DNA of 52,467 nucleotides from a virus, in IMG/VR virus record IMGVR_UViG_3300020215_000009, positions 1-52,467 of that record. One strand, given 5' to 3'. Positions within the stretch are counted from its first letter, which is position 1; each line of letters opens with the position of its first letter. This document shows, piece after piece, positions 1 to 52,467 of this stretch. The position numbers and the translations under genes are program-made. Under the pieces are notes generated by a model. That model was not told the DNA's origin and made no database searches. It saw nothing but the letters and a program-made list of their open reading frames with translations.

Positions 1-127
1 GGCGGTTCAAGCGCGATCACGTCCGCCAGCATCTTCGCCACGCCTAGGAGCCGTTCGCGTTCGGCGTCGGCAACTGCTATGTCTGCCGGTCCGCTCTTGG
101 GGCTGGAGTGCTTGGCGTGACAGCGAC
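1..127. repeat. Terminal overlap identical to 52341..52467 (circular assembly closure; unique length 52,340 nt)
   Basis: Base-by-base comparison: ggcggttcaagcgcgatcac...cttggcgtgacagcgac occurs at both window ends. Confidence 0.95.
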
Positions 128-473
128 GGTGGCCTGGCAGGATCGCGTCCTGCAATCCGCCGGCTCCGCGAGTCCTGATGTGGCACGGGTCGCTTTGCCT
201 GAAGTGTCCGACGTACTCTCGCCAGCGCTCCACCGTGCGGAGCATTGCCAGCGGGGTGGCGTAGGATTCGGGGCAGTGCCAAAAGCACGGAAGCGCGTGA
301 TAGAGCGCGTGCGTCTCCTCGTCTCCGAATTGGTCTCGCCGCAGATCTGCCCGCCGCTCGGGATTGGAGCGCAGACTCTTCCCTGCCGCGAGCGTCGAGT
401 TGTGCGCACGCCGCTTCTTCTTCGGCTTCGGGCGCCCGCACTGGCGCTCTTTGCTGAAGGGCTTAATCGGCAT
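1..473 (-). CDS. 5' part of a 219-codon gene split by the window ends (continues 52340->52154); putative DUF968/NinG-like HNH-type nuclease
   Basis: ATG 473-471, 3 nt after the TAA of 477..797. Frame is open to nt 1 (checked codon by codon; third positions mostly G/C). It joins in frame with ORF 52154..52381 through the 127-nt overlap. Motif DPCHIRTRGAGG..LPGHRRCHAKH. Absent from the ORF track because it runs off the window. Confidence 0.6.
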   Translation of the reverse strand, partial: MPIKPFSKERQCGRPKPKKKRRAHNSTLAAGKSLRSNPERRADLRRDQFGDEETHALYHALPCFWHCPESYATPLAMLRTVERWREYVGHFRQSDPCHIRTRGAGGLQDAILPGHRRCHAKHSSPKSGPADIAVADAERERLLGVAKMLADVIALEP

Positions 474-476
474 GGG

Positions 477-797
477 TTAGAACGGCTCCCCGACTTCTTG
501 GTCATCGTCTCCATCATCCCACGCGTCCGGTTGTGCCCAAACTTCTAGCGCGTCCAGGCGGGACTCGCACGATGGATACATTTGCTCTGGACAAGCTCCG
601 AATTCGTCCAGCAGAGCTCCGCAAGAGCAATCCAGGTCGTCGCACGGGCTCAGGTGCTCCGGTGGGGACGGATCATCGGGAAGGCGCGCGACCGGCGCGT
701 CGGTGGCGAAATGGAAACCGCTACGGTGGTCGGTCCACACGCCGCACCAGGAGCACCACTCAACGCCGGGAACAGTTTCAGCGATTTGGTCGGTCAC
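477..797 (-). CDS. hypothetical protein (106 aa, Cys-rich, acidic C-terminus)
   Basis: Track ORF 477..896 trimmed to GTG 797, which overlaps the stop of 794..1102 (GTGA coupling). Confidence 0.55.
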   Translation of the reverse strand: MTDQIAETVPGVEWCSWCGVWTDHRSGFHFATDAPVARLPDDPSPPEHLSPCDDLDCSCGALLDEFGACPEQMYPSCESRLDALEVWAQPDAWDDGDDDQEVGEPF

Positions 798-1102
798 GGC
801 TCTACCTTCTTTCCCATGCGAGCCAGTAACGAGTCCACCCAGTCGGACAGCGTGGGGTGAGTGCCGTTCGGCGTCAGCAGCCAGTGATCGGACCACTCTC
901 CGCTTTTGATCCGTTCAGCGCACAACTCCAGTGCGTCCGCCAATTCCTCGCGCGTCGGTCCGTCGTGCTCTGGCACCGGAAGGTCGGGGAAGGCACCGAC
1001 GATCCTCTGCCAGTCGCCGGGCATCTGCTCCATGCTCCACCCTCTGCCTGCCAAGGCTTCGTGCGCTTTGTTCATGCTCTCGGAAAAGAGGTTTTCAGGC
1101 AT
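794..1102 (-). CDS. hypothetical protein (102 aa)
   Basis: Track ORF; globular-looking composition; tightly packed in the leftward operon. Confidence 0.65.
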   Translation of the reverse strand: MPENLFSESMNKAHEALAGRGWSMEQMPGDWQRIVGAFPDLPVPEHDGPTREELADALELCAERIKSGEWSDHWLLTPNGTHPTLSDWVDSLLARMGKKVEP

Positions 1103-1105
1103 CGT

Positions 1106-1564
1106 TTAACCGCCGACGATGAAGACACCGGAGCGCGGACCAAAGGTCACGTTTTGCCGGTCCTTCATGTTGGGGAACGTCGCGAGCGGACCATCTCCCG
1201 GATCATCTTCGTCGCACGGCAGGCCGTAGCAGTCCGCGTCAGGATTAACCGGATACCAACGCTCGGGATGCCCCGCCGCCTGCCAAACCTTTCCTCCGTC
1301 CCACGCGTATACGCAGTCGGTAAGGCGAGAGTCTTCCCACGGCCACGGCCAGCCACCTTCGGGCAGGGTCGCATCGCTACGGCCAGCAAGAAACTCCGCC
1401 ACCCACTTGCGCCAGTCGGCTTCGTTCAGTGTCACCGCACTGTCCAGCATCAGTTCAGCACCCTCGAAGACGCCGGACGGGTATCCATCCCATGCGATGC
1501 TCCCCAGCCATTCGGCGCTGTCGCCGCGCCCGCTGTAGAAGTCTGCTCTAGTTCCCATTGTCAC
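1106..1564 (-). CDS. hypothetical protein (152 aa, Trp-rich)
   Basis: Track ORF; 4-nt start/stop overlap with the upstream gene. Confidence 0.65.
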   Translation of the reverse strand: MTMGTRADFYSGRGDSAEWLGSIAWDGYPSGVFEGAELMLDSAVTLNEADWRKWVAEFLAGRSDATLPEGGWPWPWEDSRLTDCVYAWDGGKVWQAAGHPERWYPVNPDADCYGLPCDEDDPGDGPLATFPNMKDRQNVTFGPRSGVFIVGG

Positions 1565-1767
1565 ACCTCGACTCCAGCGTTCTTAAGGAATGTTCCGATC
1601 AGCCCGTAGGCTTCACGGAGCGACGCCAGCACCTTGGGATCGTCGGACAAATGGAACGAGACCGGACGCACTCCCTGAATCATGTTCAGCCGCCCGCTGT
1701 CTTCGCGGATGGTGACAACAATCCAGTCTCCTTCGCTATCCACGACTTTTGCGCGCCGGTCTGGCAT
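1561..1767 (-). CDS. hypothetical protein (68 aa)
   Basis: Track ORF 1561..1905 trimmed to ATG 1767 (MPDRRAKV...) preceded by gggagagggtgagacg; the longer form would overlap 1796..2347. Confidence 0.55.
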   Translation of the reverse strand: MPDRRAKVVDSEGDWIVVTIREDSGRLNMIQGVRPVSFHLSDDPKVLASLREAYGLIGTFLKNAGVEV

Positions 1768-1795
1768 CGTCTCACCCTCTCCCGTTGCTGGCGAT

Positions 1796-2347
1796 TCAAG
1801 GGCGGAACGTCCCACCGTTGTCGATGATGTTCTGCATGATCGCGCGCAGTTTTTGGTCAGCGTTCTTGAATCGTTCTCCAAAAGCAAGGGCTCGCTCCGC
1901 AGCAACTTCGCTTACGCGCGAATTCTCCCTCCACGCGAAATCCATTTCTCCCTCAAATGCAGTCTCCATCAAACGCCGCTGCTCAACGGGAAAAAACATG
2001 GCCACATACTCATACGTATTCACCCGATGCATGGGCACCTGGGGGGCACGGTCGAAAAGCCTCATGCCGGCAATCATGGCCGAGCCCAAGGCGCAAACGT
2101 CGCAGGTAGGAAGATAGTCCGCCGTTTCCTGAGCCTCCGCTTCATATCGGTAATCATCGTCCGTGTCGAAGTATACGGACTCGGCACGGAATTTCCGCGC
2201 CTTCAACAGATCCAGTACCTCCCAGGCAATTGCTACGCGCCGTTCGGCCGCCGATAGTTTTCGGAAGCGTGCGTTGCGGTCAGCGATCTTCTCTTCCAGT
2301 TCGGCGCGGGTCCAAACCTTCACCGGTGCGACCGCAGTCTTGCTCAC
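1796..2347 (-). CDS. hypothetical protein (183 aa)
   Basis: Track ORF; protein-like composition; start overlaps the stop of the XRE gene by 4 nt. Confidence 0.65.
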   Translation of the reverse strand: MSKTAVAPVKVWTRAELEEKIADRNARFRKLSAAERRVAIAWEVLDLLKARKFRAESVYFDTDDDYRYEAEAQETADYLPTCDVCALGSAMIAGMRLFDRAPQVPMHRVNTYEYVAMFFPVEQRRLMETAFEGEMDFAWRENSRVSEVAAERALAFGERFKNADQKLRAIMQNIIDNGGTFRP

Positions 2348-2553
2348 AAATCTCTCCCGGTCAAATAGTCGGTGCTGGTGCAGAGCACGTCGGCCAGCGC
2401 AACCAGCGTCTCATATGAGGGCAAATGCCGGTCGCTCTCCAGCTGCGAGACGGCGGCCTGCGTCAGATCGAGACTCGTAGCAAGGTCCGTCTGCGTCATC
2501 CCTAGCGACTCTCTGAGCCCCCGAATCCGGCTCCCTAACGTTTCTTTCCTCAA
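2344..2553 (-). CDS. XRE-family helix-turn-helix transcriptional regulator (69 aa), first gene of the long leftward operon
   Basis: LGSRIRGLRESLGMTQTDLATSLDLTQAAVSQLE is a classic XRE HTH; TTG start with GGAG 8 nt upstream. Confidence 0.8.
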   Translation of the reverse strand: MRKETLGSRIRGLRESLGMTQTDLATSLDLTQAAVSQLESDRHLPSYETLVALADVLCTSTDYLTGRDL

Positions 2554-2584
2554 CGCTCACGCTCCGTGTGAATCATCCGCCCTT

Positions 2585-2613
2585 ATATTAGCCAGTCTTC
2601 TAAATCTGCGCAA
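2585..2613 (-). promoter_or_regulatory. Sigma70-like promoter for the XRE gene 2553: TTGCGC-N17-TAATAT
   Basis: -35 = complement of 2608-2613, -10 = complement of 2585-2590, exact 17-nt spacer, in an AT-rich island. Confidence 0.45.
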
Positions 2614-2634
2614 GCCTCTCGGTCGGGACCTTCC

Positions 2635-2850
2635 GTGGCACCTGTCCCGCGTGTACGTTTCTGGTCTATGGAGACGAAGCCCATCAACCCGCGCAGGGTC
2701 CGCTACACGCAGGCGTACGTCGCCCGCCGCCGCGCCACGGCCGAGCGGAAGCGTCAGGCTGCGCATGCCGCAGAGCGAGCGGTGGCCGTGCTCTCGTTGG
2801 GAGAGGACGTCGCATGGAGGCGCTGGCAGCAGCACGACGTCGAATCATAG
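2635..2850 (+). CDS. hypothetical basic protein (71 aa; alternative ATG at 2668), divergent from the XRE gene
   Basis: Track ORF; GTG start; followed by hairpins; weak RBS. Confidence 0.4.
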   Translation: MAPVPRVRFWSMETKPINPRRVRYTQAYVARRRATAERKRQAAHAAERAVAVLSLGEDVAWRRWQQHDVES

Positions 2851-2963
2851 GGAAGTTATCCAGGCGGTTGATAACTTCCAAACGACGATGCGGCGGCATC
2901 CTGAGTGGAGCCGCCGCTTCTGCGTGAGTGGGGCACGGAGAGGCGGGATCTCCCCTTCCCGCC
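2851..2963. terminator. Three GC-rich hairpins between convergent genes (2851-2860/2870-2879; 2890-2897/2910-2917; 2942-2948/2957-2963)
   Basis: Perfect 10-, 8- and 7-bp stems read from the sequence; only a short T tract (ttct) after the second. Confidence 0.4.
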
Positions 2964-3029
2964 ACGGGCACTCAGCCGCAGCCACAAGCACCGTCTGAGA
3001 TTTGAGCTTAGCCCCGTCCGCCGGTCTCT

Positions 3030-3386
3030 CTATCCGACGCTTGGCCCCTGTTCTTCCTGCTCTATCCACATGCGGGCGAGCATCCTTGCACCATCCGTCC
3101 CGTCCCGCTCTGCCCATGCAAAGTGCTCTCGCGCGTACTCCAACCCCGTTTTCTCGGGAAATGCCAGCGGCAAGCCCGCTTCTCGCCTCAGTTCTTCCAG
3201 GGCGTACTCAGGAACGGTGTGCCCCGCAGCGCGGTGCTCCATCAGATGCTCAATCATCTCTTCGGGAGTCTGCACCGTGAAGCCAGGCGGATGATCGGGC
3301 AGTTTGCAGCCGCAGCATTCGATTCCTCGCTCGCTCTCAAACACGTACACGTCGGAACCGTCCCACCAAAAGCGACAGTAGCTCAT
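3030..3386 (-). CDS. hypothetical protein (118 aa)
   Basis: Track ORF; strong RBS aaaaagggggagggtATG; protein-like composition. Confidence 0.7.
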   Translation of the reverse strand: MSYCRFWWDGSDVYVFESERGIECCGCKLPDHPPGFTVQTPEEMIEHLMEHRAAGHTVPEYALEELRREAGLPLAFPEKTGLEYAREHFAWAERDGTDGARMLARMWIEQEEQGPSVG

Positions 3387-3521
3387 ACCCTCCCCCTTTT
3401 TTTCTTTGATCGTCCCGTCCTGCGCTCCCTGCCCCTGCGCGCTTCATGGTCCCCCGCTCTGAGGTGAGCGGATGGGATTCTCTTGAACAGGGACGGGGAG
3501 ACGCAGAACGGAATTCAGTGT

Positions 3522-3606
3522 GCGGGTAAGGGCTACGCGAGCGCCGCGGCTGGCTGTCTGCATGTGGTCCCTCGCGACTAACCGTCTTCGCGTAGCCCTT
3601 ACCCGC
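3522..3606. repeat. Perfect 19-bp inverted repeat gcgggtaagggctacgcga / tcgcgtagcccttacccgc with a 47-nt spacer
   Basis: 3522-3540 is the exact reverse complement of 3588-3606. Confidence 0.9.
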
Positions 3607-3953
3607 TCATGTGGTGCGGACGCCCCGTGTACTTGAGGGCGCCGGGATCAGCGCCAACCGTCGCAGATCGGGATCAGAGGTCCCGCGCTTCGGCCAACTC
3701 CCCCGATGGACAACGTTGCCGCTCTCGCGGTCGGTATCCACCCGCTTCATCTGCTGTGGGACCGAATGCAGGCCGGGCTTGATACCGGCTGGCGGCGTGG
3801 GCTGGTGCCTGGTACTGCGCGCGCTCCCGAGCGGTGCTGCCCCGCTCTTGTGGATCATCCTGCCTTAGACGCCACGACTTGCTCTCGCGCGCGGGGGTCG
3901 CCGCCCCTCACTGTCTTCGCACGTCCTTCCGTGCCGCTACATCCGATCCCTCA

Positions 3954-4025
3954 CAACGCAGTCCCGAATCGAACGGGAGTCCTCCGGCGTCCCGGCGCTC
4001 GCCTTCCACACAAGCTTCCTGCGCT
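3954..4025 (-). other. tRNA-like element (72 nt): canonical T arm plus pairable acceptor stem, non-canonical D and anticodon arms
   Basis: Minus strand reads AGCGCAG...GGAC TCCCG TTCGATT CGGGA CTGCGTT G. All 7 acceptor pairs form (one G-U). No 5-bp/7-nt anticodon hairpin. Confidence 0.4.
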
Positions 4026-4441
4026 ACCGCGTGCACGTGCCTGCGCTATGACGCTCCCCCGCCGCAAGATGAGGATTCAGGGGCGGGACGTGGCAGGCTA
4101 CCGACTGTAGGTGGTCTCCACCGCTCGCGCACGCCCGAAGGTCTAGCGCTTGCGGCTTCGTCGGCGTCCTCTCCACCTTGCACGCGAACCGACCAATGGG
4201 CCCGTAGGTGACCTCTACGGAGGCGGATCGAAAATCCGCGCGCCGGTTCTCTGCTTGGCTTATCGGCCTACGGGTCTTCACCGCCACCACCCTGCACGTT
4301 CCGGCTTGCGCTACTGTGGAGGCGTAAGGAGGCGCGCTGCATTTTGCTGACGGCCAGTCGGCGCCGAACGGCCTCAGGCCCCGTCTTGTTGCCGCCACCA
4401 TCCTTACGCCTCTCTTCTGGTGCGCTGCTGTGGAAGATGCC

Positions 4442-4645
4442 TCATCCTGCGTCCGCGAGAAGGGCCGTCCCTAAGGCATCAGCAAATCGGTCCAGTTGAT
4501 CGACGGTCAGATTCTCCTTGCCGTTCTCGACGGCAGATATGTAGGGCACCGTCACCCCGAGCCGTTCGGCAAGTGCCTTCTGGCTCCACCCCTTCGCCTC
4601 TCTGCTTCGGCGGATGTTGGCCGCCAGCCGGTCGCGCGTCTTCAT
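4442..4645 (-). CDS. XRE-family HTH regulator (67 aa), repressor-like partner of early switch 1
   Basis: Track ORF 4442..4771 trimmed to ATG 4645; WSQKALAERLGVTVPYISAVENGK is an XRE HTH. Confidence 0.8.
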   Translation of the reverse strand: MKTRDRLAANIRRSREAKGWSQKALAERLGVTVPYISAVENGKENLTVDQLDRFADALGTALLADAG

Positions 4646-4652
4646 GGCTCCT

Positions 4653-4681
4653 ATCTTAATCTGTCGGCTGTCTTCACGCAA
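4653..4681 (-). promoter_or_regulatory. Promoter TTGCGT-N17-TAAGAT ending 7 nt before the ATG of the XRE gene (leaderless or near-leaderless mRNA)
   Basis: -35 = complement of 4676-4681, -10 = complement of 4653-4658, 17-nt spacer, 7 nt (4646-4652) to the ATG. Confidence 0.45.
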
Positions 4682-4685
4682 GGGG

Positions 4686-4714
4686 TTGACAGCGGGCGGA
4701 GAGGACCTTAAGTT
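4686..4714 (+). promoter_or_regulatory. Rightward early promoter TTGACA-N17-TAAGTT, back to back with the XRE promoter
   Basis: ttgaca 4686-4691, taagtt 4709-4714, 17-nt spacer; the two -35 boxes are 4 nt apart. Confidence 0.5.
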
Positions 4715-4810
4715 GTCAGGTGTAAAGCGGGGCGGCAAGAGATAGTTGGGGAACAAAGGCGTCCCAACCACCCGCTCCGCCGCTGAACCCTATTGAACGG
4801 AGAAAGAGCA

Positions 4811-5017
4811 GTGCTGCACCACGTCAACCGCTACGTCGAGACGGCAGACGGCAAGATCATCCTACTGGGAACCGAGCGCTCCACCCATAGCGTGCGGTTG
4901 GCCGAGACGCTCTGCGACTACTTCAACCGCGCGGCCGGGAACTCGATCAACACCGACGGCACCTTCCAGCGGACCAAGGGGCAGACGTTTTACATGATCG
5001 GAGACGTTCTCATCTGA
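4811..5017 (+). CDS. hypothetical protein (68 aa), first gene of the rightward operon
   Basis: Track ORF 4793..5017; GTG 4811 has GGAG 8 nt upstream. Confidence 0.55.
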   Translation: MLHHVNRYVETADGKIILLGTERSTHSVRLAETLCDYFNRAAGNSINTDGTFQRTKGQTFYMIGDVLI

Positions 5018-5100
5018 GAGAATGGACCTCCGAGGCAGGCGACAAGTGAGCGGTGCGAGTGCGTGAAGTCGGTTGCGCAGACCTGAGAGGAGAACGAGCG

Positions 5101-5325
5101 ATGCGGTTCTATCGAGTGCACGTGAGGAGTGAAGGCGGCTTGAGCGCTGGCTACCTCTGGTTCACGTCGCATAAGGATGCGTGGAAAGCCAAGCGTCAGC
5201 ACGATGCCCAAGCCGACGTCGAACTGGACCACGCCGACGATCCAGAAAGCGTTCAGATCGAACCGACGCGCGACGGAATTCTGAGCGCCCTTCGTGAATG
5301 GGCGAGCCACGCGGACAACGGCTGA
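5101..5325 (+). CDS. hypothetical protein (74 aa)
   Basis: Track ORF 5053..5325 trimmed to ATG 5101 after gagaggagaacgagcg. Confidence 0.6.
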   Translation: MRFYRVHVRSEGGLSAGYLWFTSHKDAWKAKRQHDAQADVELDHADDPESVQIEPTRDGILSALREWASHADNG

Positions 5326-5356
5326 CGCACGGGTCTCCCCGATAGAGGAGGAAACG

Positions 5357-5512
5357 ATGGAGACGGGGAAGTGGGCAGTGTTCCGCCACTCCGGCCGCGA
5401 TGGAACCGACTGGCGCTCGCTGTACGAGGGAAGCGAGGAAAAGGCCCGTACACGCTACTCCAAGGTGGTGGAGAGCCTTCGGCAGGGGCGGCGTCCGACT
5501 CCGCTCACCTGA
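5357..5512 (+). CDS. hypothetical protein (51 aa)
   Basis: Track ORF 5294..5512 trimmed to ATG 5357 after gaggaggaaacg. Confidence 0.5.
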   Translation: METGKWAVFRHSGRDGTDWRSLYEGSEEKARTRYSKVVESLRQGRRPTPLT

Positions 5513-5590
5513 TGGGGTGAACGTCTCCGCAATTTGGGCGCCGCGCCTGCGCACCCGCTGGTAAATCACTGACCTGAGAGGGCGGAGAAG

Positions 5591-5956
5591 ATGAGCGAGA
5601 CAATGGAGCGCACCGATCCTCGCGCATGGTTGAAGAACGTGCGTTCAGGACAGCCGATCATTTTGGACGACGAACAGGGCCGGCGCATCGCGACTGTGGA
5701 GCGGACGACCGCGACACAGATCATCGTGAATGGACATCGTTTCCGGCGCGAGGATGGTTTCCGCAAGGGAGATGTGTGGGCTCGGGCAATGCTGCGGGAG
5801 GCAACGCCGGAAAAGATCGCGGCTCTGAAAGCCGAACAGAAGCGCATCGGATTGGCGAAGCAGATGGAGCACCGCAACTGGCGCAAACTCCCTCTCGAAG
5901 TCTTGGAGGCCGTTGCCGCATTGCTGGAGAAGATGCAACTATCCACGGAAGACTGA
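5591..5956 (+). CDS. hypothetical protein (121 aa)
   Basis: Track ORF; RBS ggcggagaag; protein-like composition. Confidence 0.65.
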   Translation: MSETMERTDPRAWLKNVRSGQPIILDDEQGRRIATVERTTATQIIVNGHRFRREDGFRKGDVWARAMLREATPEKIAALKAEQKRIGLAKQMEHRNWRKLPLEVLEAVAALLEKMQLSTED

Positions 5957-5987
5957 GCGAGGCAGGCGCCACGGGAGCACGGTAACG

Positions 5988-6227
5988 ATGGAGACGCGCA
6001 CGAAGGAATGGGGCAGGTTGAGCCTTGACGAAGCCAGGGCTCGATTCAACGCTCAATGGGCAGCGGACCGCGACGGCAAGCCGCGCGTGGTTCTCCGCAA
6101 CGCAAGCACGCACTGGTTCGCCACCGAAGACGATTGGGCGCAGATACTTCTTGAGAACGGCGAGGTCGCCAAGAACAACATGGTAGTCGGCGCGCCGGTC
6201 TATCCCTGGTCGGAGCGTGCATCGTGA
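5988..6227 (+). CDS. hypothetical protein (79 aa)
   Basis: Track ORF 5913..6227 trimmed to ATG 5988 after gggagcacggtaacg. Confidence 0.6.
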   Translation: METRTKEWGRLSLDEARARFNAQWAADRDGKPRVVLRNASTHWFATEDDWAQILLENGEVAKNNMVVGAPVYPWSERAS

Positions 6228-6526
6228 ACATGCAGGACAGCTCTCCCGATCTTGAGCGGCACCTTCGTAGCTCGGCGATGGAAGCCGAAGAGCGGAAGGT
6301 AAGGATACCGGAGCGGCTGGAATTCACGCGCGCGTGGCCGTTGCCGTTCAAACGTGGCGAAGGATGGCAGGCCAACATCTATGCTGTGCCAGCAAACGAC
6401 GGTGATAGGGCCTTTGCGCTTGTTCTCGGTTTCACGCGGGAGGAAGCCGAAGTTCGTGCCGCGGAGTTGGTGCATCGTTGGAACGCGCTGGACCCGAGCG
6501 AGTTTGACCCGGATTGGGAGAGGTAG
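6224..6526 (+). CDS. hypothetical protein (100 aa)
   Basis: Track ORF; GTGA overlap with the previous stop. Confidence 0.6.
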   Translation: MNMQDSSPDLERHLRSSAMEAEERKVRIPERLEFTRAWPLPFKRGEGWQANIYAVPANDGDRAFALVLGFTREEAEVRAAELVHRWNALDPSEFDPDWER

Positions 6527-6528
6527 CG

Positions 6529-6702
6529 GTGAACAAGCGCAAACAGCCGTCGCGTCGTCCTCCGGGCGTGCACAAGATCGTGAAGGAGCACGTAGGACTC
6601 ACGAAGGGGTGGCCCGTGCACAATGAGCGGGAGGACGTAAAGATCCATCTCGCGCATGACGTGCTGGAGAGGATAAAACGCTACAAGGGGAGCGGATTGT
6701 GA
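6529..6702 (+). CDS. hypothetical protein (57 aa)
   Basis: Track ORF 6514..6702 trimmed to GTG 6529 after gggagagg. Confidence 0.5.
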   Translation: MNKRKQPSRRPPGVHKIVKEHVGLTKGWPVHNEREDVKIHLAHDVLERIKRYKGSGL

Positions 6703-6968
6703 CTGAGTGGACGCTGGACATCAAGAATCTCAAGGCGGGAGACGGCGAGCACTTCGCGCAGTGGACAACCGTGAAAGCCGGTCCATCTGCCGATTCGTGC
6801 AAGGACAAAGCGCGCGATCTGGCCCGCTGGACTCCCAGCCTAGCATTCCGCCTGTACGATCCGACCGGCATCCTTCACGCCGTGTGCATTCCCGGCACGC
6901 GGGCCAGAGCGCGCCTGCGCTGGGAGACTGATTGCGCGCACAAGCCGCGCGAGACGCTACCCCGATGA
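6699..6968 (+). CDS. hypothetical protein (89 aa)
   Basis: Track ORF; GTGA overlap. Confidence 0.55.
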   Translation: MTEWTLDIKNLKAGDGEHFAQWTTVKAGPSADSCKDKARDLARWTPSLAFRLYDPTGILHAVCIPGTRARARLRWETDCAHKPRETLPR

Positions 6969-7186
6969 ACCGTCTGCGCCGCTGGTGGTGCGCACTCCGC
7001 CGTCCACCCTGTTCAGCCAGAGGACACCGTCTCTCGCACTTCACATACGAGATGGACAAGGTGCTCTACATCGTGTACCGCTGGACGTGGTGCGGATGCC
7101 GGAAACGCGTGAGGGTAGACGATCAGGTGCCGCAGGCAGGGTTCAAGCGGGAGCCGAAGATGCGGGAGCGAGCCGCAGGGAGGTGA
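6965..7186 (+). CDS. hypothetical Cys/Trp-rich protein (73 aa)
   Basis: Track ORF 6932..7186 trimmed to ATG 6965 (ATGA overlap). Confidence 0.5.
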   Translation: MNRLRRWWCALRRPPCSARGHRLSHFTYEMDKVLYIVYRWTWCGCRKRVRVDDQVPQAGFKREPKMRERAAGR

Positions 7187-7286
7187 TGAAAGGTTTCCTT
7201 GCTAAAGAGCACTTCCTGACACTATCTTCCATGTGCATCCCGCCCCTCCCGATGCCCTTCCGGAAAATGCCCTCCACTCTGGACAC

Positions 7287-7829
7287 ATGCTGCTACAGGA
7301 TTCATTTTACCCTGCGACCCTGAACGGCTGGATCGGGCTGTTCATCTCGCTGACCGTTGTAGCCAGCACGATAGGCGGGATTCTGTACCGATTCGCGATC
7401 AAGCCGTTGGAAGATATGGTTAAGGCTTTGTCCGCAGCAACTGACGTGAAGATCAACGGCCAGACGCAGCACTTCGAGAGCCGCTTCGCGAACCACGGGG
7501 AGCGGATCGGCCACTCCGAGGGGCAGATCGGACGAACCTGGGAACGGGTGGAAGCGCTGGAACGCAGGGCAGACGTTTCCGAAGCCCACCGGGGCGAGAT
7601 GGAGAAAGACCTGGGGCGCATCAACACCCGGCTGGACAGCATCGCAGAACAGAGCACCGTCAACAAGACGGAGATTATCGCCTTTGTCCAGAGCCGCTTC
7701 GACGCGATGATGGGGACAGTCCAAAATCACTCAGAGGCAATGAGGCAGGCCGTTCATGAACTGGACAAACGGATGGCTGGCATTCTCGCCGTAGACGAAG
7801 ATAGACGCAGGCGCGAGCCGAGAGGATGA
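7287..7829 (+). CDS. membrane-anchored coiled-coil protein (180 aa; start may be GTG 7233)
   Basis: One N-terminal TM segment WIGLFISLTVVASTIGGILY, then a long heptad-like helical region. Confidence 0.55.
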   Translation: MLLQDSFYPATLNGWIGLFISLTVVASTIGGILYRFAIKPLEDMVKALSAATDVKINGQTQHFESRFANHGERIGHSEGQIGRTWERVEALERRADVSEAHRGEMEKDLGRINTRLDSIAEQSTVNKTEIIAFVQSRFDAMMGTVQNHSEAMRQAVHELDKRMAGILAVDEDRRRREPRG

Positions 7830-8071
7830 ACATGAAGATCAAATGGGAGCCGGCGATGGTCACGGGCGCATTCACCGCCGCTATCGCCCTGCTGGTGGGG
7901 TACGGGCTGCTGGATCTCAAGCGGGCCGGTCTATGGGAAGCGCTGGTCGTGGCGCTCCTTCCGCTGGCACAGGCGTTCTTCACCCGTCAGCAGGTCGTAC
8001 CCGTCCAGAAAATCGAAGATGCCGGGATGAGCGTGCGGGACATCAACCTGAAAGCGGGTAATGCTCCCTGA
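7826..8071 (+). CDS. small two-TM membrane protein, holin-like (81 aa)
   Basis: AMVTGAFTAAIALLVGYGLL and GLWEALVVALLPLAQAFF hydrophobic segments with a charged C-terminus; ATGA overlap. Confidence 0.5.
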   Translation: MNMKIKWEPAMVTGAFTAAIALLVGYGLLDLKRAGLWEALVVALLPLAQAFFTRQQVVPVQKIEDAGMSVRDINLKAGNAP

Positions 8072-8897
8072 ATTCTCCGAGGCGCAAGCACTTCTTGCCC
8101 AAGCGCGCGAGGCCCGTGCCGTTGGTGACGGTAACGCCTGCCTGGTGCGCTGTGTCGTTGCCTACGATGCAGCCAGGGCAGACGGAGACGTGGATACCGC
8201 GTTCTGGTCTCTGCTCTGTGCCGGCAACTTCCATCTTTCGCGTGCGGAACCGCATGATGCGCTCCGATGGTTCAGCGCCGCAGTAGACGAAGCCAGGGGA
8301 AATCACGCATCCGAGCTCCTGCCGCTGGCGCTTCACGATCTGTTCTTGGCGCAGGCGGAAGCCGGGATGCACGACGATGCCCGAAAGACTGCGCTCGCGG
8401 CCTTCGAGGCTTACCAAGACGCGATTCCATCACACCCGCATGTGGCCGGACTGGTGGCGGACTTCACGCTGCCGGACCTCTGGTATGGTGAACATGCGCC
8501 CGAAGTAGAGAAGAAACAGGCGGAGCGCGGGCTGCGGCTCTATCACACTGCGCTCTACTGTACGCCGGAGTTGAAAGCCAAACTCCAGATGTACTGTCTG
8601 GCGAACATCATTCACGCCGCAGGGATTCTTAAGCTGGAGAGCCGGTACAACCGCACCTGGATCGAGCTGCAACACGTTGTCCTGACACTACCCAACACTG
8701 AAGGTGTGGCCGCTTCGTACATTCAGGCCGGTGAAGGTGCCAGACGCTTCGAGCGCTTTGAACAGGCGCACGGCGCAGCAAAGACGGCCTTGCAGGTGGC
8801 TCAGAGCCGCGGTGAGTCCATCCTAGCCGAGCGGGCGGCCGTCCTGCTGGATCTGGCCGCCCGCTGTAGCACGGTGCCGCTACCGATGTTCGTGTGA
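8061..8897 (+). CDS. all-helical TPR-like repeat protein (278 aa)
   Basis: Repeated Ala/Leu-rich helix pairs throughout; no HTH or enzyme motif seen. Confidence 0.5.
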   Translation: MLPEFSEAQALLAQAREARAVGDGNACLVRCVVAYDAARADGDVDTAFWSLLCAGNFHLSRAEPHDALRWFSAAVDEARGNHASELLPLALHDLFLAQAEAGMHDDARKTALAAFEAYQDAIPSHPHVAGLVADFTLPDLWYGEHAPEVEKKQAERGLRLYHTALYCTPELKAKLQMYCLANIIHAAGILKLESRYNRTWIELQHVVLTLPNTEGVAASYIQAGEGARRFERFEQAHGAAKTALQVAQSRGESILAERAAVLLDLAARCSTVPLPMFV

Positions 8898-8901
8898 CCG
8901 A

Positions 8902-9090
8902 TCAGCCCCCCGATCCTCCCCCCGTCCCACTCCCGCCCGAACCTCCGCCGGTCGCGCCGCCGGAACCGTAGCCCGTTCCGGGTTGCGTAACCGGCGGCGT
9001 CTCGTCTCCCTCGCGCGTGCGGGTGCCTTCGTCGGGCTGCTGCGGCTGCGGCTGGGAGCGTTCCCGCTCCTGGTCCTTCGGTTGTGCCAT
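8902..9090 (-). CDS. small acidic, Gln/Pro- then Gly-rich disordered protein (62 aa)
   Basis: Track ORF 8902..9294 trimmed to ATG 9090 after ggcgaggacagc; third codon positions mostly G/C; C-terminus GYGSGGATGGGSGGSGTGGGSGG. Confidence 0.45.
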   Translation of the reverse strand: MAQPKDQERERSQPQPQQPDEGTRTREGDETPPVTQPGTGYGSGGATGGGSGGSGTGGGSGG

Positions 9091-9178
9091 GCTGTCCTCG
9101 CCGGGTTGAAAGGTGAAGCACGGGACGACGTAGCCAGCGGCGGGAACGGTGATGCAATCTGCGCGCCGGACGCCGCCC

Positions 9179-9207
9179 TTGCGTACTTCACCTATATATG
9201 CTATTAT
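9179..9207 (+). promoter_or_regulatory. Promoter TTGCGT-N17-TATTAT upstream of XRE gene 9251
   Basis: ttgcgt 9179-9184, tattat 9202-9207, 17-nt spacer, AT-rich island in a GC-rich genome. Confidence 0.5.
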
Positions 9208-9250
9208 GTAACCGAACACACCGGCCGCAATCACCTGAACGTGCGGAAAC

Positions 9251-9508
9251 GTGCACTCGACTCTTGGTAGCAGGCTGGCGGGACATCGCCGCAAAATGAA
9301 GCTGACTCAGGAGGAAGTCGCCTCCGTAGTCGGCATCAACGCCCGCTATTTGTCCAAAGTAGAGAACGACCGGGCGAAGCCAAGTGCGGATCTGGTGGGA
9401 CGGTTAATTCATGCGATGCAGGCCGATGCAAACGAAATACTGGGAATTGCGCACGTGGCGCCCGGCCCGTTGTATTCCCCTTACGAACGGTCCAACCCCG
9501 ATGCCTGA
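9251..9508 (+). CDS. XRE-family HTH regulator (85 aa)
   Basis: LGSRLAGHRRKMKLTQEEVASVVGINARYLSKVEND is an XRE HTH; GTG start. Confidence 0.8.
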   Translation: MHSTLGSRLAGHRRKMKLTQEEVASVVGINARYLSKVENDRAKPSADLVGRLIHAMQADANEILGIAHVAPGPLYSPYERSNPDA

Positions 9509-9716
9509 CGACCTGAACACTCAGTACCTCGACGCCATATACGAGGCGATGAAGGCGCGGGACATATGGACCGCTGCGAAGAACTCCGGCGTGCATGCGT
9601 CCATCGTGTCGGCGGCGGAACAACTTGCTCTTACCGACTATCGCGCGTTCACGCTCCGTTTGCAAATCATCCGCGAAGCCGTTGCTGCCGTCCTGAACGA
9701 GGAGCACGAACGATGA
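9501..9716 (+). CDS. hypothetical protein (71 aa)
   Basis: Track ORF 9411..9716 trimmed to ATG 9501, which overlaps the XRE stop. Confidence 0.55.
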   Translation: MPDDLNTQYLDAIYEAMKARDIWTAAKNSGVHASIVSAAEQLALTDYRAFTLRLQIIREAVAAVLNEEHER

Positions 9717-10183
9717 GCGCAACCGGAAACGTCTTTGAACAGCTAGCAGAAGAGACTCGCGAGCGGCTTGCGCTCAAGCCGTGCCCCTTCTGTGGCGGGA
9801 CCAATCTTTACGTCGGCACGAGCGGGGCCGAGCGGAGCGTCACCTGCGGCGCGTGGGGCAAGAACGGCTGCGGAGCGCAGGCAAAGGTTTTCTATGCCAC
9901 CGAAGCCGAACTTGCTGGTGCGTGGAACCGTCGTGTGTGCGGGTCGTTGGGCGAAGATCCAGAGGCAGCAGTGCGGGAGTTGCTGAGCCTTGCGCGTGTG
10001 CTTGGCAAGTTAGATCCCGAGACGCTCGACTCATACGAGGAAACCACGTGTTTTTTCTGTAGGGGGGAAAGATACGGGGTGCCCGGAGACCCTTCGGTAC
10101 TACACGACGAACGGTGTCTGTGGGTAAGCGCTCGTTCCCTGCTGGCGAAGTACGACACGGAGCCGAACGATGCCGCCCGCTGA
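9713..10183 (+). CDS. Lar-family restriction-alleviation-like protein with an extra C-terminal Cys-rich domain (156 aa)
   Basis: LKPCPFCGG...CG...AGAWNRR matches the Lar zinc-ribbon pattern; ATGA overlap; second cluster CFFCRG..HDERC. Confidence 0.6.
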   Translation: MSATGNVFEQLAEETRERLALKPCPFCGGTNLYVGTSGAERSVTCGAWGKNGCGAQAKVFYATEAELAGAWNRRVCGSLGEDPEAAVRELLSLARVLGKLDPETLDSYEETTCFFCRGERYGVPGDPSVLHDERCLWVSARSLLAKYDTEPNDAAR

Positions 10184-10427
10184 ACCGAATTCCGATGCCG
10201 CGTGGTGGGAGTGGGCCAAGTACGTAGCGATTGACGCCACCGGCGAAGTGTGGGCGTTTAGCGAAAAACCGACGTGGCGAGGGGAAGGTTACGGATTCTG
10301 GAGCGCGCCCCACGGCTCGGAGTCCTATCCGGTGTCCACGCCTACCGACGAAGACGCTGAGCCGGGTTCCGAAGCCGCCCGCACGCTCCTGTTCCAGCGC
10401 GTACCCCTGCCGGAGAACGACCGATGA
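10170..10427 (+). CDS. hypothetical protein (85 aa)
   Basis: Track ORF; Trp-rich; overlapping start. Confidence 0.55.
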   Translation: MPPAEPNSDAAWWEWAKYVAIDATGEVWAFSEKPTWRGEGYGFWSAPHGSESYPVSTPTDEDAEPGSEAARTLLFQRVPLPENDR

Positions 10428-10567
10428 ACGAGTGCACCGCCTGCCACGGTAGCGGCCTCATCCTCATCCGTGAACCGCTCGGTCACTCCAAAGCACCGTG
10501 CCCGTGGTGCGATGCCTTCGGGCGGAACATCCGTGCGGCGAAGCAGAGCAAGGAGAGCGACAGATGA
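10424..10567 (+). CDS. small zinc-finger protein (47 aa), DnaJ-type CxxCxGxG plus CPWC
   Basis: Hand translation MNECTACHGSGLILIREPLGHSKAPCPWCDAFGRNIRAAKQSKESDR; ATGA overlaps at both ends; too short for the ORF track. Confidence 0.55.
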   Translation: MNECTACHGSGLILIREPLGHSKAPCPWCDAFGRNIRAAKQSKESDR

Positions 10568-11067
10568 CCAAGGAAGAAGCCCGCAAAGAAGCGCAGCGGA
10601 GCGCCGACATTCACGGCCATCCCGTTCTCCTGTACCTTACCAAAGGCTCGCAGATATGGCTTCACGACTCTGGTTTCGCCAAAGACGATCCCGCTGATTT
10701 CGCGAGCGAGTGGGAAACCGTTCTCCCGTCGTCTCAGCAGTTGGACGTGCTGGTGAGCGCCGCTGTGGAAGTGCTCAGCAAGGGGACGAAGCGGCACGGG
10801 CAGTTGCAGATGCGTGATTACGCTGCCGACATTTTGGGACGTGCTCTCAAGTACATCGGTAGGCTCCCCGCCACGCTGGACCCGGAGTGCTTCCCCGACT
10901 GCATGATGGGTGATCCAGAAGAAGATGAAGCAGAAGCCGAGGGCGTGGAAGCGGCGGAGATGGGGTGCGGGCCTGATGCGAACCGCTTTGAAACGAGTTC
11001 ACGCCTCCATGCTGCATGGGAGCGCGGCTACTTCACAACGCTCGCCGGATTGGAGCCGAGTCAGTGA
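10564..11067 (+). CDS. hypothetical acidic protein (167 aa)
   Basis: Track ORF 10498..11067 trimmed to ATG 10564 (ATGA overlap). Confidence 0.6.
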   Translation: MTKEEARKEAQRSADIHGHPVLLYLTKGSQIWLHDSGFAKDDPADFASEWETVLPSSQQLDVLVSAAVEVLSKGTKRHGQLQMRDYAADILGRALKYIGRLPATLDPECFPDCMMGDPEEDEAEAEGVEAAEMGCGPDANRFETSSRLHAAWERGYFTTLAGLEPSQ

Positions 11068-11420
11068 ACAAGTGCGGCTATCGCGGGCCAAAACCATCCG
11101 ATCTCACCACGCTCCGCAAACTCATTTCTGCCAGGCGGGAGGAAATCGGACTGCGTGCGGTCGCTCGCGAGATCGGGATGAGTCCTTCGGGCGTTACGAA
11201 ACTCCTGACGCAGACCGATTATCCCTATCATCCGACGCTAAGGAAGTTGCGGGAGTGGCAGGCGAAGCGTAGCGCCGGGATGATGAGCGAGGGCGAGCGG
11301 CTGGGTTGCATCGTCGCGGTGATCGAGATGGCACGCGAGGTGGGACCCGGACTGTCGCGGGAAGACGTAGACCTGATCTACCACTACGCCAGCGGAGCGA
11401 TGAACGGAGGAACGACGTGA
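11064..11420 (+). CDS. putative HTH DNA-binding protein (118 aa)
   Basis: Track ORF 11016..11420 trimmed to GTG 11064 (GTGA overlap); LRAVAREIGMSPSGVTKLL is HTH-like. Confidence 0.5.
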   Translation: MNKCGYRGPKPSDLTTLRKLISARREEIGLRAVAREIGMSPSGVTKLLTQTDYPYHPTLRKLREWQAKRSAGMMSEGERLGCIVAVIEMAREVGPGLSREDVDLIYHYASGAMNGGTT

Positions 11421-11884
11421 GCAGCAAGGTATGGTTTCAGTGGCCGGATTTCATGCTGGAGTGGAAGCCGGCGAACGGGGCCGTGCTAACTCGCTATATT
11501 TCCGGAGAATGGTCGGGAAGCCTCCCCGTACCAGACGATGCCTACCACGCGGAGCGTCTGGGCATCACGCCTGAACTGCACCGCCTGGAGCACGAATTGG
11601 CGCACCACTTGGTTGGACTGAACTTTTACAAGTTCATTTTCGGGAGTCCGATCATATACCGGGACGCCCACAAGCAGCCGCAGCCCGAACGCGAGGCCGA
11701 ACTTGAGGAGTGGATGACAACGGCTCTCCAGTACCACTCGCACGGGCGCAAGGCCGATTTCGGAGCGCTGGTGGATCTTCAGGGTGCGGGTGCCGACGTG
11801 AACGCGCTCAGCAGGCAGTTGCGGGCGCTGATGGACCTTGCCGCTAGTCCCATTCCAGGTCTGATGATGAGGATGGAGCCATGA
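11417..11884 (+). CDS. HExxH protein, possible ImmA/IrrE-like (M78) metallopeptidase (155 aa)
   Basis: Track ORF 11306..11884 trimmed to GTG 11417; motif LEHELAHHLVG followed about 30 aa later by EREAELEEW. Confidence 0.4.
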   Translation: MSSKVWFQWPDFMLEWKPANGAVLTRYISGEWSGSLPVPDDAYHAERLGITPELHRLEHELAHHLVGLNFYKFIFGSPIIYRDAHKQPQPEREAELEEWMTTALQYHSHGRKADFGALVDLQGAGADVNALSRQLRALMDLAASPIPGLMMRMEP

Positions 11885-12195
11885 AAGCCCTGATCCGCTT
11901 CCTGCACCTATGCCGGGACGGCGTGATTCTTCTACGCGAGCAACGTAGCCCGCCGGAGCCTGAGGCTCGCCTGAGTGACTCCGATCTGCGCTGGCGGGTG
12001 GCCGAAGGACTCTCGCAGACTGGCCCGTTCAACAAGGGGGAGGTATACGCCGCCCCGATCGTGGCCGACGACGATGCGGAGCTGGTGCGGATGGTGATTC
12101 GTCGGCTGATGAGGCGGGAGCCGTCGGCGCTACGCTCGCGCTACACCTTGCAGAGGGAGGTCGCTGCGTCGAGAATGAAGGAGAAAGTACGATGA
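11881..12195 (+). CDS. hypothetical protein (104 aa)
   Basis: Track ORF; ATGA overlap. Confidence 0.55.
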   Translation: MKALIRFLHLCRDGVILLREQRSPPEPEARLSDSDLRWRVAEGLSQTGPFNKGEVYAAPIVADDDAELVRMVIRRLMRREPSALRSRYTLQREVAASRMKEKVR

Positions 12196-12428
12196 GCGAG
12201 ACGCCGTTCACGGACGCGCTGGACGCCTACTTGTCAGCCCGTACTCAATATCAAATAGCGGTGCGCAACAGTAGCGTTGTAGCTCAAGGCGGTTTGGTTA
12301 TTCTGAGAGATGGTCCGGTTCTAAAACAGGCTCCACACTCGTATCAGGATGAAGAACAGGAGGCTGAGCGGGACCTTGCCCGCGCTCGCGACGAGTTGGA
12401 ACGCCTGTATTCTCTGGTCGTGAGATGA
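12192..12428 (+). CDS. hypothetical protein (78 aa)
   Basis: Track ORF; ATGA overlap. Confidence 0.55.
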   Translation: MSETPFTDALDAYLSARTQYQIAVRNSSVVAQGGLVILRDGPVLKQAPHSYQDEEQEAERDLARARDELERLYSLVVR

Positions 12429-12721
12429 GCGAGCAAGAGGCACTGGAAGTGCTCCGGCAGATTGATGCAGGGCGGGAAGCCGTGTGGCGCACGGACGAAG
12501 GGTACAATATATACCCTGAGTACCAGACCGCTTCGGGTTGGCGATTCCGACTGTTCGATGACTGCGGGTCGCTGGATTACGTTGACGCCTACTCGCCGCC
12601 CGGCTCAACAGAGTGGATTGAAGCTGGAGAGCGGGAAGGCGGAGTGCTCTGGTACAAGACGAACCCTGAGCGTTGGATTTGGTGCGTGGGCGGAACGAGC
12701 CCCGCCGGGTACATCTGCTGA
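12425..12721 (+). CDS. hypothetical protein (98 aa)
   Basis: Track ORF; ATGA overlap; protein-like composition. Confidence 0.6.
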   Translation: MSEQEALEVLRQIDAGREAVWRTDEGYNIYPEYQTASGWRFRLFDDCGSLDYVDAYSPPGSTEWIEAGEREGGVLWYKTNPERWIWCVGGTSPAGYIC

Positions 12722-12776
12722 AGGGGTATCGTCATGAATAGGTGATTCATCTTTTCCGACAGAAGGAGAAGGTGCG

Positions 12777-13103
12777 ATGAGCGAAGTACCTGAACAAAAA
12801 TGGCGCGCGGTCTGTGGCTTGTGCGGATCGGAAGACCATGACGCCAGCTATCATTTTCCGAGCGCAACGCAAATTTCTGTAGCAAGGCTTTCGGAAAGCA
12901 TGAAAGAAGAAATCCGAGAGATCGCACGCGAGGTGAGCGGGCCAGCGACTCACGTCGTCGCCGTCGCCAACTTCACCGCCGACGAAGCACGCGCCTTCAT
13001 CCGCGAGGAAGTAGAGCGCGGGATCGGGCGCATCATCGCGGAGTTGGGCCCGCTACTGTTCCGAGACCGGAGCGGGAGCGATGCGCCGGACGGTAGCTCC
13101 TAG
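12777..13103 (+). CDS. hypothetical protein (108 aa)
   Basis: Track ORF; RBS aaggagaaggtgcg. Confidence 0.6.
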   Translation: MSEVPEQKWRAVCGLCGSEDHDASYHFPSATQISVARLSESMKEEIREIAREVSGPATHVVAVANFTADEARAFIREEVERGIGRIIAELGPLLFRDRSGSDAPDGSS

Positions 13104-13402
13104 CGACAGTCGCGCGTGGTGGTCGGCTTACCGGATTCCCGGTCGTCCCTGGCGCGGGCGTCACAAAGGTATTGGATATTGGACTCCACCCGGTCGAAGC
13201 GCATCTCAACCTCCCGGTCGTGCTGGGCGCGTTCGGTCTTGTATTGCTGGGCGCTGGCCCTGATAGACTCGATTTCCTTGCGGTTGGCCGCGGTGCGGTC
13301 CTCCATGCGGACGAAGACGGCGATCAACAGGATGAGGGGAATCAGGAAGGGAAGTATCCACTTCGGGATGCGCAGGAAATCGGACGAAGGCGTATCGGCC
13401 AT
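13100..13402 (-). CDS. single-pass membrane protein with a coiled-coil tail (100 aa)
   Basis: Track ORF 13100..13501 trimmed to ATG 13402; TM WILPFLIPLILLIAVFV; shares a CTAG stop with the convergent gene. Confidence 0.55.
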   Translation of the reverse strand: MADTPSSDFLRIPKWILPFLIPLILLIAVFVRMEDRTAANRKEIESIRASAQQYKTERAQHDREVEMRFDRVESNIQYLCDARARDDRESGKPTTTRDCR

Positions 13403-13588
13403 GTTTGTCTCGTGTGGAAAAGGGACGGACCCGCCGCAGACGCGCTTCCGTTTCGTCCGGCGGCGGGTCCTCAGGAACCCCCGCGGCGGGCGGCGGACCA
13501 ACGGTCCAGGCGGGGGGCGCGAGTGTGAGCGGAGCCGTGCGCCACCCCTATACTAACGTGCTGCACACGACTCGGAAAGGTGGAGACG

Positions 13589-13735
13589 ATGGACACGGAG
13601 ACTCCGCGGCGGGATGCGGTCGCTCGGTTGAACGAGCGCGTTGCCCAGCTTGAGCGCTCCCGGCCTACGTGGTTCTGGTATGCCGTGCTTGCTCTTGTCG
13701 TGCTGGTGGACGTTCTGCTAAGGGCACTCGCATGA
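13589..13735 (+). CDS. small C-terminally anchored membrane protein (48 aa)
   Basis: Hand translation MDTETPRRDAVARLNERVAQLERSRPTWFWYAVLALVVLVDVLLRALA; RBS aaaggtggagacg; about 70 percent G/C at third positions by hand count; not in the track. Confidence 0.5.
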   Translation: MDTETPRRDAVARLNERVAQLERSRPTWFWYAVLALVVLVDVLLRALA

Positions 13736-13830
13736 ACGACGGTCACATACCCTCTGGGATTCCCGAATGCATATTCTGCGCAGCCGTATGTATCGCGGAC
13801 CTGCTGATGCTCTGGATAACCTTCGTGTAG
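13732..13830 (+). CDS. tiny hydrophobic peptide (32 aa)
   Basis: Hand translation MNDGHIPSGIPECIFCAAVCIADLLMLWITFV; ATGA overlap. Confidence 0.35.
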   Translation: MNDGHIPSGIPECIFCAAVCIADLLMLWITFV

Positions 13831-13839
13831 GAGTCCACC

Positions 13840-14034
13840 ATGCTGCTGATGCTTCTGGTCTACGCCTTCGCGCTCGGCTTCTTGGTTGCCGCCGGGTACA
13901 GCTTGGGGCTGTGGGTGTTCAGGTTCCTGCGATATCCCAGAGGGCGCGTCGTAATTGACAGCGCGTTGCCGAAGGATCGGATTCACGCCGGAGATATCAG
14001 GATAGGTAGGATTTCCGGTGCTGATTTCACCTGA
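13840..14034 (+). CDS. small N-terminally anchored membrane protein (64 aa)
   Basis: Track ORF; TM MLLMLLVYAFALGFLVAAGYSLGLWVF. Confidence 0.55.
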   Translation: MLLMLLVYAFALGFLVAAGYSLGLWVFRFLRYPRGRVVIDSALPKDRIHAGDIRIGRISGADFT

Positions 14035-14052
14035 CAGGGTGGAGAGTGTCTA

Positions 14053-14328
14053 ATGGCTATGAGCACACACGTCGTGGGCTTCGTCCAGCCTGACGAGCGT
14101 TTCAAGGTGATGATGGCGATTTACGGCACCTGCAAGATGGCGGGCGTGTCGATTCCTCCGGAAGTGGAGAAGTTCTTTGGTGGCGGAGAACCCGATCCCA
14201 CGGCGTTTCAAGTGAGCTTGCCGGTTCAGGAGTGGAAGAACCCTGAGGGCACGCAGGAAGGCTATGAATTGCGTGTGAAGGACATTCCCGCACACGTTTC
14301 CGTTATCCGCTTTTACAATGCATGGTGA
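14053..14328 (+). CDS. hypothetical protein (91 aa)
   Basis: Track ORF; protein-like composition. Confidence 0.65.
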   Translation: MAMSTHVVGFVQPDERFKVMMAIYGTCKMAGVSIPPEVEKFFGGGEPDPTAFQVSLPVQEWKNPEGTQEGYELRVKDIPAHVSVIRFYNAW

Positions 14329-14337
14329 ACACGAGTT

Positions 14338-14688
14338 GTGTGCCCAATGGACTCGGAAAGCCTGATGAATGAGCATGCCTGGTACCCTCCTGACGCATGG
14401 CTTGTCGTTCAGGAAGACGACCGCAGCCAGAGCCTGTGCATCGCATCCGATCTTCCCCGTCTCGACGCGGCCGTGACGGCGTACCTCGATTCCGGGAAGA
14501 CCAGGGACACGCTCCTGTGCCTGACGTTCGTGGAAGGGACCGAGTATCATGTGCGGGCGAGTTGTATCCGGGCGTTTTGGCTGAACACGCCGGAGCATCG
14601 GAAGCGTTTCCTGATGCACGAACGCCATACCCGAGACGAAGACCGGGAACTGCGCTCGGAACTCGGTCTACCGTGGAAGGAGCCATGA
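14338..14688 (+). CDS. hypothetical protein (116 aa)
   Basis: Track ORF; protein-like composition. Confidence 0.6.
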   Translation: MCPMDSESLMNEHAWYPPDAWLVVQEDDRSQSLCIASDLPRLDAAVTAYLDSGKTRDTLLCLTFVEGTEYHVRASCIRAFWLNTPEHRKRFLMHERHTRDEDRELRSELGLPWKEP

Positions 14689-14747
14689 AGCGTAACCAGG
14701 TGCTTCCGCTAGGTTCTCCTTCCCAAACTTCAACAGGAGCAACGCAG

Positions 14748-14966
14748 ATGAGCGCATACGTCCTGGAGCGCTACGAGGGTGAGAATCTCGAAACCCACCG
14801 GCTGCTGGCGGCCTCTCTCGATGAACGCCCCCTGCGTAGGCTGGCAGAGTCCGAAGCCAAATGCCCTCTTAGATGGACGCCAGGCGAGTGTGCGGGAATG
14901 GTCTCCAGCGCCGAAGTGGAGAGCACGCAGACGGTGTACTGCATCTCCGAGGTGGAGGCGCTGTAG
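14748..14966 (+). CDS. hypothetical protein (72 aa)
   Basis: C-terminal part of track ORF 14397..14966; ATG 14748 after caacaggagcaacgcag; the upstream codons have low third-position G/C. Confidence 0.55.
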   Translation: MSAYVLERYEGENLETHRLLAASLDERPLRRLAESEAKCPLRWTPGECAGMVSSAEVESTQTVYCISEVEAL

Positions 14967-14968
14967 TT

Positions 14969-15718
14969 ATGAGGCTCAAGCCGTTCTTCAGCTACTACGG
15001 AAGCAAGCACCGGATTGCGCGGCTGTATCCCGAACCGCAGACGGGCAGGATTATAGACTGCTGCTGTGGATCGGCGGCGTACCCTCTTCTGCACTTCCGG
15101 CGCAAGGTGCTTCTTACAGACGCGAATCCGCGGGTTGCCGGAGTGTGGGATTTCCTGATTCGTGCATCTGTAGCGGAGATCCGGACGCTTCCCGTGCTGG
15201 CGAACGGAGAGGGCGTAGACGCGCTGAACGTCCCGCAGGAAGCCAAGTGGTTGATAGGATTCAACCTCGCTCGCGGCCGTGCTCACCCGGCGAAGACTCC
15301 GAGCGCGTGGCGAACAGACCAGTGGAAATCCTCGCACTTCTGGGGCGAAGCGATCAGGGAGCGAATCGCGAGACAGGTCCCTTTCATCCGGCATTGGAAA
15401 GTGCGTTGCGCGAATTATTGGGAAGCTCCTGACGTGGAAGCGGACTGGTTCTTCGATCCTCCCTATCAGGGCCGGGCAGGACGCCAGTACAGGCGCTTCG
15501 GCTCAGACAACTTTGATTACGAGGCGGCCGGACGCTGGGCACAGGAGCGGCGTGGGCAGGTGATCGCCTGCGAGAACGTCGGCGCCACCTGGCTTCCATT
15601 CCAACCGTTCCGGCGAGCTACGGGAATGCAAGGAGCTAACCGCACGGGCGTCTCTCACGAAGCGATCTGGCATCGGCCGCTTTATTCCACTCAGCAAGCG
15701 GACCTGTTCGCCGCATGA
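14969..15718 (+). CDS. Dam-like (D12-class) N6-adenine DNA methyltransferase (249 aa)
   Basis: Track ORF 14873..15718 trimmed to ATG 14969; FFSYYGSKHRIA, IIDCCCGSAAY (AdoMet motif I-like), FFDPPY catalytic motif. Confidence 0.75.
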   Translation: MRLKPFFSYYGSKHRIARLYPEPQTGRIIDCCCGSAAYPLLHFRRKVLLTDANPRVAGVWDFLIRASVAEIRTLPVLANGEGVDALNVPQEAKWLIGFNLARGRAHPAKTPSAWRTDQWKSSHFWGEAIRERIARQVPFIRHWKVRCANYWEAPDVEADWFFDPPYQGRAGRQYRRFGSDNFDYEAAGRWAQERRGQVIACENVGATWLPFQPFRRATGMQGANRTGVSHEAIWHRPLYSTQQADLFAA

Positions 15719-16596
15719 CGCTTCGTCCGCGCAGGGTGCACCTGATCCCGCCGGTCTCCTACCAGGGCGGCAAGCGCAGGCAGGCGCCGGAGATCGTGCG
15801 CCACATGGCGCTGGACCCGGAGACGCCGTTTTACGACCTCTGTTGCGGGAGCGGCGCGGTGTCGCTGGAACTCATCTCGCGAGGACACAACCCGGCCAAG
15901 ATCACGATGGTGGACGCAGGGCCGTGGGGAGACGTGTGGAGGCTGGTGGGAGCGGGAGAATTTGGTGTTTCCGCGCTGGAGCAGGTCGCCCAGCCGTTAC
16001 TTCGCGCACGGAAACATGATCCGGCAATTCCTAATTTGCTCGCTCGGCTCGCAGAAGACTATCCACCTTCCCATCGTCTCGCGCCTTACGCATTTCTTTT
16101 GATGCAATCGGGAGCATTTGGTTGCAAGGCAATTTCGGTCTTTAGCGAGCGGTGGCGTATACCCGGTTGGAGCACGCCTGGAGATCGTCAGCATCCGCCA
16201 TTGATTCCTGAGCCGGACGTTCTTCTTGGTCGCATGGACATAATATGCCGTTATGGGAAAGGTATAACCGGGATCAAAGCATGCGCAACTTCCCTCCTAC
16301 CGCAGGCGGGCGCAGTTGTCTATGTGGACCCCGACTACAAGGGATCAACCTCCTATGGCCACTCGCTAAACCCGGCGGAGGTCACGAGCTTATGGGCTGA
16401 AAACGCTGTCTACGTATCTGAGCAAATTCCGCTCAGTTCGTCCGCTAGACTGATCCGTAGCAGGAAGCGCGGCGGAATAACCGGCCTAAGCACCAACAAG
16501 GTCGCGACGACTGAGTATCTGTCTTTGTTCAACGCCGACTGGCCCACGCCCGATGTTGACCGTGTCCAGCAAATGAGTCTATTTGAGGGCTTCTGA
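15715..16596 (+). CDS. second Dam-like N6-adenine DNA methyltransferase with a variant DPDY motif (293 aa); 3' two thirds visibly lower in GC
   Basis: SYQGGKRR, FYDLCCGSGAVSLEL, VYVDPDY; ATGA overlap with the first methyltransferase. Confidence 0.65.
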   Translation: MTLRPRRVHLIPPVSYQGGKRRQAPEIVRHMALDPETPFYDLCCGSGAVSLELISRGHNPAKITMVDAGPWGDVWRLVGAGEFGVSALEQVAQPLLRARKHDPAIPNLLARLAEDYPPSHRLAPYAFLLMQSGAFGCKAISVFSERWRIPGWSTPGDRQHPPLIPEPDVLLGRMDIICRYGKGITGIKACATSLLPQAGAVVYVDPDYKGSTSYGHSLNPAEVTSLWAENAVYVSEQIPLSSSARLIRSRKRGGITGLSTNKVATTEYLSLFNADWPTPDVDRVQQMSLFEGF

Positions 16597-16636
16597 AGCA
16601 CCGAACACCATTCGGCCAAGCCTAACACTTCCGCGC

Positions 16637-16649
16637 GTTTTGGCCGTGT
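16637..16649. repeat. 13-nt direct repeat gttttggccgtgt, left copy flanking the HNH gene
   Basis: Identical to 17323-17335. Confidence 0.85.
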
Positions 16650-16719
16650 ACACACGAAAGCCTTGCGCTCGTTCGCCCTAGGCGCCAGTATTTTAAGGTT
16701 ACGAACAAAGGAATGCATC

Positions 16720-17247
16720 GTGGGCCTAAATTATTATCAGAAGTACATTTCCTCTCCTGAATGGCGCGCCGTTCGGAGCCGCATCATCATACGAGCTAAA
16801 GGGAAGTGCGAGAGATGCGGCCGACGTTGCCACTCGCCGCAGGTTCACCACAAAACATATATTCGTCTCGGGCGGGATTTGGACAGCGATTTAATCGCTC
16901 TCTGTGCTTCTTGCCATCAGAAGGAACATCCTGATAAGGAGATCCTACCTCAGTACCCTTCGTTTGTAGGGACGAATCCGTGTAAAATATGCCCCTGCGA
17001 GGTTGCCGAGATATTTGCGGTACAAGATGGCGGAGCACGCTATCTGCTCCTCATCTGCACCGAATGCGGGGAGATGGAACGGAAGGATCTCAGACCGCGT
17101 CCACCACGACGGCGCAAAGCCAAGAATAAGAAGCAAAAGGTGAAGGCGGACCCGTTCGCCGTGACACGGAAGCGCCAAGCGGCCAGAGAACAGGCGGCGA
17201 TTGCAAGAGGCCGGGCGAAACTCGGCCTGCCACCCAAGGTCGGGTAG
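16720..17247 (+). CDS. HNH endonuclease (175 aa)
   Basis: Track ORF 16663..17247 trimmed to GTG 16720 after aaaggaatgcatc; CERCGRRCHSPQVHHKTY...LCASCHQKEH; basic C-terminal tail. Confidence 0.7.
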   Translation: MGLNYYQKYISSPEWRAVRSRIIIRAKGKCERCGRRCHSPQVHHKTYIRLGRDLDSDLIALCASCHQKEHPDKEILPQYPSFVGTNPCKICPCEVAEIFAVQDGGARYLLLICTECGEMERKDLRPRPPRRRKAKNKKQKVKADPFAVTRKRQAAREQAAIARGRAKLGLPPKVG

Positions 17248-17322
17248 GAGGGATTCTGGAAGCGGAAAGAAGTGTTCGGCTTTGCAGCATGCCCTTCGGC
17301 GAACCGAATGTACTAGATATAT

Positions 17323-17335
17323 GTTTTGGCCGTGT
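17323..17335. repeat. 13-nt direct repeat gttttggccgtgt, right copy
   Basis: Identical to 16637-16649. Confidence 0.85.
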
Positions 17336-17557
17336 TCTGGTGTAGTCGGCCTGTATACCTTGTTTCTACTACCTTACCCGTCTATTCTTCACGAATCCAC
17401 CCGTTGCACGAAGCGTTGAAGGCGCTCGCACAGCCGGGTGAACCGGGAGAGGGACTTAGCTCTCTCCTGAACAGAACGCACGCCTGAGGAGCGGCGCCTG
17501 TTTATGGCTGATCTATTTCAAAGGGCGTGCCAACCGACCTACCTGAGGAGGTCAATT

Positions 17558-18091
17558 ATGAAGAGGCTGAGACACGCGCTCGCCGCCCTGTTCGGGATGG
17601 CGGGCATTCTTATCGCCATCGGCGGCTGTAAGAACTCCACCGAGCCTGATCGGCCAGAATTCGATCCTCCCACTACCGTCGCCCGCGTGACGGATGCGGA
17701 GTTCGCCGCCCTCTCCGCGCGTGTGGCGGCACTGGAAGCTGCGGTGGATCTCAATGACAGCCCCGACGCAATCTTCTTCAGGGTTCACGGAGAGGAAGTC
17801 GCGCAGATGCACAACAGCAACAACGTGCGTGGCATGTACGTTCCGGGCAGGCTCCAGGTGGACGGCCTCGGCAACGCATTTGCCCTTACAGTCGGTGGGG
17901 ACGCACAGTTTGCCGGTGGGAACATCTTTAAGCCCGCCACTCTGAACGCGAAGAATCAGACCACCCTTACGCTGTATTACGCGATCTACAATCCGTTCAA
18001 CGGCACGTACTCCACCACGCCCCGCAACATCTACGTGGGGGGCGCGAACAGCGGAGGAACGGGCTGGCGCACTCTCTTGGTGGAGAACTAG
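17558..18091 (+). CDS. lipoprotein with a fibre-like body (177 aa)
   Basis: Track ORF 17504..18091 trimmed to ATG 17558 after gaggaggtcaatt; signal peptide plus lipobox LIAIGGC; coiled AEFAALSARVAALEAAV; Gly/Asn-rich beta region. Confidence 0.65.
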   Translation: MKRLRHALAALFGMAGILIAIGGCKNSTEPDRPEFDPPTTVARVTDAEFAALSARVAALEAAVDLNDSPDAIFFRVHGEEVAQMHNSNNVRGMYVPGRLQVDGLGNAFALTVGGDAQFAGGNIFKPATLNAKNQTTLTLYYAIYNPFNGTYSTTPRNIYVGGANSGGTGWRTLLVEN

Positions 18092-21000
18092 TTCGCGATC
18101 CGGAGCATTCGGAATCCCGGCCCTCCGGAATCAGCAGCGCCGACTACAACGCGGCGGGTCTCCACCACGCCCGCCGCGTTTTTCAACTCCACTTCTAGTC
18201 TGGTCTGGCTGTTTGCAAGAGCCGCATAGTTACGGAAAGCATTGTTACCGAAGGTGCAATCATGCCCACCGTCCACAGAAAACCCGGCCGCTCCAGTGGC
18301 GCCTAGACCAGGCGCGGGGCTGACAATCAGTCGGCCGTTGATTGTTACCCCGCGCACGGTCGCATCCTGACGGTACGCCGCCAAAATCATATCGGAGGAC
18401 CCGGTCCCCGTTGGAAAGAGGAATGCCACGTTGGCCGTTCCAGAAACGTCAACTGAGTCCAGCCGCGCGAACTCGGTTCCGGCATTGGTGAACTGAACCT
18501 CTCCCGTTCCCGCGAGTTGTACCTTGAGTGTTCCGGTGAACAGCGCGTTGATCGCCGCCAGGTCGCTGACGCTGATCTTCGGGGCCGTAATCGCGCCGTC
18601 GCGGATCAACACGCCCGGGAGCACTTCTTCGATCCGGGCGTCCTGAACTTCGCCGTACCCGACCGTCCCTTCATAGTTGATCCCGATCACCAGCGACATA
18701 GTGACGGCACCCGCCGGGATCGCGTAGGAGGAGCCCGCGCCGAAGGTTCCCGTGTACTCAGTCCAGTTCGACCCCGGATTCACGCCTCCCACCCCGTACA
18801 CCCCCACGTTCGTCCCTGACGCATTCCAGAAGTGCACTTGCAGGTGGTGCACACCGTTGCCTCCGACGCTGCGCGCCCAATCGTGAATACGGTATTGTTT
18901 CGTCGGGTCCACGGGGATGCGTTTGATGTCCTGCGCGAGCCACTGCGTGTTGGCCGTGTTCCGGAGCGCAGTCGTGCCCACCTTGCCGTTGGTGATGGTC
19001 ACCACCGTCCCCCCGCCCACGCTGGTCGGGTAGTTGGCCCACGCGGATGCGTCCGACGTGTTCGGGTCGCTGTTCAGCGCCGCGCCGCCGAAGCCCACGG
19101 CCAGGTGCTTCACTCCGATGCTCCCGGCCGCCAGCGCGCCGAACACGGCAGCAGCAGCCGAGAGGATGCCCACGCGTAGCGAGTCGAGATCGGCCTGAGT
19201 CGCCGTGATCGTGTTCGCCGTGATCTTGTTCCCGTGCAGCTCCGTAATCATGGCGTTGGTGACGGACAGGTCGGGGATGAAGAGTCCGCCCCGGATCGTC
19301 TTGCCCGGCGGGATCACCCGCCCGTCGAACAGGTACAGCGCGCCGTTGTCACCGCTGTGGACCGCGATCAGCAGGTCCGTGTAGCCTGAGGTAGGCGAAG
19401 GCGGCGCGTAGGTATTGAAAGCGGTCACGAAGTATCCCACGGTGCCCGCACCCATGGCCGTATTGGCGTGGGTCTGGTCTCCACCGATCAGGACCCGGAA
19501 GTACAGCGCGTTGTTCGCCGGAATGCTGATGTTGGAGAACGGCCCAAAGCCAAACCACCCATTCGAGGCGAGCGCGTTGGGCAGCGAGCGCAGTTGCACC
19601 GTCCAACTGAACAGGAAACCCGTCGTCCACGTCATGTCCCCGCCGCCGGAGATGGGCGCCTGGGCCTTGCTCTGCACTTGCCTGGCGAACGCGCTACCAG
19701 GATTCAACTGTGCATCCCCCACGGCGGAGCCCGCGATCTGCGCGCCGCCTACCTGTCCGAGCATCTGCGCGGCCTCCTGGAGCGCCACCCATTCCGTCCC
19801 ACTCCAGGCCGCCAGCCGCTTGTTGCCCGCCGTGCCCTGGTAGTTGGTGATGAGGATCACGGATTCCGGGTTGGCCGGGGGTCGCGGCGCGTCCGCCCAA
19901 GTGTAGGTCGCGATCACCTGCGCGGCCGCCGCTGCGGCTGCGGCTTCGGTGAAGATCGGCACGCCCGACACGTCCAGACCGGCCGTGCGGAGCGTGCCAA
20001 GCACGTCCAGGTCCCCGGACAGCGTCGAGTCCCCGCTTACCGTCAGGTTCTCGCCAATGTCCAGGTCCCCGTGCACGTCCAGGTTATTGAACCGCTGGCT
20101 GTAGAGCTTCCAGCGGGCGTGCGCCGACGTGTTGCCGTACAGCACGTCCACGTCGTTCTGGCTGGCGGAGACCGCGACGTTCACCATCCCGAGATTGGGC
20201 CCCTCGCAGAGGTCGACGCTCGGCGCGTAGATGGCCCCGAACGGGCACTCGATGTTCACCCCGGCGCGAGAGTCCGCGCTCTCGTTCCAGATGAGTTTCA
20301 CGGGCGAGGTGCCCGTCACCACCGTGCTGGTCTTCACATGCCCGCCGTACCACTCGACATACGTGCTGGTCTCGGACAGCAGGTGGAAGATGCCCAGTCT
20401 GGTGGGGCTCCCTCCCGCATACCCGTTCCGCGCATACGCCCAGCAGTTCAGGAACCGGGTGATCCCCGACCCGCCGCCGCCGGAGCACTCGAAGACGAAC
20501 ACGGGGAGGTTGTTGGCGCCGGGCGGGTCCACGTTCACGAAGAACTGGCAGTTGATGAGGTGGGAAGAGAAGTCCGAGAGCGTCTGAATGAAGCAGGCCG
20601 AGCGGGTCACGTTGGAGCGCACGACAATCAACCCGTTGACCGTGCATCCGCTGTCTACCGTCAGCGTTCCATAGAGCGTCACGGCCTCCGCGTTCAGGAT
20701 GATCCCGCCCGGCACCGTCACGTTCTCCGTGAAGGTCTGACCGCCGCGAACGTTGATGACCCACGGAGAAGTGTAGTACGCCCCCTGCGCAACCGCGTGG
20801 GCGATTGCCGCTTGAATGGTGGTGAAGTCGCCCTCGCCGCCCGCGTCCACGGCCAGCACCGGCTCCGTCACGGGTGTCGGCTCCGCCTCGCGGGTCAGCT
20901 GCACGCCCTGGCCCGTGGTGCCGGAGACGGCCGATCCGGTCCAGCCGCTCCAGGGCTCCGCCAGGATGGTAAGGCTCTGGTCAGCTCCGAAGGTGAGGGC

Positions 21001-23286
21001 CAGCGTCGTGTTCAGGGCGCTCCCCGCGCGGTCCACGAACGTGGTCAGGACTCCTGGATCGGCGCCCGTCGCGTGGACCTTGTAGTAGATCCGCACCCCT
21101 GCCGCGTAGTCGTTCGGCGTCCACAGGACCGTCGCCACCCCGCTTGTATCCAAGACCAGCGAGAGCGCCAGGAAGCGGGGAGTGGCAGGAAGCGTGACGG
21201 ACTGAGGAGTCGTGTAGGCGCTGGGGCGGCGTCCCGTGGCTTCGCTCCGGGCGCGCACCCATACCACCTGCCCCGCGCCCAGCACGGGGCCCCTAAGTGT
21301 GGTCGGCGTTGCGGTGCGGCCCATGAACGTCCAGAGGCCGGAGTCGGCCGCAGGGGCGAGCGCGGAGACCGCGAACTCCACCACGGCTTCGGCACCGCTC
21401 GGAATGGCCGTCACGGCCACGGAAACGACACCCGCCGCGTCCGCGGTCGGTGCCCCTACTGTCGGGACAGCCAGCGGGTTGTTCGCGGCGCCTGCGTCGA
21501 TTGCGACCAGTTCCCGGTATGCGGGATTCACGTCCTGGATGGATACCACCTGGGCCAGCCGGTCGCTGCCCCGGATGCCGGTCGCGTAGTCGGGGAAGTG
21601 CCCCACCTGCACCTGCACCCAATCCCCGGGCCTCAAGGCCGCCGTGGCCGTCCTGGTGGCCCGGATGCGCATGGTCTGCGCTCCGTTCACGAAGCGGTCT
21701 AGCGCCTGCCTGGCCCTCTGTTCCGCCAGCAGGTGCCCCGTCTCGTGCACCGTGTCGCCGCCCCACGGCCTGCCCTTCACGCCCCCGATGGAGGTCAAGG
21801 TCACCGGCTCGATGTCGAGGCGCTGTTCCCCGTGAATCGCGACACTGGTTTCATCGGAGTGCTCCACATGCACGTCCAGGGAGAGAATCCCGTCACCGCT
21901 GGAGAGCACGCCGAAGGGATCGTCCTCCGGCAGCATCCGGAACTCGCGCGTGTACTTGAGGTGCACCACGTTGACCACGCCTTCGGCCGGGTGACTCCAG
22001 GTGGAGGCGGGCGTGGTGTTCGCGTCCGTCAGGACGGTGATCGTGGTTCCGGAGCCGGGTAGTGCGTAGCGGACGGGTGAGACCGCGCCGTCCGCGTTGA
22101 TGGCCGGCGCCGCCCCTAAGGGCTGGTAGATATGCTTCTCCACCCATTCCCGGAGGTTGTCCACCGGCTCCGTGACCCGCGCCCGGAGCGGCGTCGTGAG
22201 CGCCGACACGGCGGTGGAGTCGTACCGGATCGGGATAGTGCCAGTGGGCGAGTAGTCACCGTCGTACAGCGCCGCCAGGAACGCCCCGAACGTGGTCTCG
22301 TCTACGTGGAGCGGGTAGGTCTCCGTGGGGGGGCCACGATAGCGCACGATCACGTCAATAGAGGCCCCATTGGCGGGGACGGCGGGAGAGGTCCCCGTGC
22401 CCGTGGCCGTCATGCGAATACCCGTAATGACTGTCACCTGCGTCTCGGCCACCGTCAGGTTGAGCGCGCCGGCCTGGATTTTCACGCCCCTCTGGATCTG
22501 GAAGAGGCCGGCTTCATAGGTCAGATTCAGGGCCGCGAAGTCCGGTAGGCTCATCTCCACCAGTTCCGTCCACGCGCCACCCGCCGCCGGCCTCCACATC
22601 ACCGTGGCGTGCTTGAGGACGCGCGCCTGCCTCGCTTCGTCCCACTCCGGTTCGATGGCTTGGCGGATGTCCTCCGTCAGTATGTGCTCCGCCCTGAGGT
22701 ACTGTTGGGCGGTGAAAGCGACCGCCCCCGCCGTGGAAGACGAGCGCGTGAACGTTCCACGCGCGGGAGTGGTGGGCGGGATCAGCCAGGTGCCATTGGG
22801 CAGCTTCCCGTACCCGTTCAGCACGCCGCGGGGGAAGACCGTGGGCGTGTCGGTGATCTGGAAGGCCCTGGTCTTGCGCGCCCGCTCGTTCTCGTCGCGG
22901 AGCGGGAGCGTGTAGGATGTCTTCTCGTCGTTGAGTTCCACGCCGCCGATCACGCCGTCCTGCTGCACGATCCACGCGCCGTCCACGTAGCGGCGCAGCC
23001 TCGCCCGCCGCCCGTTCAGCGCGCTTTCGCCGGCCGCGCCTAAAAGCGCCGTGAACCAGCCCGTGCGCTGGTCGGTGGGCACGGTCCGCTTGTCCAGGAC
23101 GCGGATGTTGGTCTGACCGATCACCGCCGTCCCGCGGGCCAGGTCCACTTCGCTCTCCGCCCATTCGTCGGGGAGAAAGAGATAGGGCCGGGCGTGCGTG
23201 GCGTTGGTGGAGCAATCGGTCAAAACCGAACCGTCCTCCCGCCACACGGTCAGTTCGGCTTCGCCTTCGATAGGAGCATAGGGCAT
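18088..23286 (-). CDS. giant tail fibre / tailspike-host specificity protein (1,732 aa)
   Basis: Track ORF 18088..23361 trimmed to ATG 23286. Last gene of the tail module, after the tape measure. Central GGEGDFTTIQAAIAHA...GIILNAEAVTLYGTLTVDSGCTVNGLIVV looks like a right-handed beta-helix. Ala8 linker, then a beta-rich C-terminal domain. Confidence 0.75.
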   Translation of the reverse strand: MPYAPIEGEAELTVWREDGSVLTDCSTNATHARPYLFLPDEWAESEVDLARGTAVIGQTNIRVLDKRTVPTDQRTGWFTALLGAAGESALNGRRARLRRYVDGAWIVQQDGVIGGVELNDEKTSYTLPLRDENERARKTRAFQITDTPTVFPRGVLNGYGKLPNGTWLIPPTTPARGTFTRSSSTAGAVAFTAQQYLRAEHILTEDIRQAIEPEWDEARQARVLKHATVMWRPAAGGAWTELVEMSLPDFAALNLTYEAGLFQIQRGVKIQAGALNLTVAETQVTVITGIRMTATGTGTSPAVPANGASIDVIVRYRGPPTETYPLHVDETTFGAFLAALYDGDYSPTGTIPIRYDSTAVSALTTPLRARVTEPVDNLREWVEKHIYQPLGAAPAINADGAVSPVRYALPGSGTTITVLTDANTTPASTWSHPAEGVVNVVHLKYTREFRMLPEDDPFGVLSSGDGILSLDVHVEHSDETSVAIHGEQRLDIEPVTLTSIGGVKGRPWGGDTVHETGHLLAEQRARQALDRFVNGAQTMRIRATRTATAALRPGDWVQVQVGHFPDYATGIRGSDRLAQVVSIQDVNPAYRELVAIDAGAANNPLAVPTVGAPTADAAGVVSVAVTAIPSGAEAVVEFAVSALAPAADSGLWTFMGRTATPTTLRGPVLGAGQVVWVRARSEATGRRPSAYTTPQSVTLPATPRFLALSLVLDTSGVATVLWTPNDYAAGVRIYYKVHATGADPGVLTTFVDRAGSALNTTLALTFGADQSLTILAEPWSGWTGSAVSGTTGQGVQLTREAEPTPVTEPVLAVDAGGEGDFTTIQAAIAHAVAQGAYYTSPWVINVRGGQTFTENVTVPGGIILNAEAVTLYGTLTVDSGCTVNGLIVVRSNVTRSACFIQTLSDFSSHLINCQFFVNVDPPGANNLPVFVFECSGGGGSGITRFLNCWAYARNGYAGGSPTRLGIFHLLSETSTYVEWYGGHVKTSTVVTGTSPVKLIWNESADSRAGVNIECPFGAIYAPSVDLCEGPNLGMVNVAVSASQNDVDVLYGNTSAHARWKLYSQRFNNLDVHGDLDIGENLTVSGDSTLSGDLDVLGTLRTAGLDVSGVPIFTEAAAAAAAAQVIATYTWADAPRPPANPESVILITNYQGTAGNKRLAAWSGTEWVALQEAAQMLGQVGGAQIAGSAVGDAQLNPGSAFARQVQSKAQAPISGGGDMTWTTGFLFSWTVQLRSLPNALASNGWFGFGPFSNISIPANNALYFRVLIGGDQTHANTAMGAGTVGYFVTAFNTYAPPSPTSGYTDLLIAVHSGDNGALYLFDGRVIPPGKTIRGGLFIPDLSVTNAMITELHGNKITANTITATQADLDSLRVGILSAAAAVFGALAAGSIGVKHLAVGFGGAALNSDPNTSDASAWANYPTSVGGGTVVTITNGKVGTTALRNTANTQWLAQDIKRIPVDPTKQYRIHDWARSVGGNGVHHLQVHFWNASGTNVGVYGVGGVNPGSNWTEYTGTFGAGSSYAIPAGAVTMSLVIGINYEGTVGYGEVQDARIEEVLPGVLIRDGAITAPKISVSDLAAINALFTGTLKVQLAGTGEVQFTNAGTEFARLDSVDVSGTANVAFLFPTGTGSSDMILAAYRQDATVRGVTINGRLIVSPAPGLGATGAAGFSVDGGHDCTFGNNAFRNYAALANSQTRLEVELKNAAGVVETRRVVVGAADSGGPGFRMLRIAN

Positions 23287-23314
23287 CAGAGGTCTCGATA
23301 AGGTGAAACGCGCG

Positions 23315-23950
23315 TTACTCAATTCGCCAGGGCAGTGGGGAGTCGAACAACTCCGGCTCACCGACTACGCTCACGTGGAGGTGATGGACGTGCTGATTCT
23401 CTCCCGTGTATTCCTGCGGCTTCCAGGCGGCAGGGGAGCGCTTGGTGACGTAACTGCGCCAGATCTTGCCGTTGAAGATCAAATACTTGACGCGCGGGTC
23501 CCGGAAGGCGACGATGCGCGACACCAGGCGCCGGCAATCGCAGCCGCGCGCGGGATCGTGCGTGATGTCCAGCGCGGTGACCACGCCCTTCGCCTCACCC
23601 GTTGGATCAGCGACGTGCGGATTGTGGTCCGACTCCCGGCTCTGGTGAGCGGCATCTCCAATGGAGCCGTCGTACTTGTGGCTCCGGTGCGGGGCGATCC
23701 GGTTCACCTGCGAGAGCAAGACTTGCAGTGACCGCGCGACCCGCCAGCCGCGTACGGGAGCGACAGGCTTCACATAGTCGCCATGCACCCAACCGATGCG
23801 GCGGTCCCCGGTCTCCACCTTTCGCCAGACACCTTCGGTTCCCAACAGAGTAAGGGACGCTCCCTTGCCGAGCGGACAGCCAATCCTCTGGCTGGCGGCA
23901 TCGGGGGCGGAGCGCAGGTTGACGGCGGAAGCGGTGACTTTTAGGATCAT
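23315..23950 (-). CDS. SH3b-domain putative peptidoglycan hydrolase (tail-associated lysin or endolysin, 211 aa)
   Basis: Track ORF trimmed to ATG 23950; VTASAVNLRSAPDAAS...GVWRKVETGDRRIGWVHGDYV is a bacterial SH3 pattern; C-terminal GDAAHQSRESDHNPH...HHLHVS. Confidence 0.5.
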   Translation of the reverse strand: MILKVTASAVNLRSAPDAASQRIGCPLGKGASLTLLGTEGVWRKVETGDRRIGWVHGDYVKPVAPVRGWRVARSLQVLLSQVNRIAPHRSHKYDGSIGDAAHQSRESDHNPHVADPTGEAKGVVTALDITHDPARGCDCRRLVSRIVAFRDPRVKYLIFNGKIWRSYVTKRSPAAWKPQEYTGENQHVHHLHVSVVGEPELFDSPLPWRIE

Positions 23951-23976
23951 CGGTAGGGGTGTTCCACGTGAAACGT

Positions 23977-24384
23977 TCAGAAGTATACGACCGTCCACGG
24001 CACGTTGCCGCCCAGGGACGCCACGATTTCCACCTCGTAGGTCCCGGTCATCTCGCCACGTTCGGGAACGAATTCCTCTCCCGGCATCGGGCTTTCCAGG
24101 ATCATGCTGAGGGCCGCGCCGGTAGGCCCGCCCGGCTGGATCGTCCAGGTCTCACCGGTCTGCGCCGCGATCACGAAGTTCTCCAGCGCCGTCATCTCCG
24201 ATTCCCATACCCGGAGCCTGAGCCTCACCTGCCGGTCCCGACGAACGAGCCAGGTCTCGCGCGCGCCGGACGTGGACTTCTCGCTACCGCCCTCACTCGG
24301 CATCGTGCGTACCCAGGGCCGCATGGGAATCGTGAGATCCCAGGTGCCGGCGGAGGAAACGATGCGGGGCGTCCAGAGCGGCAT
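23977..24384 (-). CDS. minor tail protein (135 aa)
   Basis: Last 135 codons of track ORF 23977..24900; ATG 24384 lies 2 nt after the tape-measure stop; position equivalent to lambda M. Confidence 0.55.
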   Translation of the reverse strand: MPLWTPRIVSSAGTWDLTIPMRPWVRTMPSEGGSEKSTSGARETWLVRRDRQVRLRLRVWESEMTALENFVIAAQTGETWTIQPGGPTGAALSMILESPMPGEEFVPERGEMTGTYEVEIVASLGGNVPWTVVYF

Positions 24385-24386
24385 GG

Positions 24387-26372
24387 TTAACGGGTCCGCG
24401 AGTGATAGGTCACACCTGCGTTCTGCCCATAGCGCTGTCGGGCCCTCTCCAGCGCGCTGCGGGTTAGCTCTTGGTGGCGCGGGTTGCTCGGGTCCACTCC
24501 GTCCACGTAAATGTGGATTTCGCTGCGCCCGCGCTCCGCACTCTCGGTCGTGCGCTCGCCCGCCCGGCTCTGCCCGACGTTGCCGCCGCCTCCCCCACCT
24601 CCCAACGCACCACCTGCCGCGCCTGCGAGCGCTCCGAAGGCTCCCCATTTTCCGGCGGCCACGAGGTGTCCCACTCCGGCCCGCCGCGCCGCCGACGCCC
24701 CTACCGGGTCCAGGATCGCGATGCGCCCGAAGCTCATGGCGAACATCTCGAACGCTCTGGCGATGTTCTCCGCCACCTTCGTGCGGGCCAGGTCCGCTAC
24801 GCCCGCAATGGCGGCCTGCGCCATGCCCCTGAACACGCCGCCGATGAACTGGTTGAGCGTGGCGCCCTCGAAGATCAACTGCGCAAAGGCATCGGACCAA
24901 ACGGCCATGATGTTCTGCGCGGCGCCCTGCGCGGCGTTTTCGATTTCTGCATAGGAGTTGCGCCAGGTGTCCGCGACGTGCTGGGCGTATGCCTGCTGTT
25001 TTTCCGCTGTAGCTAGGAGCGCGTCCGCGCGCGCGCCGCCTCTAATCGCACCCTCAGGAACAGTCCCCGGCGTCACCTGCGCACGGCTTCGTTGGCGCTC
25101 CAGTTCCTCCATGTAGATGAGGTGGGCGGTTGCCGCCTCTCGCTCGCGCTGGATACGTGCGGCCCGCTGGGTAGCGGTTTCCTCGCGGCTGTGGTCCCCG
25201 CCTGTTTCTCCTCCGGTTGGCCGAGCCGTACGGCGGGGAGTTTCTTGAAGACGGTTAATTCTGGCGACAATTGCGGCGATTAACTCATTGATGCCATGGG
25301 CCAATTCGCTGGCGTTGGGCAGGGCTGCCAGTTCGGCGCGGCGGCGGGTCAGTTCCGCTTGAAGCTGCGGAACAGTGGTCATGCGCTCTACAGAACGTAA
25401 CGCTTCCCTGCGTCCCAAATGGCGTTGCTGAACAGTCCGTTCCGCCCTGCGGACATCGCCGGGGTCCATGTTCAGCAACCGCCAGACATCTCCCCACGAG
25501 TCGCCACTGATATTCAGTTCACGAATCACCGCTCCTGCATCCATCCATGTGTCGATCCAGGCACCCATCCGGTCAATCAGGCGATCCAAACCGTCGGCTG
25601 CATGCATAGAATCGTCATAGATGCCGTTCAAGAACTGGCTAACGCCTGGTGAGGTGGCGATGGCCTCGCCAATTCCCTCTCTCAGGTCGTTCCAAAAATT
25701 AGTGAGTTGCTTGACCTTGCCGGCGCTGGTCTCCAGTTCATTTTCTGCGGCGCCCCGGAAGCGCTCGCGCAGCACTTCTATCGCATCGCTGTTTTCGTCT
25801 ACGGTGATGCCATGCCGCTTTAGAATCGTGGTATTGCCCGTCATCACCTTCCCGACCAGCATGGCGGCCGTGTTCAGGTCCAGTTGCTTACGAGCCGACA
25901 GGTCCGCCACCAACTGCACATTCCTGAGCGATGCCGAATAGTCACCGGACAGGTCAATCAGGATCTTGAGTACATTTGCGAACTCTTCATCCCCAATCGT
26001 TGTGCGGCGGCGCATGGAGTCGGCCGCGCGCTCGATTTCGACTCGCGCTTTGGCGAAGTTTGTCCCCGTGCTCTCGACCGTCTGCCCCAACCGGTTCCAT
26101 ATGGCTTCCGCCTGGCTGAACTCGCGCAGGCTTCCGGCGACGAAGTCACGGATGCGCCCCAGCGCGAAGACGCCCGCCAGCACGCCGCCCAGCCGCCTCG
26201 CGCCCGCCGCCAGCCGGTCGAAGCCGCCGTCTACCTCGCGAAGGTTGCGGTTCGCGCGACGCGGGTCCGTGGCCCGGTCCAGCGAGCGCTGCGCCTCGGC
26301 TTCCGCCCGGTTCGCGGAGGCGCGGTCCAGCAGAATTGAGATGTAGCGCCGAATGCCGCGCGGCTCAGCCAT
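24387..26372 (-). CDS. tail tape measure protein (661 aa)
   Basis: Long helical protein directly after the frameshifted chaperones; VADLSARKQLDLNTAAMLVGKVMTGNTTILKRHGI core; Gly-rich C-terminal segment. Confidence 0.8.
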   Translation of the reverse strand: MAEPRGIRRYISILLDRASANRAEAEAQRSLDRATDPRRANRNLREVDGGFDRLAAGARRLGGVLAGVFALGRIRDFVAGSLREFSQAEAIWNRLGQTVESTGTNFAKARVEIERAADSMRRRTTIGDEEFANVLKILIDLSGDYSASLRNVQLVADLSARKQLDLNTAAMLVGKVMTGNTTILKRHGITVDENSDAIEVLRERFRGAAENELETSAGKVKQLTNFWNDLREGIGEAIATSPGVSQFLNGIYDDSMHAADGLDRLIDRMGAWIDTWMDAGAVIRELNISGDSWGDVWRLLNMDPGDVRRAERTVQQRHLGRREALRSVERMTTVPQLQAELTRRRAELAALPNASELAHGINELIAAIVARINRLQETPRRTARPTGGETGGDHSREETATQRAARIQREREAATAHLIYMEELERQRSRAQVTPGTVPEGAIRGGARADALLATAEKQQAYAQHVADTWRNSYAEIENAAQGAAQNIMAVWSDAFAQLIFEGATLNQFIGGVFRGMAQAAIAGVADLARTKVAENIARAFEMFAMSFGRIAILDPVGASAARRAGVGHLVAAGKWGAFGALAGAAGGALGGGGGGGNVGQSRAGERTTESAERGRSEIHIYVDGVDPSNPRHQELTRSALERARQRYGQNAGVTYHSRTR

Positions 26373-26375
26373 AAC

Positions 26376-27076
26376 TCACTCCGGGTATGCGATCATGCGG
26401 GTCTCGCGGCAGAATTGCCGGAAGTCCTCCGGCCTGCTCTGGGCGACGGCGCTCGCCTGCGCCAGCCGCAACGACTCGCGGGCCGACGCCCTGCGCAGGT
26501 GCGTCAGCCCGTACACGTAGTGCTTCCATGAACAGGGTAGCGTGCGGTCCCGGCGCCAGAACGCCCACCAGGGAACAAGCCAGTGCGGATAGGCGAGGGC
26601 GAACTCGCACAGGCAATCCGCCAAGTCTACCGGGCGGGGCTTCTCCCCCGGATCGGCGGGAAGTCGACTTCCGAGCGAAAGCGGTACGTATAAAAAACCG
26701 CGAGGAGATGACCCACCTCCACCTCGGAAGCATTGCGGAAGGGATTCGGCGTCCAGCGCCTCCACCAAGGCCGCGCACAGCGGTCGAACACCTGAACGGC
26801 ATCCCGGTAGAACGCCAGGAGCTCGCGCTGCGAGGTGTCAGGGTCCCTCTCTAGGAGTTCCAGCCGCCGCTTCAGCCGCTCAAGTTCCTGTGCGTTCAGG
26901 AACGACGTGGGAGGCGGGCGGTAACGCCTGCCGCGATATTTGAACTCGCCGCGCTCGTTCAGTTGCAGAACAGCATCGTCGTTCAGCACTTCGGGGACGC
27001 GGTTCGCCGCCTGCCGCTCCGCACGCTGCTGTTCCTGTACGGCGAGGAACTGTTCGGGAGGAATCAACTGGATCAC
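26376..27076 (-). CDS. tail assembly chaperone, -1 frameshift fusion product (gpGT-like)
   Basis: ORF 26376..26768 is in the -1 frame, overlaps the 0-frame ORF by 142 nt, lacks its own RBS and keeps high third-position G/C past the 0-frame stop. The run GGTTTTTTA (A6 at 26692-26697 on the + strand) lies in the overlap. Confidence 0.6.
26627..27076 (-). CDS. tail assembly chaperone, 0-frame product (gpG-like, 149 aa)
   Basis: Located between the major tail and tape measure genes; overlapped by a -1 frame ORF. Confidence 0.7.
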   Translation of the reverse strand: MIQLIPPEQFLAVQEQQRAERQAANRVPEVLNDDAVLQLNERGEFKYRGRRYRPPPTSFLNAQELERLKRRLELLERDPDTSQRELLAFYRDAVQVFDRCARPWWRRWTPNPFRNASEVEVGHLLAVFYTYRFRSEVDFPPIRGRSPAR

Positions 27077-27078
27077 GA

Positions 27079-27714
27079 TTACAGCCGAATCGTGGTGATG
27101 CCCTGCGCCGTGGGGTCACCAATCGTGAACATCTTGTGACCTTCTGGATTGGCGGCGTAGAACATCGCCTGAAACGTGACCTCCACGATGGTCCGGCCTC
27201 CGTCATCGTAGCTGAATCCCCACCCGCCGCGCTCCGGCACGGCCCTCCATAGCCATACCGCGTGAACCGGAGCCGCACCGGCCCCAGAAGCCGCAGCAGC
27301 GCCGTTGCCTTCCGCTCGGGTCCAGCCGGTAGTCGCCCCCGTGGCGTTGGTGAGGCCGCCACCGACTTCCAGGTTGGGGATCAGGAGCACGGAGGTAGTG
27401 ACCACGGGCTGCGGAACGCTCCACCCACCACCACGGGTGCCGGTGGGGCTGATCTTGGCGTACAGCGCAGTGTCGCCAAGGATGATCGGCACCGTCACGC
27501 GCGCGCTCAGGCCCATGACCGTGCGCTGATGCACGGCGGGGCCGGTCTGCTCCGCCGTAAGGTCGCTCACATCTTCGGTGATCTCGACACGGACTTCTCC
27601 GTGCTTGGCGCCCAGCGGGGCGAGCCCGTCCGCAACGAACGGCGTGCCCACGTACACGTGCCCGCTACCTATTGACTGAAGCGCGGCCGTCAGGGCCGGA
27701 GTAGTTACGGCCAT
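27079..27714 (-). CDS. major tail (tube) protein (211 aa)
   Basis: Position immediately upstream of the chaperones; beta-rich Gly/Thr/Val composition. Confidence 0.65.
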   Translation of the reverse strand: MAVTTPALTAALQSIGSGHVYVGTPFVADGLAPLGAKHGEVRVEITEDVSDLTAEQTGPAVHQRTVMGLSARVTVPIILGDTALYAKISPTGTRGGGWSVPQPVVTTSVLLIPNLEVGGGLTNATGATTGWTRAEGNGAAAASGAGAAPVHAVWLWRAVPERGGWGFSYDDGGRTIVEVTFQAMFYAANPEGHKMFTIGDPTAQGITTIRL

Positions 27715-27717
27715 GGG

Positions 27718-27909
27718 TCAGGCGCCTTTCTCGGAGGCGGTAGATGAAATCTTCGCGGGGGCCCTGTCGTCCGATTCCTGGATCACGCCCGCTTTGATGA
27801 GCTCATCCCTCACTTCTCGCGGTAACGCCTTCACCTCATCCGCGTTTTCTCTCGTGTAGTACTGGTCTCCGTGGTTGAAGCCGGAGAGCACCGTGTATCT
27901 GAGCGCCAT
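27718..27909 (-). CDS. hypothetical protein (63 aa)
   Basis: Track ORF; tightly packed in the tail module. Confidence 0.55.
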   Translation of the reverse strand: MALRYTVLSGFNHGDQYYTRENADEVKALPREVRDELIKAGVIQESDDRAPAKISSTASEKGA

Positions 27910-27911
27910 GG

Positions 27912-28313
27912 TCAGACCGTCCAGGGTTGGCGTGTCGGCTCAATCGTGAATTCGATCACCCGGTGCACGACGTGCGGATCGGGATCGGGCACGCTGCGGG
28001 CGTCCTCGTAGCGCCACAGCATCAGGAGCCCATCCTGTTCTTCCGCTATCGGCCGGTCCAGCAACGCGCGCTGGCGTGCTTCCAGAGCGGCTGCCGCAGT
28101 GCCGCCGTAAGCCCAGTTGTGCAGCCGTAAGGACACCGGTTCCGTGTTCTCCAACTGCGGACTACTCAGCACTTCATACTCGACGCTCGGGACCAGCGGC
28201 GCGTCGTTGGCACCCAAGAGGAACACCCGCCCTACTCCTCCATTCGCCGCCACGAACTGCGCATCCGCGTTCAGGCGGGCGATCACCCGCGTCACCACGT
28301 CGTGCCACCTCAC
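27912..28313 (-). CDS. tail completion/terminator-like protein (133 aa)
   Basis: Gene order (after the gp10-like gene, before the tube gene) and size. Confidence 0.5.
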   Translation of the reverse strand: MRWHDVVTRVIARLNADAQFVAANGGVGRVFLLGANDAPLVPSVEYEVLSSPQLENTEPVSLRLHNWAYGGTAAAALEARQRALLDRPIAEEQDGLLMLWRYEDARSVPDPDPHVVHRVIEFTIEPTRQPWTV

Positions 28314-28786
28314 ACGGGAAGTCCTCGCACGAATCGGCCGCGTGCCCCTCGGAACCTGCCCGCTCGCGGCTCGTACCGCTCAAATGCCTGGTCCGTCGCC
28401 TCTTCAGCCGCGCGCTGCGCTTCTTCGATGTGCGGACGCGGCAGCATTTGCGAAGTACCTAGCTCGAACCAGACCGCGCGTGGATCGTCTGTGCCGGCCT
28501 CACCGGACACTTCGTCCCCCCGCACCTGCAAGGGATACTTCCGGAACGAGCGGCGGTACGTACCCAGGTCTTCAGCCGGCGGGTCTCCCGGCGCGCTCGC
28601 CTGGTGCACCCTGCCGCCGCGCCTGTAGATCCTGCCCCGCCCCGGCTGGCTGAGCAACTCGTCTATCTTCCGCAGGAAGGCGTCCTGCCCTGCGCGCACG
28701 GCTTCCACGCAGCCCGGCCGGTACTCGAACAGCACTTCGCCGCCCAGGCCCCGGAAATCGTCGCCGGTCACGCGCACGCGCATCAT
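28310..28786 (-). CDS. HK97 gp10-family head-tail joining protein (158 aa)
   Basis: RVHQASAPGDPPAEDLGTYRRS matches the gp10-family signature; ATGA overlaps. Confidence 0.6.
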   Translation of the reverse strand: MMRVRVTGDDFRGLGGEVLFEYRPGCVEAVRAGQDAFLRKIDELLSQPGRGRIYRRGGRVHQASAPGDPPAEDLGTYRRSFRKYPLQVRGDEVSGEAGTDDPRAVWFELGTSQMLPRPHIEEAQRAAEEATDQAFERYEPRAGRFRGARGRFVRGLPV

Positions 28787-29202
28787 GGCAGCACCTCTCC
28801 CGGCTCCATGTCAATCTGATCGCAGCCAACCACGCGCCCCACCTCGAAGTCGTGCGGCCCGGCGATTCCGGTCACGCTCAACACCTTGCGCCAGGTCTCG
28901 TTGGTGAGTGGATTGGTCCCGTCCACAATGGCCCGCATGTCCATCTGAACATCCGTGTCGAGCGGCACCAGGAGCCGCCAGTCACCGTGCTCCCATAACT
29001 GCGCGCTCCGAAGCCTTTCCTCGCGCCTGCCCGGAGCCGGAAAGCACCCGCACGGCGTGGTGATTGCCGTCGTCCAGACCTTCGCTACCGTCCCCGCTGG
29101 TGTCGTTGTCCGTGCCGCCGTCTGGAAGCGTACCGTGCTCTCCATCACGCTTTCAGCGAGGTAGCGCAGGTCCGCCAGCGTGGCTACGTCGATTAGCGAC
29201 AT
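28783..29202 (-). CDS. head-tail adaptor / head closure protein (139 aa)
   Basis: Gene order and size. Confidence 0.5.
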   Translation of the reverse strand: MSLIDVATLADLRYLAESVMESTVRFQTAARTTTPAGTVAKVWTTAITTPCGCFPAPGRREERLRSAQLWEHGDWRLLVPLDTDVQMDMRAIVDGTNPLTNETWRKVLSVTGIAGPHDFEVGRVVGCDQIDMEPGEVLP

Positions 29203-29616
29203 TCAGAACGACACCGTGAAGGGAACCGCTCTCGTAACCAAAGGCAGATGAACGGGTGTGCTGGCTTCTGTTGCTCCGATGATCGCGAGCGCGGCTTCCC
29301 GAGCGTCTGCCCAGCGGTCTCGTTCTCCTTCCAGCATCTTGAGTTGGCCTGAAGGATAGGAGACCGAGATTCCCGCGGCGCTCAGGCCCACGCTGGACGG
29401 CTTGAAAGCCATGCGCTTCACCAGCGCGTCGTACCCCCGCCAGTAGCCGTGCGCCCGTGCGACCGTGTCTTCCTGTTCCGCCGTTGCGTCCTCTGGCGCC
29501 AGTGCGTAGCCCTCCCCGATCCAGAGCGCGAGCAGTTCAGCCAGGTCCTCGCCGGGAAACCACTCCGGGCGCAACTCCCCGGTTGGATAGGTCAGGTCTG
29601 CGGGTGCGACGGGCAC
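29203..29616 (-). CDS. head-tail connector protein (137 aa)
   Basis: Gene order and size. Confidence 0.45.
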   Translation of the reverse strand: MPVAPADLTYPTGELRPEWFPGEDLAELLALWIGEGYALAPEDATAEQEDTVARAHGYWRGYDALVKRMAFKPSSVGLSAAGISVSYPSGQLKMLEGERDRWADAREAALAIIGATEASTPVHLPLVTRAVPFTVSF

Positions 29617-29619
29617 GGA

Positions 29620-29931
29620 TCAGCCCTCTTTTTCGCTCGCGATCCGCTGCACGTCCGCCTTCGTGTAGCCGCCGGACGATCCCGACGCGCCCTGCCCCTC
29701 GAAGTCGGATGCGGAAAGGCCACTCTCGCGAGCCAACTGCTCCGCCTCGGGGCTGGCGAACTCGACTCCGGCGAGCGTGTCTTCACCGGCCGCCTGGCTA
29801 TCGCTGGAACCGGCACCCTTCTTCGCCTGGAGTTCACGGGCAACGGATTCGGGCACCTCGCGGTCCTTGCCGGGTCGGTACAGCGTGCCGTTCTCATCCC
29901 AAAACGGCGTCTTCAGGTCAACGGTAGGCAT
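29620..29931 (-). CDS. hypothetical head-module protein (103 aa)
   Basis: Track ORF directly downstream of the capsid gene. Confidence 0.55.
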   Translation of the reverse strand: MPTVDLKTPFWDENGTLYRPGKDREVPESVARELQAKKGAGSSDSQAAGEDTLAGVEFASPEAEQLARESGLSASDFEGQGASGSSGGYTKADVQRIASEKEG

Positions 29932-29937
29932 CTGCGC

Positions 29938-31065
29938 TTACCCGATGGTGGTGGAGGTGAGAAACACCTTGTCCGGATTCTCGATCACCGGGAGGAACCG
30001 CCCACGCGCCCGGCCTTCCAGGTGCTGCGGCATGTCGTCGGGAACGCGCACGTCCGTCCAGATGCCCGTGCGCCCGTTGTTTTCGACTGTGGGGCCGATA
30101 TGGCTGTACCCGATGGCGCGGTCGTTCTCCGGGTCCTCCGTAGCGCCCTCTCCCACGATGAACTCACCCGACCGGTCATTCGAGGCGAAGAAACCAAGCA
30201 CGCCGTCCGGAACCATCTTCACTTTCTTGGTGGTCCCCGGCGCGTCGAGATCCCAGATTTCACCCTCCTTGTCGTACACGACGAACTGCGCTCTCTCGCG
30301 GGCGTCGTTGCTCGGAGGCCGCAGGCCGTCGTCCGCTCCCACATACCGGACGATGCTCACCATGTTGTCCTCATCCGCCAGAACCGTCACCTTGTTCACC
30401 GGATTGTAGATGATCGCGTCCACGGTCTCGCGCGTGGCGATGGCTCCCCGGAAGGCCGCTCCATGCTTGCGCCGAGCCGCCTTCCAGTCGTCCCAGAACA
30501 CCGACGCGGAGCCGTCGTAAGCTGCTGCCCCGGTGCGGGTAGGCAGGATGTTGGCGGACGGGACGCCGTAGTCGACCTGAAGGTCAACCCCGATGAATTG
30601 CCAGTTGATGCTTGTGAGGAACAGCACTTGCGCCCGCATCCACTCCCGGCGGTCGTAATGCGGCTGAAGGAGCATCTTCGCCACGAAGTTCAGGACCGCG
30701 TTCACCGCGATATCGCGCGTGTTGCCTCCCGCGATCACCGCCGCCGCGGCGAGTTGCTGAATTTCGATAATGGTCTGTTCCTGGAGCCGGCTACTGATCG
30801 CGATCTTGGCGATGTTCTCCATGAACCGCGACACGTCCATGGCCCCGCCTTCCGGGTCCTTGGAATCGAGACCCACCACGCCGGCCATGGTGCTGCGCAC
30901 GCGCATGGACCCACCACGCGCGACGTAGGAGTTCACGTCGCGTTCGGGAAGAATCGCCGTCAGGTAATAGTTGGCTGGCGTCCGCGCGGCGTTCGACAGG
31001 CGGTTGATCCCTTCCACCCCGCCTATCCGCTCGTCCAGGAGCGCGGCCCTGAAGTCAAGAAGCAT
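29938..31065 (-). CDS. major capsid protein (375 aa), probably lambda gpE-like / HK97 fold
   Basis: Size and position after the scaffold and decoration-like genes; composition typical of capsid proteins. Confidence 0.75.
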   Translation of the reverse strand: MLLDFRAALLDERIGGVEGINRLSNAARTPANYYLTAILPERDVNSYVARGGSMRVRSTMAGVVGLDSKDPEGGAMDVSRFMENIAKIAISSRLQEQTIIEIQQLAAAAVIAGGNTRDIAVNAVLNFVAKMLLQPHYDRREWMRAQVLFLTSINWQFIGVDLQVDYGVPSANILPTRTGAAAYDGSASVFWDDWKAARRKHGAAFRGAIATRETVDAIIYNPVNKVTVLADEDNMVSIVRYVGADDGLRPPSNDARERAQFVVYDKEGEIWDLDAPGTTKKVKMVPDGVLGFFASNDRSGEFIVGEGATEDPENDRAIGYSHIGPTVENNGRTGIWTDVRVPDDMPQHLEGRARGRFLPVIENPDKVFLTSTTIG

Positions 31066-31078
31066 CGTCTATTTCTCC

Positions 31079-31726
31079 TCAGGCGGTCGAATCGCGGTAC
31101 TGAAGGAACGTGAAGTAGCAGCCGGCGGCGGCCAGTTCCGTCTTTTCGGCGGCGGGGATGACCTTCGGCGTGCCGGTGGAGCCGGGCATCAAGTTGTCGT
31201 ACAGGGCTCCGCCCAGGAACACCCCGTATGCCTCGCGGGTGCCGTACTCGCCGTCCTCGCGGGCGTTGGTAGCCAGAACCATGGCGGCCGGGTTGGTGCC
31301 CGCCACTCGCGGATAGATCCGTCCGTTCGTGCCGCCCGTGCCCATGCGCGTGCCGGCCGGGATAAACTTCCCGCCGGTGCCTGCGATGGTCGCGGTATCG
31401 CCCTCCTCCACCGCTGCGTCCAGCGCGTCGACCGTCAGAGAGATGGCGCCTGCCGCCGCATTGGCGCTCACGCGAGCGTATTCCCCGGTGCCGGTGAAGT
31501 CCAGGAGCGTGCCGGCAGGTACTGCGTACGTAAGCGCGACAACGGGGATCGTGGTGTCGCCTGCCGCCGCGCCGCCGGTCCCCACTGTCACTACCTGACC
31601 GGGACTGGTGCGGTACGTCTCCGGCACCGCCGCCCAGTCGATTGTATGGCCGGTGTCACGGATGATGCTTTCCCAGTCCGCCACGAATGGCGGGCGGCTG
31701 ATCTCGGTGCGGGTCACAGTTGCCAT
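31079..31726 (-). CDS. putative head decoration protein (215 aa)
   Basis: Lies between the scaffold and major capsid genes, as lambda D does; Gly/Ala/Thr-rich beta protein. Confidence 0.45.
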   Translation of the reverse strand: MATVTRTEISRPPFVADWESIIRDTGHTIDWAAVPETYRTSPGQVVTVGTGGAAAGDTTIPVVALTYAVPAGTLLDFTGTGEYARVSANAAAGAISLTVDALDAAVEEGDTATIAGTGGKFIPAGTRMGTGGTNGRIYPRVAGTNPAAMVLATNAREDGEYGTREAYGVFLGGALYDNLMPGSTGTPKVIPAAEKTELAAAGCYFTFLQYRDSTA

Positions 31727-31751
31727 GGTTTCTGATGCTCCGGATTGCTTG

Positions 31752-32468
31752 TTATCCAGCCTTCGCCGGGCGGAGCGGATTGGCGCCCTTTGCGGCGGCT
31801 TGATTCGAGGCGATTAGGCTGTCGATTCCAGCACCCGTCGCCTTGCCGTTCCCACCGCCCTGCCCGCGCTGCTCCGGTACGTACAGACCGCCTCCGGCAG
31901 AACTCCCGTTCGCCTGCGCCGTGAACATCGCAGCGGGTAGTTCCTCCCCCTTCGCCCACTCCGAGAGCCGGATCTGCCTGCCGTCTTTCGTCACGTACCC
32001 GACCGGCTTGGTCTCCTTCTTCCCGTTCGATTCGACCTGTTCTTCTTTCAGCTCAAACGGGGTCTCATCTCCCAGCAACCGATGCAGGATTTCGGCGCTT
32101 TCAGGGGCCCACCCCTCTGTCGGAGCGGCCTTCCGGATTGCTTCCTTGCGCTCGCGCGACGTTTTTTCCCTTTTCAGCGTGTCCCGCTCCTTCACCGCGT
32201 CGTCTACCTGCTTGAGCGTCAGACCCGCACCCGCCACTGCCTTGTACGCGGCCGCTTCGTCGCCAGTCAGGATCACCGCATCGTCGGACGGAACCTTGGC
32301 TTTGAGCGCGTCCAACTCCTCTCCCTTTGCCTTCAGTTCCTTACGGCGCTCTGCCGCCTCTTCCTTTACCCTTTCCAGATCGCGCTTCTGCTTCTCCAGT
32401 TCTTCGGGCGTGCCGAGCGCCGAATAGCGCCCGTACTCGCGCAGTTGCGCGTCCGTGATCTCAGGCAT
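31752..32468 (-). CDS. scaffolding protein (238 aa; alternative ATG at 32525)
   Basis: Track ORF 31752..32618 trimmed to MPEITDAQL; highly charged coiled-coil KELKAKGEELDALKAK; position before the capsid gene. Confidence 0.65.
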   Translation of the reverse strand: MPEITDAQLREYGRYSALGTPEELEKQKRDLERVKEEAAERRKELKAKGEELDALKAKVPSDDAVILTGDEAAAYKAVAGAGLTLKQVDDAVKERDTLKREKTSRERKEAIRKAAPTEGWAPESAEILHRLLGDETPFELKEEQVESNGKKETKPVGYVTKDGRQIRLSEWAKGEELPAAMFTAQANGSSAGGGLYVPEQRGQGGGNGKATGAGIDSLIASNQAAAKGANPLRPAKAG

Positions 32469-32601
32469 TGTTTTGGAAGTCTCTGCTGGTGAGGCCCGCG
32501 CCGTGGCGGGGTGCGCGGCGTCCATGCGCCGCTCGGTTAACTGGCGGGTGTCCGGACCGTGCCGGACGGCTGGTGCTGGAGAACTGGCAGGTTGCCTGAA
32601 A

Positions 32602-32643
32602 CGCGAAAAGGCCCGCACCTCGTGTCTTCCGAGGCGTGGGGCC
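32602..32643 (-). terminator. Rho-independent terminator on the minus strand between the tRNA trailer and the scaffold gene
   Basis: Imperfect 13-14-bp GC stem (32610-32622 / 32630-32643) followed on the minus strand by TTTTCGCGTTT. Confidence 0.55.
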
Positions 32644-32759
32644 TTCTGCGTGTGGGCCGCTCCCTGCGTGTCTCCTCAAACCAGACTCAGGCGCCGCAGG
32701 TGCGCTTTTCGGGAGCTACCCTAGAGTCCAGACGATAAGTTGGGGTATCGGGGCCATGG

Positions 32760-32819
32760 CTATCCCGAATCTTATAGGCGTTCCACGGGTTAGACGGGGC
32801 CACACTATCCCGCCCTTAT
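32760..32819. repeat. Two direct copies of CTATCCCG-N3-CTTAT (32760-32775 and 32805-32819)
   Basis: Read from the sequence; shares the TATCCC..CTTA core with the operator-like repeat at 39991/40038. Confidence 0.6.
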
Positions 32820-33001
32820 GGGCTTTCCCCGTGAATCCCCCTCTTTTTCCATCAAACCGGCGGACGGTGGAGTGATACCGCCTAACACCGGGTGTTTTAC
32901 CCACTGCCAGATTCGGTCGGCAGTATCGGGAAGCGAGCCCGGAGGTTTGCGGATTCTGTCGGCGGCTCCGTCTGCCGCCCTAGTCTCCTCCGCCCACTGA
33001 G

Positions 33002-33077
33002 AGCGCCCGGCAGGATTTGAACCTGCACTCTCGCGCTTACAAGGCGCGGGCATCTTCCAAGTTGATGCTACGGACGC
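33002..33077 (-). tRNA. tRNA-Thr(UGU): tRNA-Thr (anticodon UGU), 76 nt, CCA not encoded
   Basis: Hand-folded cloverleaf. Acceptor GCGTCCG/CGGGCGC (one G-U). D stem GCAT/ATGC with a GG loop. Anticodon stem CGCGC/GCGCG with loop CTTGTAA. T arm GCAGG-TTCAAAT-CCTGC. Confidence 0.9.
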
Positions 33078-33126
33078 AACGTTTACACTTGTATACGATA
33101 GTCGCTGTCCGTTCCGTCGTCAAGGA

Positions 33127-33318
33127 TCATGCCGGCAGTACAGGCGCAAGGATCATGGCAACCGACGCGACGGCGGTAACGAAGGCGATAACATAGAGGG
33201 CGACGAATGCGCGATGATACACATGGCCGGGCGCTTCAGCCGAGTAGTTCCGGTTGAGAAGCGCTGCGCCAAATAGGCAAATCCAGCACGTAAGCGCCAG
33301 GGCAAACGCGACCGTCAC
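33127..33318 (-). CDS. small two-TM membrane protein (63 aa)
   Basis: Track ORF; FALALTCWICLFGAALL and FVALYVIAFVTAVASVAMILAPVL. Confidence 0.55.
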   Translation of the reverse strand: MTVAFALALTCWICLFGAALLNRNYSAEAPGHVYHRAFVALYVIAFVTAVASVAMILAPVLPA

Positions 33319-33584
33319 GTCTCCACCTCGCTAGATTCGCGGTACTCACCTGTTAGCGCGGCGCGACGGAGTTTAATAGCCTGATCCGCACAAAGTCGGC
33401 TGTCAGTGAAGCGCTTGGCGGCACACTGCTCAAAAAGCCCCCGAAGGAAACCAATGCGAATAGTGGCAAGCGTCAGGAAGATTTCTCCCCACAAGTTCGC
33501 CCAATCGCTCGCCAGCCACGCTGATGCTTCAGCGAAGGTGATAGGCGTCTCGCGCCGATGATTCCTGTCCCTATAGGAGTTCAT
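33315..33584 (-). CDS. hypothetical protein (89 aa)
   Basis: Track ORF 33315..33650 trimmed to ATG 33584 (ATGA overlap). Confidence 0.45.
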   Translation of the reverse strand: MNSYRDRNHRRETPITFAEASAWLASDWANLWGEIFLTLATIRIGFLRGLFEQCAAKRFTDSRLCADQAIKLRRAALTGEYRESSEVET

Positions 33585-33853
33585 AATTCGGCAACGAGCC
33601 GTTCCGCTTCCTTCGAAATCGCGCCGTACAACGATGCCGTTGCGGCCCACTTCGTAGCCAACCGCAAAACCGCCTTGCGTGAAGGCGCTGCAAAACGGTT
33701 AATTCCACCCTTGAACGAGGACCGACGAACCCGTCGGTTTGGTTTAAGGCAGACCAGCGCGAGAGAAGCGGCCAGTTCCGCCATGCACCGGGAGCGCTTA
33801 TGTTCGGCTACCCTCCCTATCGCATCTATTGAGGACTGTGCATACGAGTTCAA
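33581..33853 (-). CDS. hypothetical protein (90 aa)
   Basis: Track ORF; TTG start overlapping the MuF-like stop; only moderate third-position G/C. Confidence 0.4.
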   Translation of the reverse strand: MNSYAQSSIDAIGRVAEHKRSRCMAELAASLALVCLKPNRRVRRSSFKGGINRFAAPSRKAVLRLATKWAATASLYGAISKEAERLVAEL

Positions 33854-34482
33854 ACCTCCACCTCCTGGGATCTACGGTATTCAGCCGTACACCTGCACCG
33901 GCTGAGACACTGGCGCTCGCCTATCGCCACCATCTCACCAATCGGTCGCCAACCTGCCGCCTCTTCCTCCAAACAGCCATCGCAGGAATCATCGGTGTGA
34001 CGCACGGACCGTTCCTCGTCGTACCCGCGGATTCGCATGTCTGCGCGCGTCATCCGCTCGTTCAGCACCCGTCCGGCCTGCGCGTACAATTGCGCCCGCG
34101 CGTTCAGGCGTCCGTCGAGTTGCTGCTTGCCGGTCTCAATCTGCCGTGCGAAGCCGCGGAGCGCAACGTACTGGTCCTGCACGAAGCGGCCCACACGTCC
34201 CAGGTCCGACTCCGACATCTGCGCCCAACCGCCCTTCGAGACGGCTGCGCTGTATAGCGCGACGTTCTTGATCTCGCGCCGCATGCGGATCTCCCAGGTG
34301 ATGAGATCCATCCTACCCGACTTGAGCGCTTCTGCCAGAGCGTCGAACCTGTCGCCCGCCTTCTCAAGTGCGTCGTCCAGCCAGAGCCGCACCTGATTGC
34401 GGGGCACGAAGCGCCCGTTGCTTGCCCAGCGGTACTGTCCCGAGCGGGGATCGTACCTGAACCTGCGCGGCGGCTCAGCCAC
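33850..34482 (-). CDS. head morphogenesis protein, MuF / SPP1 gp7-like (210 aa)
   Basis: Downstream of the portal gene; C-terminal DDSCDGCLEEEAAGW...CLSRCRC resembles the MuF-type Cys motif. Confidence 0.6.
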   Translation of the reverse strand: MAEPPRRFRYDPRSGQYRWASNGRFVPRNQVRLWLDDALEKAGDRFDALAEALKSGRMDLITWEIRMRREIKNVALYSAAVSKGGWAQMSESDLGRVGRFVQDQYVALRGFARQIETGKQQLDGRLNARAQLYAQAGRVLNERMTRADMRIRGYDEERSVRHTDDSCDGCLEEEAAGWRPIGEMVAIGERQCLSRCRCTAEYRRSQEVEV

Positions 34483-34597
34483 CCTCGTCTTCCGCCTGGG
34501 CGTCCAGGAGCGTCTTGGCTACTACAGGAGCGTCCTGTCGCCACGTAGCCCGCGCTTCGTCCACGTCGGACGGGGTGATTGGCTCGGCATCACTCAT
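34475..34597 (-). CDS. small acidic protein (40 aa)
   Basis: MSDAEPITPSDVDEARATWRQDAPVVAKTLLDAQAEDEGG; ATGA overlap with 34590..34814. Confidence 0.4.
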   Translation of the reverse strand: MSDAEPITPSDVDEARATWRQDAPVVAKTLLDAQAEDEGG

Positions 34598-34814
34598 CGT
34601 TGGTTTTACCCTTATAGATCGCGGTATCGTTGATGAGCATCTCAAGCGCTTGCTCTTCGATAGCTTCCGGGTAACTCCGCACGGAGGTGGCGAAGGCGGA
34701 AAAATAGCCTTTGATCTCAAGATACGTGACCATCATCCCATGATGCTTGCAGAGCAGTTTGTAAGCCGAGACGAAGTCGGCCTTGCGGCGGTCAGTGTCA
34801 TCTACCATGCTCAT
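34590..34814 (-). CDS. hypothetical protein (74 aa)
   Basis: Track ORF; ATGA overlap with the portal stop. Confidence 0.55.
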   Translation of the reverse strand: MSMVDDTDRRKADFVSAYKLLCKHHGMMVTYLEIKGYFSAFATSVRSYPEAIEEQALEMLINDTAIYKGKTNDE

Positions 34815-36565
34815 TGGACGATGAAAGGTTCGCCGTCGCTACGTGCGAGTTTGCGCGCCCACTCTTCGGAAATCCCGACAAACATGTACGCCGCCACCGG
34901 GTCAGCGCCGCCCTGGCGCAGCATGTTCGCCCGTTCAATCTGCTTGTCCAGCGGGAGCGGCTGAGCCTCGATTCGGTCCAGCTCCCCACGGACGTTGTTC
35001 TCGCCGTTCCGGGCCAGTACCGTCTCCTTGGAGAGATATCCTTTGTCGGCAAGCTCGGCGTTCGCGCGCTGCCGGTCCGGAGAGACGGGTCCCGCCGAAG
35101 GGTGGCACTCCGCCGAATAGCGATACTCGCGCACGAACCGCGCCTCAGGTAGACCCATCAGCGTCTCACACATGCAGGCACGTACCGAGAACACCTGCGC
35201 GATTCCCGTGGACAAGGCATCCCCCACGGCGTCTATGTCGGCCTGGAAGATGGCCCTCGCCTGTTCGTATGCCTCCCCGGACAGTTCCACCGTGTGCCCG
35301 GCCAGCGTGGTGGAAATGTGACCCTGCTTGCAGTAGTGGCGGATCACCTGCATCCGCGTCACCATGTTCTTCGTGATATTCTCCGGGTCGCTCGGCTCGT
35401 GAATGTGGATCTGAGGCGTGGCCCTCGCGCGGTGTTCTATTCCCTTTTCGTCCACGTGCGTGACGTAGCTGTCACCGTAGATGTTCCGGATGATGGAAGG
35501 GGACATCTCGGCTGCGGTAGGATGGAAGTACCACGTTTTGCCGCTGGTATCGGTGAAAGTCTCGGGAGGCATCCCATCAGAAGTGACCGGCGGAGTTTCC
35601 ATCCAAAACCCGTCTCGTCGTGCATCAATTTCGGATCGCTGGGTATACCCATGCGCCAGTGCGTTGCGCCCAAGGCCAGTCGAGGCCGCGTCGAGGGCCG
35701 CCTGGTTGCGCAGCACCGGCTCTGTCAACAATGTACCGACTCTCACCTGCACGATGGGCAGGAAACCGTCCCAGCGGAAGCGTTTCGTTTCCTGTGCTTC
35801 CAGGTCGTCTCCGACGATACGCCAGACGGTATCCTCTCCTTCCGTATACCAGATCTCAGCGCGCTTCTTGTCCGAACCGCGCTCCGTGTACAGGAACACG
35901 CCCGTCTTCTGGTGAGTGTCGGGGTCAATGTGGACGAAGCACTGCGACGGATCGGGAACCGTGATCTCGATATGCCGACCCGCCGCTTCCATATTGGGCT
36001 GCTCCGGGATCACGAGCTGGACGCCGTCCTCAGTTGCCCGCTCTTTTGTGCGGGAGGCTGGATTCCAGAAGAGGCGGAAACACGCGGTGCCATCCACCGG
36101 GTTTGCGGACCCGTAGCGCACCACCTGCTTGGCGGCCTCCCAGAACGATACACTGTCCCGGTCCCACCAGTCGCCATCTTCCCGGATACGCTGCGCCGCA
36201 ATTTCTTTCTGGCGTTCGCTCGGGACCTGTCGCGCCGGCTCGCCCTCCTTGCCCGGTTCCTTCGCCTCTGGTTGCTTCGGCTCCACCCTCAAATCCGCCT
36301 GAAACCTGCACACGGCGGTCACGCGAGTTTCCACGCATGCCGCCGCTTCGGGGACGGGGATCTTCTTCTTTTCGATCTTCGCTTTCGTGGTCTCCGAGAT
36401 GACGCCTAGCGCGTCTTCGCCCGGTCCCATGTAGAAGGTGTCTATCGAGTGCTCGCCGTTCAGCATCGCCAGGTTGGACGCCAGCAGCGGGTTGGACGGC
36501 GCGAGCTTCCGCACGGTGTCCAGCGTCCACAAGGCCCGGTCAAGCGGGATATCGTCTTGTGCCAT
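34811..36565 (-). CDS. portal protein (584 aa)
   Basis: Track ORF 34811..36715 trimmed to ATG 36565 (upstream codons are AT-rich at third positions); size and position between the terminase and MuF-like genes. Confidence 0.7.
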   Translation of the reverse strand: MAQDDIPLDRALWTLDTVRKLAPSNPLLASNLAMLNGEHSIDTFYMGPGEDALGVISETTKAKIEKKKIPVPEAAACVETRVTAVCRFQADLRVEPKQPEAKEPGKEGEPARQVPSERQKEIAAQRIREDGDWWDRDSVSFWEAAKQVVRYGSANPVDGTACFRLFWNPASRTKERATEDGVQLVIPEQPNMEAAGRHIEITVPDPSQCFVHIDPDTHQKTGVFLYTERGSDKKRAEIWYTEGEDTVWRIVGDDLEAQETKRFRWDGFLPIVQVRVGTLLTEPVLRNQAALDAASTGLGRNALAHGYTQRSEIDARRDGFWMETPPVTSDGMPPETFTDTSGKTWYFHPTAAEMSPSIIRNIYGDSYVTHVDEKGIEHRARATPQIHIHEPSDPENITKNMVTRMQVIRHYCKQGHISTTLAGHTVELSGEAYEQARAIFQADIDAVGDALSTGIAQVFSVRACMCETLMGLPEARFVREYRYSAECHPSAGPVSPDRQRANAELADKGYLSKETVLARNGENNVRGELDRIEAQPLPLDKQIERANMLRQGGADPVAAYMFVGISEEWARKLARSDGEPFIVQ

Positions 36566-36761
36566 TTCTATGATTGAAGTCGCCTTGAGAGCGGCCGGTA
36601 GGGAAAGAGGAAGACCGATTAGTTCTTTTGGTACGGTAACAGAATTGTTACCGTTGGTCAATAAAAAAGAAACCGGAGCGAACCGCTTAAAAGCTACCAA
36701 ACCAGCACATAACAACTAATTAGCGGATAGACAGCCTACGTTTCTGCGACAGCGATCCGGT

Positions 36762-36869
36762 TCATTCTCCCGCCTTGTCTAGGAACTCGCAGGTGCCACA
36801 GCAGTACCCATGCAGGACCGCAGGGTTGCCGCTGGTGCACTTCTTACGCTTGCAGCGCTCTACAACCAT
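36762..36869 (-). CDS. small Cys-rich protein (35 aa)
   Basis: MVVERCKRKKCTSGNPAVLHGYCCGTCEFLDKAGE; ATG 36869 overlaps the stop of 36860..37060; high third-position G/C. Confidence 0.4.
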   Translation of the reverse strand: MVVERCKRKKCTSGNPAVLHGYCCGTCEFLDKAGE

Positions 36870-37196
36870 GGAGCAATTCCCTTCCGGAGCAGGGTGTGGG
36901 TCGTAAACGTCGCCCCCGTGGTGGGATTTGTCCACCGACACGTTGTGAGATTGTACGTCGCGTCGATTCTTCGCAGCACGTCTTGGATTTCGGGCGGGAG
37001 GCGTTGCATCTCCGCTTCCGTCCATTCCACTACGGGGTGCAGCGGGTCGTGTGCTGTCACGGTATGCCTCCTCTGCAATCCTCAGGTACTCGGAGACCGA
37101 GAACGGCGTCCCCGTGTCTCTGATCCCTCGTTCAGCGGCTCGCTTGAAAAGTTCGCGCCACTCAGCGTCCGGCCACGCTATCGAATGCCTTCCCAT
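36762..37196 (-). CDS. ORF with a coding signal only in its first ~45 codons (MGRHSIAWPDAEWRELFKRAAERG...); 3' end unresolved
   Basis: Track ORF 36762..37232. No in-frame stop before 36762, although the two genes above occupy that space in other frames. Confidence 0.3.
   Translation of the reverse strand: MGRHSIAWPDAEWRELFKRAAERGIRDTGTPFSVSEYLRIAEEAYRDSTRPAAPRSGMDGSGDATPPARNPRRAAKNRRDVQSHNVSVDKSHHGGDVYDPHPAPEGNCSMVVERCKRKKCTSGNPAVLHGYCCGTCEFLDKAGE
36860..37060 (-). CDS. hypothetical protein (66 aa)
   Basis: GTG 37060 preceded by a perfect AGGAGG (37067-37072) with a 6-nt spacer; hand count about 71 percent G/C at third positions versus about 52 percent for the overlapping frame. Confidence 0.5.
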   Translation of the reverse strand: MTAHDPLHPVVEWTEAEMQRLPPEIQDVLRRIDATYNLTTCRWTNPTTGATFTTHTLLRKGIAPWL

Positions 37197-37236
37197 GTTG
37201 TGCAACTTATATACATTACCTACCGTGCGCAACCCT

Positions 37237-38484
37237 TTAAAACGTGCTGGTCATCCGCGGCGTGAGCTGGCGAGGGTCGAAGTGCGTCGGTTTACGGAAT
37301 CGGATGAGGGGGAACAGGCTGTACCGCACGGCGTCCCATGCGTTGTTGTGCTTGTCGATCAGCGTGGGCAGCACGTCGCCGGTCTTGGGGTCCACCTTGT
37401 ACGACCAAAGCCGCGCCTCGTCTATCGTGCCCTCGCAGTCGGGGTGAATCACGATCTTCTTGTACTGGCGCAGGTGCGCAATCCCGTCTTCCACGCTACC
37501 CGGCGGCTTGGGGCATCCCACGATCTTGGGGAAGCCGTGGCGCTTCAGGTAGCTGATGGAGTCCGGCCGGGCGCTGTCGGCGCGGATGACGTAGCCTTCG
37601 CAGCCCGGCAGGCGCCGCCTCAGGAAGTCGGGCGTGTCGTCTAGCTCCAGTTCGATTTTGTACGCCTCCCTGCGAATGTACAGGGTTTCGGCGTTAACCC
37701 AGACTTCGTTGCAGGAGAACGGGTCCTGCGAGAAGCCGAAGTCCAGTCCGTAGTAGGGTCCGTCCCAATCCTCTCCCGGCTCGAAGTCGTAGGAAACCCA
37801 TATCCCGGCCAGCACCCTGGCCTGAGAGCGCTTGTTGTAGCCGCCCAGCCAGATATGCTCGTGTGCGTCCGGATCGGTGGCGAGCGAGCGCGCAGCGTCC
37901 TTCCTGGATTCTTCAGGGCAGAACGGGTTCTGCCTGTAGGTGACGTGGACGACCACGGCGTCGGGATCGCTCGCCAGGTCCGAAAACAAGGTATCTACGG
38001 GATCGGTGGGCTGGTCCGGATTCCAGCTGAACCATATCTCAGAGCCCGGCTCCCTGATCGTCGGCAGCAGCAGTTCCATGCTGCGCTTGGATAGATTCTG
38101 CGCCTCTTCCACCCAAGCCCGCCCGAATCCCTCCAATGACTTCAGGCTGTCCGCGGTGTGGTCCTGCATTCCCTCGAAGATGATGATGCCCCGCCCGCCG
38201 CGCCTGCGGATCTCCCTCTCCAAGATATTGAATTCTCCCTCGACCCCGAACTCTCGGATCTTCTTCTCGATCAACGACTTGGCCGAAAACTTGAGGCTCC
38301 GCTGCACCTCCCGGATGCAAACGGAGCGCAGGTCGGGATTGGCAACCGACTCCTCCACTAAGAGCCCGGCGAAGAACTGGCTCTTACCCGACGCCCGACC
38401 TCCCTTCGCTCCCTTATAGCGCGCCGGTGGCAGAAGCGGTTCGGCCCATTCAGGTGTCGGAATCTCAAGGTTTATCGTCCGCAC
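37237..38484 (-). CDS. terL: terminase large subunit (415 aa), PBSX/Terminase_3-like
   Basis: Walker A GAKGGRASGKS near the N-terminus; size; followed by the portal gene. Confidence 0.8.
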   Translation of the reverse strand: MRTINLEIPTPEWAEPLLPPARYKGAKGGRASGKSQFFAGLLVEESVANPDLRSVCIREVQRSLKFSAKSLIEKKIREFGVEGEFNILEREIRRRGGRGIIIFEGMQDHTADSLKSLEGFGRAWVEEAQNLSKRSMELLLPTIREPGSEIWFSWNPDQPTDPVDTLFSDLASDPDAVVVHVTYRQNPFCPEESRKDAARSLATDPDAHEHIWLGGYNKRSQARVLAGIWVSYDFEPGEDWDGPYYGLDFGFSQDPFSCNEVWVNAETLYIRREAYKIELELDDTPDFLRRRLPGCEGYVIRADSARPDSISYLKRHGFPKIVGCPKPPGSVEDGIAHLRQYKKIVIHPDCEGTIDEARLWSYKVDPKTGDVLPTLIDKHNNAWDAVRYSLFPLIRFRKPTHFDPRQLTPRMTSTF

Positions 38485-38806
38485 GAGCCTTCACGATGTA
38501 GCGTCTGGACACGATTTCGACCGGGCCCTCTCCTCCTTCGCCTGTAAGTGGCTGCGCGGCCTTTCCATACCCACGGTCAGTGACGTGCGCGATAGCGCCT
38601 AGAAACGCTTTGGCGCCCTCTTCACCGCGCAGGCAGCGCCGCAGATAGTCGTCCACCTCCTCTGCGGACGCTAGTTCTCTCATGTGACGCTTGAACTCAT
38701 CAGGCGGCCGTCCGGCGCCCTTGTTAGTGCCGCCTCTTTTAAGACGCCCCCCATTCCTGCCGGGGTTGAACGCACGGGAATCTTCACGGGGTTTCTTGGT
38801 ATCCAT
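38465..38806 (-). CDS. putative terminase small subunit (113 aa)
   Basis: Basic N-terminus; overlaps the terL start by 20 nt; position. Confidence 0.45.
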   Translation of the reverse strand: MDTKKPREDSRAFNPGRNGGRLKRGGTNKGAGRPPDEFKRHMRELASAEEVDDYLRRCLRGEEGAKAFLGAIAHVTDRGYGKAAQPLTGEGGEGPVEIVSRRYIVKARADDKP

Positions 38807-38964
38807 GTGTAGGAAGATACATCAAAGAGGGGCGGCGAGACAGCCGGGGAGTTTCAGGCGCCGATTCGTCCTGGTCGGGGAAACGGTGTGGCGCTTGCTT
38901 CGACCCGGCTTCGGGAGTGAGTCGCACCGAACGCATCCCTGCGTTTCAGGAGCGGGTCGCAGGT

Positions 38965-39050
38965 GAAGGGCGTTGCCCCGCTGGCTCCCGGCTATGCGTC
39001 TCGCCGCGTCAGCAGTGGATCAGGGTGAGTGCGAAGGGGGTTACCCCGCT
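38965..39050. repeat. Two 18-nt near-identical hairpin-forming repeats GAAGGGnGTTnCCCCGCT (38965-38982, 39033-39050) upstream of the terminase genes
   Basis: 16/18 identical, 68-nt period, in a 302-nt non-coding spacer. Confidence 0.7.
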
Positions 39051-39108
39051 ACTTCATCAGGGCAACGGCGGTACGTTCCGTCGCGGGCAGAGAACCCACC
39101 TCCCGTGG

Positions 39109-39324
39109 TCATTTCCCACGCTTCGCCCCTTCGCTCAATCGGCGGTCCACCTTGCGGACCTGCTCGGCAAGACGCCGGAGGTGAGACGCGGCGTCACGGT
39201 CGTCTTGTGCGGCCTGAATCCACAGACGTTGCTTTCCGTGTCGACGGATCAGCGCCTCGTAATGCGCGGCATCAGCTTCTAGGTCGTCTGCTTCGCGCAG
39301 TGCCCACGCTACGTCCCCGTTCAT
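39109..39324 (-). CDS. hypothetical helical protein (71 aa)
   Basis: Track ORF 39109..39369 trimmed to ATG 39324 after gaggagcaccgcagg. Confidence 0.5.
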   Translation of the reverse strand: MNGDVAWALREADDLEADAAHYEALIRRHGKQRLWIQAAQDDRDAASHLRRLAEQVRKVDRRLSEGAKRGK

Positions 39325-39494
39325 CCTGCGGTGCTCCTCAATCTGTGCCCGTAGGACTGGGAGAGTCAAGGACGGCGCTTACTTCACCAGTCGCAGGGTC
39401 GTATTCTAAGTACTCCGTTAGCCGGGGCTTCGGAGCACGACGGGCGACGGCGAGAAGCGCCGCCGCTCTGAGGTACGATTCCCAGGTGCTCACG

Positions 39495-39683
39495 TCAGAA
39501 CGCATCTACCACACTCGCGCGTCTCTGGATCTCACGAGCCGCATCCGACCACGCCCAACTCTCGCGGTTACTCATCCCGATCAGCGACCCACCGGGGGAA
39601 GCGAATATGCGCCAGGACGAATCACCGACCCTGCGGGAGAACGCCTGCGGATACTCTTTCTGAACCTTCTGCTGAGCGGTCAT
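39495..39683 (-). CDS. hypothetical protein (62 aa)
   Basis: Track ORF; protein-like composition. Confidence 0.5.
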   Translation of the reverse strand: MTAQQKVQKEYPQAFSRRVGDSSWRIFASPGGSLIGMSNRESWAWSDAAREIQRRASVVDAF

Positions 39684-39731
39684 CGTCTCACTCCTTACGA
39701 GCAGGTGCGCTTGGGTCTGCGGGCCTGGTGC

Positions 39732-39980
39732 TCACGCCGATGCCGAAGCGATGCGCCGCTGGACACGGTAGATCAATTCGTGCGCCTCAAGCCCCAGCGC
39801 GTCCGACACTTTGAGAATCGTCGGCAGGGTGGGAGAACGCTTCGTGCGCATCGCCTCATCAATCAGGCCGGGGGCTCCATCGGCTACGGCGAGCGACACA
39901 CTCCGGAGACTCCGGCGCCGCGCCTTTGCCTCTTCGATGACCGTTCCCCAAAAGACCGTCGCCACGTCTCGCTTGTCCAT
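39732..39980 (-). CDS. HTH (XRE/Cro-like) regulator of switch 2 (82 aa)
   Basis: SPTLPTILKVSDALGLEAHELI is an HTH-like second half; divergent from a strong promoter. Confidence 0.6.
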   Translation of the reverse strand: MDKRDVATVFWGTVIEEAKARRRSLRSVSLAVADGAPGLIDEAMRTKRSPTLPTILKVSDALGLEAHELIYRVQRRIASASA

Positions 39981-39986
39981 GCTCCC

Positions 39987-40015
39987 AACCTAAGGGATAG
40001 AAAGCCGCCGCGCAA
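39987..40015 (-). promoter_or_regulatory. Promoter TTGCGC-N17-TAGGTT ending 6 nt before the ATG of 39980 (leaderless-type)
   Basis: -35 = complement of 40010-40015, -10 = complement of 39987-39992, 17-nt spacer. Confidence 0.45.
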
Positions 40016-40046
40016 CCCCCTTGACAGGGAGAGATGTATCCCTTAA
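39991..40046. promoter_or_regulatory. Operator-like 9-bp inverted repeat TAAGGGATA (39991-39999) / TATCCCTTA (40038-40046) bracketing both promoters
   Basis: Exact reverse complements; each half-site overlaps a -10 box. Confidence 0.55.
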
Positions 40047-40049
40047 GTT
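40021..40049 (+). promoter_or_regulatory. Rightward promoter TTGACA-N17-TAAGTT (same hexamers as 4686-4714)
   Basis: ttgaca 40021-40026, taagtt 40044-40049, 17-nt spacer; -35 boxes of the divergent pair are 5 nt apart. Confidence 0.5.
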
Positions 40050-40095
40050 AGGGAGAGTAACAGGAACGACGCCCCAAACCATAGGAGCCCCGACG

Positions 40096-40596
40096 ATGCA
40101 AGGTCCCTGGTCCCCCATTCCCGGCGACATAGTGCGGGTGCGCTACGGCGCCCAAGCCACGCTCGCGGATAATTCCACGGTGGAAATGCGCGAGCCGGGA
40201 CCATACCGCGTGACCGGCGCCGACTACGTGGGCGCGGCGAGCGGGCGCGGGCGTGTGACGCTGGAGGGTGTCGGCACGCTGGACGAAGCGGCCTGCGAAG
40301 TCCAGAAGCCGAGCGAGGGACCGCAGGCGGAAGCCGAAGCCCTCCGTCCCTCCTGGCGCGGTGGTCCCGGCGGGTGGGAAGGCGTGCTCAAGGATCGCTC
40401 CGGCGCCGTCGTCTGGCGCTGCGGCCACCGGCACCCGAATCGTGACCTGTCCTCGCGCTACAAGAGCGCGGCGCTTTCCTGTGCGTCCAGCGAACGCCAC
40501 CGGCGGATCTTGGTAGCCCGCCACGGAGAGGAGCAGGGTCAGCGCTTCTACGAGCGCGCGCTGGAGACCGGCAAGCACGCCCTCTGCGGCCGCTGA
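40096..40596 (+). CDS. hypothetical protein (166 aa)
   Basis: Track ORF 40021..40596 trimmed to ATG 40096 after ataggagccccgacg. Confidence 0.6.
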   Translation: MQGPWSPIPGDIVRVRYGAQATLADNSTVEMREPGPYRVTGADYVGAASGRGRVTLEGVGTLDEAACEVQKPSEGPQAEAEALRPSWRGGPGGWEGVLKDRSGAVVWRCGHRHPNRDLSSRYKSAALSCASSERHRRILVARHGEEQGQRFYERALETGKHALCGR

Positions 40597-40636
40597 CTTC
40601 CCCGAACGTCGCCCACTCTGACCACGGGAGAGCACG

Positions 40637-41011
40637 ATGAGCCGGCTGACCAAGGCGCAGGAGCGCACCATCGTTTCGCTGGCGGAGCGCGGCAGGCTCC
40701 CACGTCGTTCGCAGGCCCGCACGAGGCTTGCCCTGCGCCATGCGGGTCTTCTCGACAACGATCCCGGGACCGGTGCCTACACGCTTACGGAACAAGGGCG
40801 CGCAGTCGCCGCGCGCATCTCAGGTGGGTCCGCCCGCAAAGCGAAAGCGCCTAAGGTCCATTGGGCGGTTTGGTTGGGTCGGTGGCAGGCGGCGTGCGGC
40901 GCGTCCGTTTCGGCCGCTGCCCTCACTCGGCAACTGACCTTCAACCCGATAACCTGCCACCGCTGCTTGGCGCTATTCGAGTCGGCCGACAAACCCGTAC
41001 ATCCCCGGTAA
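40637..41011 (+). CDS. hypothetical protein (124 aa), possible winged-helix N-terminus
   Basis: Track ORF; LTKAQERTIVSLAERG. Confidence 0.55.
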   Translation: MSRLTKAQERTIVSLAERGRLPRRSQARTRLALRHAGLLDNDPGTGAYTLTEQGRAVAARISGGSARKAKAPKVHWAVWLGRWQAACGASVSAAALTRQLTFNPITCHRCLALFESADKPVHPR

Positions 41012-41014
41012 ACC

Positions 41015-41221
41015 ATGAACGCTACGCTCTACACCGCCAACGAGCGCCGGAAGACCAGCACAGAGGCCGAAGTGCTGTATGACAAGGCGATAGACGCCTT
41101 AGACGAAGCGATCCGCGCCGCACGCGAGGCCGTGCGCAAGAATCCCGATTCCGCGTGGCCGCAACGGGTGTCGGAACTGCTCGCGGCTCGCCGTCCGCTC
41201 GGTGATCGCTTCATGTCCTGA
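41015..41221 (+). CDS. hypothetical helical protein (68 aa)
   Basis: Track ORF. Confidence 0.55.
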   Translation: MNATLYTANERRKTSTEAEVLYDKAIDALDEAIRAAREAVRKNPDSAWPQRVSELLAARRPLGDRFMS

Positions 41222-41256
41222 CCGCCTGACCGACGCCCTGAACCGGAGACAGAACG

Positions 41257-41442
41257 ATGCCTTGGATTGCCCCGATAATCGCAACAGTGGACTCGCTTGG
41301 TTATCTGTACTGCACGGACTGCCGTCCGGCGGATTCCGGCGAGCCGGTGCATGGAGATCAACACTTCGGCGCCGATGACAAGTGCGAGCGGTGCGGCAAG
41401 CAACTGGAGCACGTTCCGACCAGCGGCTACGTGCGCGCCTGA
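41257..41442 (+). CDS. small Cys4 protein (61 aa)
   Basis: Track ORF; CTDC...CERC. Confidence 0.55.
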   Translation: MPWIAPIIATVDSLGYLYCTDCRPADSGEPVHGDQHFGADDKCERCGKQLEHVPTSGYVRA

Positions 41443-41470
41443 CGCCTCCCCTCTGACTGGAGAACGAACG

Positions 41471-41911
41471 ATGCACGCGAGAGTCAAGGTTGATTTTGCG
41501 AACCCTGCCGGAGCGGGTTTCAAAAGTGCCGCGCGCGAGTTGCAGTCCATCGGCGTTGCGGTTTTCGCGAGCGAGGAAGACGCCAGCACGTTTGCCGGCG
41601 CCTATCACGAGCACCGTGGCCGCGCGTGCTCGGTGGAGGAGACGAAAGATCCTCGCATCGTTGCGTATCGCTGGGAAGTGCGTGCGCTGGACCTACCGTC
41701 CGGCATCCCCGAGGAGGAAAGCAAGCGGCTGGTGGCACTCTCCGATGACGAACTGGCGGCGATCCGCGCCGGACTGGTTGCGATTCTTCACGCTCGGTTC
41801 CCCGGTTCCGCGCTCTGGATTCCGCGAGTCGAAGACGTTCCGCTTCCGCTCGACGCAGGGCAGATTAACGCGCTGGGCGCCCGGCTCGGCGCTCTCTCGA
41901 AAGGACGGTGA
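41471..41911 (+). CDS. hypothetical protein (146 aa)
   Basis: Track ORF 41297..41911 trimmed to ATG 41471 after ggagaacgaacg. Confidence 0.6.
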   Translation: MHARVKVDFANPAGAGFKSAARELQSIGVAVFASEEDASTFAGAYHEHRGRACSVEETKDPRIVAYRWEVRALDLPSGIPEEESKRLVALSDDELAAIRAGLVAILHARFPGSALWIPRVEDVPLPLDAGQINALGARLGALSKGR

Positions 41912-41914
41912 AGG

Positions 41915-42106
41915 ATGAATCCCGATGCTCCGATCCTGGCAGACATTCTCGCGGCACTGGAGCGCAGGCGCGTGGTAGCGACGTGGGAAGAAGATGGCAT
42001 CCGGCACGCCATGCGGGACGGCGGCGTAGTGTTCCTGTGGATGCAGTACGCAACGCCGTCAGCATGGGTCCGGCACGTGGTCAAAGATCCGATCCCCCAA
42101 GACTGA
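41915..42106 (+). CDS. hypothetical protein (63 aa)
   Basis: Track ORF. Confidence 0.55.
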   Translation: MNPDAPILADILAALERRRVVATWEEDGIRHAMRDGGVVFLWMQYATPSAWVRHVVKDPIPQD

Positions 42107-42122
42107 GCGAGCGAGGTGAGCG

Positions 42123-42377
42123 ATGCAAAGGGAAGCTCTTTTGGATGCTATTGAACGTTTGGTAGTTGGTGTAATTGAGTACAGAGAAAGGTTCTCGGGC
42201 GGATGTCTTTCCGAGCAAGAGGCTCAAGCACTCGCCCGTGCCAGAAACGCAGTAGCGCGAGAACTGAACGCCGTGATTGACCGGCGGGTCGAAGAGGGCA
42301 TCACGGCCCGGCTCGCCAGCATGCAGCATCTTCCCGTGGACCTATACCGGATGCTCAACCCCGACTCCGAATTCTGA
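42123..42377 (+). CDS. hypothetical protein (84 aa)
   Basis: Track ORF. Confidence 0.55.
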   Translation: MQREALLDAIERLVVGVIEYRERFSGGCLSEQEAQALARARNAVARELNAVIDRRVEEGITARLASMQHLPVDLYRMLNPDSEF

Positions 42378-42417
42378 GTGGGTCAGACAGGAACTCTCAG
42401 CCGAAGGAAGGTGAACG

Positions 42418-42759
42418 ATGTTCGAGCCCGCCTTTTTCAGCCCCGTAATCGGGATCATTCACGACGTGGAGCATCAGCGCTGGCATCCTGTGCTATTCGT
42501 GGAGGCGCCGCTGCCCGGCCCTCCGTCACCGGACAAGCCCGTGCGCCACAAGAGCAAGATGCACCACACCGACGGCTTCTTGTCGCGAGAGGAGGCGGTG
42601 GAGAACGCCAAGACCGATCTCGGGCCGAAGGTGAAGGAGTATGCCATAGGAGAGGTGCGTTTCGCCCTCGAAGGTGATTTCCCGTGGGACGGCAACGGTA
42701 TCCCGGCCATCTCCACTATCTTTGCATCCACGCCGGACGGTCTCATTCCCGTCTTCTGA
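42418..42759 (+). CDS. hypothetical protein (113 aa)
   Basis: Track ORF; RBS gaaggaaggtgaacg. Confidence 0.6.
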   Translation: MFEPAFFSPVIGIIHDVEHQRWHPVLFVEAPLPGPPSPDKPVRHKSKMHHTDGFLSREEAVENAKTDLGPKVKEYAIGEVRFALEGDFPWDGNGIPAISTIFASTPDGLIPVF

Positions 42760-42780
42760 AATCCGGCTTTCCCCTCCCCT

Positions 42781-42805
42781 GCCGCACCCCTTCACCGGGT
42801 GCGGC
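42781..42805. terminator. 9-bp GC hairpin (gccgcaccc / gggtgcggc) at the convergence of the rightward operon and the Mom-like gene
   Basis: 42781-42789 pairs with 42797-42805; the Mom-like stop codon sits in the loop; no clear U tract. Confidence 0.35.
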
Positions 42806-43466
42806 TCATGCTTATGCGCTCAATCTGGCGCGTCTTGCTGGCCATCTCGCGCTCCACCGGGAAAAGGTCGCGTTGCCGTTCGGGAGCGCGGCGCGAAGGC
42901 TTGAGGATCATCCGGAAGCGCTTTCGTGGGTAGTGCCCAAGTAGGACGTACCCAAGCGCTTCCATCTCGGCCCGCGAGCGCGTCTCCGGTCCTGCCTTGC
43001 GTGCTACCAAGCGATTCGTGAGTGGATCAACCCACACCGGCAGCGGCTTCGTCTCTCCCCGGTCTTCCCAGTTGGTAGCCTTGTAAATCGCCCCGCTATG
43101 GTTCTGCCAGGTGTCGGCGTAGGTTAGTAGACACTCCCACTCGCCCGCCGCTTGGATGAAGCGCACACTCCGTCCGATGAGGAAAGAAGCGCCGTTAGTT
43201 GGCACGTCGGGATGGATCACCAACCTGGAGAGGGCAAGCACCTTTTGCCATGCCCCTTCTGGATAATTAGCAACCGCACAAGCCTTTGTCGGAGGAATCC
43301 ACCACGCCACTCCGAGCGGACGGTGTGTACCAAAGCGAAAGAGACCGTGCACGTAGACCGCCGTGTTACTGGCTCCTTTCGCGTAGTGATGCCGACGCAC
43401 CAGCTCGCGGCCCCATGCGATTGATACCGGCCGCACTTCCCACTCGCTCGCCCGAAGGTGCGTCAT
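42792..43466 (-). CDS. Mom-like GNAT-fold DNA (adenine) modification enzyme (224 aa; alternative GTG at 43514)
   Basis: RRHHYAKG...LALSRLVIHPDVPTNGASFLIGRSVRFI...LLTYADTWQNHSGAIYKATNW matches the remembered Mom-family pattern (HHY, L.L.RL, TYaD..H.G.iY.AtNW). Confidence 0.5.
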   Translation of the reverse strand: MTHLRASEWEVRPVSIAWGRELVRRHHYAKGASNTAVYVHGLFRFGTHRPLGVAWWIPPTKACAVANYPEGAWQKVLALSRLVIHPDVPTNGASFLIGRSVRFIQAAGEWECLLTYADTWQNHSGAIYKATNWEDRGETKPLPVWVDPLTNRLVARKAGPETRSRAEMEALGYVLLGHYPRKRFRMILKPSRRAPERQRDLFPVEREMASKTRQIERISMSRTR

Positions 43467-43602
43467 TTGCTCGCTCGCTTCTCGCGCTCCACCCTCGCCC
43501 GTACCTCGCGCCACTCAGGCCCGATGCACGCAACTTCAATCCGAAGCGCAGCACACCGGGCATAGAAGACGGCGTTCAGATAGTGTATGATCCAGTCGTC
43601 TT

Positions 43603-43968
43603 TCACTCTTCCTCGCCGGGATCGTAGCTCCTTCGGGTGCGCCTCTGTTTCTCTGCCATCCTGATGAGCCGCTTGCGGTGTTCGGCTTCCGCTTCGCCGG
43701 GATCGGAAAACACCGGCGGTGCCGCCTGTGGAACCGCCACCTCCTTAACAGTTCGCGGATCGGGCACTTCGCCGCGGCAGTATTCGCACAGGTAAGGCGG
43801 TGCGTCGTCGGGTTGCGCCAGCGTCTCCAAGCCACAGGGGAACCGCGCCCGCACCGTCTCGCCCTTCTTCGTGCGGTACTCGCGGAGCTGACCAGGGCAA
43901 ATCACGCGCGCCGGCTCGGCAGGGTGGGGCGCATCGGGTGGGCCGCTCAGCCCTTCCTGGGTAGCCAT
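43603..43968 (-). CDS. Cys-containing protein with a basic tail (121 aa)
   Basis: Track ORF 43603..43977, start at ATG 43968; C..C..CEYC. Confidence 0.5.
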   Translation of the reverse strand: MATQEGLSGPPDAPHPAEPARVICPGQLREYRTKKGETVRARFPCGLETLAQPDDAPPYLCEYCRGEVPDPRTVKEVAVPQAAPPVFSDPGEAEAEHRKRLIRMAEKQRRTRRSYDPGEEE

Positions 43969-44660
43969 TCCGCCCACGGATCGGATTCAGGCTCGCGGCG
44001 GTCTGGTCCGGTCAGGACGGCGCCGATCATCTTCTCGCGGATGCGGCTGACATGCTTTGCCCACTCAGGCGACTTCTGCCGGAGGTGGTCCAACGAGTAA
44101 TTGCTTGTGAAGATCGTCGGCCGGCGCCGCTTATCCAGCACTTGAAACATCCGCACTGTGGCGTCCTCTCCGCTCGGCTCCGTGCCGATGTCGTCCAGCA
44201 CCAAAACGTCAGCGGCGAGGTATTTCCCAACTACTTCGTCGGGAGTCCGCCCGTCTCGGTTTCCGTAGGTCGAACGCACTTCCGAGATAAGGTCTACCGA
44301 AGTCACGAACACGAGGTTGGGCCAGCGCTCGCCCGTGCGTTCGTGCTCGTAGATCCTGAGCCTGCCATTCTCGGCCAGCCAGGTGAGGACGCAGGCGGCG
44401 AGAAGAGACTTCCCGTTACCTGGCGCGATCACCTCTCCCTGACGCTCGCTCGTGAGGAAGAGCATGGGTCCGGCGTGGTCTGGACGGCCAGCCTCAAACC
44501 ATCCGTTGCAGGCGGCGGCAAAGCGGCGAGCAAGCGTCAGAGCCTTGCGGTCCGGATTCGGGTCGAAGTCCGCGAAGTGCTTGTTGCGGAACTTCGGCGG
44601 CAGGCCAGCCCGAAAGGTGCGCAGATCCCGCTCCCGCTCACGTGATTCCGTAGTCGTCAT
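43947..44660 (-). CDS. DnaC/IstB-like AAA+ helicase loader (237 aa; alternative ATG at 44756)
   Basis: Walker A APGNGKS, Walker B DVLVLDDIG, TIFTSN sensor-like motif; follows the replication initiator. Confidence 0.65.
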   Translation of the reverse strand: MTTTESRERERDLRTFRAGLPPKFRNKHFADFDPNPDRKALTLARRFAAACNGWFEAGRPDHAGPMLFLTSERQGEVIAPGNGKSLLAACVLTWLAENGRLRIYEHERTGERWPNLVFVTSVDLISEVRSTYGNRDGRTPDEVVGKYLAADVLVLDDIGTEPSGEDATVRMFQVLDKRRRPTIFTSNYSLDHLRQKSPEWAKHVSRIREKMIGAVLTGPDRREPESDPWAEWLPRKG

Positions 44661-45507
44661 CTCCCCAAGTGTGCTGGAACTGAGGGTCTTGGGAGGCAGG
44701 ACGTGCGGGACGGTTTCTCCAATCGCCGTCAGACTTCCGCGGCTTTCCGTTGCCATTTCCGTTCTCCAGAGAGACGTTTAGCGCAGCCTGAAATTCGTTC
44801 TTTAAATCAAGCAGATCCCAAGGTTCTCCCCGGCTGAACTTGAACAGTTGAGGCATTCCCTTGATGGCGCGATTGATTTCTTCTGGTGTCCTTTCGGCGC
44901 ATATCTGCTTGGCCGCTCTTCCCTGCTTCGCAATTTCGGTGTCCGGTGGACGCCTGCCGGTCGTCCGCTCCTGTGTCTTGATCCACCAGCCAAGAAGGTT
45001 GTCTCCCGGATCTGGCGGCGCGGCGGTTCTGTCGTCGCCCTCCCCCGTAGGGGGAGGAAGTTGTTCTTTCTTCTCTACTCTGTTCTCCTCTTCTCTACTC
45101 TTCTCTTTGGCGTTACGTGGCGTTACGTGGCGTTTCGTGGGTTTCTCTGTCGTTTCATGGCGTTGCCGCTGCCGGTACGCCCGGACACGCTCCTTGCTGT
45201 CGTCTTCCCGTTCCCGCTTCGGATTCTCGCGTTCCCAATCAATCAAACGCCAGCCATCTAGATATTTTCCCTGCATGGCCTCTCGTACTGCCTGCACATC
45301 TTCTGCGTGTGCGTCCAAGGCAACACCCACGTCCTCGTCTGACCAGCGACTTGCGTCCACCGTCCCGCGTGGAGTGGCCGCGCTCGCGTTCTCACGTAGA
45401 CTCGCCAGCACGGCCAGCACCAGCACGACGGGCCTGTCGCTCCGTCTGGAGACAAGCCGCAGGCGGGGGTCGTTTATCGTGCCGTGGTGCCACCGTAGCC
45501 AGTCCAT
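44638..45507 (-). CDS. replication initiator / replisome organizer (289 aa) containing the putative origin
   Basis: N-terminus MDWLRWHHGTINDPRL resembles the phage replisome-organizer N-domain; charged central linker encoded by iteron DNA; followed by the DnaC-like gene. Confidence 0.6.
   Translation of the reverse strand: MDWLRWHHGTINDPRLRLVSRRSDRPVVLVLAVLASLRENASAATPRGTVDASRWSDEDVGVALDAHAEDVQAVREAMQGKYLDGWRLIDWERENPKREREDDSKERVRAYRQRQRHETTEKPTKRHVTPRNAKEKSREEENRVEKKEQLPPPTGEGDDRTAAPPDPGDNLLGWWIKTQERTTGRRPPDTEIAKQGRAAKQICAERTPEEINRAIKGMPQLFKFSRGEPWDLLDLKNEFQAALNVSLENGNGNGKPRKSDGDWRNRPARPASQDPQFQHTWGDDDYGIT
45071..45168. repeat. Iteron-like array: six consecutive 10-mers of consensus GGCGTTtCGT (45109-45168), preceded by 2 x TTCTCTACTC (45071-45080, 45091-45100)
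   Basis: ggcgttacgt ggcgttacgt ggcgtttcgt gggtttctct gtcgtttcat ggcgttgccg, read directly from the sequence. Confidence 0.75.
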
Positions 45508-45517
45508 TTTCCCGACC

Positions 45518-45838
45518 CTACGTCGCAGTTGGATCGTACCGTTTGTCTCCGCTCACCAACTCCGCGAACTCTCCATCTCCTAACTCGAGAAGGAGTTCAA
45601 AGGCTCTCTCGAAGTCGGCGCTGGTGAGACACGTAGCGGAGGAAGCAACACCTCGCTGGCAGGCAAGTTCGGCGGGATCGCTTCCCTCGCGGTGCATTCG
45701 CGCGAACGGACGGAGAGCCGCGAAAATATGGTTTCGGACGGCTTCGGGTCCGGAATCCTGCCACCAGTGAGTTTGAGAGTCCGGGAACACTGCGGCAACC
45801 TCAGGACGCGGCTCGGGAATGGTTAGTTCGTCTGACAT
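45518..45838 (-). CDS. hypothetical protein (106 aa)
   Basis: Track ORF; protein-like composition; weak RBS. Confidence 0.55.
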   Translation of the reverse strand: MSDELTIPEPRPEVAAVFPDSQTHWWQDSGPEAVRNHIFAALRPFARMHREGSDPAELACQRGVASSATCLTSADFERAFELLLELGDGEFAELVSGDKRYDPTAT

Positions 45839-46020
45839 GGCAGGAATTCAGAAAGAAAGCGACCCCGGCGTGCTGTTGGCACCGCCCCCGCCCTCCGGAA
45901 GCAGAGGCGGGTGGCGACAGCAACGCGCGGGGTCGCTTGTTACGCGAAGGCGCGAGTTGCTTCCGGATTGTCTTGCTGCGCGCGGGTGCCAATCCGCGTT
46001 GTCCGCTGGCGGGACTCCTT

Positions 46021-46049
46021 ATCCTAACCTCCGGCTCCGGAGCCGTCAA
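46021..46049 (-). promoter_or_regulatory. Promoter TTGACG-N17-TAGGAT for the replication module, with a 14-bp perfect palindrome in the spacer
   Basis: -35 = complement of 46044-46049, -10 = complement of 46021-46026; palindrome cggctccggagccg at 46032-46045. Confidence 0.45.
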
Positions 46050-46058
46050 CGGTCTCGC

Positions 46059-46330
46059 TCACCCGTCCCCGATCCGGTCTCCACCGTCCGCCAGGAACTC
46101 TCTGACCACGAACTGCTCTAGGAGCGAGCCGTGGTTCTTGAGAAGCGTCCCGACGTTGTAGGCGTAAGCCTGTAACTGGCGTAGCGTCATGCCTTCCAAG
46201 TCCGGCACGGTCAGACAGCACGGGCACTAGGCGATTGCTCGCCTTCTCCAGCAGCATCGTGGCGCGAGGCGGCGAGGATGCGGTCCTCAAGCCGTTCGCT
46301 CACGTCTTCGGGCGTCAGGTGCGGTTTCAT
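46059..46330 (-). pseudogene. Frame-hopping locus: three successive short coding segments, each +1 relative to the previous (disrupted gene or three micro-ORFs)
   Basis: a = 46330..46214 (MKPHLTPEDVSERLEDRILAA...), b from 46257 (MLLEKASNRLVPVLSDRAGL...), c = 46190..46059 (MTLRQLQAYAYNVGTLLKNHGSLLEQFVVREFLADGGDRIGDG). High third-position G/C moves from frame to frame. Only a has an RBS. Confidence 0.35.
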
Positions 46331-46362
46331 CGCTTTCCCCCAGCGGGAGAAGTCCGGAGTGC

Positions 46363-46650
46363 TCACGTCAACACAGTTTCAGCGTGTCTAATTCTCGCGT
46401 CCACAGCCTCAACAGGAGCGAAGCCGGCCTCACGGGCGCGCACGGCCTCCATTAGTTCGCGAAGTGCTTGGGATACTTGGTTAAGCCGGTGCTCTTGTTT
46501 TTCCAAGCACGGACGGTAAATCCAGTCTATCGTGTCTGATAATTCCGGGTTGACCCCATGGTGCTTCAAGAGCGCTCGCACTTCACGCTCTTGCTGCGTT
46601 GCGTCCCACTGACTGCGACGCTCATACTTTTGGTTAGTCGGCTCGTTCAT
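46363..46650 (-). CDS. hypothetical protein (95 aa)
   Basis: C-terminal 95 codons of track ORF 46363..47136; ATG 46650 after ggaggagaaacaccg. Confidence 0.6.
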   Translation of the reverse strand: MNEPTNQKYERRSQWDATQQEREVRALLKHHGVNPELSDTIDWIYRPCLEKQEHRLNQVSQALRELMEAVRAREAGFAPVEAVDARIRHAETVLT

Positions 46651-46814
46651 CGGTGTTTCTCCTCCACCAGCACAGGTTTCCACGATCCACCAAACAGATC
46701 GCACTCGCATCCGCAGTCCGGACAGAACAGCCGCTCGGCAATCAGCACGTGTTTGGTGGCAGCGTGCTGGTAGACTGCGTTCCGGTGCCCGGTTGGGCAG
46801 GTACGTTCTTTCAT
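46647..46814 (-). CDS. small Cys-rich zinc-ribbon-like protein (55 aa)
   Basis: Track ORF 46647..46928 trimmed to ATG 46814 after ggtggaggacagccg; CPTGH...CPDCGCEC. Confidence 0.5.
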   Translation of the reverse strand: MKERTCPTGHRNAVYQHAATKHVLIAERLFCPDCGCECDLFGGSWKPVLVEEKHR

Positions 46815-47041
46815 CGGCTGTCCTCCACCAGTATGGCGACCTGTCCGGCGCTCTCCTCCGCACAGTACAGGCACGTTGCTCCCTGGTTCTTGGCTGAGAG
46901 CGGCAGCGTCGCACGGAAGCATTCGCACCAGACGCGCGGGTCCGTTGCTTCACGACGACGAGCCTCAAAGAGGTTACGCCAGTACCGTGTTTCAGCGCAG
47001 AGTTCGTCGCGTTCCGCGGCAGCGTCCCAGTCTTCAAGCAT
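46811..47041 (-). CDS. hypothetical Cys-containing protein (76 aa)
   Basis: Track ORF 46811..47146 trimmed to ATG 47041 after gcgggaggtttccc. Confidence 0.5.
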   Translation of the reverse strand: MLEDWDAAAERDELCAETRYWRNLFEARRREATDPRVWCECFRATLPLSAKNQGATCLYCAEESAGQVAILVEDSR

Positions 47042-47381
47042 GGGAAACCTCCCGCAGTCCGACGCGCTGGAACTCTGTGGCGATCCGTTCGATGAACTCG
47101 CGAGTATCGGGTCGAACGTCCGTATCCTCCGGCCACGGCTTTCCATTCACCTTCTGCCAGTGTTCCCTGAACCAGCCTTCAACGTCGTCGTAGGTAGGCA
47201 CACCTGAGAGCATAGGTTCAAGTTTCTCCAGGACGTTTGCGGCCTCGCGGCATGTGTCCTCAAACTCTGTCCACCAAGAGTAGTCGCCCGCCCCAGTGTT
47301 CAGGCTCTTCAGTCCCGCTTGCTCCGCTTCGTACTCACAACTGCGTAGGCTGGTAATCAGCGTCTCAAAGTGCGGCATCAC
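47034..47381 (-). CDS. hypothetical protein (115 aa)
   Basis: Track ORF; protein-like composition. Confidence 0.6.
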   Translation of the reverse strand: MMPHFETLITSLRSCEYEAEQAGLKSLNTGAGDYSWWTEFEDTCREAANVLEKLEPMLSGVPTYDDVEGWFREHWQKVNGKPWPEDTDVRPDTREFIERIATEFQRVGLREVSHA

Positions 47382-47636
47382 TCACTTCCTCTTTCGCTGG
47401 CGTTTCTGTTCGGCCGCGTGCTGACGCAACTGGTTCTCAGTCCAGTGCTTCACTCGCCAGGTCCCACGGCGCAGTTCACTACCGTTTACATCTAGCACTC
47501 GCCAGGTAGAATAGTGCTCACCGGATTCGTCGCGAGTAAGCATGCACCGCTCTCCCTTCGAAGCGTCCCAATTGACGGCGGGTTGCTGGCCCTGTCCGTC
47601 CAGAGCGATGTAGGCAACGTGCGGCGCGTCCATCAT
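47382..47636 (-). CDS. hypothetical protein (84 aa)
   Basis: Track ORF 47382..47816 trimmed to ATG 47636 (ATGA overlap). Confidence 0.55.
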   Translation of the reverse strand: MMDAPHVAYIALDGQGQQPAVNWDASKGERCMLTRDESGEHYSTWRVLDVNGSELRRGTWRVKHWTENQLRQHAAEQKRQRKRK

Positions 47637-47827
47637 GGTTTGCAGTACCGCTCCCCTGGGATACGCTTGAATGCGGTGATTTCGCCGGCGTCCAGCAGTT
47701 CCCCGAAGGGGTGGAGTTCGCAGTCCCACCACGGATGATAGTTCACGATGACTACCTGCCCACCCTTGAGTTTGCACGTATAGTGTCCGACGCAAGATGG
47801 CAGACCAAGCCTCCACCGCTCGCTCAT
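47633..47827 (-). CDS. hypothetical protein (64 aa)
   Basis: Last 64 codons of track ORF 47633..48274; ATGA overlap with the RusA-like stop. Confidence 0.5.
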   Translation of the reverse strand: MSERWRLGLPSCVGHYTCKLKGGQVVIVNYHPWWDCELHPFGELLDAGEITAFKRIPGERYCKP

Positions 47828-48351
47828 GGCTTCCTCTCTCGCACGAGGACCTCCACCCGCGGCCTCTCGCAGTCTATCTCCAGCACGGGCGGCAGATGGG
47901 TAAAGCGCGAGTCGTTGATCCCCAATGCGTCCGCAATCCCGTCGAAGTCCGCTTTGCAGTTGGTGAGGGACTTCGCGTTGTCCTCGTCTCGGCGGCGATT
48001 CGGGTAGAAGAACGTCACCTGAATCTCCGCAGCCTGCCACGGCGGCCCGGACGCGCGTGCTTGCAGCCCGAGGACCGTAGACCATATTAGCCTGCACACG
48101 AACTCCCGTCGTTTTGCCGTCGCCCGTGCCTTCGCCATGTGGTGCGCCCGTCCGTTGGGAGTGAGCGCCTTCGGGGGCAACAGCAGGACAAGATGTAGCG
48201 CTCCGTCCTCTGTAACGCACGCGGACGCCTGAACCGGGGCAACGGGTGCGGCGGTGCGCGTTCGTGCGGCACACGCGCGCTTGGGCGCTTCAACTGCCCC
48301 TGTGACGCGCTTGCGCACGTCGGGCGGGAGGTCGCGAAGGCGGATGGTCAT
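47824..48351 (-). CDS. RusA-like Holliday junction resolvase with an N-terminal extension (175 aa)
   Basis: Track ORF 47824..48537 trimmed to ATG 48351; LLLPPKALTPNGRAHHMAKARATAKRR and RRRDEDNAKSLTNCKADFDGIADALGINDSRF fit the RusA pattern. Confidence 0.55.
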   Translation of the reverse strand: MTIRLRDLPPDVRKRVTGAVEAPKRACAARTRTAAPVAPVQASACVTEDGALHLVLLLPPKALTPNGRAHHMAKARATAKRREFVCRLIWSTVLGLQARASGPPWQAAEIQVTFFYPNRRRDEDNAKSLTNCKADFDGIADALGINDSRFTHLPPVLEIDCERPRVEVLVRERKP

Positions 48352-48418
48352 GCTGGCCGGGTGGATGATGGTGGCGTATAGGTCCCACCGCTCGCTAAAG
48401 TCGCTCCGGCCGCTTGGA

Positions 48419-48625
48419 TCACCGGTTCCGCTCCTGCATAATACTCGACACGGCGTTGCCGCACTTATCACAGACGTGGTTCTCCGCTTCTGCGGCAGGT
48501 TTAGGGCGCATGTACCCGTGGCTGGAGCCGAATACAATCCCGAAGCCTGAATTCGGCTCGCCGGGCACGCTGCTGGTGATTGGATCGCGGCACAAGTTGC
48601 AGCGATACTCGCATCGCTTCGTCAT
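48419..48625 (-). CDS. small Cys4 zinc-ribbon protein (68 aa)
   Basis: Track ORF 48419..48766 trimmed to ATG 48625; CNLC...CDKC. Confidence 0.5.
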   Translation of the reverse strand: MTKRCEYRCNLCRDPITSSVPGEPNSGFGIVFGSSHGYMRPKPAAEAENHVCDKCGNAVSSIMQERNR

Positions 48626-48918
48626 CTCAGCGACTCCAGCGTTTGCAGGGAAGCGCACCGTTCGCGGGCACGGCGGTACACGGCTTCGGGGTCGCTCACC
48701 AAACCGCTGATACGCTCCTTCACCTTTCCGCGCTTCAGGCCCTTCCCGCTCGCCCGGGGAATCCACTGGAAGATTCCCACGCTGAACGTCTCGAAGGTGG
48801 TGAAGGAGCGACGAACGCTTCCATCCGCCAGTACGGGGACGCAGGCGCCGTCAAAGTCCCACGCGTAGGGTGCCGGTACGATCCCGCTCACCTGGCTGGG
48901 CTTGTTCGCGCTACTCAT
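48622..48918 (-). CDS. hypothetical protein (98 aa)
   Basis: Track ORF. Confidence 0.55.
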   Translation of the reverse strand: MSSANKPSQVSGIVPAPYAWDFDGACVPVLADGSVRRSFTTFETFSVGIFQWIPRASGKGLKRGKVKERISGLVSDPEAVYRRARERCASLQTLESLR

Positions 48919-48924
48919 CGTCGG

Positions 48925-49401
48925 CTACTCCTCCACCGTTTCCGTCTTGGTGGGATGCTCCAGCATGTCCAGCCATAAGGTGACCCGTTCGCGAGTCGGC
49001 GGCGGTACTTCGCCGTCAAAATCGGCACGGTTGTGCCTCCGGTGTTCAATAACAGGTCCGCGTTCACTTGAATCAAGGGCGATGCGGTACTCTCCGAAGT
49101 CGTGCGGGTCCGGCTCGATCCGGGGCACTTCCATCGTGCGGATGATCGGAAAGGTGTCGCGAGCGGCGTCCTCAGCATCGGCCAACGCCCAATGGTTGTG
49201 CGTCTCGACGTTCGGCTCAGGATGATTTTGGAGCCACTCCAGATGCTTGTACTGCCAGCGCGTTCCCTTGACGAAGCCTTCCCGCCGCGCAAGTTGTAAG
49301 ATACGATTACCGCGCGCCGCATGCTCGCCGGTAAGTTCTGCGGCATCGGCGGCATCGTTCAGAAGTTCGCCCAACTGCTCCTCAACGCTCTTGTCGCTCA
49401 C
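48925..49401 (-). CDS. hypothetical protein (158 aa)
   Basis: Track ORF; protein-like composition. Confidence 0.6.
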   Translation of the reverse strand: MSDKSVEEQLGELLNDAADAAELTGEHAARGNRILQLARREGFVKGTRWQYKHLEWLQNHPEPNVETHNHWALADAEDAARDTFPIIRTMEVPRIEPDPHDFGEYRIALDSSERGPVIEHRRHNRADFDGEVPPPTRERVTLWLDMLEHPTKTETVEE

Positions 49402-49631
49402 GTCTTCGCCGCCTTCCGGTTATACCGTTCCACGATGCTTCGCCCGACGCATTCTGCCCTCGTTCCGTCAAGGGAGCGCAAGAAGTAGAAGCCACCTTCG
49501 TACTTCGCGACCCTCCAGCGCTCGCCGCCTAGGAACTCCGGTAGGACGATGAATTCACTGGCCGAAAACACCGGAGGTGCCGAAGCAAAGTAGACCCACT
49601 CGTCGGGGGTGAATTTATCAATCGCGGCCAT
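49398..49631 (-). CDS. hypothetical protein (77 aa)
   Basis: Track ORF 49398..49754 trimmed to ATG 49631. Confidence 0.5.
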   Translation of the reverse strand: MAAIDKFTPDEWVYFASAPPVFSASEFIVLPEFLGGERWRVAKYEGGFYFLRSLDGTRAECVGRSIVERYNRKAAKT

Positions 49632-49684
49632 CGGCTTCTGCCACCCTCTCGTGAAGCGTTGCCAACTCTTCCTGTGCGTCTTCC

Positions 49685-50188
49685 TCAGGTGATCCGGAGG
49701 TGAGTGCCGCGGGTGACTTCCACGCCAGCGGGTAACGGCTGTCCGGAGCGCCACATCTCTATCGCTTTCGTCGCGTCGAACTCGTACCGCTCGGGTATCA
49801 CCCGTACAAAGTCAGGCGGGATCGCCGGTACTGTGCACTTCGCGGCCGGTGGGCTCTGCTGAATCCGAATTGTCACCAGCGGTCTCCGCAGCTCCATCTT
49901 TTCGAACCGCTCCAGCCAGTGACGCAGGTATTCTCGTAGTCCGTTTGCCCCGTTCTCCAGCGCCTTCCTGCGTGAGGCCAGCCGCCGCTCCTCAATGCCC
50001 ACCGTTTCGGCATGCGCCTGCATCTGTCGGATCATCAAAGCGACGCGTTCGGCCTTCTCCTCAAACATCCCTTCGAGAGAGAAAAGCGCCTTTTCCAACT
50101 CCGGTGTCAGATCGCCGCCGTTTTCTTCTAAGGTGCGGTACACCGCTTCCAGATCTTCCCCAATCGCGTACAACGTCGGTAGGCTCAT
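49685..50188 (-). CDS. Siphovirus Gp157-like protein (167 aa)
   Basis: MSLPTLYAIGEDLEAVYRTLEENGGDLTPELEKAL...EERRLASRRKALENGANGLREYL fits the Gp157 family pattern; sits beside the recombinase. Confidence 0.55.
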   Translation of the reverse strand: MSLPTLYAIGEDLEAVYRTLEENGGDLTPELEKALFSLEGMFEEKAERVALMIRQMQAHAETVGIEERRLASRRKALENGANGLREYLRHWLERFEKMELRRPLVTIRIQQSPPAAKCTVPAIPPDFVRVIPERYEFDATKAIEMWRSGQPLPAGVEVTRGTHLRIT

Positions 50189-50236
50189 CTCAGCCGCTCC
50201 TCTGCGCGTACGAGTGCTTCACGGGTGTAAGGCACG

Positions 50237-50389
50237 TCAGCGGATGATGCGAAGATCGGAGACAAGGCACGGCCCTTCGCTTCCGTCTGCCCAACGGACA
50301 TAGGTGTAAAGCCCATGCCCATGCGACCATGTGCGCCCTCGGGTGCCGTTCTCCAAACTCCGGGTTTCTTCCCATGGCGGTTTTCTCAC
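50237..50389 (-). CDS. small protein (50 aa)
   Basis: GTG 50389 overlaps the stop of 50386..50919 (GTGA); tail of track ORF 50237..50482. Confidence 0.35.
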   Translation of the reverse strand: MRKPPWEETRSLENGTRGRTWSHGHGLYTYVRWADGSEGPCLVSDLRIIR

Positions 50390-50919
50390 CTGTCGGCAAT
50401 TCGGGCCTCGGCAGACCATGCATATACGTGCGCACGGGACATTTCGAGCGCTTGGATCAAATACGACTGGCGACCACGCCAAGACTCGATTTTATCCCAC
50501 AACTGGGAAATCTCCTTGCCCAATTCACCAATCCGTCGCCAGTCGGCTTCGGCTTCTTCCAAAAATTTCCGGTAGCGCAGACTCGCGTGTGCGAGGTCTT
50601 CGGCGCGACCGTCCGTCAGTTCAATCTTCGTCTGCCGACCACGTGAGTCAGTCCGGTACTTCGGGTCCCGCTCGTATGCATCCCTTGCCTCTTCCTTCAA
50701 CTCACTGAGTAGTAGCGAACGTTGGAGGTCAAAGTGCGACGGCGAGCGGCCCTTGGAATCGTATCGCGCCTTCAACATTGCCAGTTCGGCTTTCAGCGGC
50801 GCAACCCGCTGGCGCAGTGCGTAGACCCTCCGGGGTAGCTCCTCCAAAGCTCTCAGGAGCCCGTCAACGTCATAGCCGGTGTCCTGGGCCACCAGCAGCT
50901 TCAGGCGTGGCTCCGTCAC
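50386..50919 (-). CDS. hypothetical coiled-coil protein (177 aa)
   Basis: Track ORF; overlaps the stop of the Rad52-like gene by 4 nt. Confidence 0.6.
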   Translation of the reverse strand: MTEPRLKLLVAQDTGYDVDGLLRALEELPRRVYALRQRVAPLKAELAMLKARYDSKGRSPSHFDLQRSLLLSELKEEARDAYERDPKYRTDSRGRQTKIELTDGRAEDLAHASLRYRKFLEEAEADWRRIGELGKEISQLWDKIESWRGRQSYLIQALEMSRAHVYAWSAEARIADR

Positions 50920-51617
50920 TTCTCCACCCCGAAGCGCTCGCCCGTTGCCCTCTCTGTAGCCTCAACGGCCTGGCAGGCGAGCGCGTATTCCTCAAGAAGC
51001 CGCTTGCCGTGCATCTTCAGCCAGGGTCGCATCGGTGTTGTCATTCCGTCGATTACGAAGGTCTTTGCGGTATCCTCTGGGTTTGACTCGTAGACCTTCC
51101 TGAGGAACGCGAGCATCGCGTCGTGGTCTGCCGGACGGTTTGGGAGTGCCCACGTGGGTAGCGGCGGCGGGTCCCACCGGAACGACTTGCCATCCTTGGT
51201 CTTTCCGCGGAACCGCCCTTGTTCGTGGACTTGGGCGAACGTCTCCTCCAAGGAGTAGAGATAACGCCCAATTCCGAACTTGACTGCGGCGCGTTTCAGT
51301 GCGCCACTCAGGATGCCTTTCTCCGCTTCCACGTCAGTCGCACCCGAACCGTCCCATTTGGTTAGTTCGCGGCCATCAGGGAGTCGGATCGTTATGCCGC
51401 ACAGGACTCCACCACCGGGCGACGCCGTGAAGTGGTCCCACCAGTTCTCTGGTCCGCACACCTCGTCCAGCCGATTCATAATCGCACGCGCAGTCACGTA
51501 GCACAGACATATGGCCCATACGCGCCCGTTGGATTCTCCGGCAGACTGAACTCGGAACTCTAACTCATCCTCCCGGAAGGGCGCAGCAAGCGCCTTCCAA
51601 TCAATTTCCTTGGACAC
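50916..51617 (-). CDS. Rad52/22-family single-strand annealing recombinase (233 aa)
   Basis: Track ORF 50916..51671 trimmed to GTG 51617 after aaagggagtgcat; YVTARAIMNRLDEVCGPENW...ALKRAAVKFGIGRYLY fits the Rad52-type pattern. Confidence 0.65.
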   Translation of the reverse strand: MSKEIDWKALAAPFREDELEFRVQSAGESNGRVWAICLCYVTARAIMNRLDEVCGPENWWDHFTASPGGGVLCGITIRLPDGRELTKWDGSGATDVEAEKGILSGALKRAAVKFGIGRYLYSLEETFAQVHEQGRFRGKTKDGKSFRWDPPPLPTWALPNRPADHDAMLAFLRKVYESNPEDTAKTFVIDGMTTPMRPWLKMHGKRLLEEYALACQAVEATERATGERFGVEK

Positions 51618-51676
51618 ATGCACTCCCTTTACGACGGTGGAAGTAAATACCATAAACCTCGTACACGGCACCCACG

Positions 51677-51892
51677 TCAGTCTCCCACGCCAAGAATTTG
51701 GTCGGTTGAGACGCCTAGCGCGTCAGCGAGGCGCACCAGGTTTGTTGCAGATGGGATGCGGCGGTCGCATTCCCACTGGCTGATTTGCAGGTGGCCGAAG
51801 TCATCGGAAAGGCCCATGCGCTCCGCAAGCTGTTCCTGCGTCCACTCGCGCTTGTGGCGGAAATCTCGAATCCTATCTCCAGTTGTCTTCAT
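51677..51892 (-). CDS. XRE-family HTH regulator (71 aa)
   Basis: IRDFRHKREWTQEQLAERMGLS...ISQWE is an XRE HTH. Confidence 0.75.
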   Translation of the reverse strand: MKTTGDRIRDFRHKREWTQEQLAERMGLSDDFGHLQISQWECDRRIPSATNLVRLADALGVSTDQILGVGD

Positions 51893-51899
51893 ACCCCAC

Positions 51900-51928
51900 A
51901 GTATACCTTACGGTTTGCTACAACGCAA
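51900..51928 (-). promoter_or_regulatory. Promoter TTGCGT-N17-TATACT ending 7 nt before the ATG of 51892 (leaderless-type)
   Basis: -35 = complement of 51923-51928, -10 = complement of 51900-51905, 17-nt spacer. Confidence 0.5.
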
Positions 51929-51949
51929 GAGGTCGTGGAATCATTTTCA

Positions 51950-52153
51950 CTACCTCTGGGCTTCTTCCACGACCACGCCAAGCAGATCCATGCACTTGGT
52001 GCAGAGACGCTTGCGGGCGAGCGGCGAAAGCGTGTGCTGCCCATCGGCGCGGTAGCTAAATCCCACCGTTCGCGCTCGGCTTCCGCACCGCGCGTACATT
52101 TCGCCCGCACCGTTCATGTGGATCTTCTCGCGCGTGAACAGTAGCGTAAGCAT
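51950..52153 (-). CDS. hypothetical protein (67 aa)
   Basis: Track ORF; start abuts the stop of the junction gene. Confidence 0.5.
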   Translation of the reverse strand: MLTLLFTREKIHMNGAGEMYARCGSRARTVGFSYRADGQHTLSPLARKRLCTKCMDLLGVVVEEAQR

Positions 52154-52467
52154 TCAAATCTCCCACGGCAGGCTGTCTCTCCACTCCCCAATCTCGGCAA
52201 TTACCATCCTCGTATGAGGCGCGAACGTGGGCTGTTCAATGCACTGCCTCTCCAGGTTCGCCAGCAGGCGCGGGAGGTCTTCCACGAACATGGAGAGCGA
52301 GGGGTACGAGAGAAACGTGTCTTTCGCGTAGTCGAACCGGGGCGGTTCAAGCGCGATCACGTCCGCCAGCATCTTCGCCACGCCTAGGAGCCGTTCGCGT
52401 TCGGCGTCGGCAACTGCTATGTCTGCCGGTCCGCTCTTGGGGCTGGAGTGCTTGGCGTGACAGCGAC
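52154..52467 (-). CDS. 3' part of the junction-spanning gene (unique part 52154..52340; see feature 1..473)
   Basis: Track ORF 52154..52381 is only the truncated tail; the frame is open to the window end and continues at nt 473 of the circle. Confidence 0.6.
   Translation of the reverse strand, partial: RCHAKHSSPKSGPADIAVADAERERLLGVAKMLADVIALEPPRFDYAKDTFLSYPSLSMFVEDLPRLLANLERQCIEQPTFAPHTRMVIAEIGEWRDSLPWEI
52341..52467. repeat. Terminal overlap, second copy of nt 1-127
   Basis: Exact identity with nt 1-127. Confidence 0.95.

What the first reader, a model, noticed from the sequence alone, without database searches (positions are those of the whole stretch)
3387..4441. 1.05-kb ORF-free, hairpin-dense gap in the regulatory hub: candidate large structured RNA or decayed integration module
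Most genes in this genome abut or overlap by 4 nt, yet 1,055 nt here have no protein-like reading frame. Every track ORF in the region translates to Arg/Pro/Ala shadow sequence. The gap lies between two leftward genes (3030..3386 and the XRE gene 4442..4645), next to the divergent early promoters. Structure is dense. There is a perfect 19-bp inverted repeat (3522-3540/3588-3606) and a 10-bp long-range complement (4321-4330/4401-4410). Local hairpins occur at 4223-4239 and 3638-3655. Short motifs are duplicated: CGGGATCAG at 3643 and 3669, and TCTCCACC at 4115 and 4170. A tRNA-like T arm is also present. This is where temperate relatives usually carry int/attP, but no recombinase gene is visible anywhere in the genome.
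Basis: partly seen in the sequence, partly recalled or inferred. Interest (0 to 1): 0.75.

Follow-up and report, generated by a model that had tools for sequence, protein, structure and literature searches.

The report
Unannotated tRNA-shaped phage RNA island
The 1-kb gene-free stretch is not one giant RNA or a dead integrase; it holds two tandem tRNA-shaped RNA genes, one from a widespread phage RNA family missing from Rfam, flanked by very stable hairpins.

Summary
The gap at 3387-4441 is real. It lies between an XRE gene and a 118-aa gene, both on the minus strand of a circular 52.3-kb metagenomic phage genome. Gene callers place two ORFs there (83 and 125 aa). Both are orphans with non-protein-like composition.

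The claim of dense structure is only partly right. The central 680 nt folds no better than shuffled sequence, and the short duplicated motifs are at chance level. No recombinase remnant or Rfam family was found.

Two real elements lie on the transcribed strand:
- A tRNA-like cloverleaf at 4025-3954, with a canonical T arm and a 7-bp acceptor stem.
- Four nucleotides downstream, a 193-nt element at 3950-3758. It belongs to a tRNA-shaped RNA family found in more than 200 IMG/VR contigs and in cultured phages such as Caulobacter phage DMCA and Pseudanabaena phage Pan3.

The family has three helices. Across 90 sequences, 97.8% of cells pair, 17 of 18 pairs show compensatory changes, and RNAalifold recovers the same fold de novo. 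It matches no Rfam 15 family and is unannotated in every cultured phage checked.

Two very stable hairpins (z = -6.6) precede the next gene.

My best reading is a small-RNA island whose products are cut out by tRNA-processing enzymes. Their function is unknown.

The parts
4442..4645 (-). XRE-family HTH gene (67 aa), first gene of the leftward operon. It bounds the gap upstream.
   Evidence: Pfam HTH_3, E 6e-16. It has no homologue at E<=1e-8 other than itself.
4319..4412 (-). Hairpin C. It starts 30 nt after the XRE stop codon and has a 12-bp perfect core (GAGGCGUAAGGA/UCCUUACGCCUC). It buries the SD-like sequence and ATG of the doubtful 125-aa ORF. No U tract follows it.
   Evidence: z -2.4.
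3954..4025 (-). tRNA-like cloverleaf, 72 nt. Acceptor stem 7-8 bp (4025-4019 with 3961-3955). T arm UCCCG-UUCGAUU-CGGGA (3978-3962). Discriminator G3954, no encoded CCA. The middle is non-canonical. It reads either as a D-like arm plus a 4-bp/4-nt mini arm, or as a D-armless Ser(GGA)-like RNA with a variable arm.
   Evidence: The minimum-free-energy fold is a cloverleaf. ARAGORN calls it only at 95% thresholds, where shuffles give 0.0038 hits per kb. My own T-arm-plus-7/7-acceptor descriptor hits only this site and the real tRNA-Thr in the window, with 0 hits in 60 shuffles. In about 650 kb of unrelated loci it hit only true tRNAs. The Rfam tRNA model gives no hit.
3758..3950 (-). Member of a tRNA-shaped phage RNA family. 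Closing stem P1: the family-conserved 8 bp are 3944-3937 with 3771-3764, extended here to 14 bp (3950-3937 with 3771-3758). Then a 2-nt junction (CG). D-like hairpin 3934-3919 (GCACG-GAAGGA-CGUGC). Variable insert 3918-3791 (128 nt). T-like hairpin 3789-3772 (5 bp, 8-nt loop UAUCAAGC), stacked directly on the P1 3' strand.
   Evidence: Core alignment A3 has 90 sequences with the window as row 1. 97.8% of cells pair against 75.1% in shuffles (0 of 500). 17 of 18 pairs change on both sides. Slid controls give 26-38% paired. RNAalifold predicts the same structure de novo. The window copy forms all 18 pairs.
3519..3609 (-). Hairpin A: a 19-bp perfect stem (22 nt at 95%) around a 47-nt interior. 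It is the longest near-perfect local inverted repeat in the genome.
3408..3516 (-). Hairpin B: a long imperfect stem-loop of about 28 bp. It is slightly more stable on the minus strand because of one G.U pair. It ends about 20 nt before the SD of the 118-aa gene.
   Evidence: minus strand: -61.8 kcal/mol, z -6.7; plus strand: -57.5 kcal/mol, z -4.1.
3387..3407 (-). A-rich leader and strong Shine-Dalgarno sequence (AAAGAAAAAAAGGGGGAGGGU) of the 118-aa gene.
   Evidence: Read from the sequence.
3030..3386 (-). 118-aa gene of a widespread phage protein family of unknown function. It bounds the gap downstream.
   Evidence: 140 homologues. The closest homologues sit in other contexts without a gap.
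4024..4401 (-). 125-aa ORF called by public pipelines; probably not a gene. Its last two bases (4024-4025) overlap the first two bases of the tRNA-like cloverleaf.
   Evidence: Singleton. No real homologue among 1.84 billion representative proteins. Codon score 0.00. GC2 0.627, z +2.7. AlphaFold2 pLDDT 44.
3607..3858 (-). 83-aa ORF called by public pipelines; probably not a gene. It overlaps the 3' half of the family RNA. Its 'AGIKPG' is the translation of the conserved 18-mer.
   Evidence: Singleton. Codon score -0.01. GC2 0.619. Overlap with the covarying RNA helices.

Best explanation
The gap is a non-coding small-RNA island. It lies on the same strand as, and just downstream of, the XRE repressor gene in the leftward operon.

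It carries two tRNA-shaped RNA genes in tandem on the transcribed strand:
- A degenerate tRNA-like cloverleaf (4025-3954).
- Four nucleotides later, a 193-nt member of a large, previously uncurated family of tRNA-shaped phage RNAs (3950-3758).

In that family a 7-8-bp closing stem plays the part of the acceptor stem. A conserved hairpin with loop GA(A/U)GGA sits where the D arm would be. A 38-208-nt variable insert replaces the anticodon arm. A conserved 5-bp hairpin with loop UAUCAAGC (a T loop with one extra base) stacks directly on the closing stem.

Inferred mechanism:
- Both elements are cut out of the operon transcript by the host tRNA-processing machinery: RNase P at the 5' side of the 7-bp stem, and RNase Z/E or exonucleases at the 3' side.
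- The products persist as stable tRNA mimics. Their D-like and T-like loops form a tRNA-type elbow. Their cellular target is unknown.
- Hairpin C, and the pair of very stable hairpins A and B just upstream of the next gene's ribosome-binding site, act at the RNA level. They are likely substrates for double-strand-specific processing, 3'/5' end protectors or attenuators. They would uncouple the repressor and small-RNA part of the transcript from the downstream early genes.

Shown: the non-coding nature of the gap, the family membership, the three covarying helices, and the significance of the hairpins. Inferred: transcription, processing by tRNA enzymes, the elbow mimicry and the role of the hairpins.
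For: Non-coding:
- Six-frame Pfam and PHROGs scans are empty; PADLOC and NCBIfam are also empty.
- The two called ORFs are orphans. Their codon score is about 0 against 0.27 +/- 0.09 for real genes. Their GC2 is above every real gene.

Family:
- Each conserved motif occurs in at least 120 IMG/VR contigs, against about 2 expected.
- 153 of the 212 fetched loci carry both motifs, mostly with 7-12 consecutive closing-stem pairs.
- 97.8% of cells pair; 351 cells are compensatory against 87 in shuffles; 17 of 18 pairs covary; slid controls collapse.
- RNAalifold gives the same fold.
- 3'-motif variants are compensatory: C-G, A-U, U-A and G-C.
- The window copy forms all 18 pairs.

Likeness to tRNA genes:
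- The closing stem drops from at least 94% paired at positions 1-7 to 80% at position 8 and 62% at position 9.
- The T-like stem abuts the closing stem with no spacer.
- Flanking genes are diverse, as for tRNA genes.
- In 16 of 16 loci with an ARAGORN tRNA within 400 nt, the tRNA is on the same strand. Several tRNAs start 13-25 nt after the conserved 18-mer of the element.

Cloverleaf.

Hairpins: z -6.6, -6.7; unique in the genome.

Strand: the purine-rich minus strand matches the flanking minus-strand genes, and one G.U pair favours the minus strand.
Against: - There are no transcript data, so transcription and processing are untested.
- The cloverleaf is not called by ARAGORN at default settings or by the Rfam tRNA model. 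Its folding energy is unremarkable (z -1.0). My descriptor for it was defined after seeing it.
- Family members were collected by exact matches to the two conserved motifs. Variation inside those motifs is therefore under-sampled. Only the closing stem is free of this bias.
- No conserved CCA or discriminator follows the closing stem.
- About 680 nt of the gap remain unexplained.
- None of the three hairpins is followed by a U tract, so a terminator role is not supported by the consensus.
Confidence: 0.55

Rival explanations
1. The family element is a cis-acting site rather than a trans-acting RNA. It could be part of an attachment or integration site, or a packaging-proximal (cos/pac region) signal. 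The window copy would then be a relic of a lost integration module.
For: - In Caulobacter phage DMCA the element lies in the 546-nt gap abutting the 3' end of int.
- Terminase, portal and HNH genes are the most frequent recognisable neighbours.
- The window genome has no recombinase gene.
Against: - The closing-stem sequence is free to vary, and all four Watson-Crick pair types occur at every position. This is selection on pairing, not on a DNA sequence shared with a host target.
- Contexts are diverse: only 2 integrase and about 7 large-terminase neighbours in 61 loci.
- The window copy is 31 kb from the terminase gene.
- No recombinase remnant is present.
- The neighbouring cloverleaf's T-arm-plus-acceptor 22-mer is absent from 185,579 genomes.
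Confidence: 0.12
2. The element, the cloverleaf or both are working adaptor RNAs. They would be unusual tRNAs or tmRNA-type molecules that are aminoacylated and used in translation.
For: - A 7-bp acceptor-like stem, a T-like arm stacked on it, and co-orientation with tRNA genes.
- The cloverleaf can be drawn with a 7-nt loop that has U33, GGA and A37, plus a variable arm.
- In Bordetella phage PHB04, a reduced version of the motif follows a tmRNA-like tag reading frame.
Against: - There is no fixed-register anticodon stem in the 38-208-nt insert.
- The T loop has 8 nt and no conserved CCA or discriminator follows.
- Pair 3-70 is never G.U.
- ARAGORN finds no tRNA or tmRNA here at default settings. 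No Rfam tRNA or tmRNA model matches.
Confidence: 0.08
3. The gap is mostly decaying or captured DNA with no function. The RNA elements would be dead copies and the hairpins incidental.
For: - About 680 nt have no signal of any kind.
- There is weak 3-nt GC periodicity in one minus-strand frame (p = 0.016).
- G+C is at the 90th percentile of the genome.
- The cloverleaf is degenerate.
Against: - The family element is intact in all 18 pairs and both conserved loops.
- Hairpin A has a mismatch-free 19-bp stem, and hairpins A and B together score z -6.6.
- The region is 100% identical in independent assemblies, so no decay is in progress.
Confidence: 0.12
4. The 83-aa and 125-aa ORFs are real, fast-evolving orphan genes, as the public gene calls imply.
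For: - Both were called by automatic pipelines.
- Both lie in the same frame, which has only 4 stops in 1 kb.
- There is a plausible SD sequence before the 125-aa ORF.
Against: - No homologue exists in 15 billion proteins.
- Codon score is about 0 and GC2 is outside the range of real genes.
- AlphaFold2 gives pLDDT 44.
- The 83-aa ORF runs through covarying RNA helices.
- Four stops in one of six frames is not unusual at this G+C (my estimate from base composition).
Confidence: 0.05
5. The whole 1 kb is one large structured RNA.
For: - The location inside an operon.
- Several long-range complementarities.
Against: - The centre of the gap folds like shuffled sequence on both strands.
- No Rfam family matches, including GOLLD, ROOL, HEARO and OLE.
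- Family members elsewhere are 100-300 nt and sit in unrelated flanks.
Confidence: 0.04

Closest known systems
Phage-encoded tRNA genes (Rfam RF00005; ARAGORN)
   Same: - A 7-bp closing stem.
- A T-type arm stacked on that stem, and a GG-containing hairpin at the D-arm position.
- Scattered intergenic location in phage genomes.
- Same strand as neighbouring tRNA genes.
   Different: - Element 2 has no anticodon arm. A 38-208-nt variable insert takes its place.
- Its T loop has 8 nt (UAUCAAGC), its D-like stem has 5 bp, and no CCA or discriminator is conserved.
- Neither element passes ARAGORN default thresholds or the Rfam tRNA model.
Bacterial and phage Y RNAs (YrlA; Chen et al. 2014, PMC4201824)
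   Same: - Non-coding RNAs with a tRNA-like domain built from D-like and T-like stem-loops and closed by a terminal stem.
- Found in some phages.
- M. smegmatis YrlA is cleaved by RNase P and receives CCA (PMC4201824).
   Different: - YrlA has the permuted order T-AS-D, a GNCGAA Ro-binding motif, and lies within 4 kb of a Ro60/TROVE gene (PMC4201824).
- Here the order is D...T as in tRNA.
- No TROVE family was found among 91 ORFs.
- The Rfam scans gave no YrlA match.
tmRNA tRNA-like domain
   Same: - An acceptor stem plus T arm with a large non-tRNA interior.
- Found in phages.
- In Bordetella phage PHB04, a related reduced motif follows a tag-like reading frame.
   Different: - No tag reading frame and no pseudoknot series.
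- Pair 3-70 is never G.U.
- No ACCA end.
- No ARAGORN or Rfam tmRNA call.
GOLLD and ROOL, large ornate RNAs of phages often found near tRNA genes (from my own knowledge)
   Same: - Phage-borne non-coding RNAs of unknown function that tend to sit beside tRNA genes.
   Different: - Those are 580-800 nt with many conserved domains and are in Rfam.
- No Rfam family of any kind matched here.
- This family has a conserved core of about 60 nt.
Long double-stranded RNA processing hairpins in phage early transcripts, such as RNase III sites of T7 early mRNA and the lambda N leader and sib (from my own knowledge)
   Same: - Hairpins A and B are stems of 20 bp or more inside an early operon, just upstream of a gene's ribosome-binding site.
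- They lack a U tract.
   Different: - There is no sequence or structural consensus to test against.
- Cleavage is untested.
- The host and its RNases are unknown.
Catalogue of about 10,000 candidate structured RNAs from IMG/VR (PMC10690425)
   Same: - Same data source.
- It reports tRNA-like candidates and candidates upstream of terminase genes.
   Different: - I could not check whether this family is among them.
- No paper in the library contains the conserved sequences.

Membership tests
tRNA-shaped phage RNA family (GA(A/U)GGA loop and UAUCAAGC loop; defined here) | Closing stem of 7-8 bp whose 3' strand directly follows the T-like hairpin | tested here: met
   Window pairs 3944-3937 with 3771-3764, 8 of 8. 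Across the family, positions 1-7 pair in at least 94% of sequences.
tRNA-shaped phage RNA family (GA(A/U)GGA loop and UAUCAAGC loop; defined here) | 5' hairpin of 5 bp with loop GA(A/U)GGA, placed 2 nt after the closing stem | tested here: met
   Window GCACG-GAAGGA-CGUGC at 3934-3919. This is the compensatory stem variant, shared with 10-11 of the 90 aligned members.
tRNA-shaped phage RNA family (GA(A/U)GGA loop and UAUCAAGC loop; defined here) | 3' hairpin of 5 bp with 8-nt loop U-N-U-C-R-A-G-Y | tested here: met
   The window 18-mer at 3790-3773 is identical to the family consensus. Covariation in the stem is shown.
tRNA (RF00005) | 7-bp acceptor stem and a 5-bp T stem with 7-nt loop TTCRANY | tested here: met
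   Met by the cloverleaf at 4025-3954. Not met by the family element, whose loop has 8 nt.
tRNA (RF00005) | Canonical D arm and 5-bp/7-nt anticodon arm, with detection by standard tools | tested here: not met
   ARAGORN at default settings finds nothing; it calls the site only at 95% thresholds. The Rfam covariance model gives no hit at E<=10. The family insert has no fixed-register stem.
YrlA / bacterial Y RNA | Match to the Rfam model; T-AS-D order; nearby Ro60 (TROVE) gene | tested here: not met
   No Rfam hit. The order here is D then T. No TROVE family was found among 91 ORFs. The defining features are taken from PMC4201824.
tmRNA | Tag reading frame, G3.U70, ACCA end, ARAGORN or Rfam tmRNA call | tested here: not met
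   Pair 3-70 is never G.U. A relaxed ARAGORN run gives only an implausible 34-aa tag.
Known large phage or bacterial ncRNAs (GOLLD, ROOL, HEARO, OLE, group I/II introns, riboswitches) | Score at or above the Rfam gathering threshold | tested here: not met
   The whole window at the gathering threshold yields only tRNA-Thr. The gap at E<=10 yields only chance miRNA-type hits.
Phage integration module (int plus attP) | Tyrosine or serine recombinase gene, or a recognisable remnant of one | tested here: not met
   Six-frame Pfam and PHROGs scans of the gap are empty. Genome-wide Pfam finds no recombinase.
Phage integration module (int plus attP) | attP core identical to the 3' end of a host tRNA or tmRNA gene | tested here: inconclusive
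   The 22-mer (T arm plus 5 nt of acceptor) is absent from 185,579 species genomes. The host is unknown and may not be represented.
Intrinsic (Rho-independent) terminator | G+C-rich hairpin followed by a U tract on the transcribed strand | tested here: not met
   No U tract follows hairpin A, B or C on the minus strand. Hairpin B is followed by an A tract.
Protein-coding gene | Homologues, genome-typical codon usage, and GC2 below GC1 below GC3 | tested here: not met

The most novel reading that the evidence does not exclude
The tRNA-shaped family is a new class of phage-encoded tRNA mimic. It would be excised by RNase P and RNase Z, fold into a tRNA-type elbow through its GA(A/U)GGA and UAUCAAGC loops, and engage a host or phage factor that recognises the tRNA elbow and acceptor. 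Candidate factors are a tRNA-targeting defence nuclease, a modification or CCA-adding enzyme, a ribosomal site, or the packaging machinery. The variable insert would give specificity. The window would then show two such mimics, apparently part of the repressor's transcription unit.
Probability: 0.3. Interest if true: 0.8.

Novelty: new variant of a known kind. Interest (0 to 1): 0.62.

Why it matters
Phage tRNA-like RNAs sit where phage and host translation and defence meet, and few classes are known.

This analysis turns an anonymous 1-kb gap into a concrete, testable object:
- It is an RNA family with a tRNA-like outline and strong covariation.
- It has hundreds of members in viral metagenomes.
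- It has copies in cultured, tractable phages (Caulobacter phage DMCA on C. vibrioides CB15, and Pseudanabaena phage Pan3).
- It is annotated nowhere and absent from Rfam 15.

The analysis also shows that automatic gene calls in such regions (the 83-aa and 125-aa ORFs) can be translations of structured RNA. If the RNAs are tRNA mimics, their target could reveal a new phage counter-defence or a way of taking over host translation.

Tried and rejected
Searches for relatives of the gap that led nowhere:
- blastn of the gap against INPHARED phages and PLSDB plasmids found no match.
- Related loci fetched through the 118-aa protein, the 183-aa protein, XRE and the Rad52/Erf gene gave only distant, non-syntenic hits or nothing, in IMG/VR, JGI metagenomes and GTDB genomes.
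- Contexts of the closest 118-aa homologues have no gap.
- XRE has no close homologue in 5.8 billion proteins.
- The ENA copies of the genome are 100% identical in the region, so no microdiversity is available.

A wasted search:
- A six-frame concatenated protein query returned nothing, not even the self ORFs.

Ideas considered and rejected:
- Recoded stop codons. The four in-frame stops are TAG, TAG, TAA and TGA.
- Tandem repeats, iterons or a CRISPR-like array. None are present.
- Hairpin A as a repeated mobile element. Its arm is unique in the window and absent from IMG/VR.
- A sigma-70-type promoter inside the gap. There is none. The phage's own strong promoter type, TTGACA-N17-TAAGTT, occurs only at 4686 and 40021.
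- An attP tRNA fragment. There is no exact match in 185,579 genomes.
- A defence or NCBIfam function for the ORFs. Nothing matched.
- AlphaFold2 on the 125-aa ORF gave an uninformative pLDDT of 44.

Other dead ends:
- A literature search by sequence string found no paper.
- The 19-nt T arm shared with other IMG/VR contigs is not evidence of homology. Those contigs carry tRNA-Met genes or an unrelated tRNA-like family.
Full report
WHAT THE WINDOW IS

The window carries a 127-nt terminal direct repeat. The same genome occurs in ENA assemblies in different rotations, 100% identical over 3000-4800. It is therefore a circular genome of about 52.3 kb with 62% G+C.

Its ORFs match phage families: large terminase, major capsid, Rad52/Erf, Gp157, Mom, Gam-like, DnaC-like, Lar and three XRE regulators. 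No integrase, resolvase or transposase family matched any of 91 ORFs.

A strong promoter type, TTGACA-N17-TAAGTT, occurs twice on the plus strand, at 4686 and 40021. The XRE gene at 4442-4645 is read leftward from the divergent control region at 4646-4792. The gap follows it on the same strand.

CHECKING THE OBSERVATION

They differ greatly in significance.

- Folding scans against dinucleotide shuffles show real excess structure only at 3387-3640. This stretch holds two long hairpins (z -6.6 minus strand, -5.3 plus strand).
- 4290-4445 is modestly structured (z -2.4).
- The central 679 nt fold no better than shuffles (z -0.15 and +1.5).
- Apart from hairpins A and C, perfect local inverted repeats of 8 bp or more are at chance level. 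So are the duplicated 8- and 9-mers.

Public pipelines call two minus-strand ORFs in the gap, of 125 and 83 aa. I do not think they are genes:
- They are singletons among 15 billion proteins.
- The 125-aa ORF has no real homologue among 1.84 billion representatives.
- Their codon log-odds are about 0. Real genes score 0.27 +/- 0.09 and shadow ORFs -0.16 +/- 0.19.
- Their GC2 of 0.62-0.63 exceeds that of all 61 reference genes.
- AlphaFold2 gives pLDDT 44.
- Six-frame scans against Pfam and PHROGs, and ORF scans against PADLOC and NCBIfam, are empty.

A weak GC periodicity in the frame of the two ORFs (p = 0.016) is the only hint of past coding.

NO SYNTENIC RELATIVES

The immunity region is unique.
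- XRE has no homologue at E<=1e-8.
- The nearest homologues of the 118-aa protein sit in gene-dense contexts without a gap.
- Scans of IMG/VR, JGI metagenomes and GTDB genomes with flanking proteins gave only distant, non-syntenic loci.

FIRST ELEMENT: A tRNA-LIKE CLOVERLEAF

These pair 7 of 7 with a segment placed so that the whole measures 72 nt. The minimum-free-energy fold of 4028-3951 is a cloverleaf.

Evidence that it is not chance:
- ARAGORN calls it only at 95% of its default thresholds. At that setting, shuffles give 0.0038 hits per kb.
- A descriptor of my own (5-bp T stem, TTCRANY loop, 7/7 acceptor at 69-79 nt) hits only this site and the genuine tRNA-Thr in the window. It gives no hit in 60 shuffles.
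- In about 650 kb of unrelated loci, every hit of this descriptor, run with a slightly wider length window (69-94 nt), was a true tRNA.

Evidence against a working tRNA:
- The middle of the molecule is non-canonical.
- The Rfam tRNA model does not match.
- The T-arm-plus-acceptor 22-mer is absent from 185,579 species genomes, which argues against an attP copy of a host tRNA end.

SECOND ELEMENT: A MEMBER OF A LARGE RNA FAMILY

A marginal 33-nt blastn hit to an unrelated locus led to the 18-mer AGCCGGTATCAAGCCCGG, on the minus strand at 3790-3773.

The contexts showed a common architecture:
- A closing stem of free sequence.
- A conserved 5' block, CGGC-GUGGA(A/U)GGACAC-GC.
- A variable insert.
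- The 18-mer.
- The 3' strand of the closing stem.

A second scan with the 5' block again hit at least 120 contigs. Most of these have the 3' block within 330 nt, with compensatory variants C-G, A-U, U-A and G-C. Of the 212 fetched loci, 153 carry both blocks.

I aligned 90 distinct cores, with the insert replaced by a linker and the window as row 1. I then counted pairs for a three-helix model:
- 97.8% of cells pair, against 75.1% in shuffles (0 of 500).
- 17 of 18 pairs change on both sides.
- 351 cells are compensatory, against 87 in shuffles.
- Sliding the partners by 1-3 columns drops pairing to 26-38%.
- RNAalifold predicts exactly the same structure without guidance.

The window copy forms all 18 pairs. 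It uses the compensatory GCACG/CGUGC version of the 5' hairpin.

SHAPE OF THE FAMILY

The outline is that of a tRNA.
- The closing stem pairs in at least 94% of sequences for 7 bp, then 80% and 62% for the next two positions.
- A 2-nt junction follows.
- Next is a 5-bp hairpin with loop GA(A/U)GGA, where the D arm would be.
- An insert of 38-208 nt, median 83, has no fixed-register stem.
- Last is a 5-bp hairpin with 8-nt loop UAUCAAGC. This reads as a T loop with one extra base and abuts the closing stem without a spacer.

No Rfam 15 family matches the window copy or the twelve example-locus scans. This holds at the gathering threshold and at E<=5. No paper in the library contains the conserved strings. 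A 2023 catalogue of about 10,000 candidate viral RNAs may include it, but I could not check.

WHERE THE FAMILY SITS

Flanking genes are diverse: large terminases, portal, HNH, lysins, integrases, DnaB, RecT/ERF, RNR and ThyX. That is the pattern of an autonomous RNA gene.

16 of 153 loci have an ARAGORN tRNA within 400 nt, always on the same strand. Several of these tRNAs start 13-25 nt after the conserved 18-mer of the element.

Cultured phages carry the element in unannotated intergenic DNA:
- Caulobacter phage DMCA has a complete element next to the 3' end of int.
- Pseudanabaena phage Pan3 has it about 0.8 kb upstream of TerS.
- Partial matches occur in Bordetella, Alcaligenes, Komagataeibacter and Acidovorax phages.

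READING OF THE GAP

On the transcribed strand the order is:
1. XRE
2. Hairpin C
3. About 290 nt without signal
4. tRNA-like cloverleaf (4025-3954)
5. Family RNA (3950-3758)
6. About 150 nt without signal
7. Hairpin A (3609-3519)
8. Hairpin B (about 3516-3408)
9. A-rich leader and SD sequence
10. The 118-aa gene

I read this as a small-RNA island. Its two tRNA-shaped RNAs are probably released by tRNA-processing enzymes. The long hairpins, none followed by a U tract, are probably RNA-level processing or protection signals.

The non-coding nature of the gap, the family membership and the helices are shown. Transcription, processing and function are inferred. About two thirds of the gap remains unexplained.

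VERDICT

There is structured RNA, but it is not a 1-kb RNA. There is no trace of a decayed recombinase.

The find that matters is the tRNA-shaped family. It is a new variant of the known kind 'phage tRNA-like RNA', and it is testable in cultured phages.

Noticed in passing
L082, L085, L086, L089, L093 (79 nt); L088, L094 (86 nt); L083, L087, L096 (87 nt). Example: L082 4153-4231.: A second uncalled tRNA-like family in IMG/VR contigs. It has a 5' GGGCAUG/GGGCGUG acceptor strand, a single long arm, the T arm CUCCCGUUCGAUUCGGGA, then CAUGUCC/CACGUCC-A-CC. Pair 5-68 shows a compensatory change, and G3.U70 and a discriminator A followed by CC are present. ARAGORN and Rfam (gathering threshold) do not call it. 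It looks like an alanine-type or tmRNA-TLD-type mimic.
   Followed up: partly
L310 about 2330-2545 (Bordetella phage vB_BbrM_PHB04, MF663786 about 46234-46449): An unannotated 1.5-kb gap holds a tmRNA-like 5' segment (GGUUUCGACGGG) and a tag-like reading frame (ANDDYIRAAA, then stop). A reduced version of the motif follows directly: a long closing stem and a GCCGGGGAUAAGCCCGGC hairpin, with no D-like hairpin. This may link the family to phage tmRNA-like genes.
   Followed up: no
window 4686-4714 and 40021-40049 (plus strand): Two perfect copies of TTGACA-N17-TAAGTT share the string CCTTAAGTT. They are probably the phage's strong early promoters. The first drives the rightward operon, divergent from XRE. 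A weaker TTGCGT-N17-TAAGAT upstream of XRE would give a nearly leaderless mRNA.
   Followed up: partly
window 2554-3029: A second ORF-poor stretch of 476 nt lies on the other side of the 118-aa gene. It has strong local structure (z -3 to -5.9 at 2775-2999) and a doubtful basic 60-71-aa ORF on the opposite strand (2635/2668-2850). The 118-aa gene is thus bracketed by structured non-coding RNA on both sides.
   Followed up: partly
window 1-127 and 52341-52467: A 127-nt exact terminal repeat, which is an assembly overlap. The genome is circular or terminally redundant, about 52,340 bp.
   Followed up: yes
window, whole genome: Mu-type accessory genes (Gam-like end protection, Mom-like modification) and a DnaC/IstB-like ATPase are present. 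No transposase or integrase family was found. How or whether the phage lysogenises is unclear.
   Followed up: no
window 37259-37353 (plus strand): At 95% thresholds ARAGORN also calls a 'tRNA-Arg(acg)' inside the 415-aa gene at 37237-38484. It is presumably a false positive, and it shows the limit of relaxed tRNA calls.
   Followed up: no
L309 2391-2936 (Caulobacter phage DMCA, PQ480021 25447-25992): The family element sits in a 546-nt unannotated gap between a transposase gene and the 3' end of the integrase gene, which is the expected attP neighbourhood. It is worth checking whether attP overlaps the RNA.
   Followed up: no
It did not even return the two self ORFs that are in the collection. 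That negative result should not be used.
   Followed up: yes
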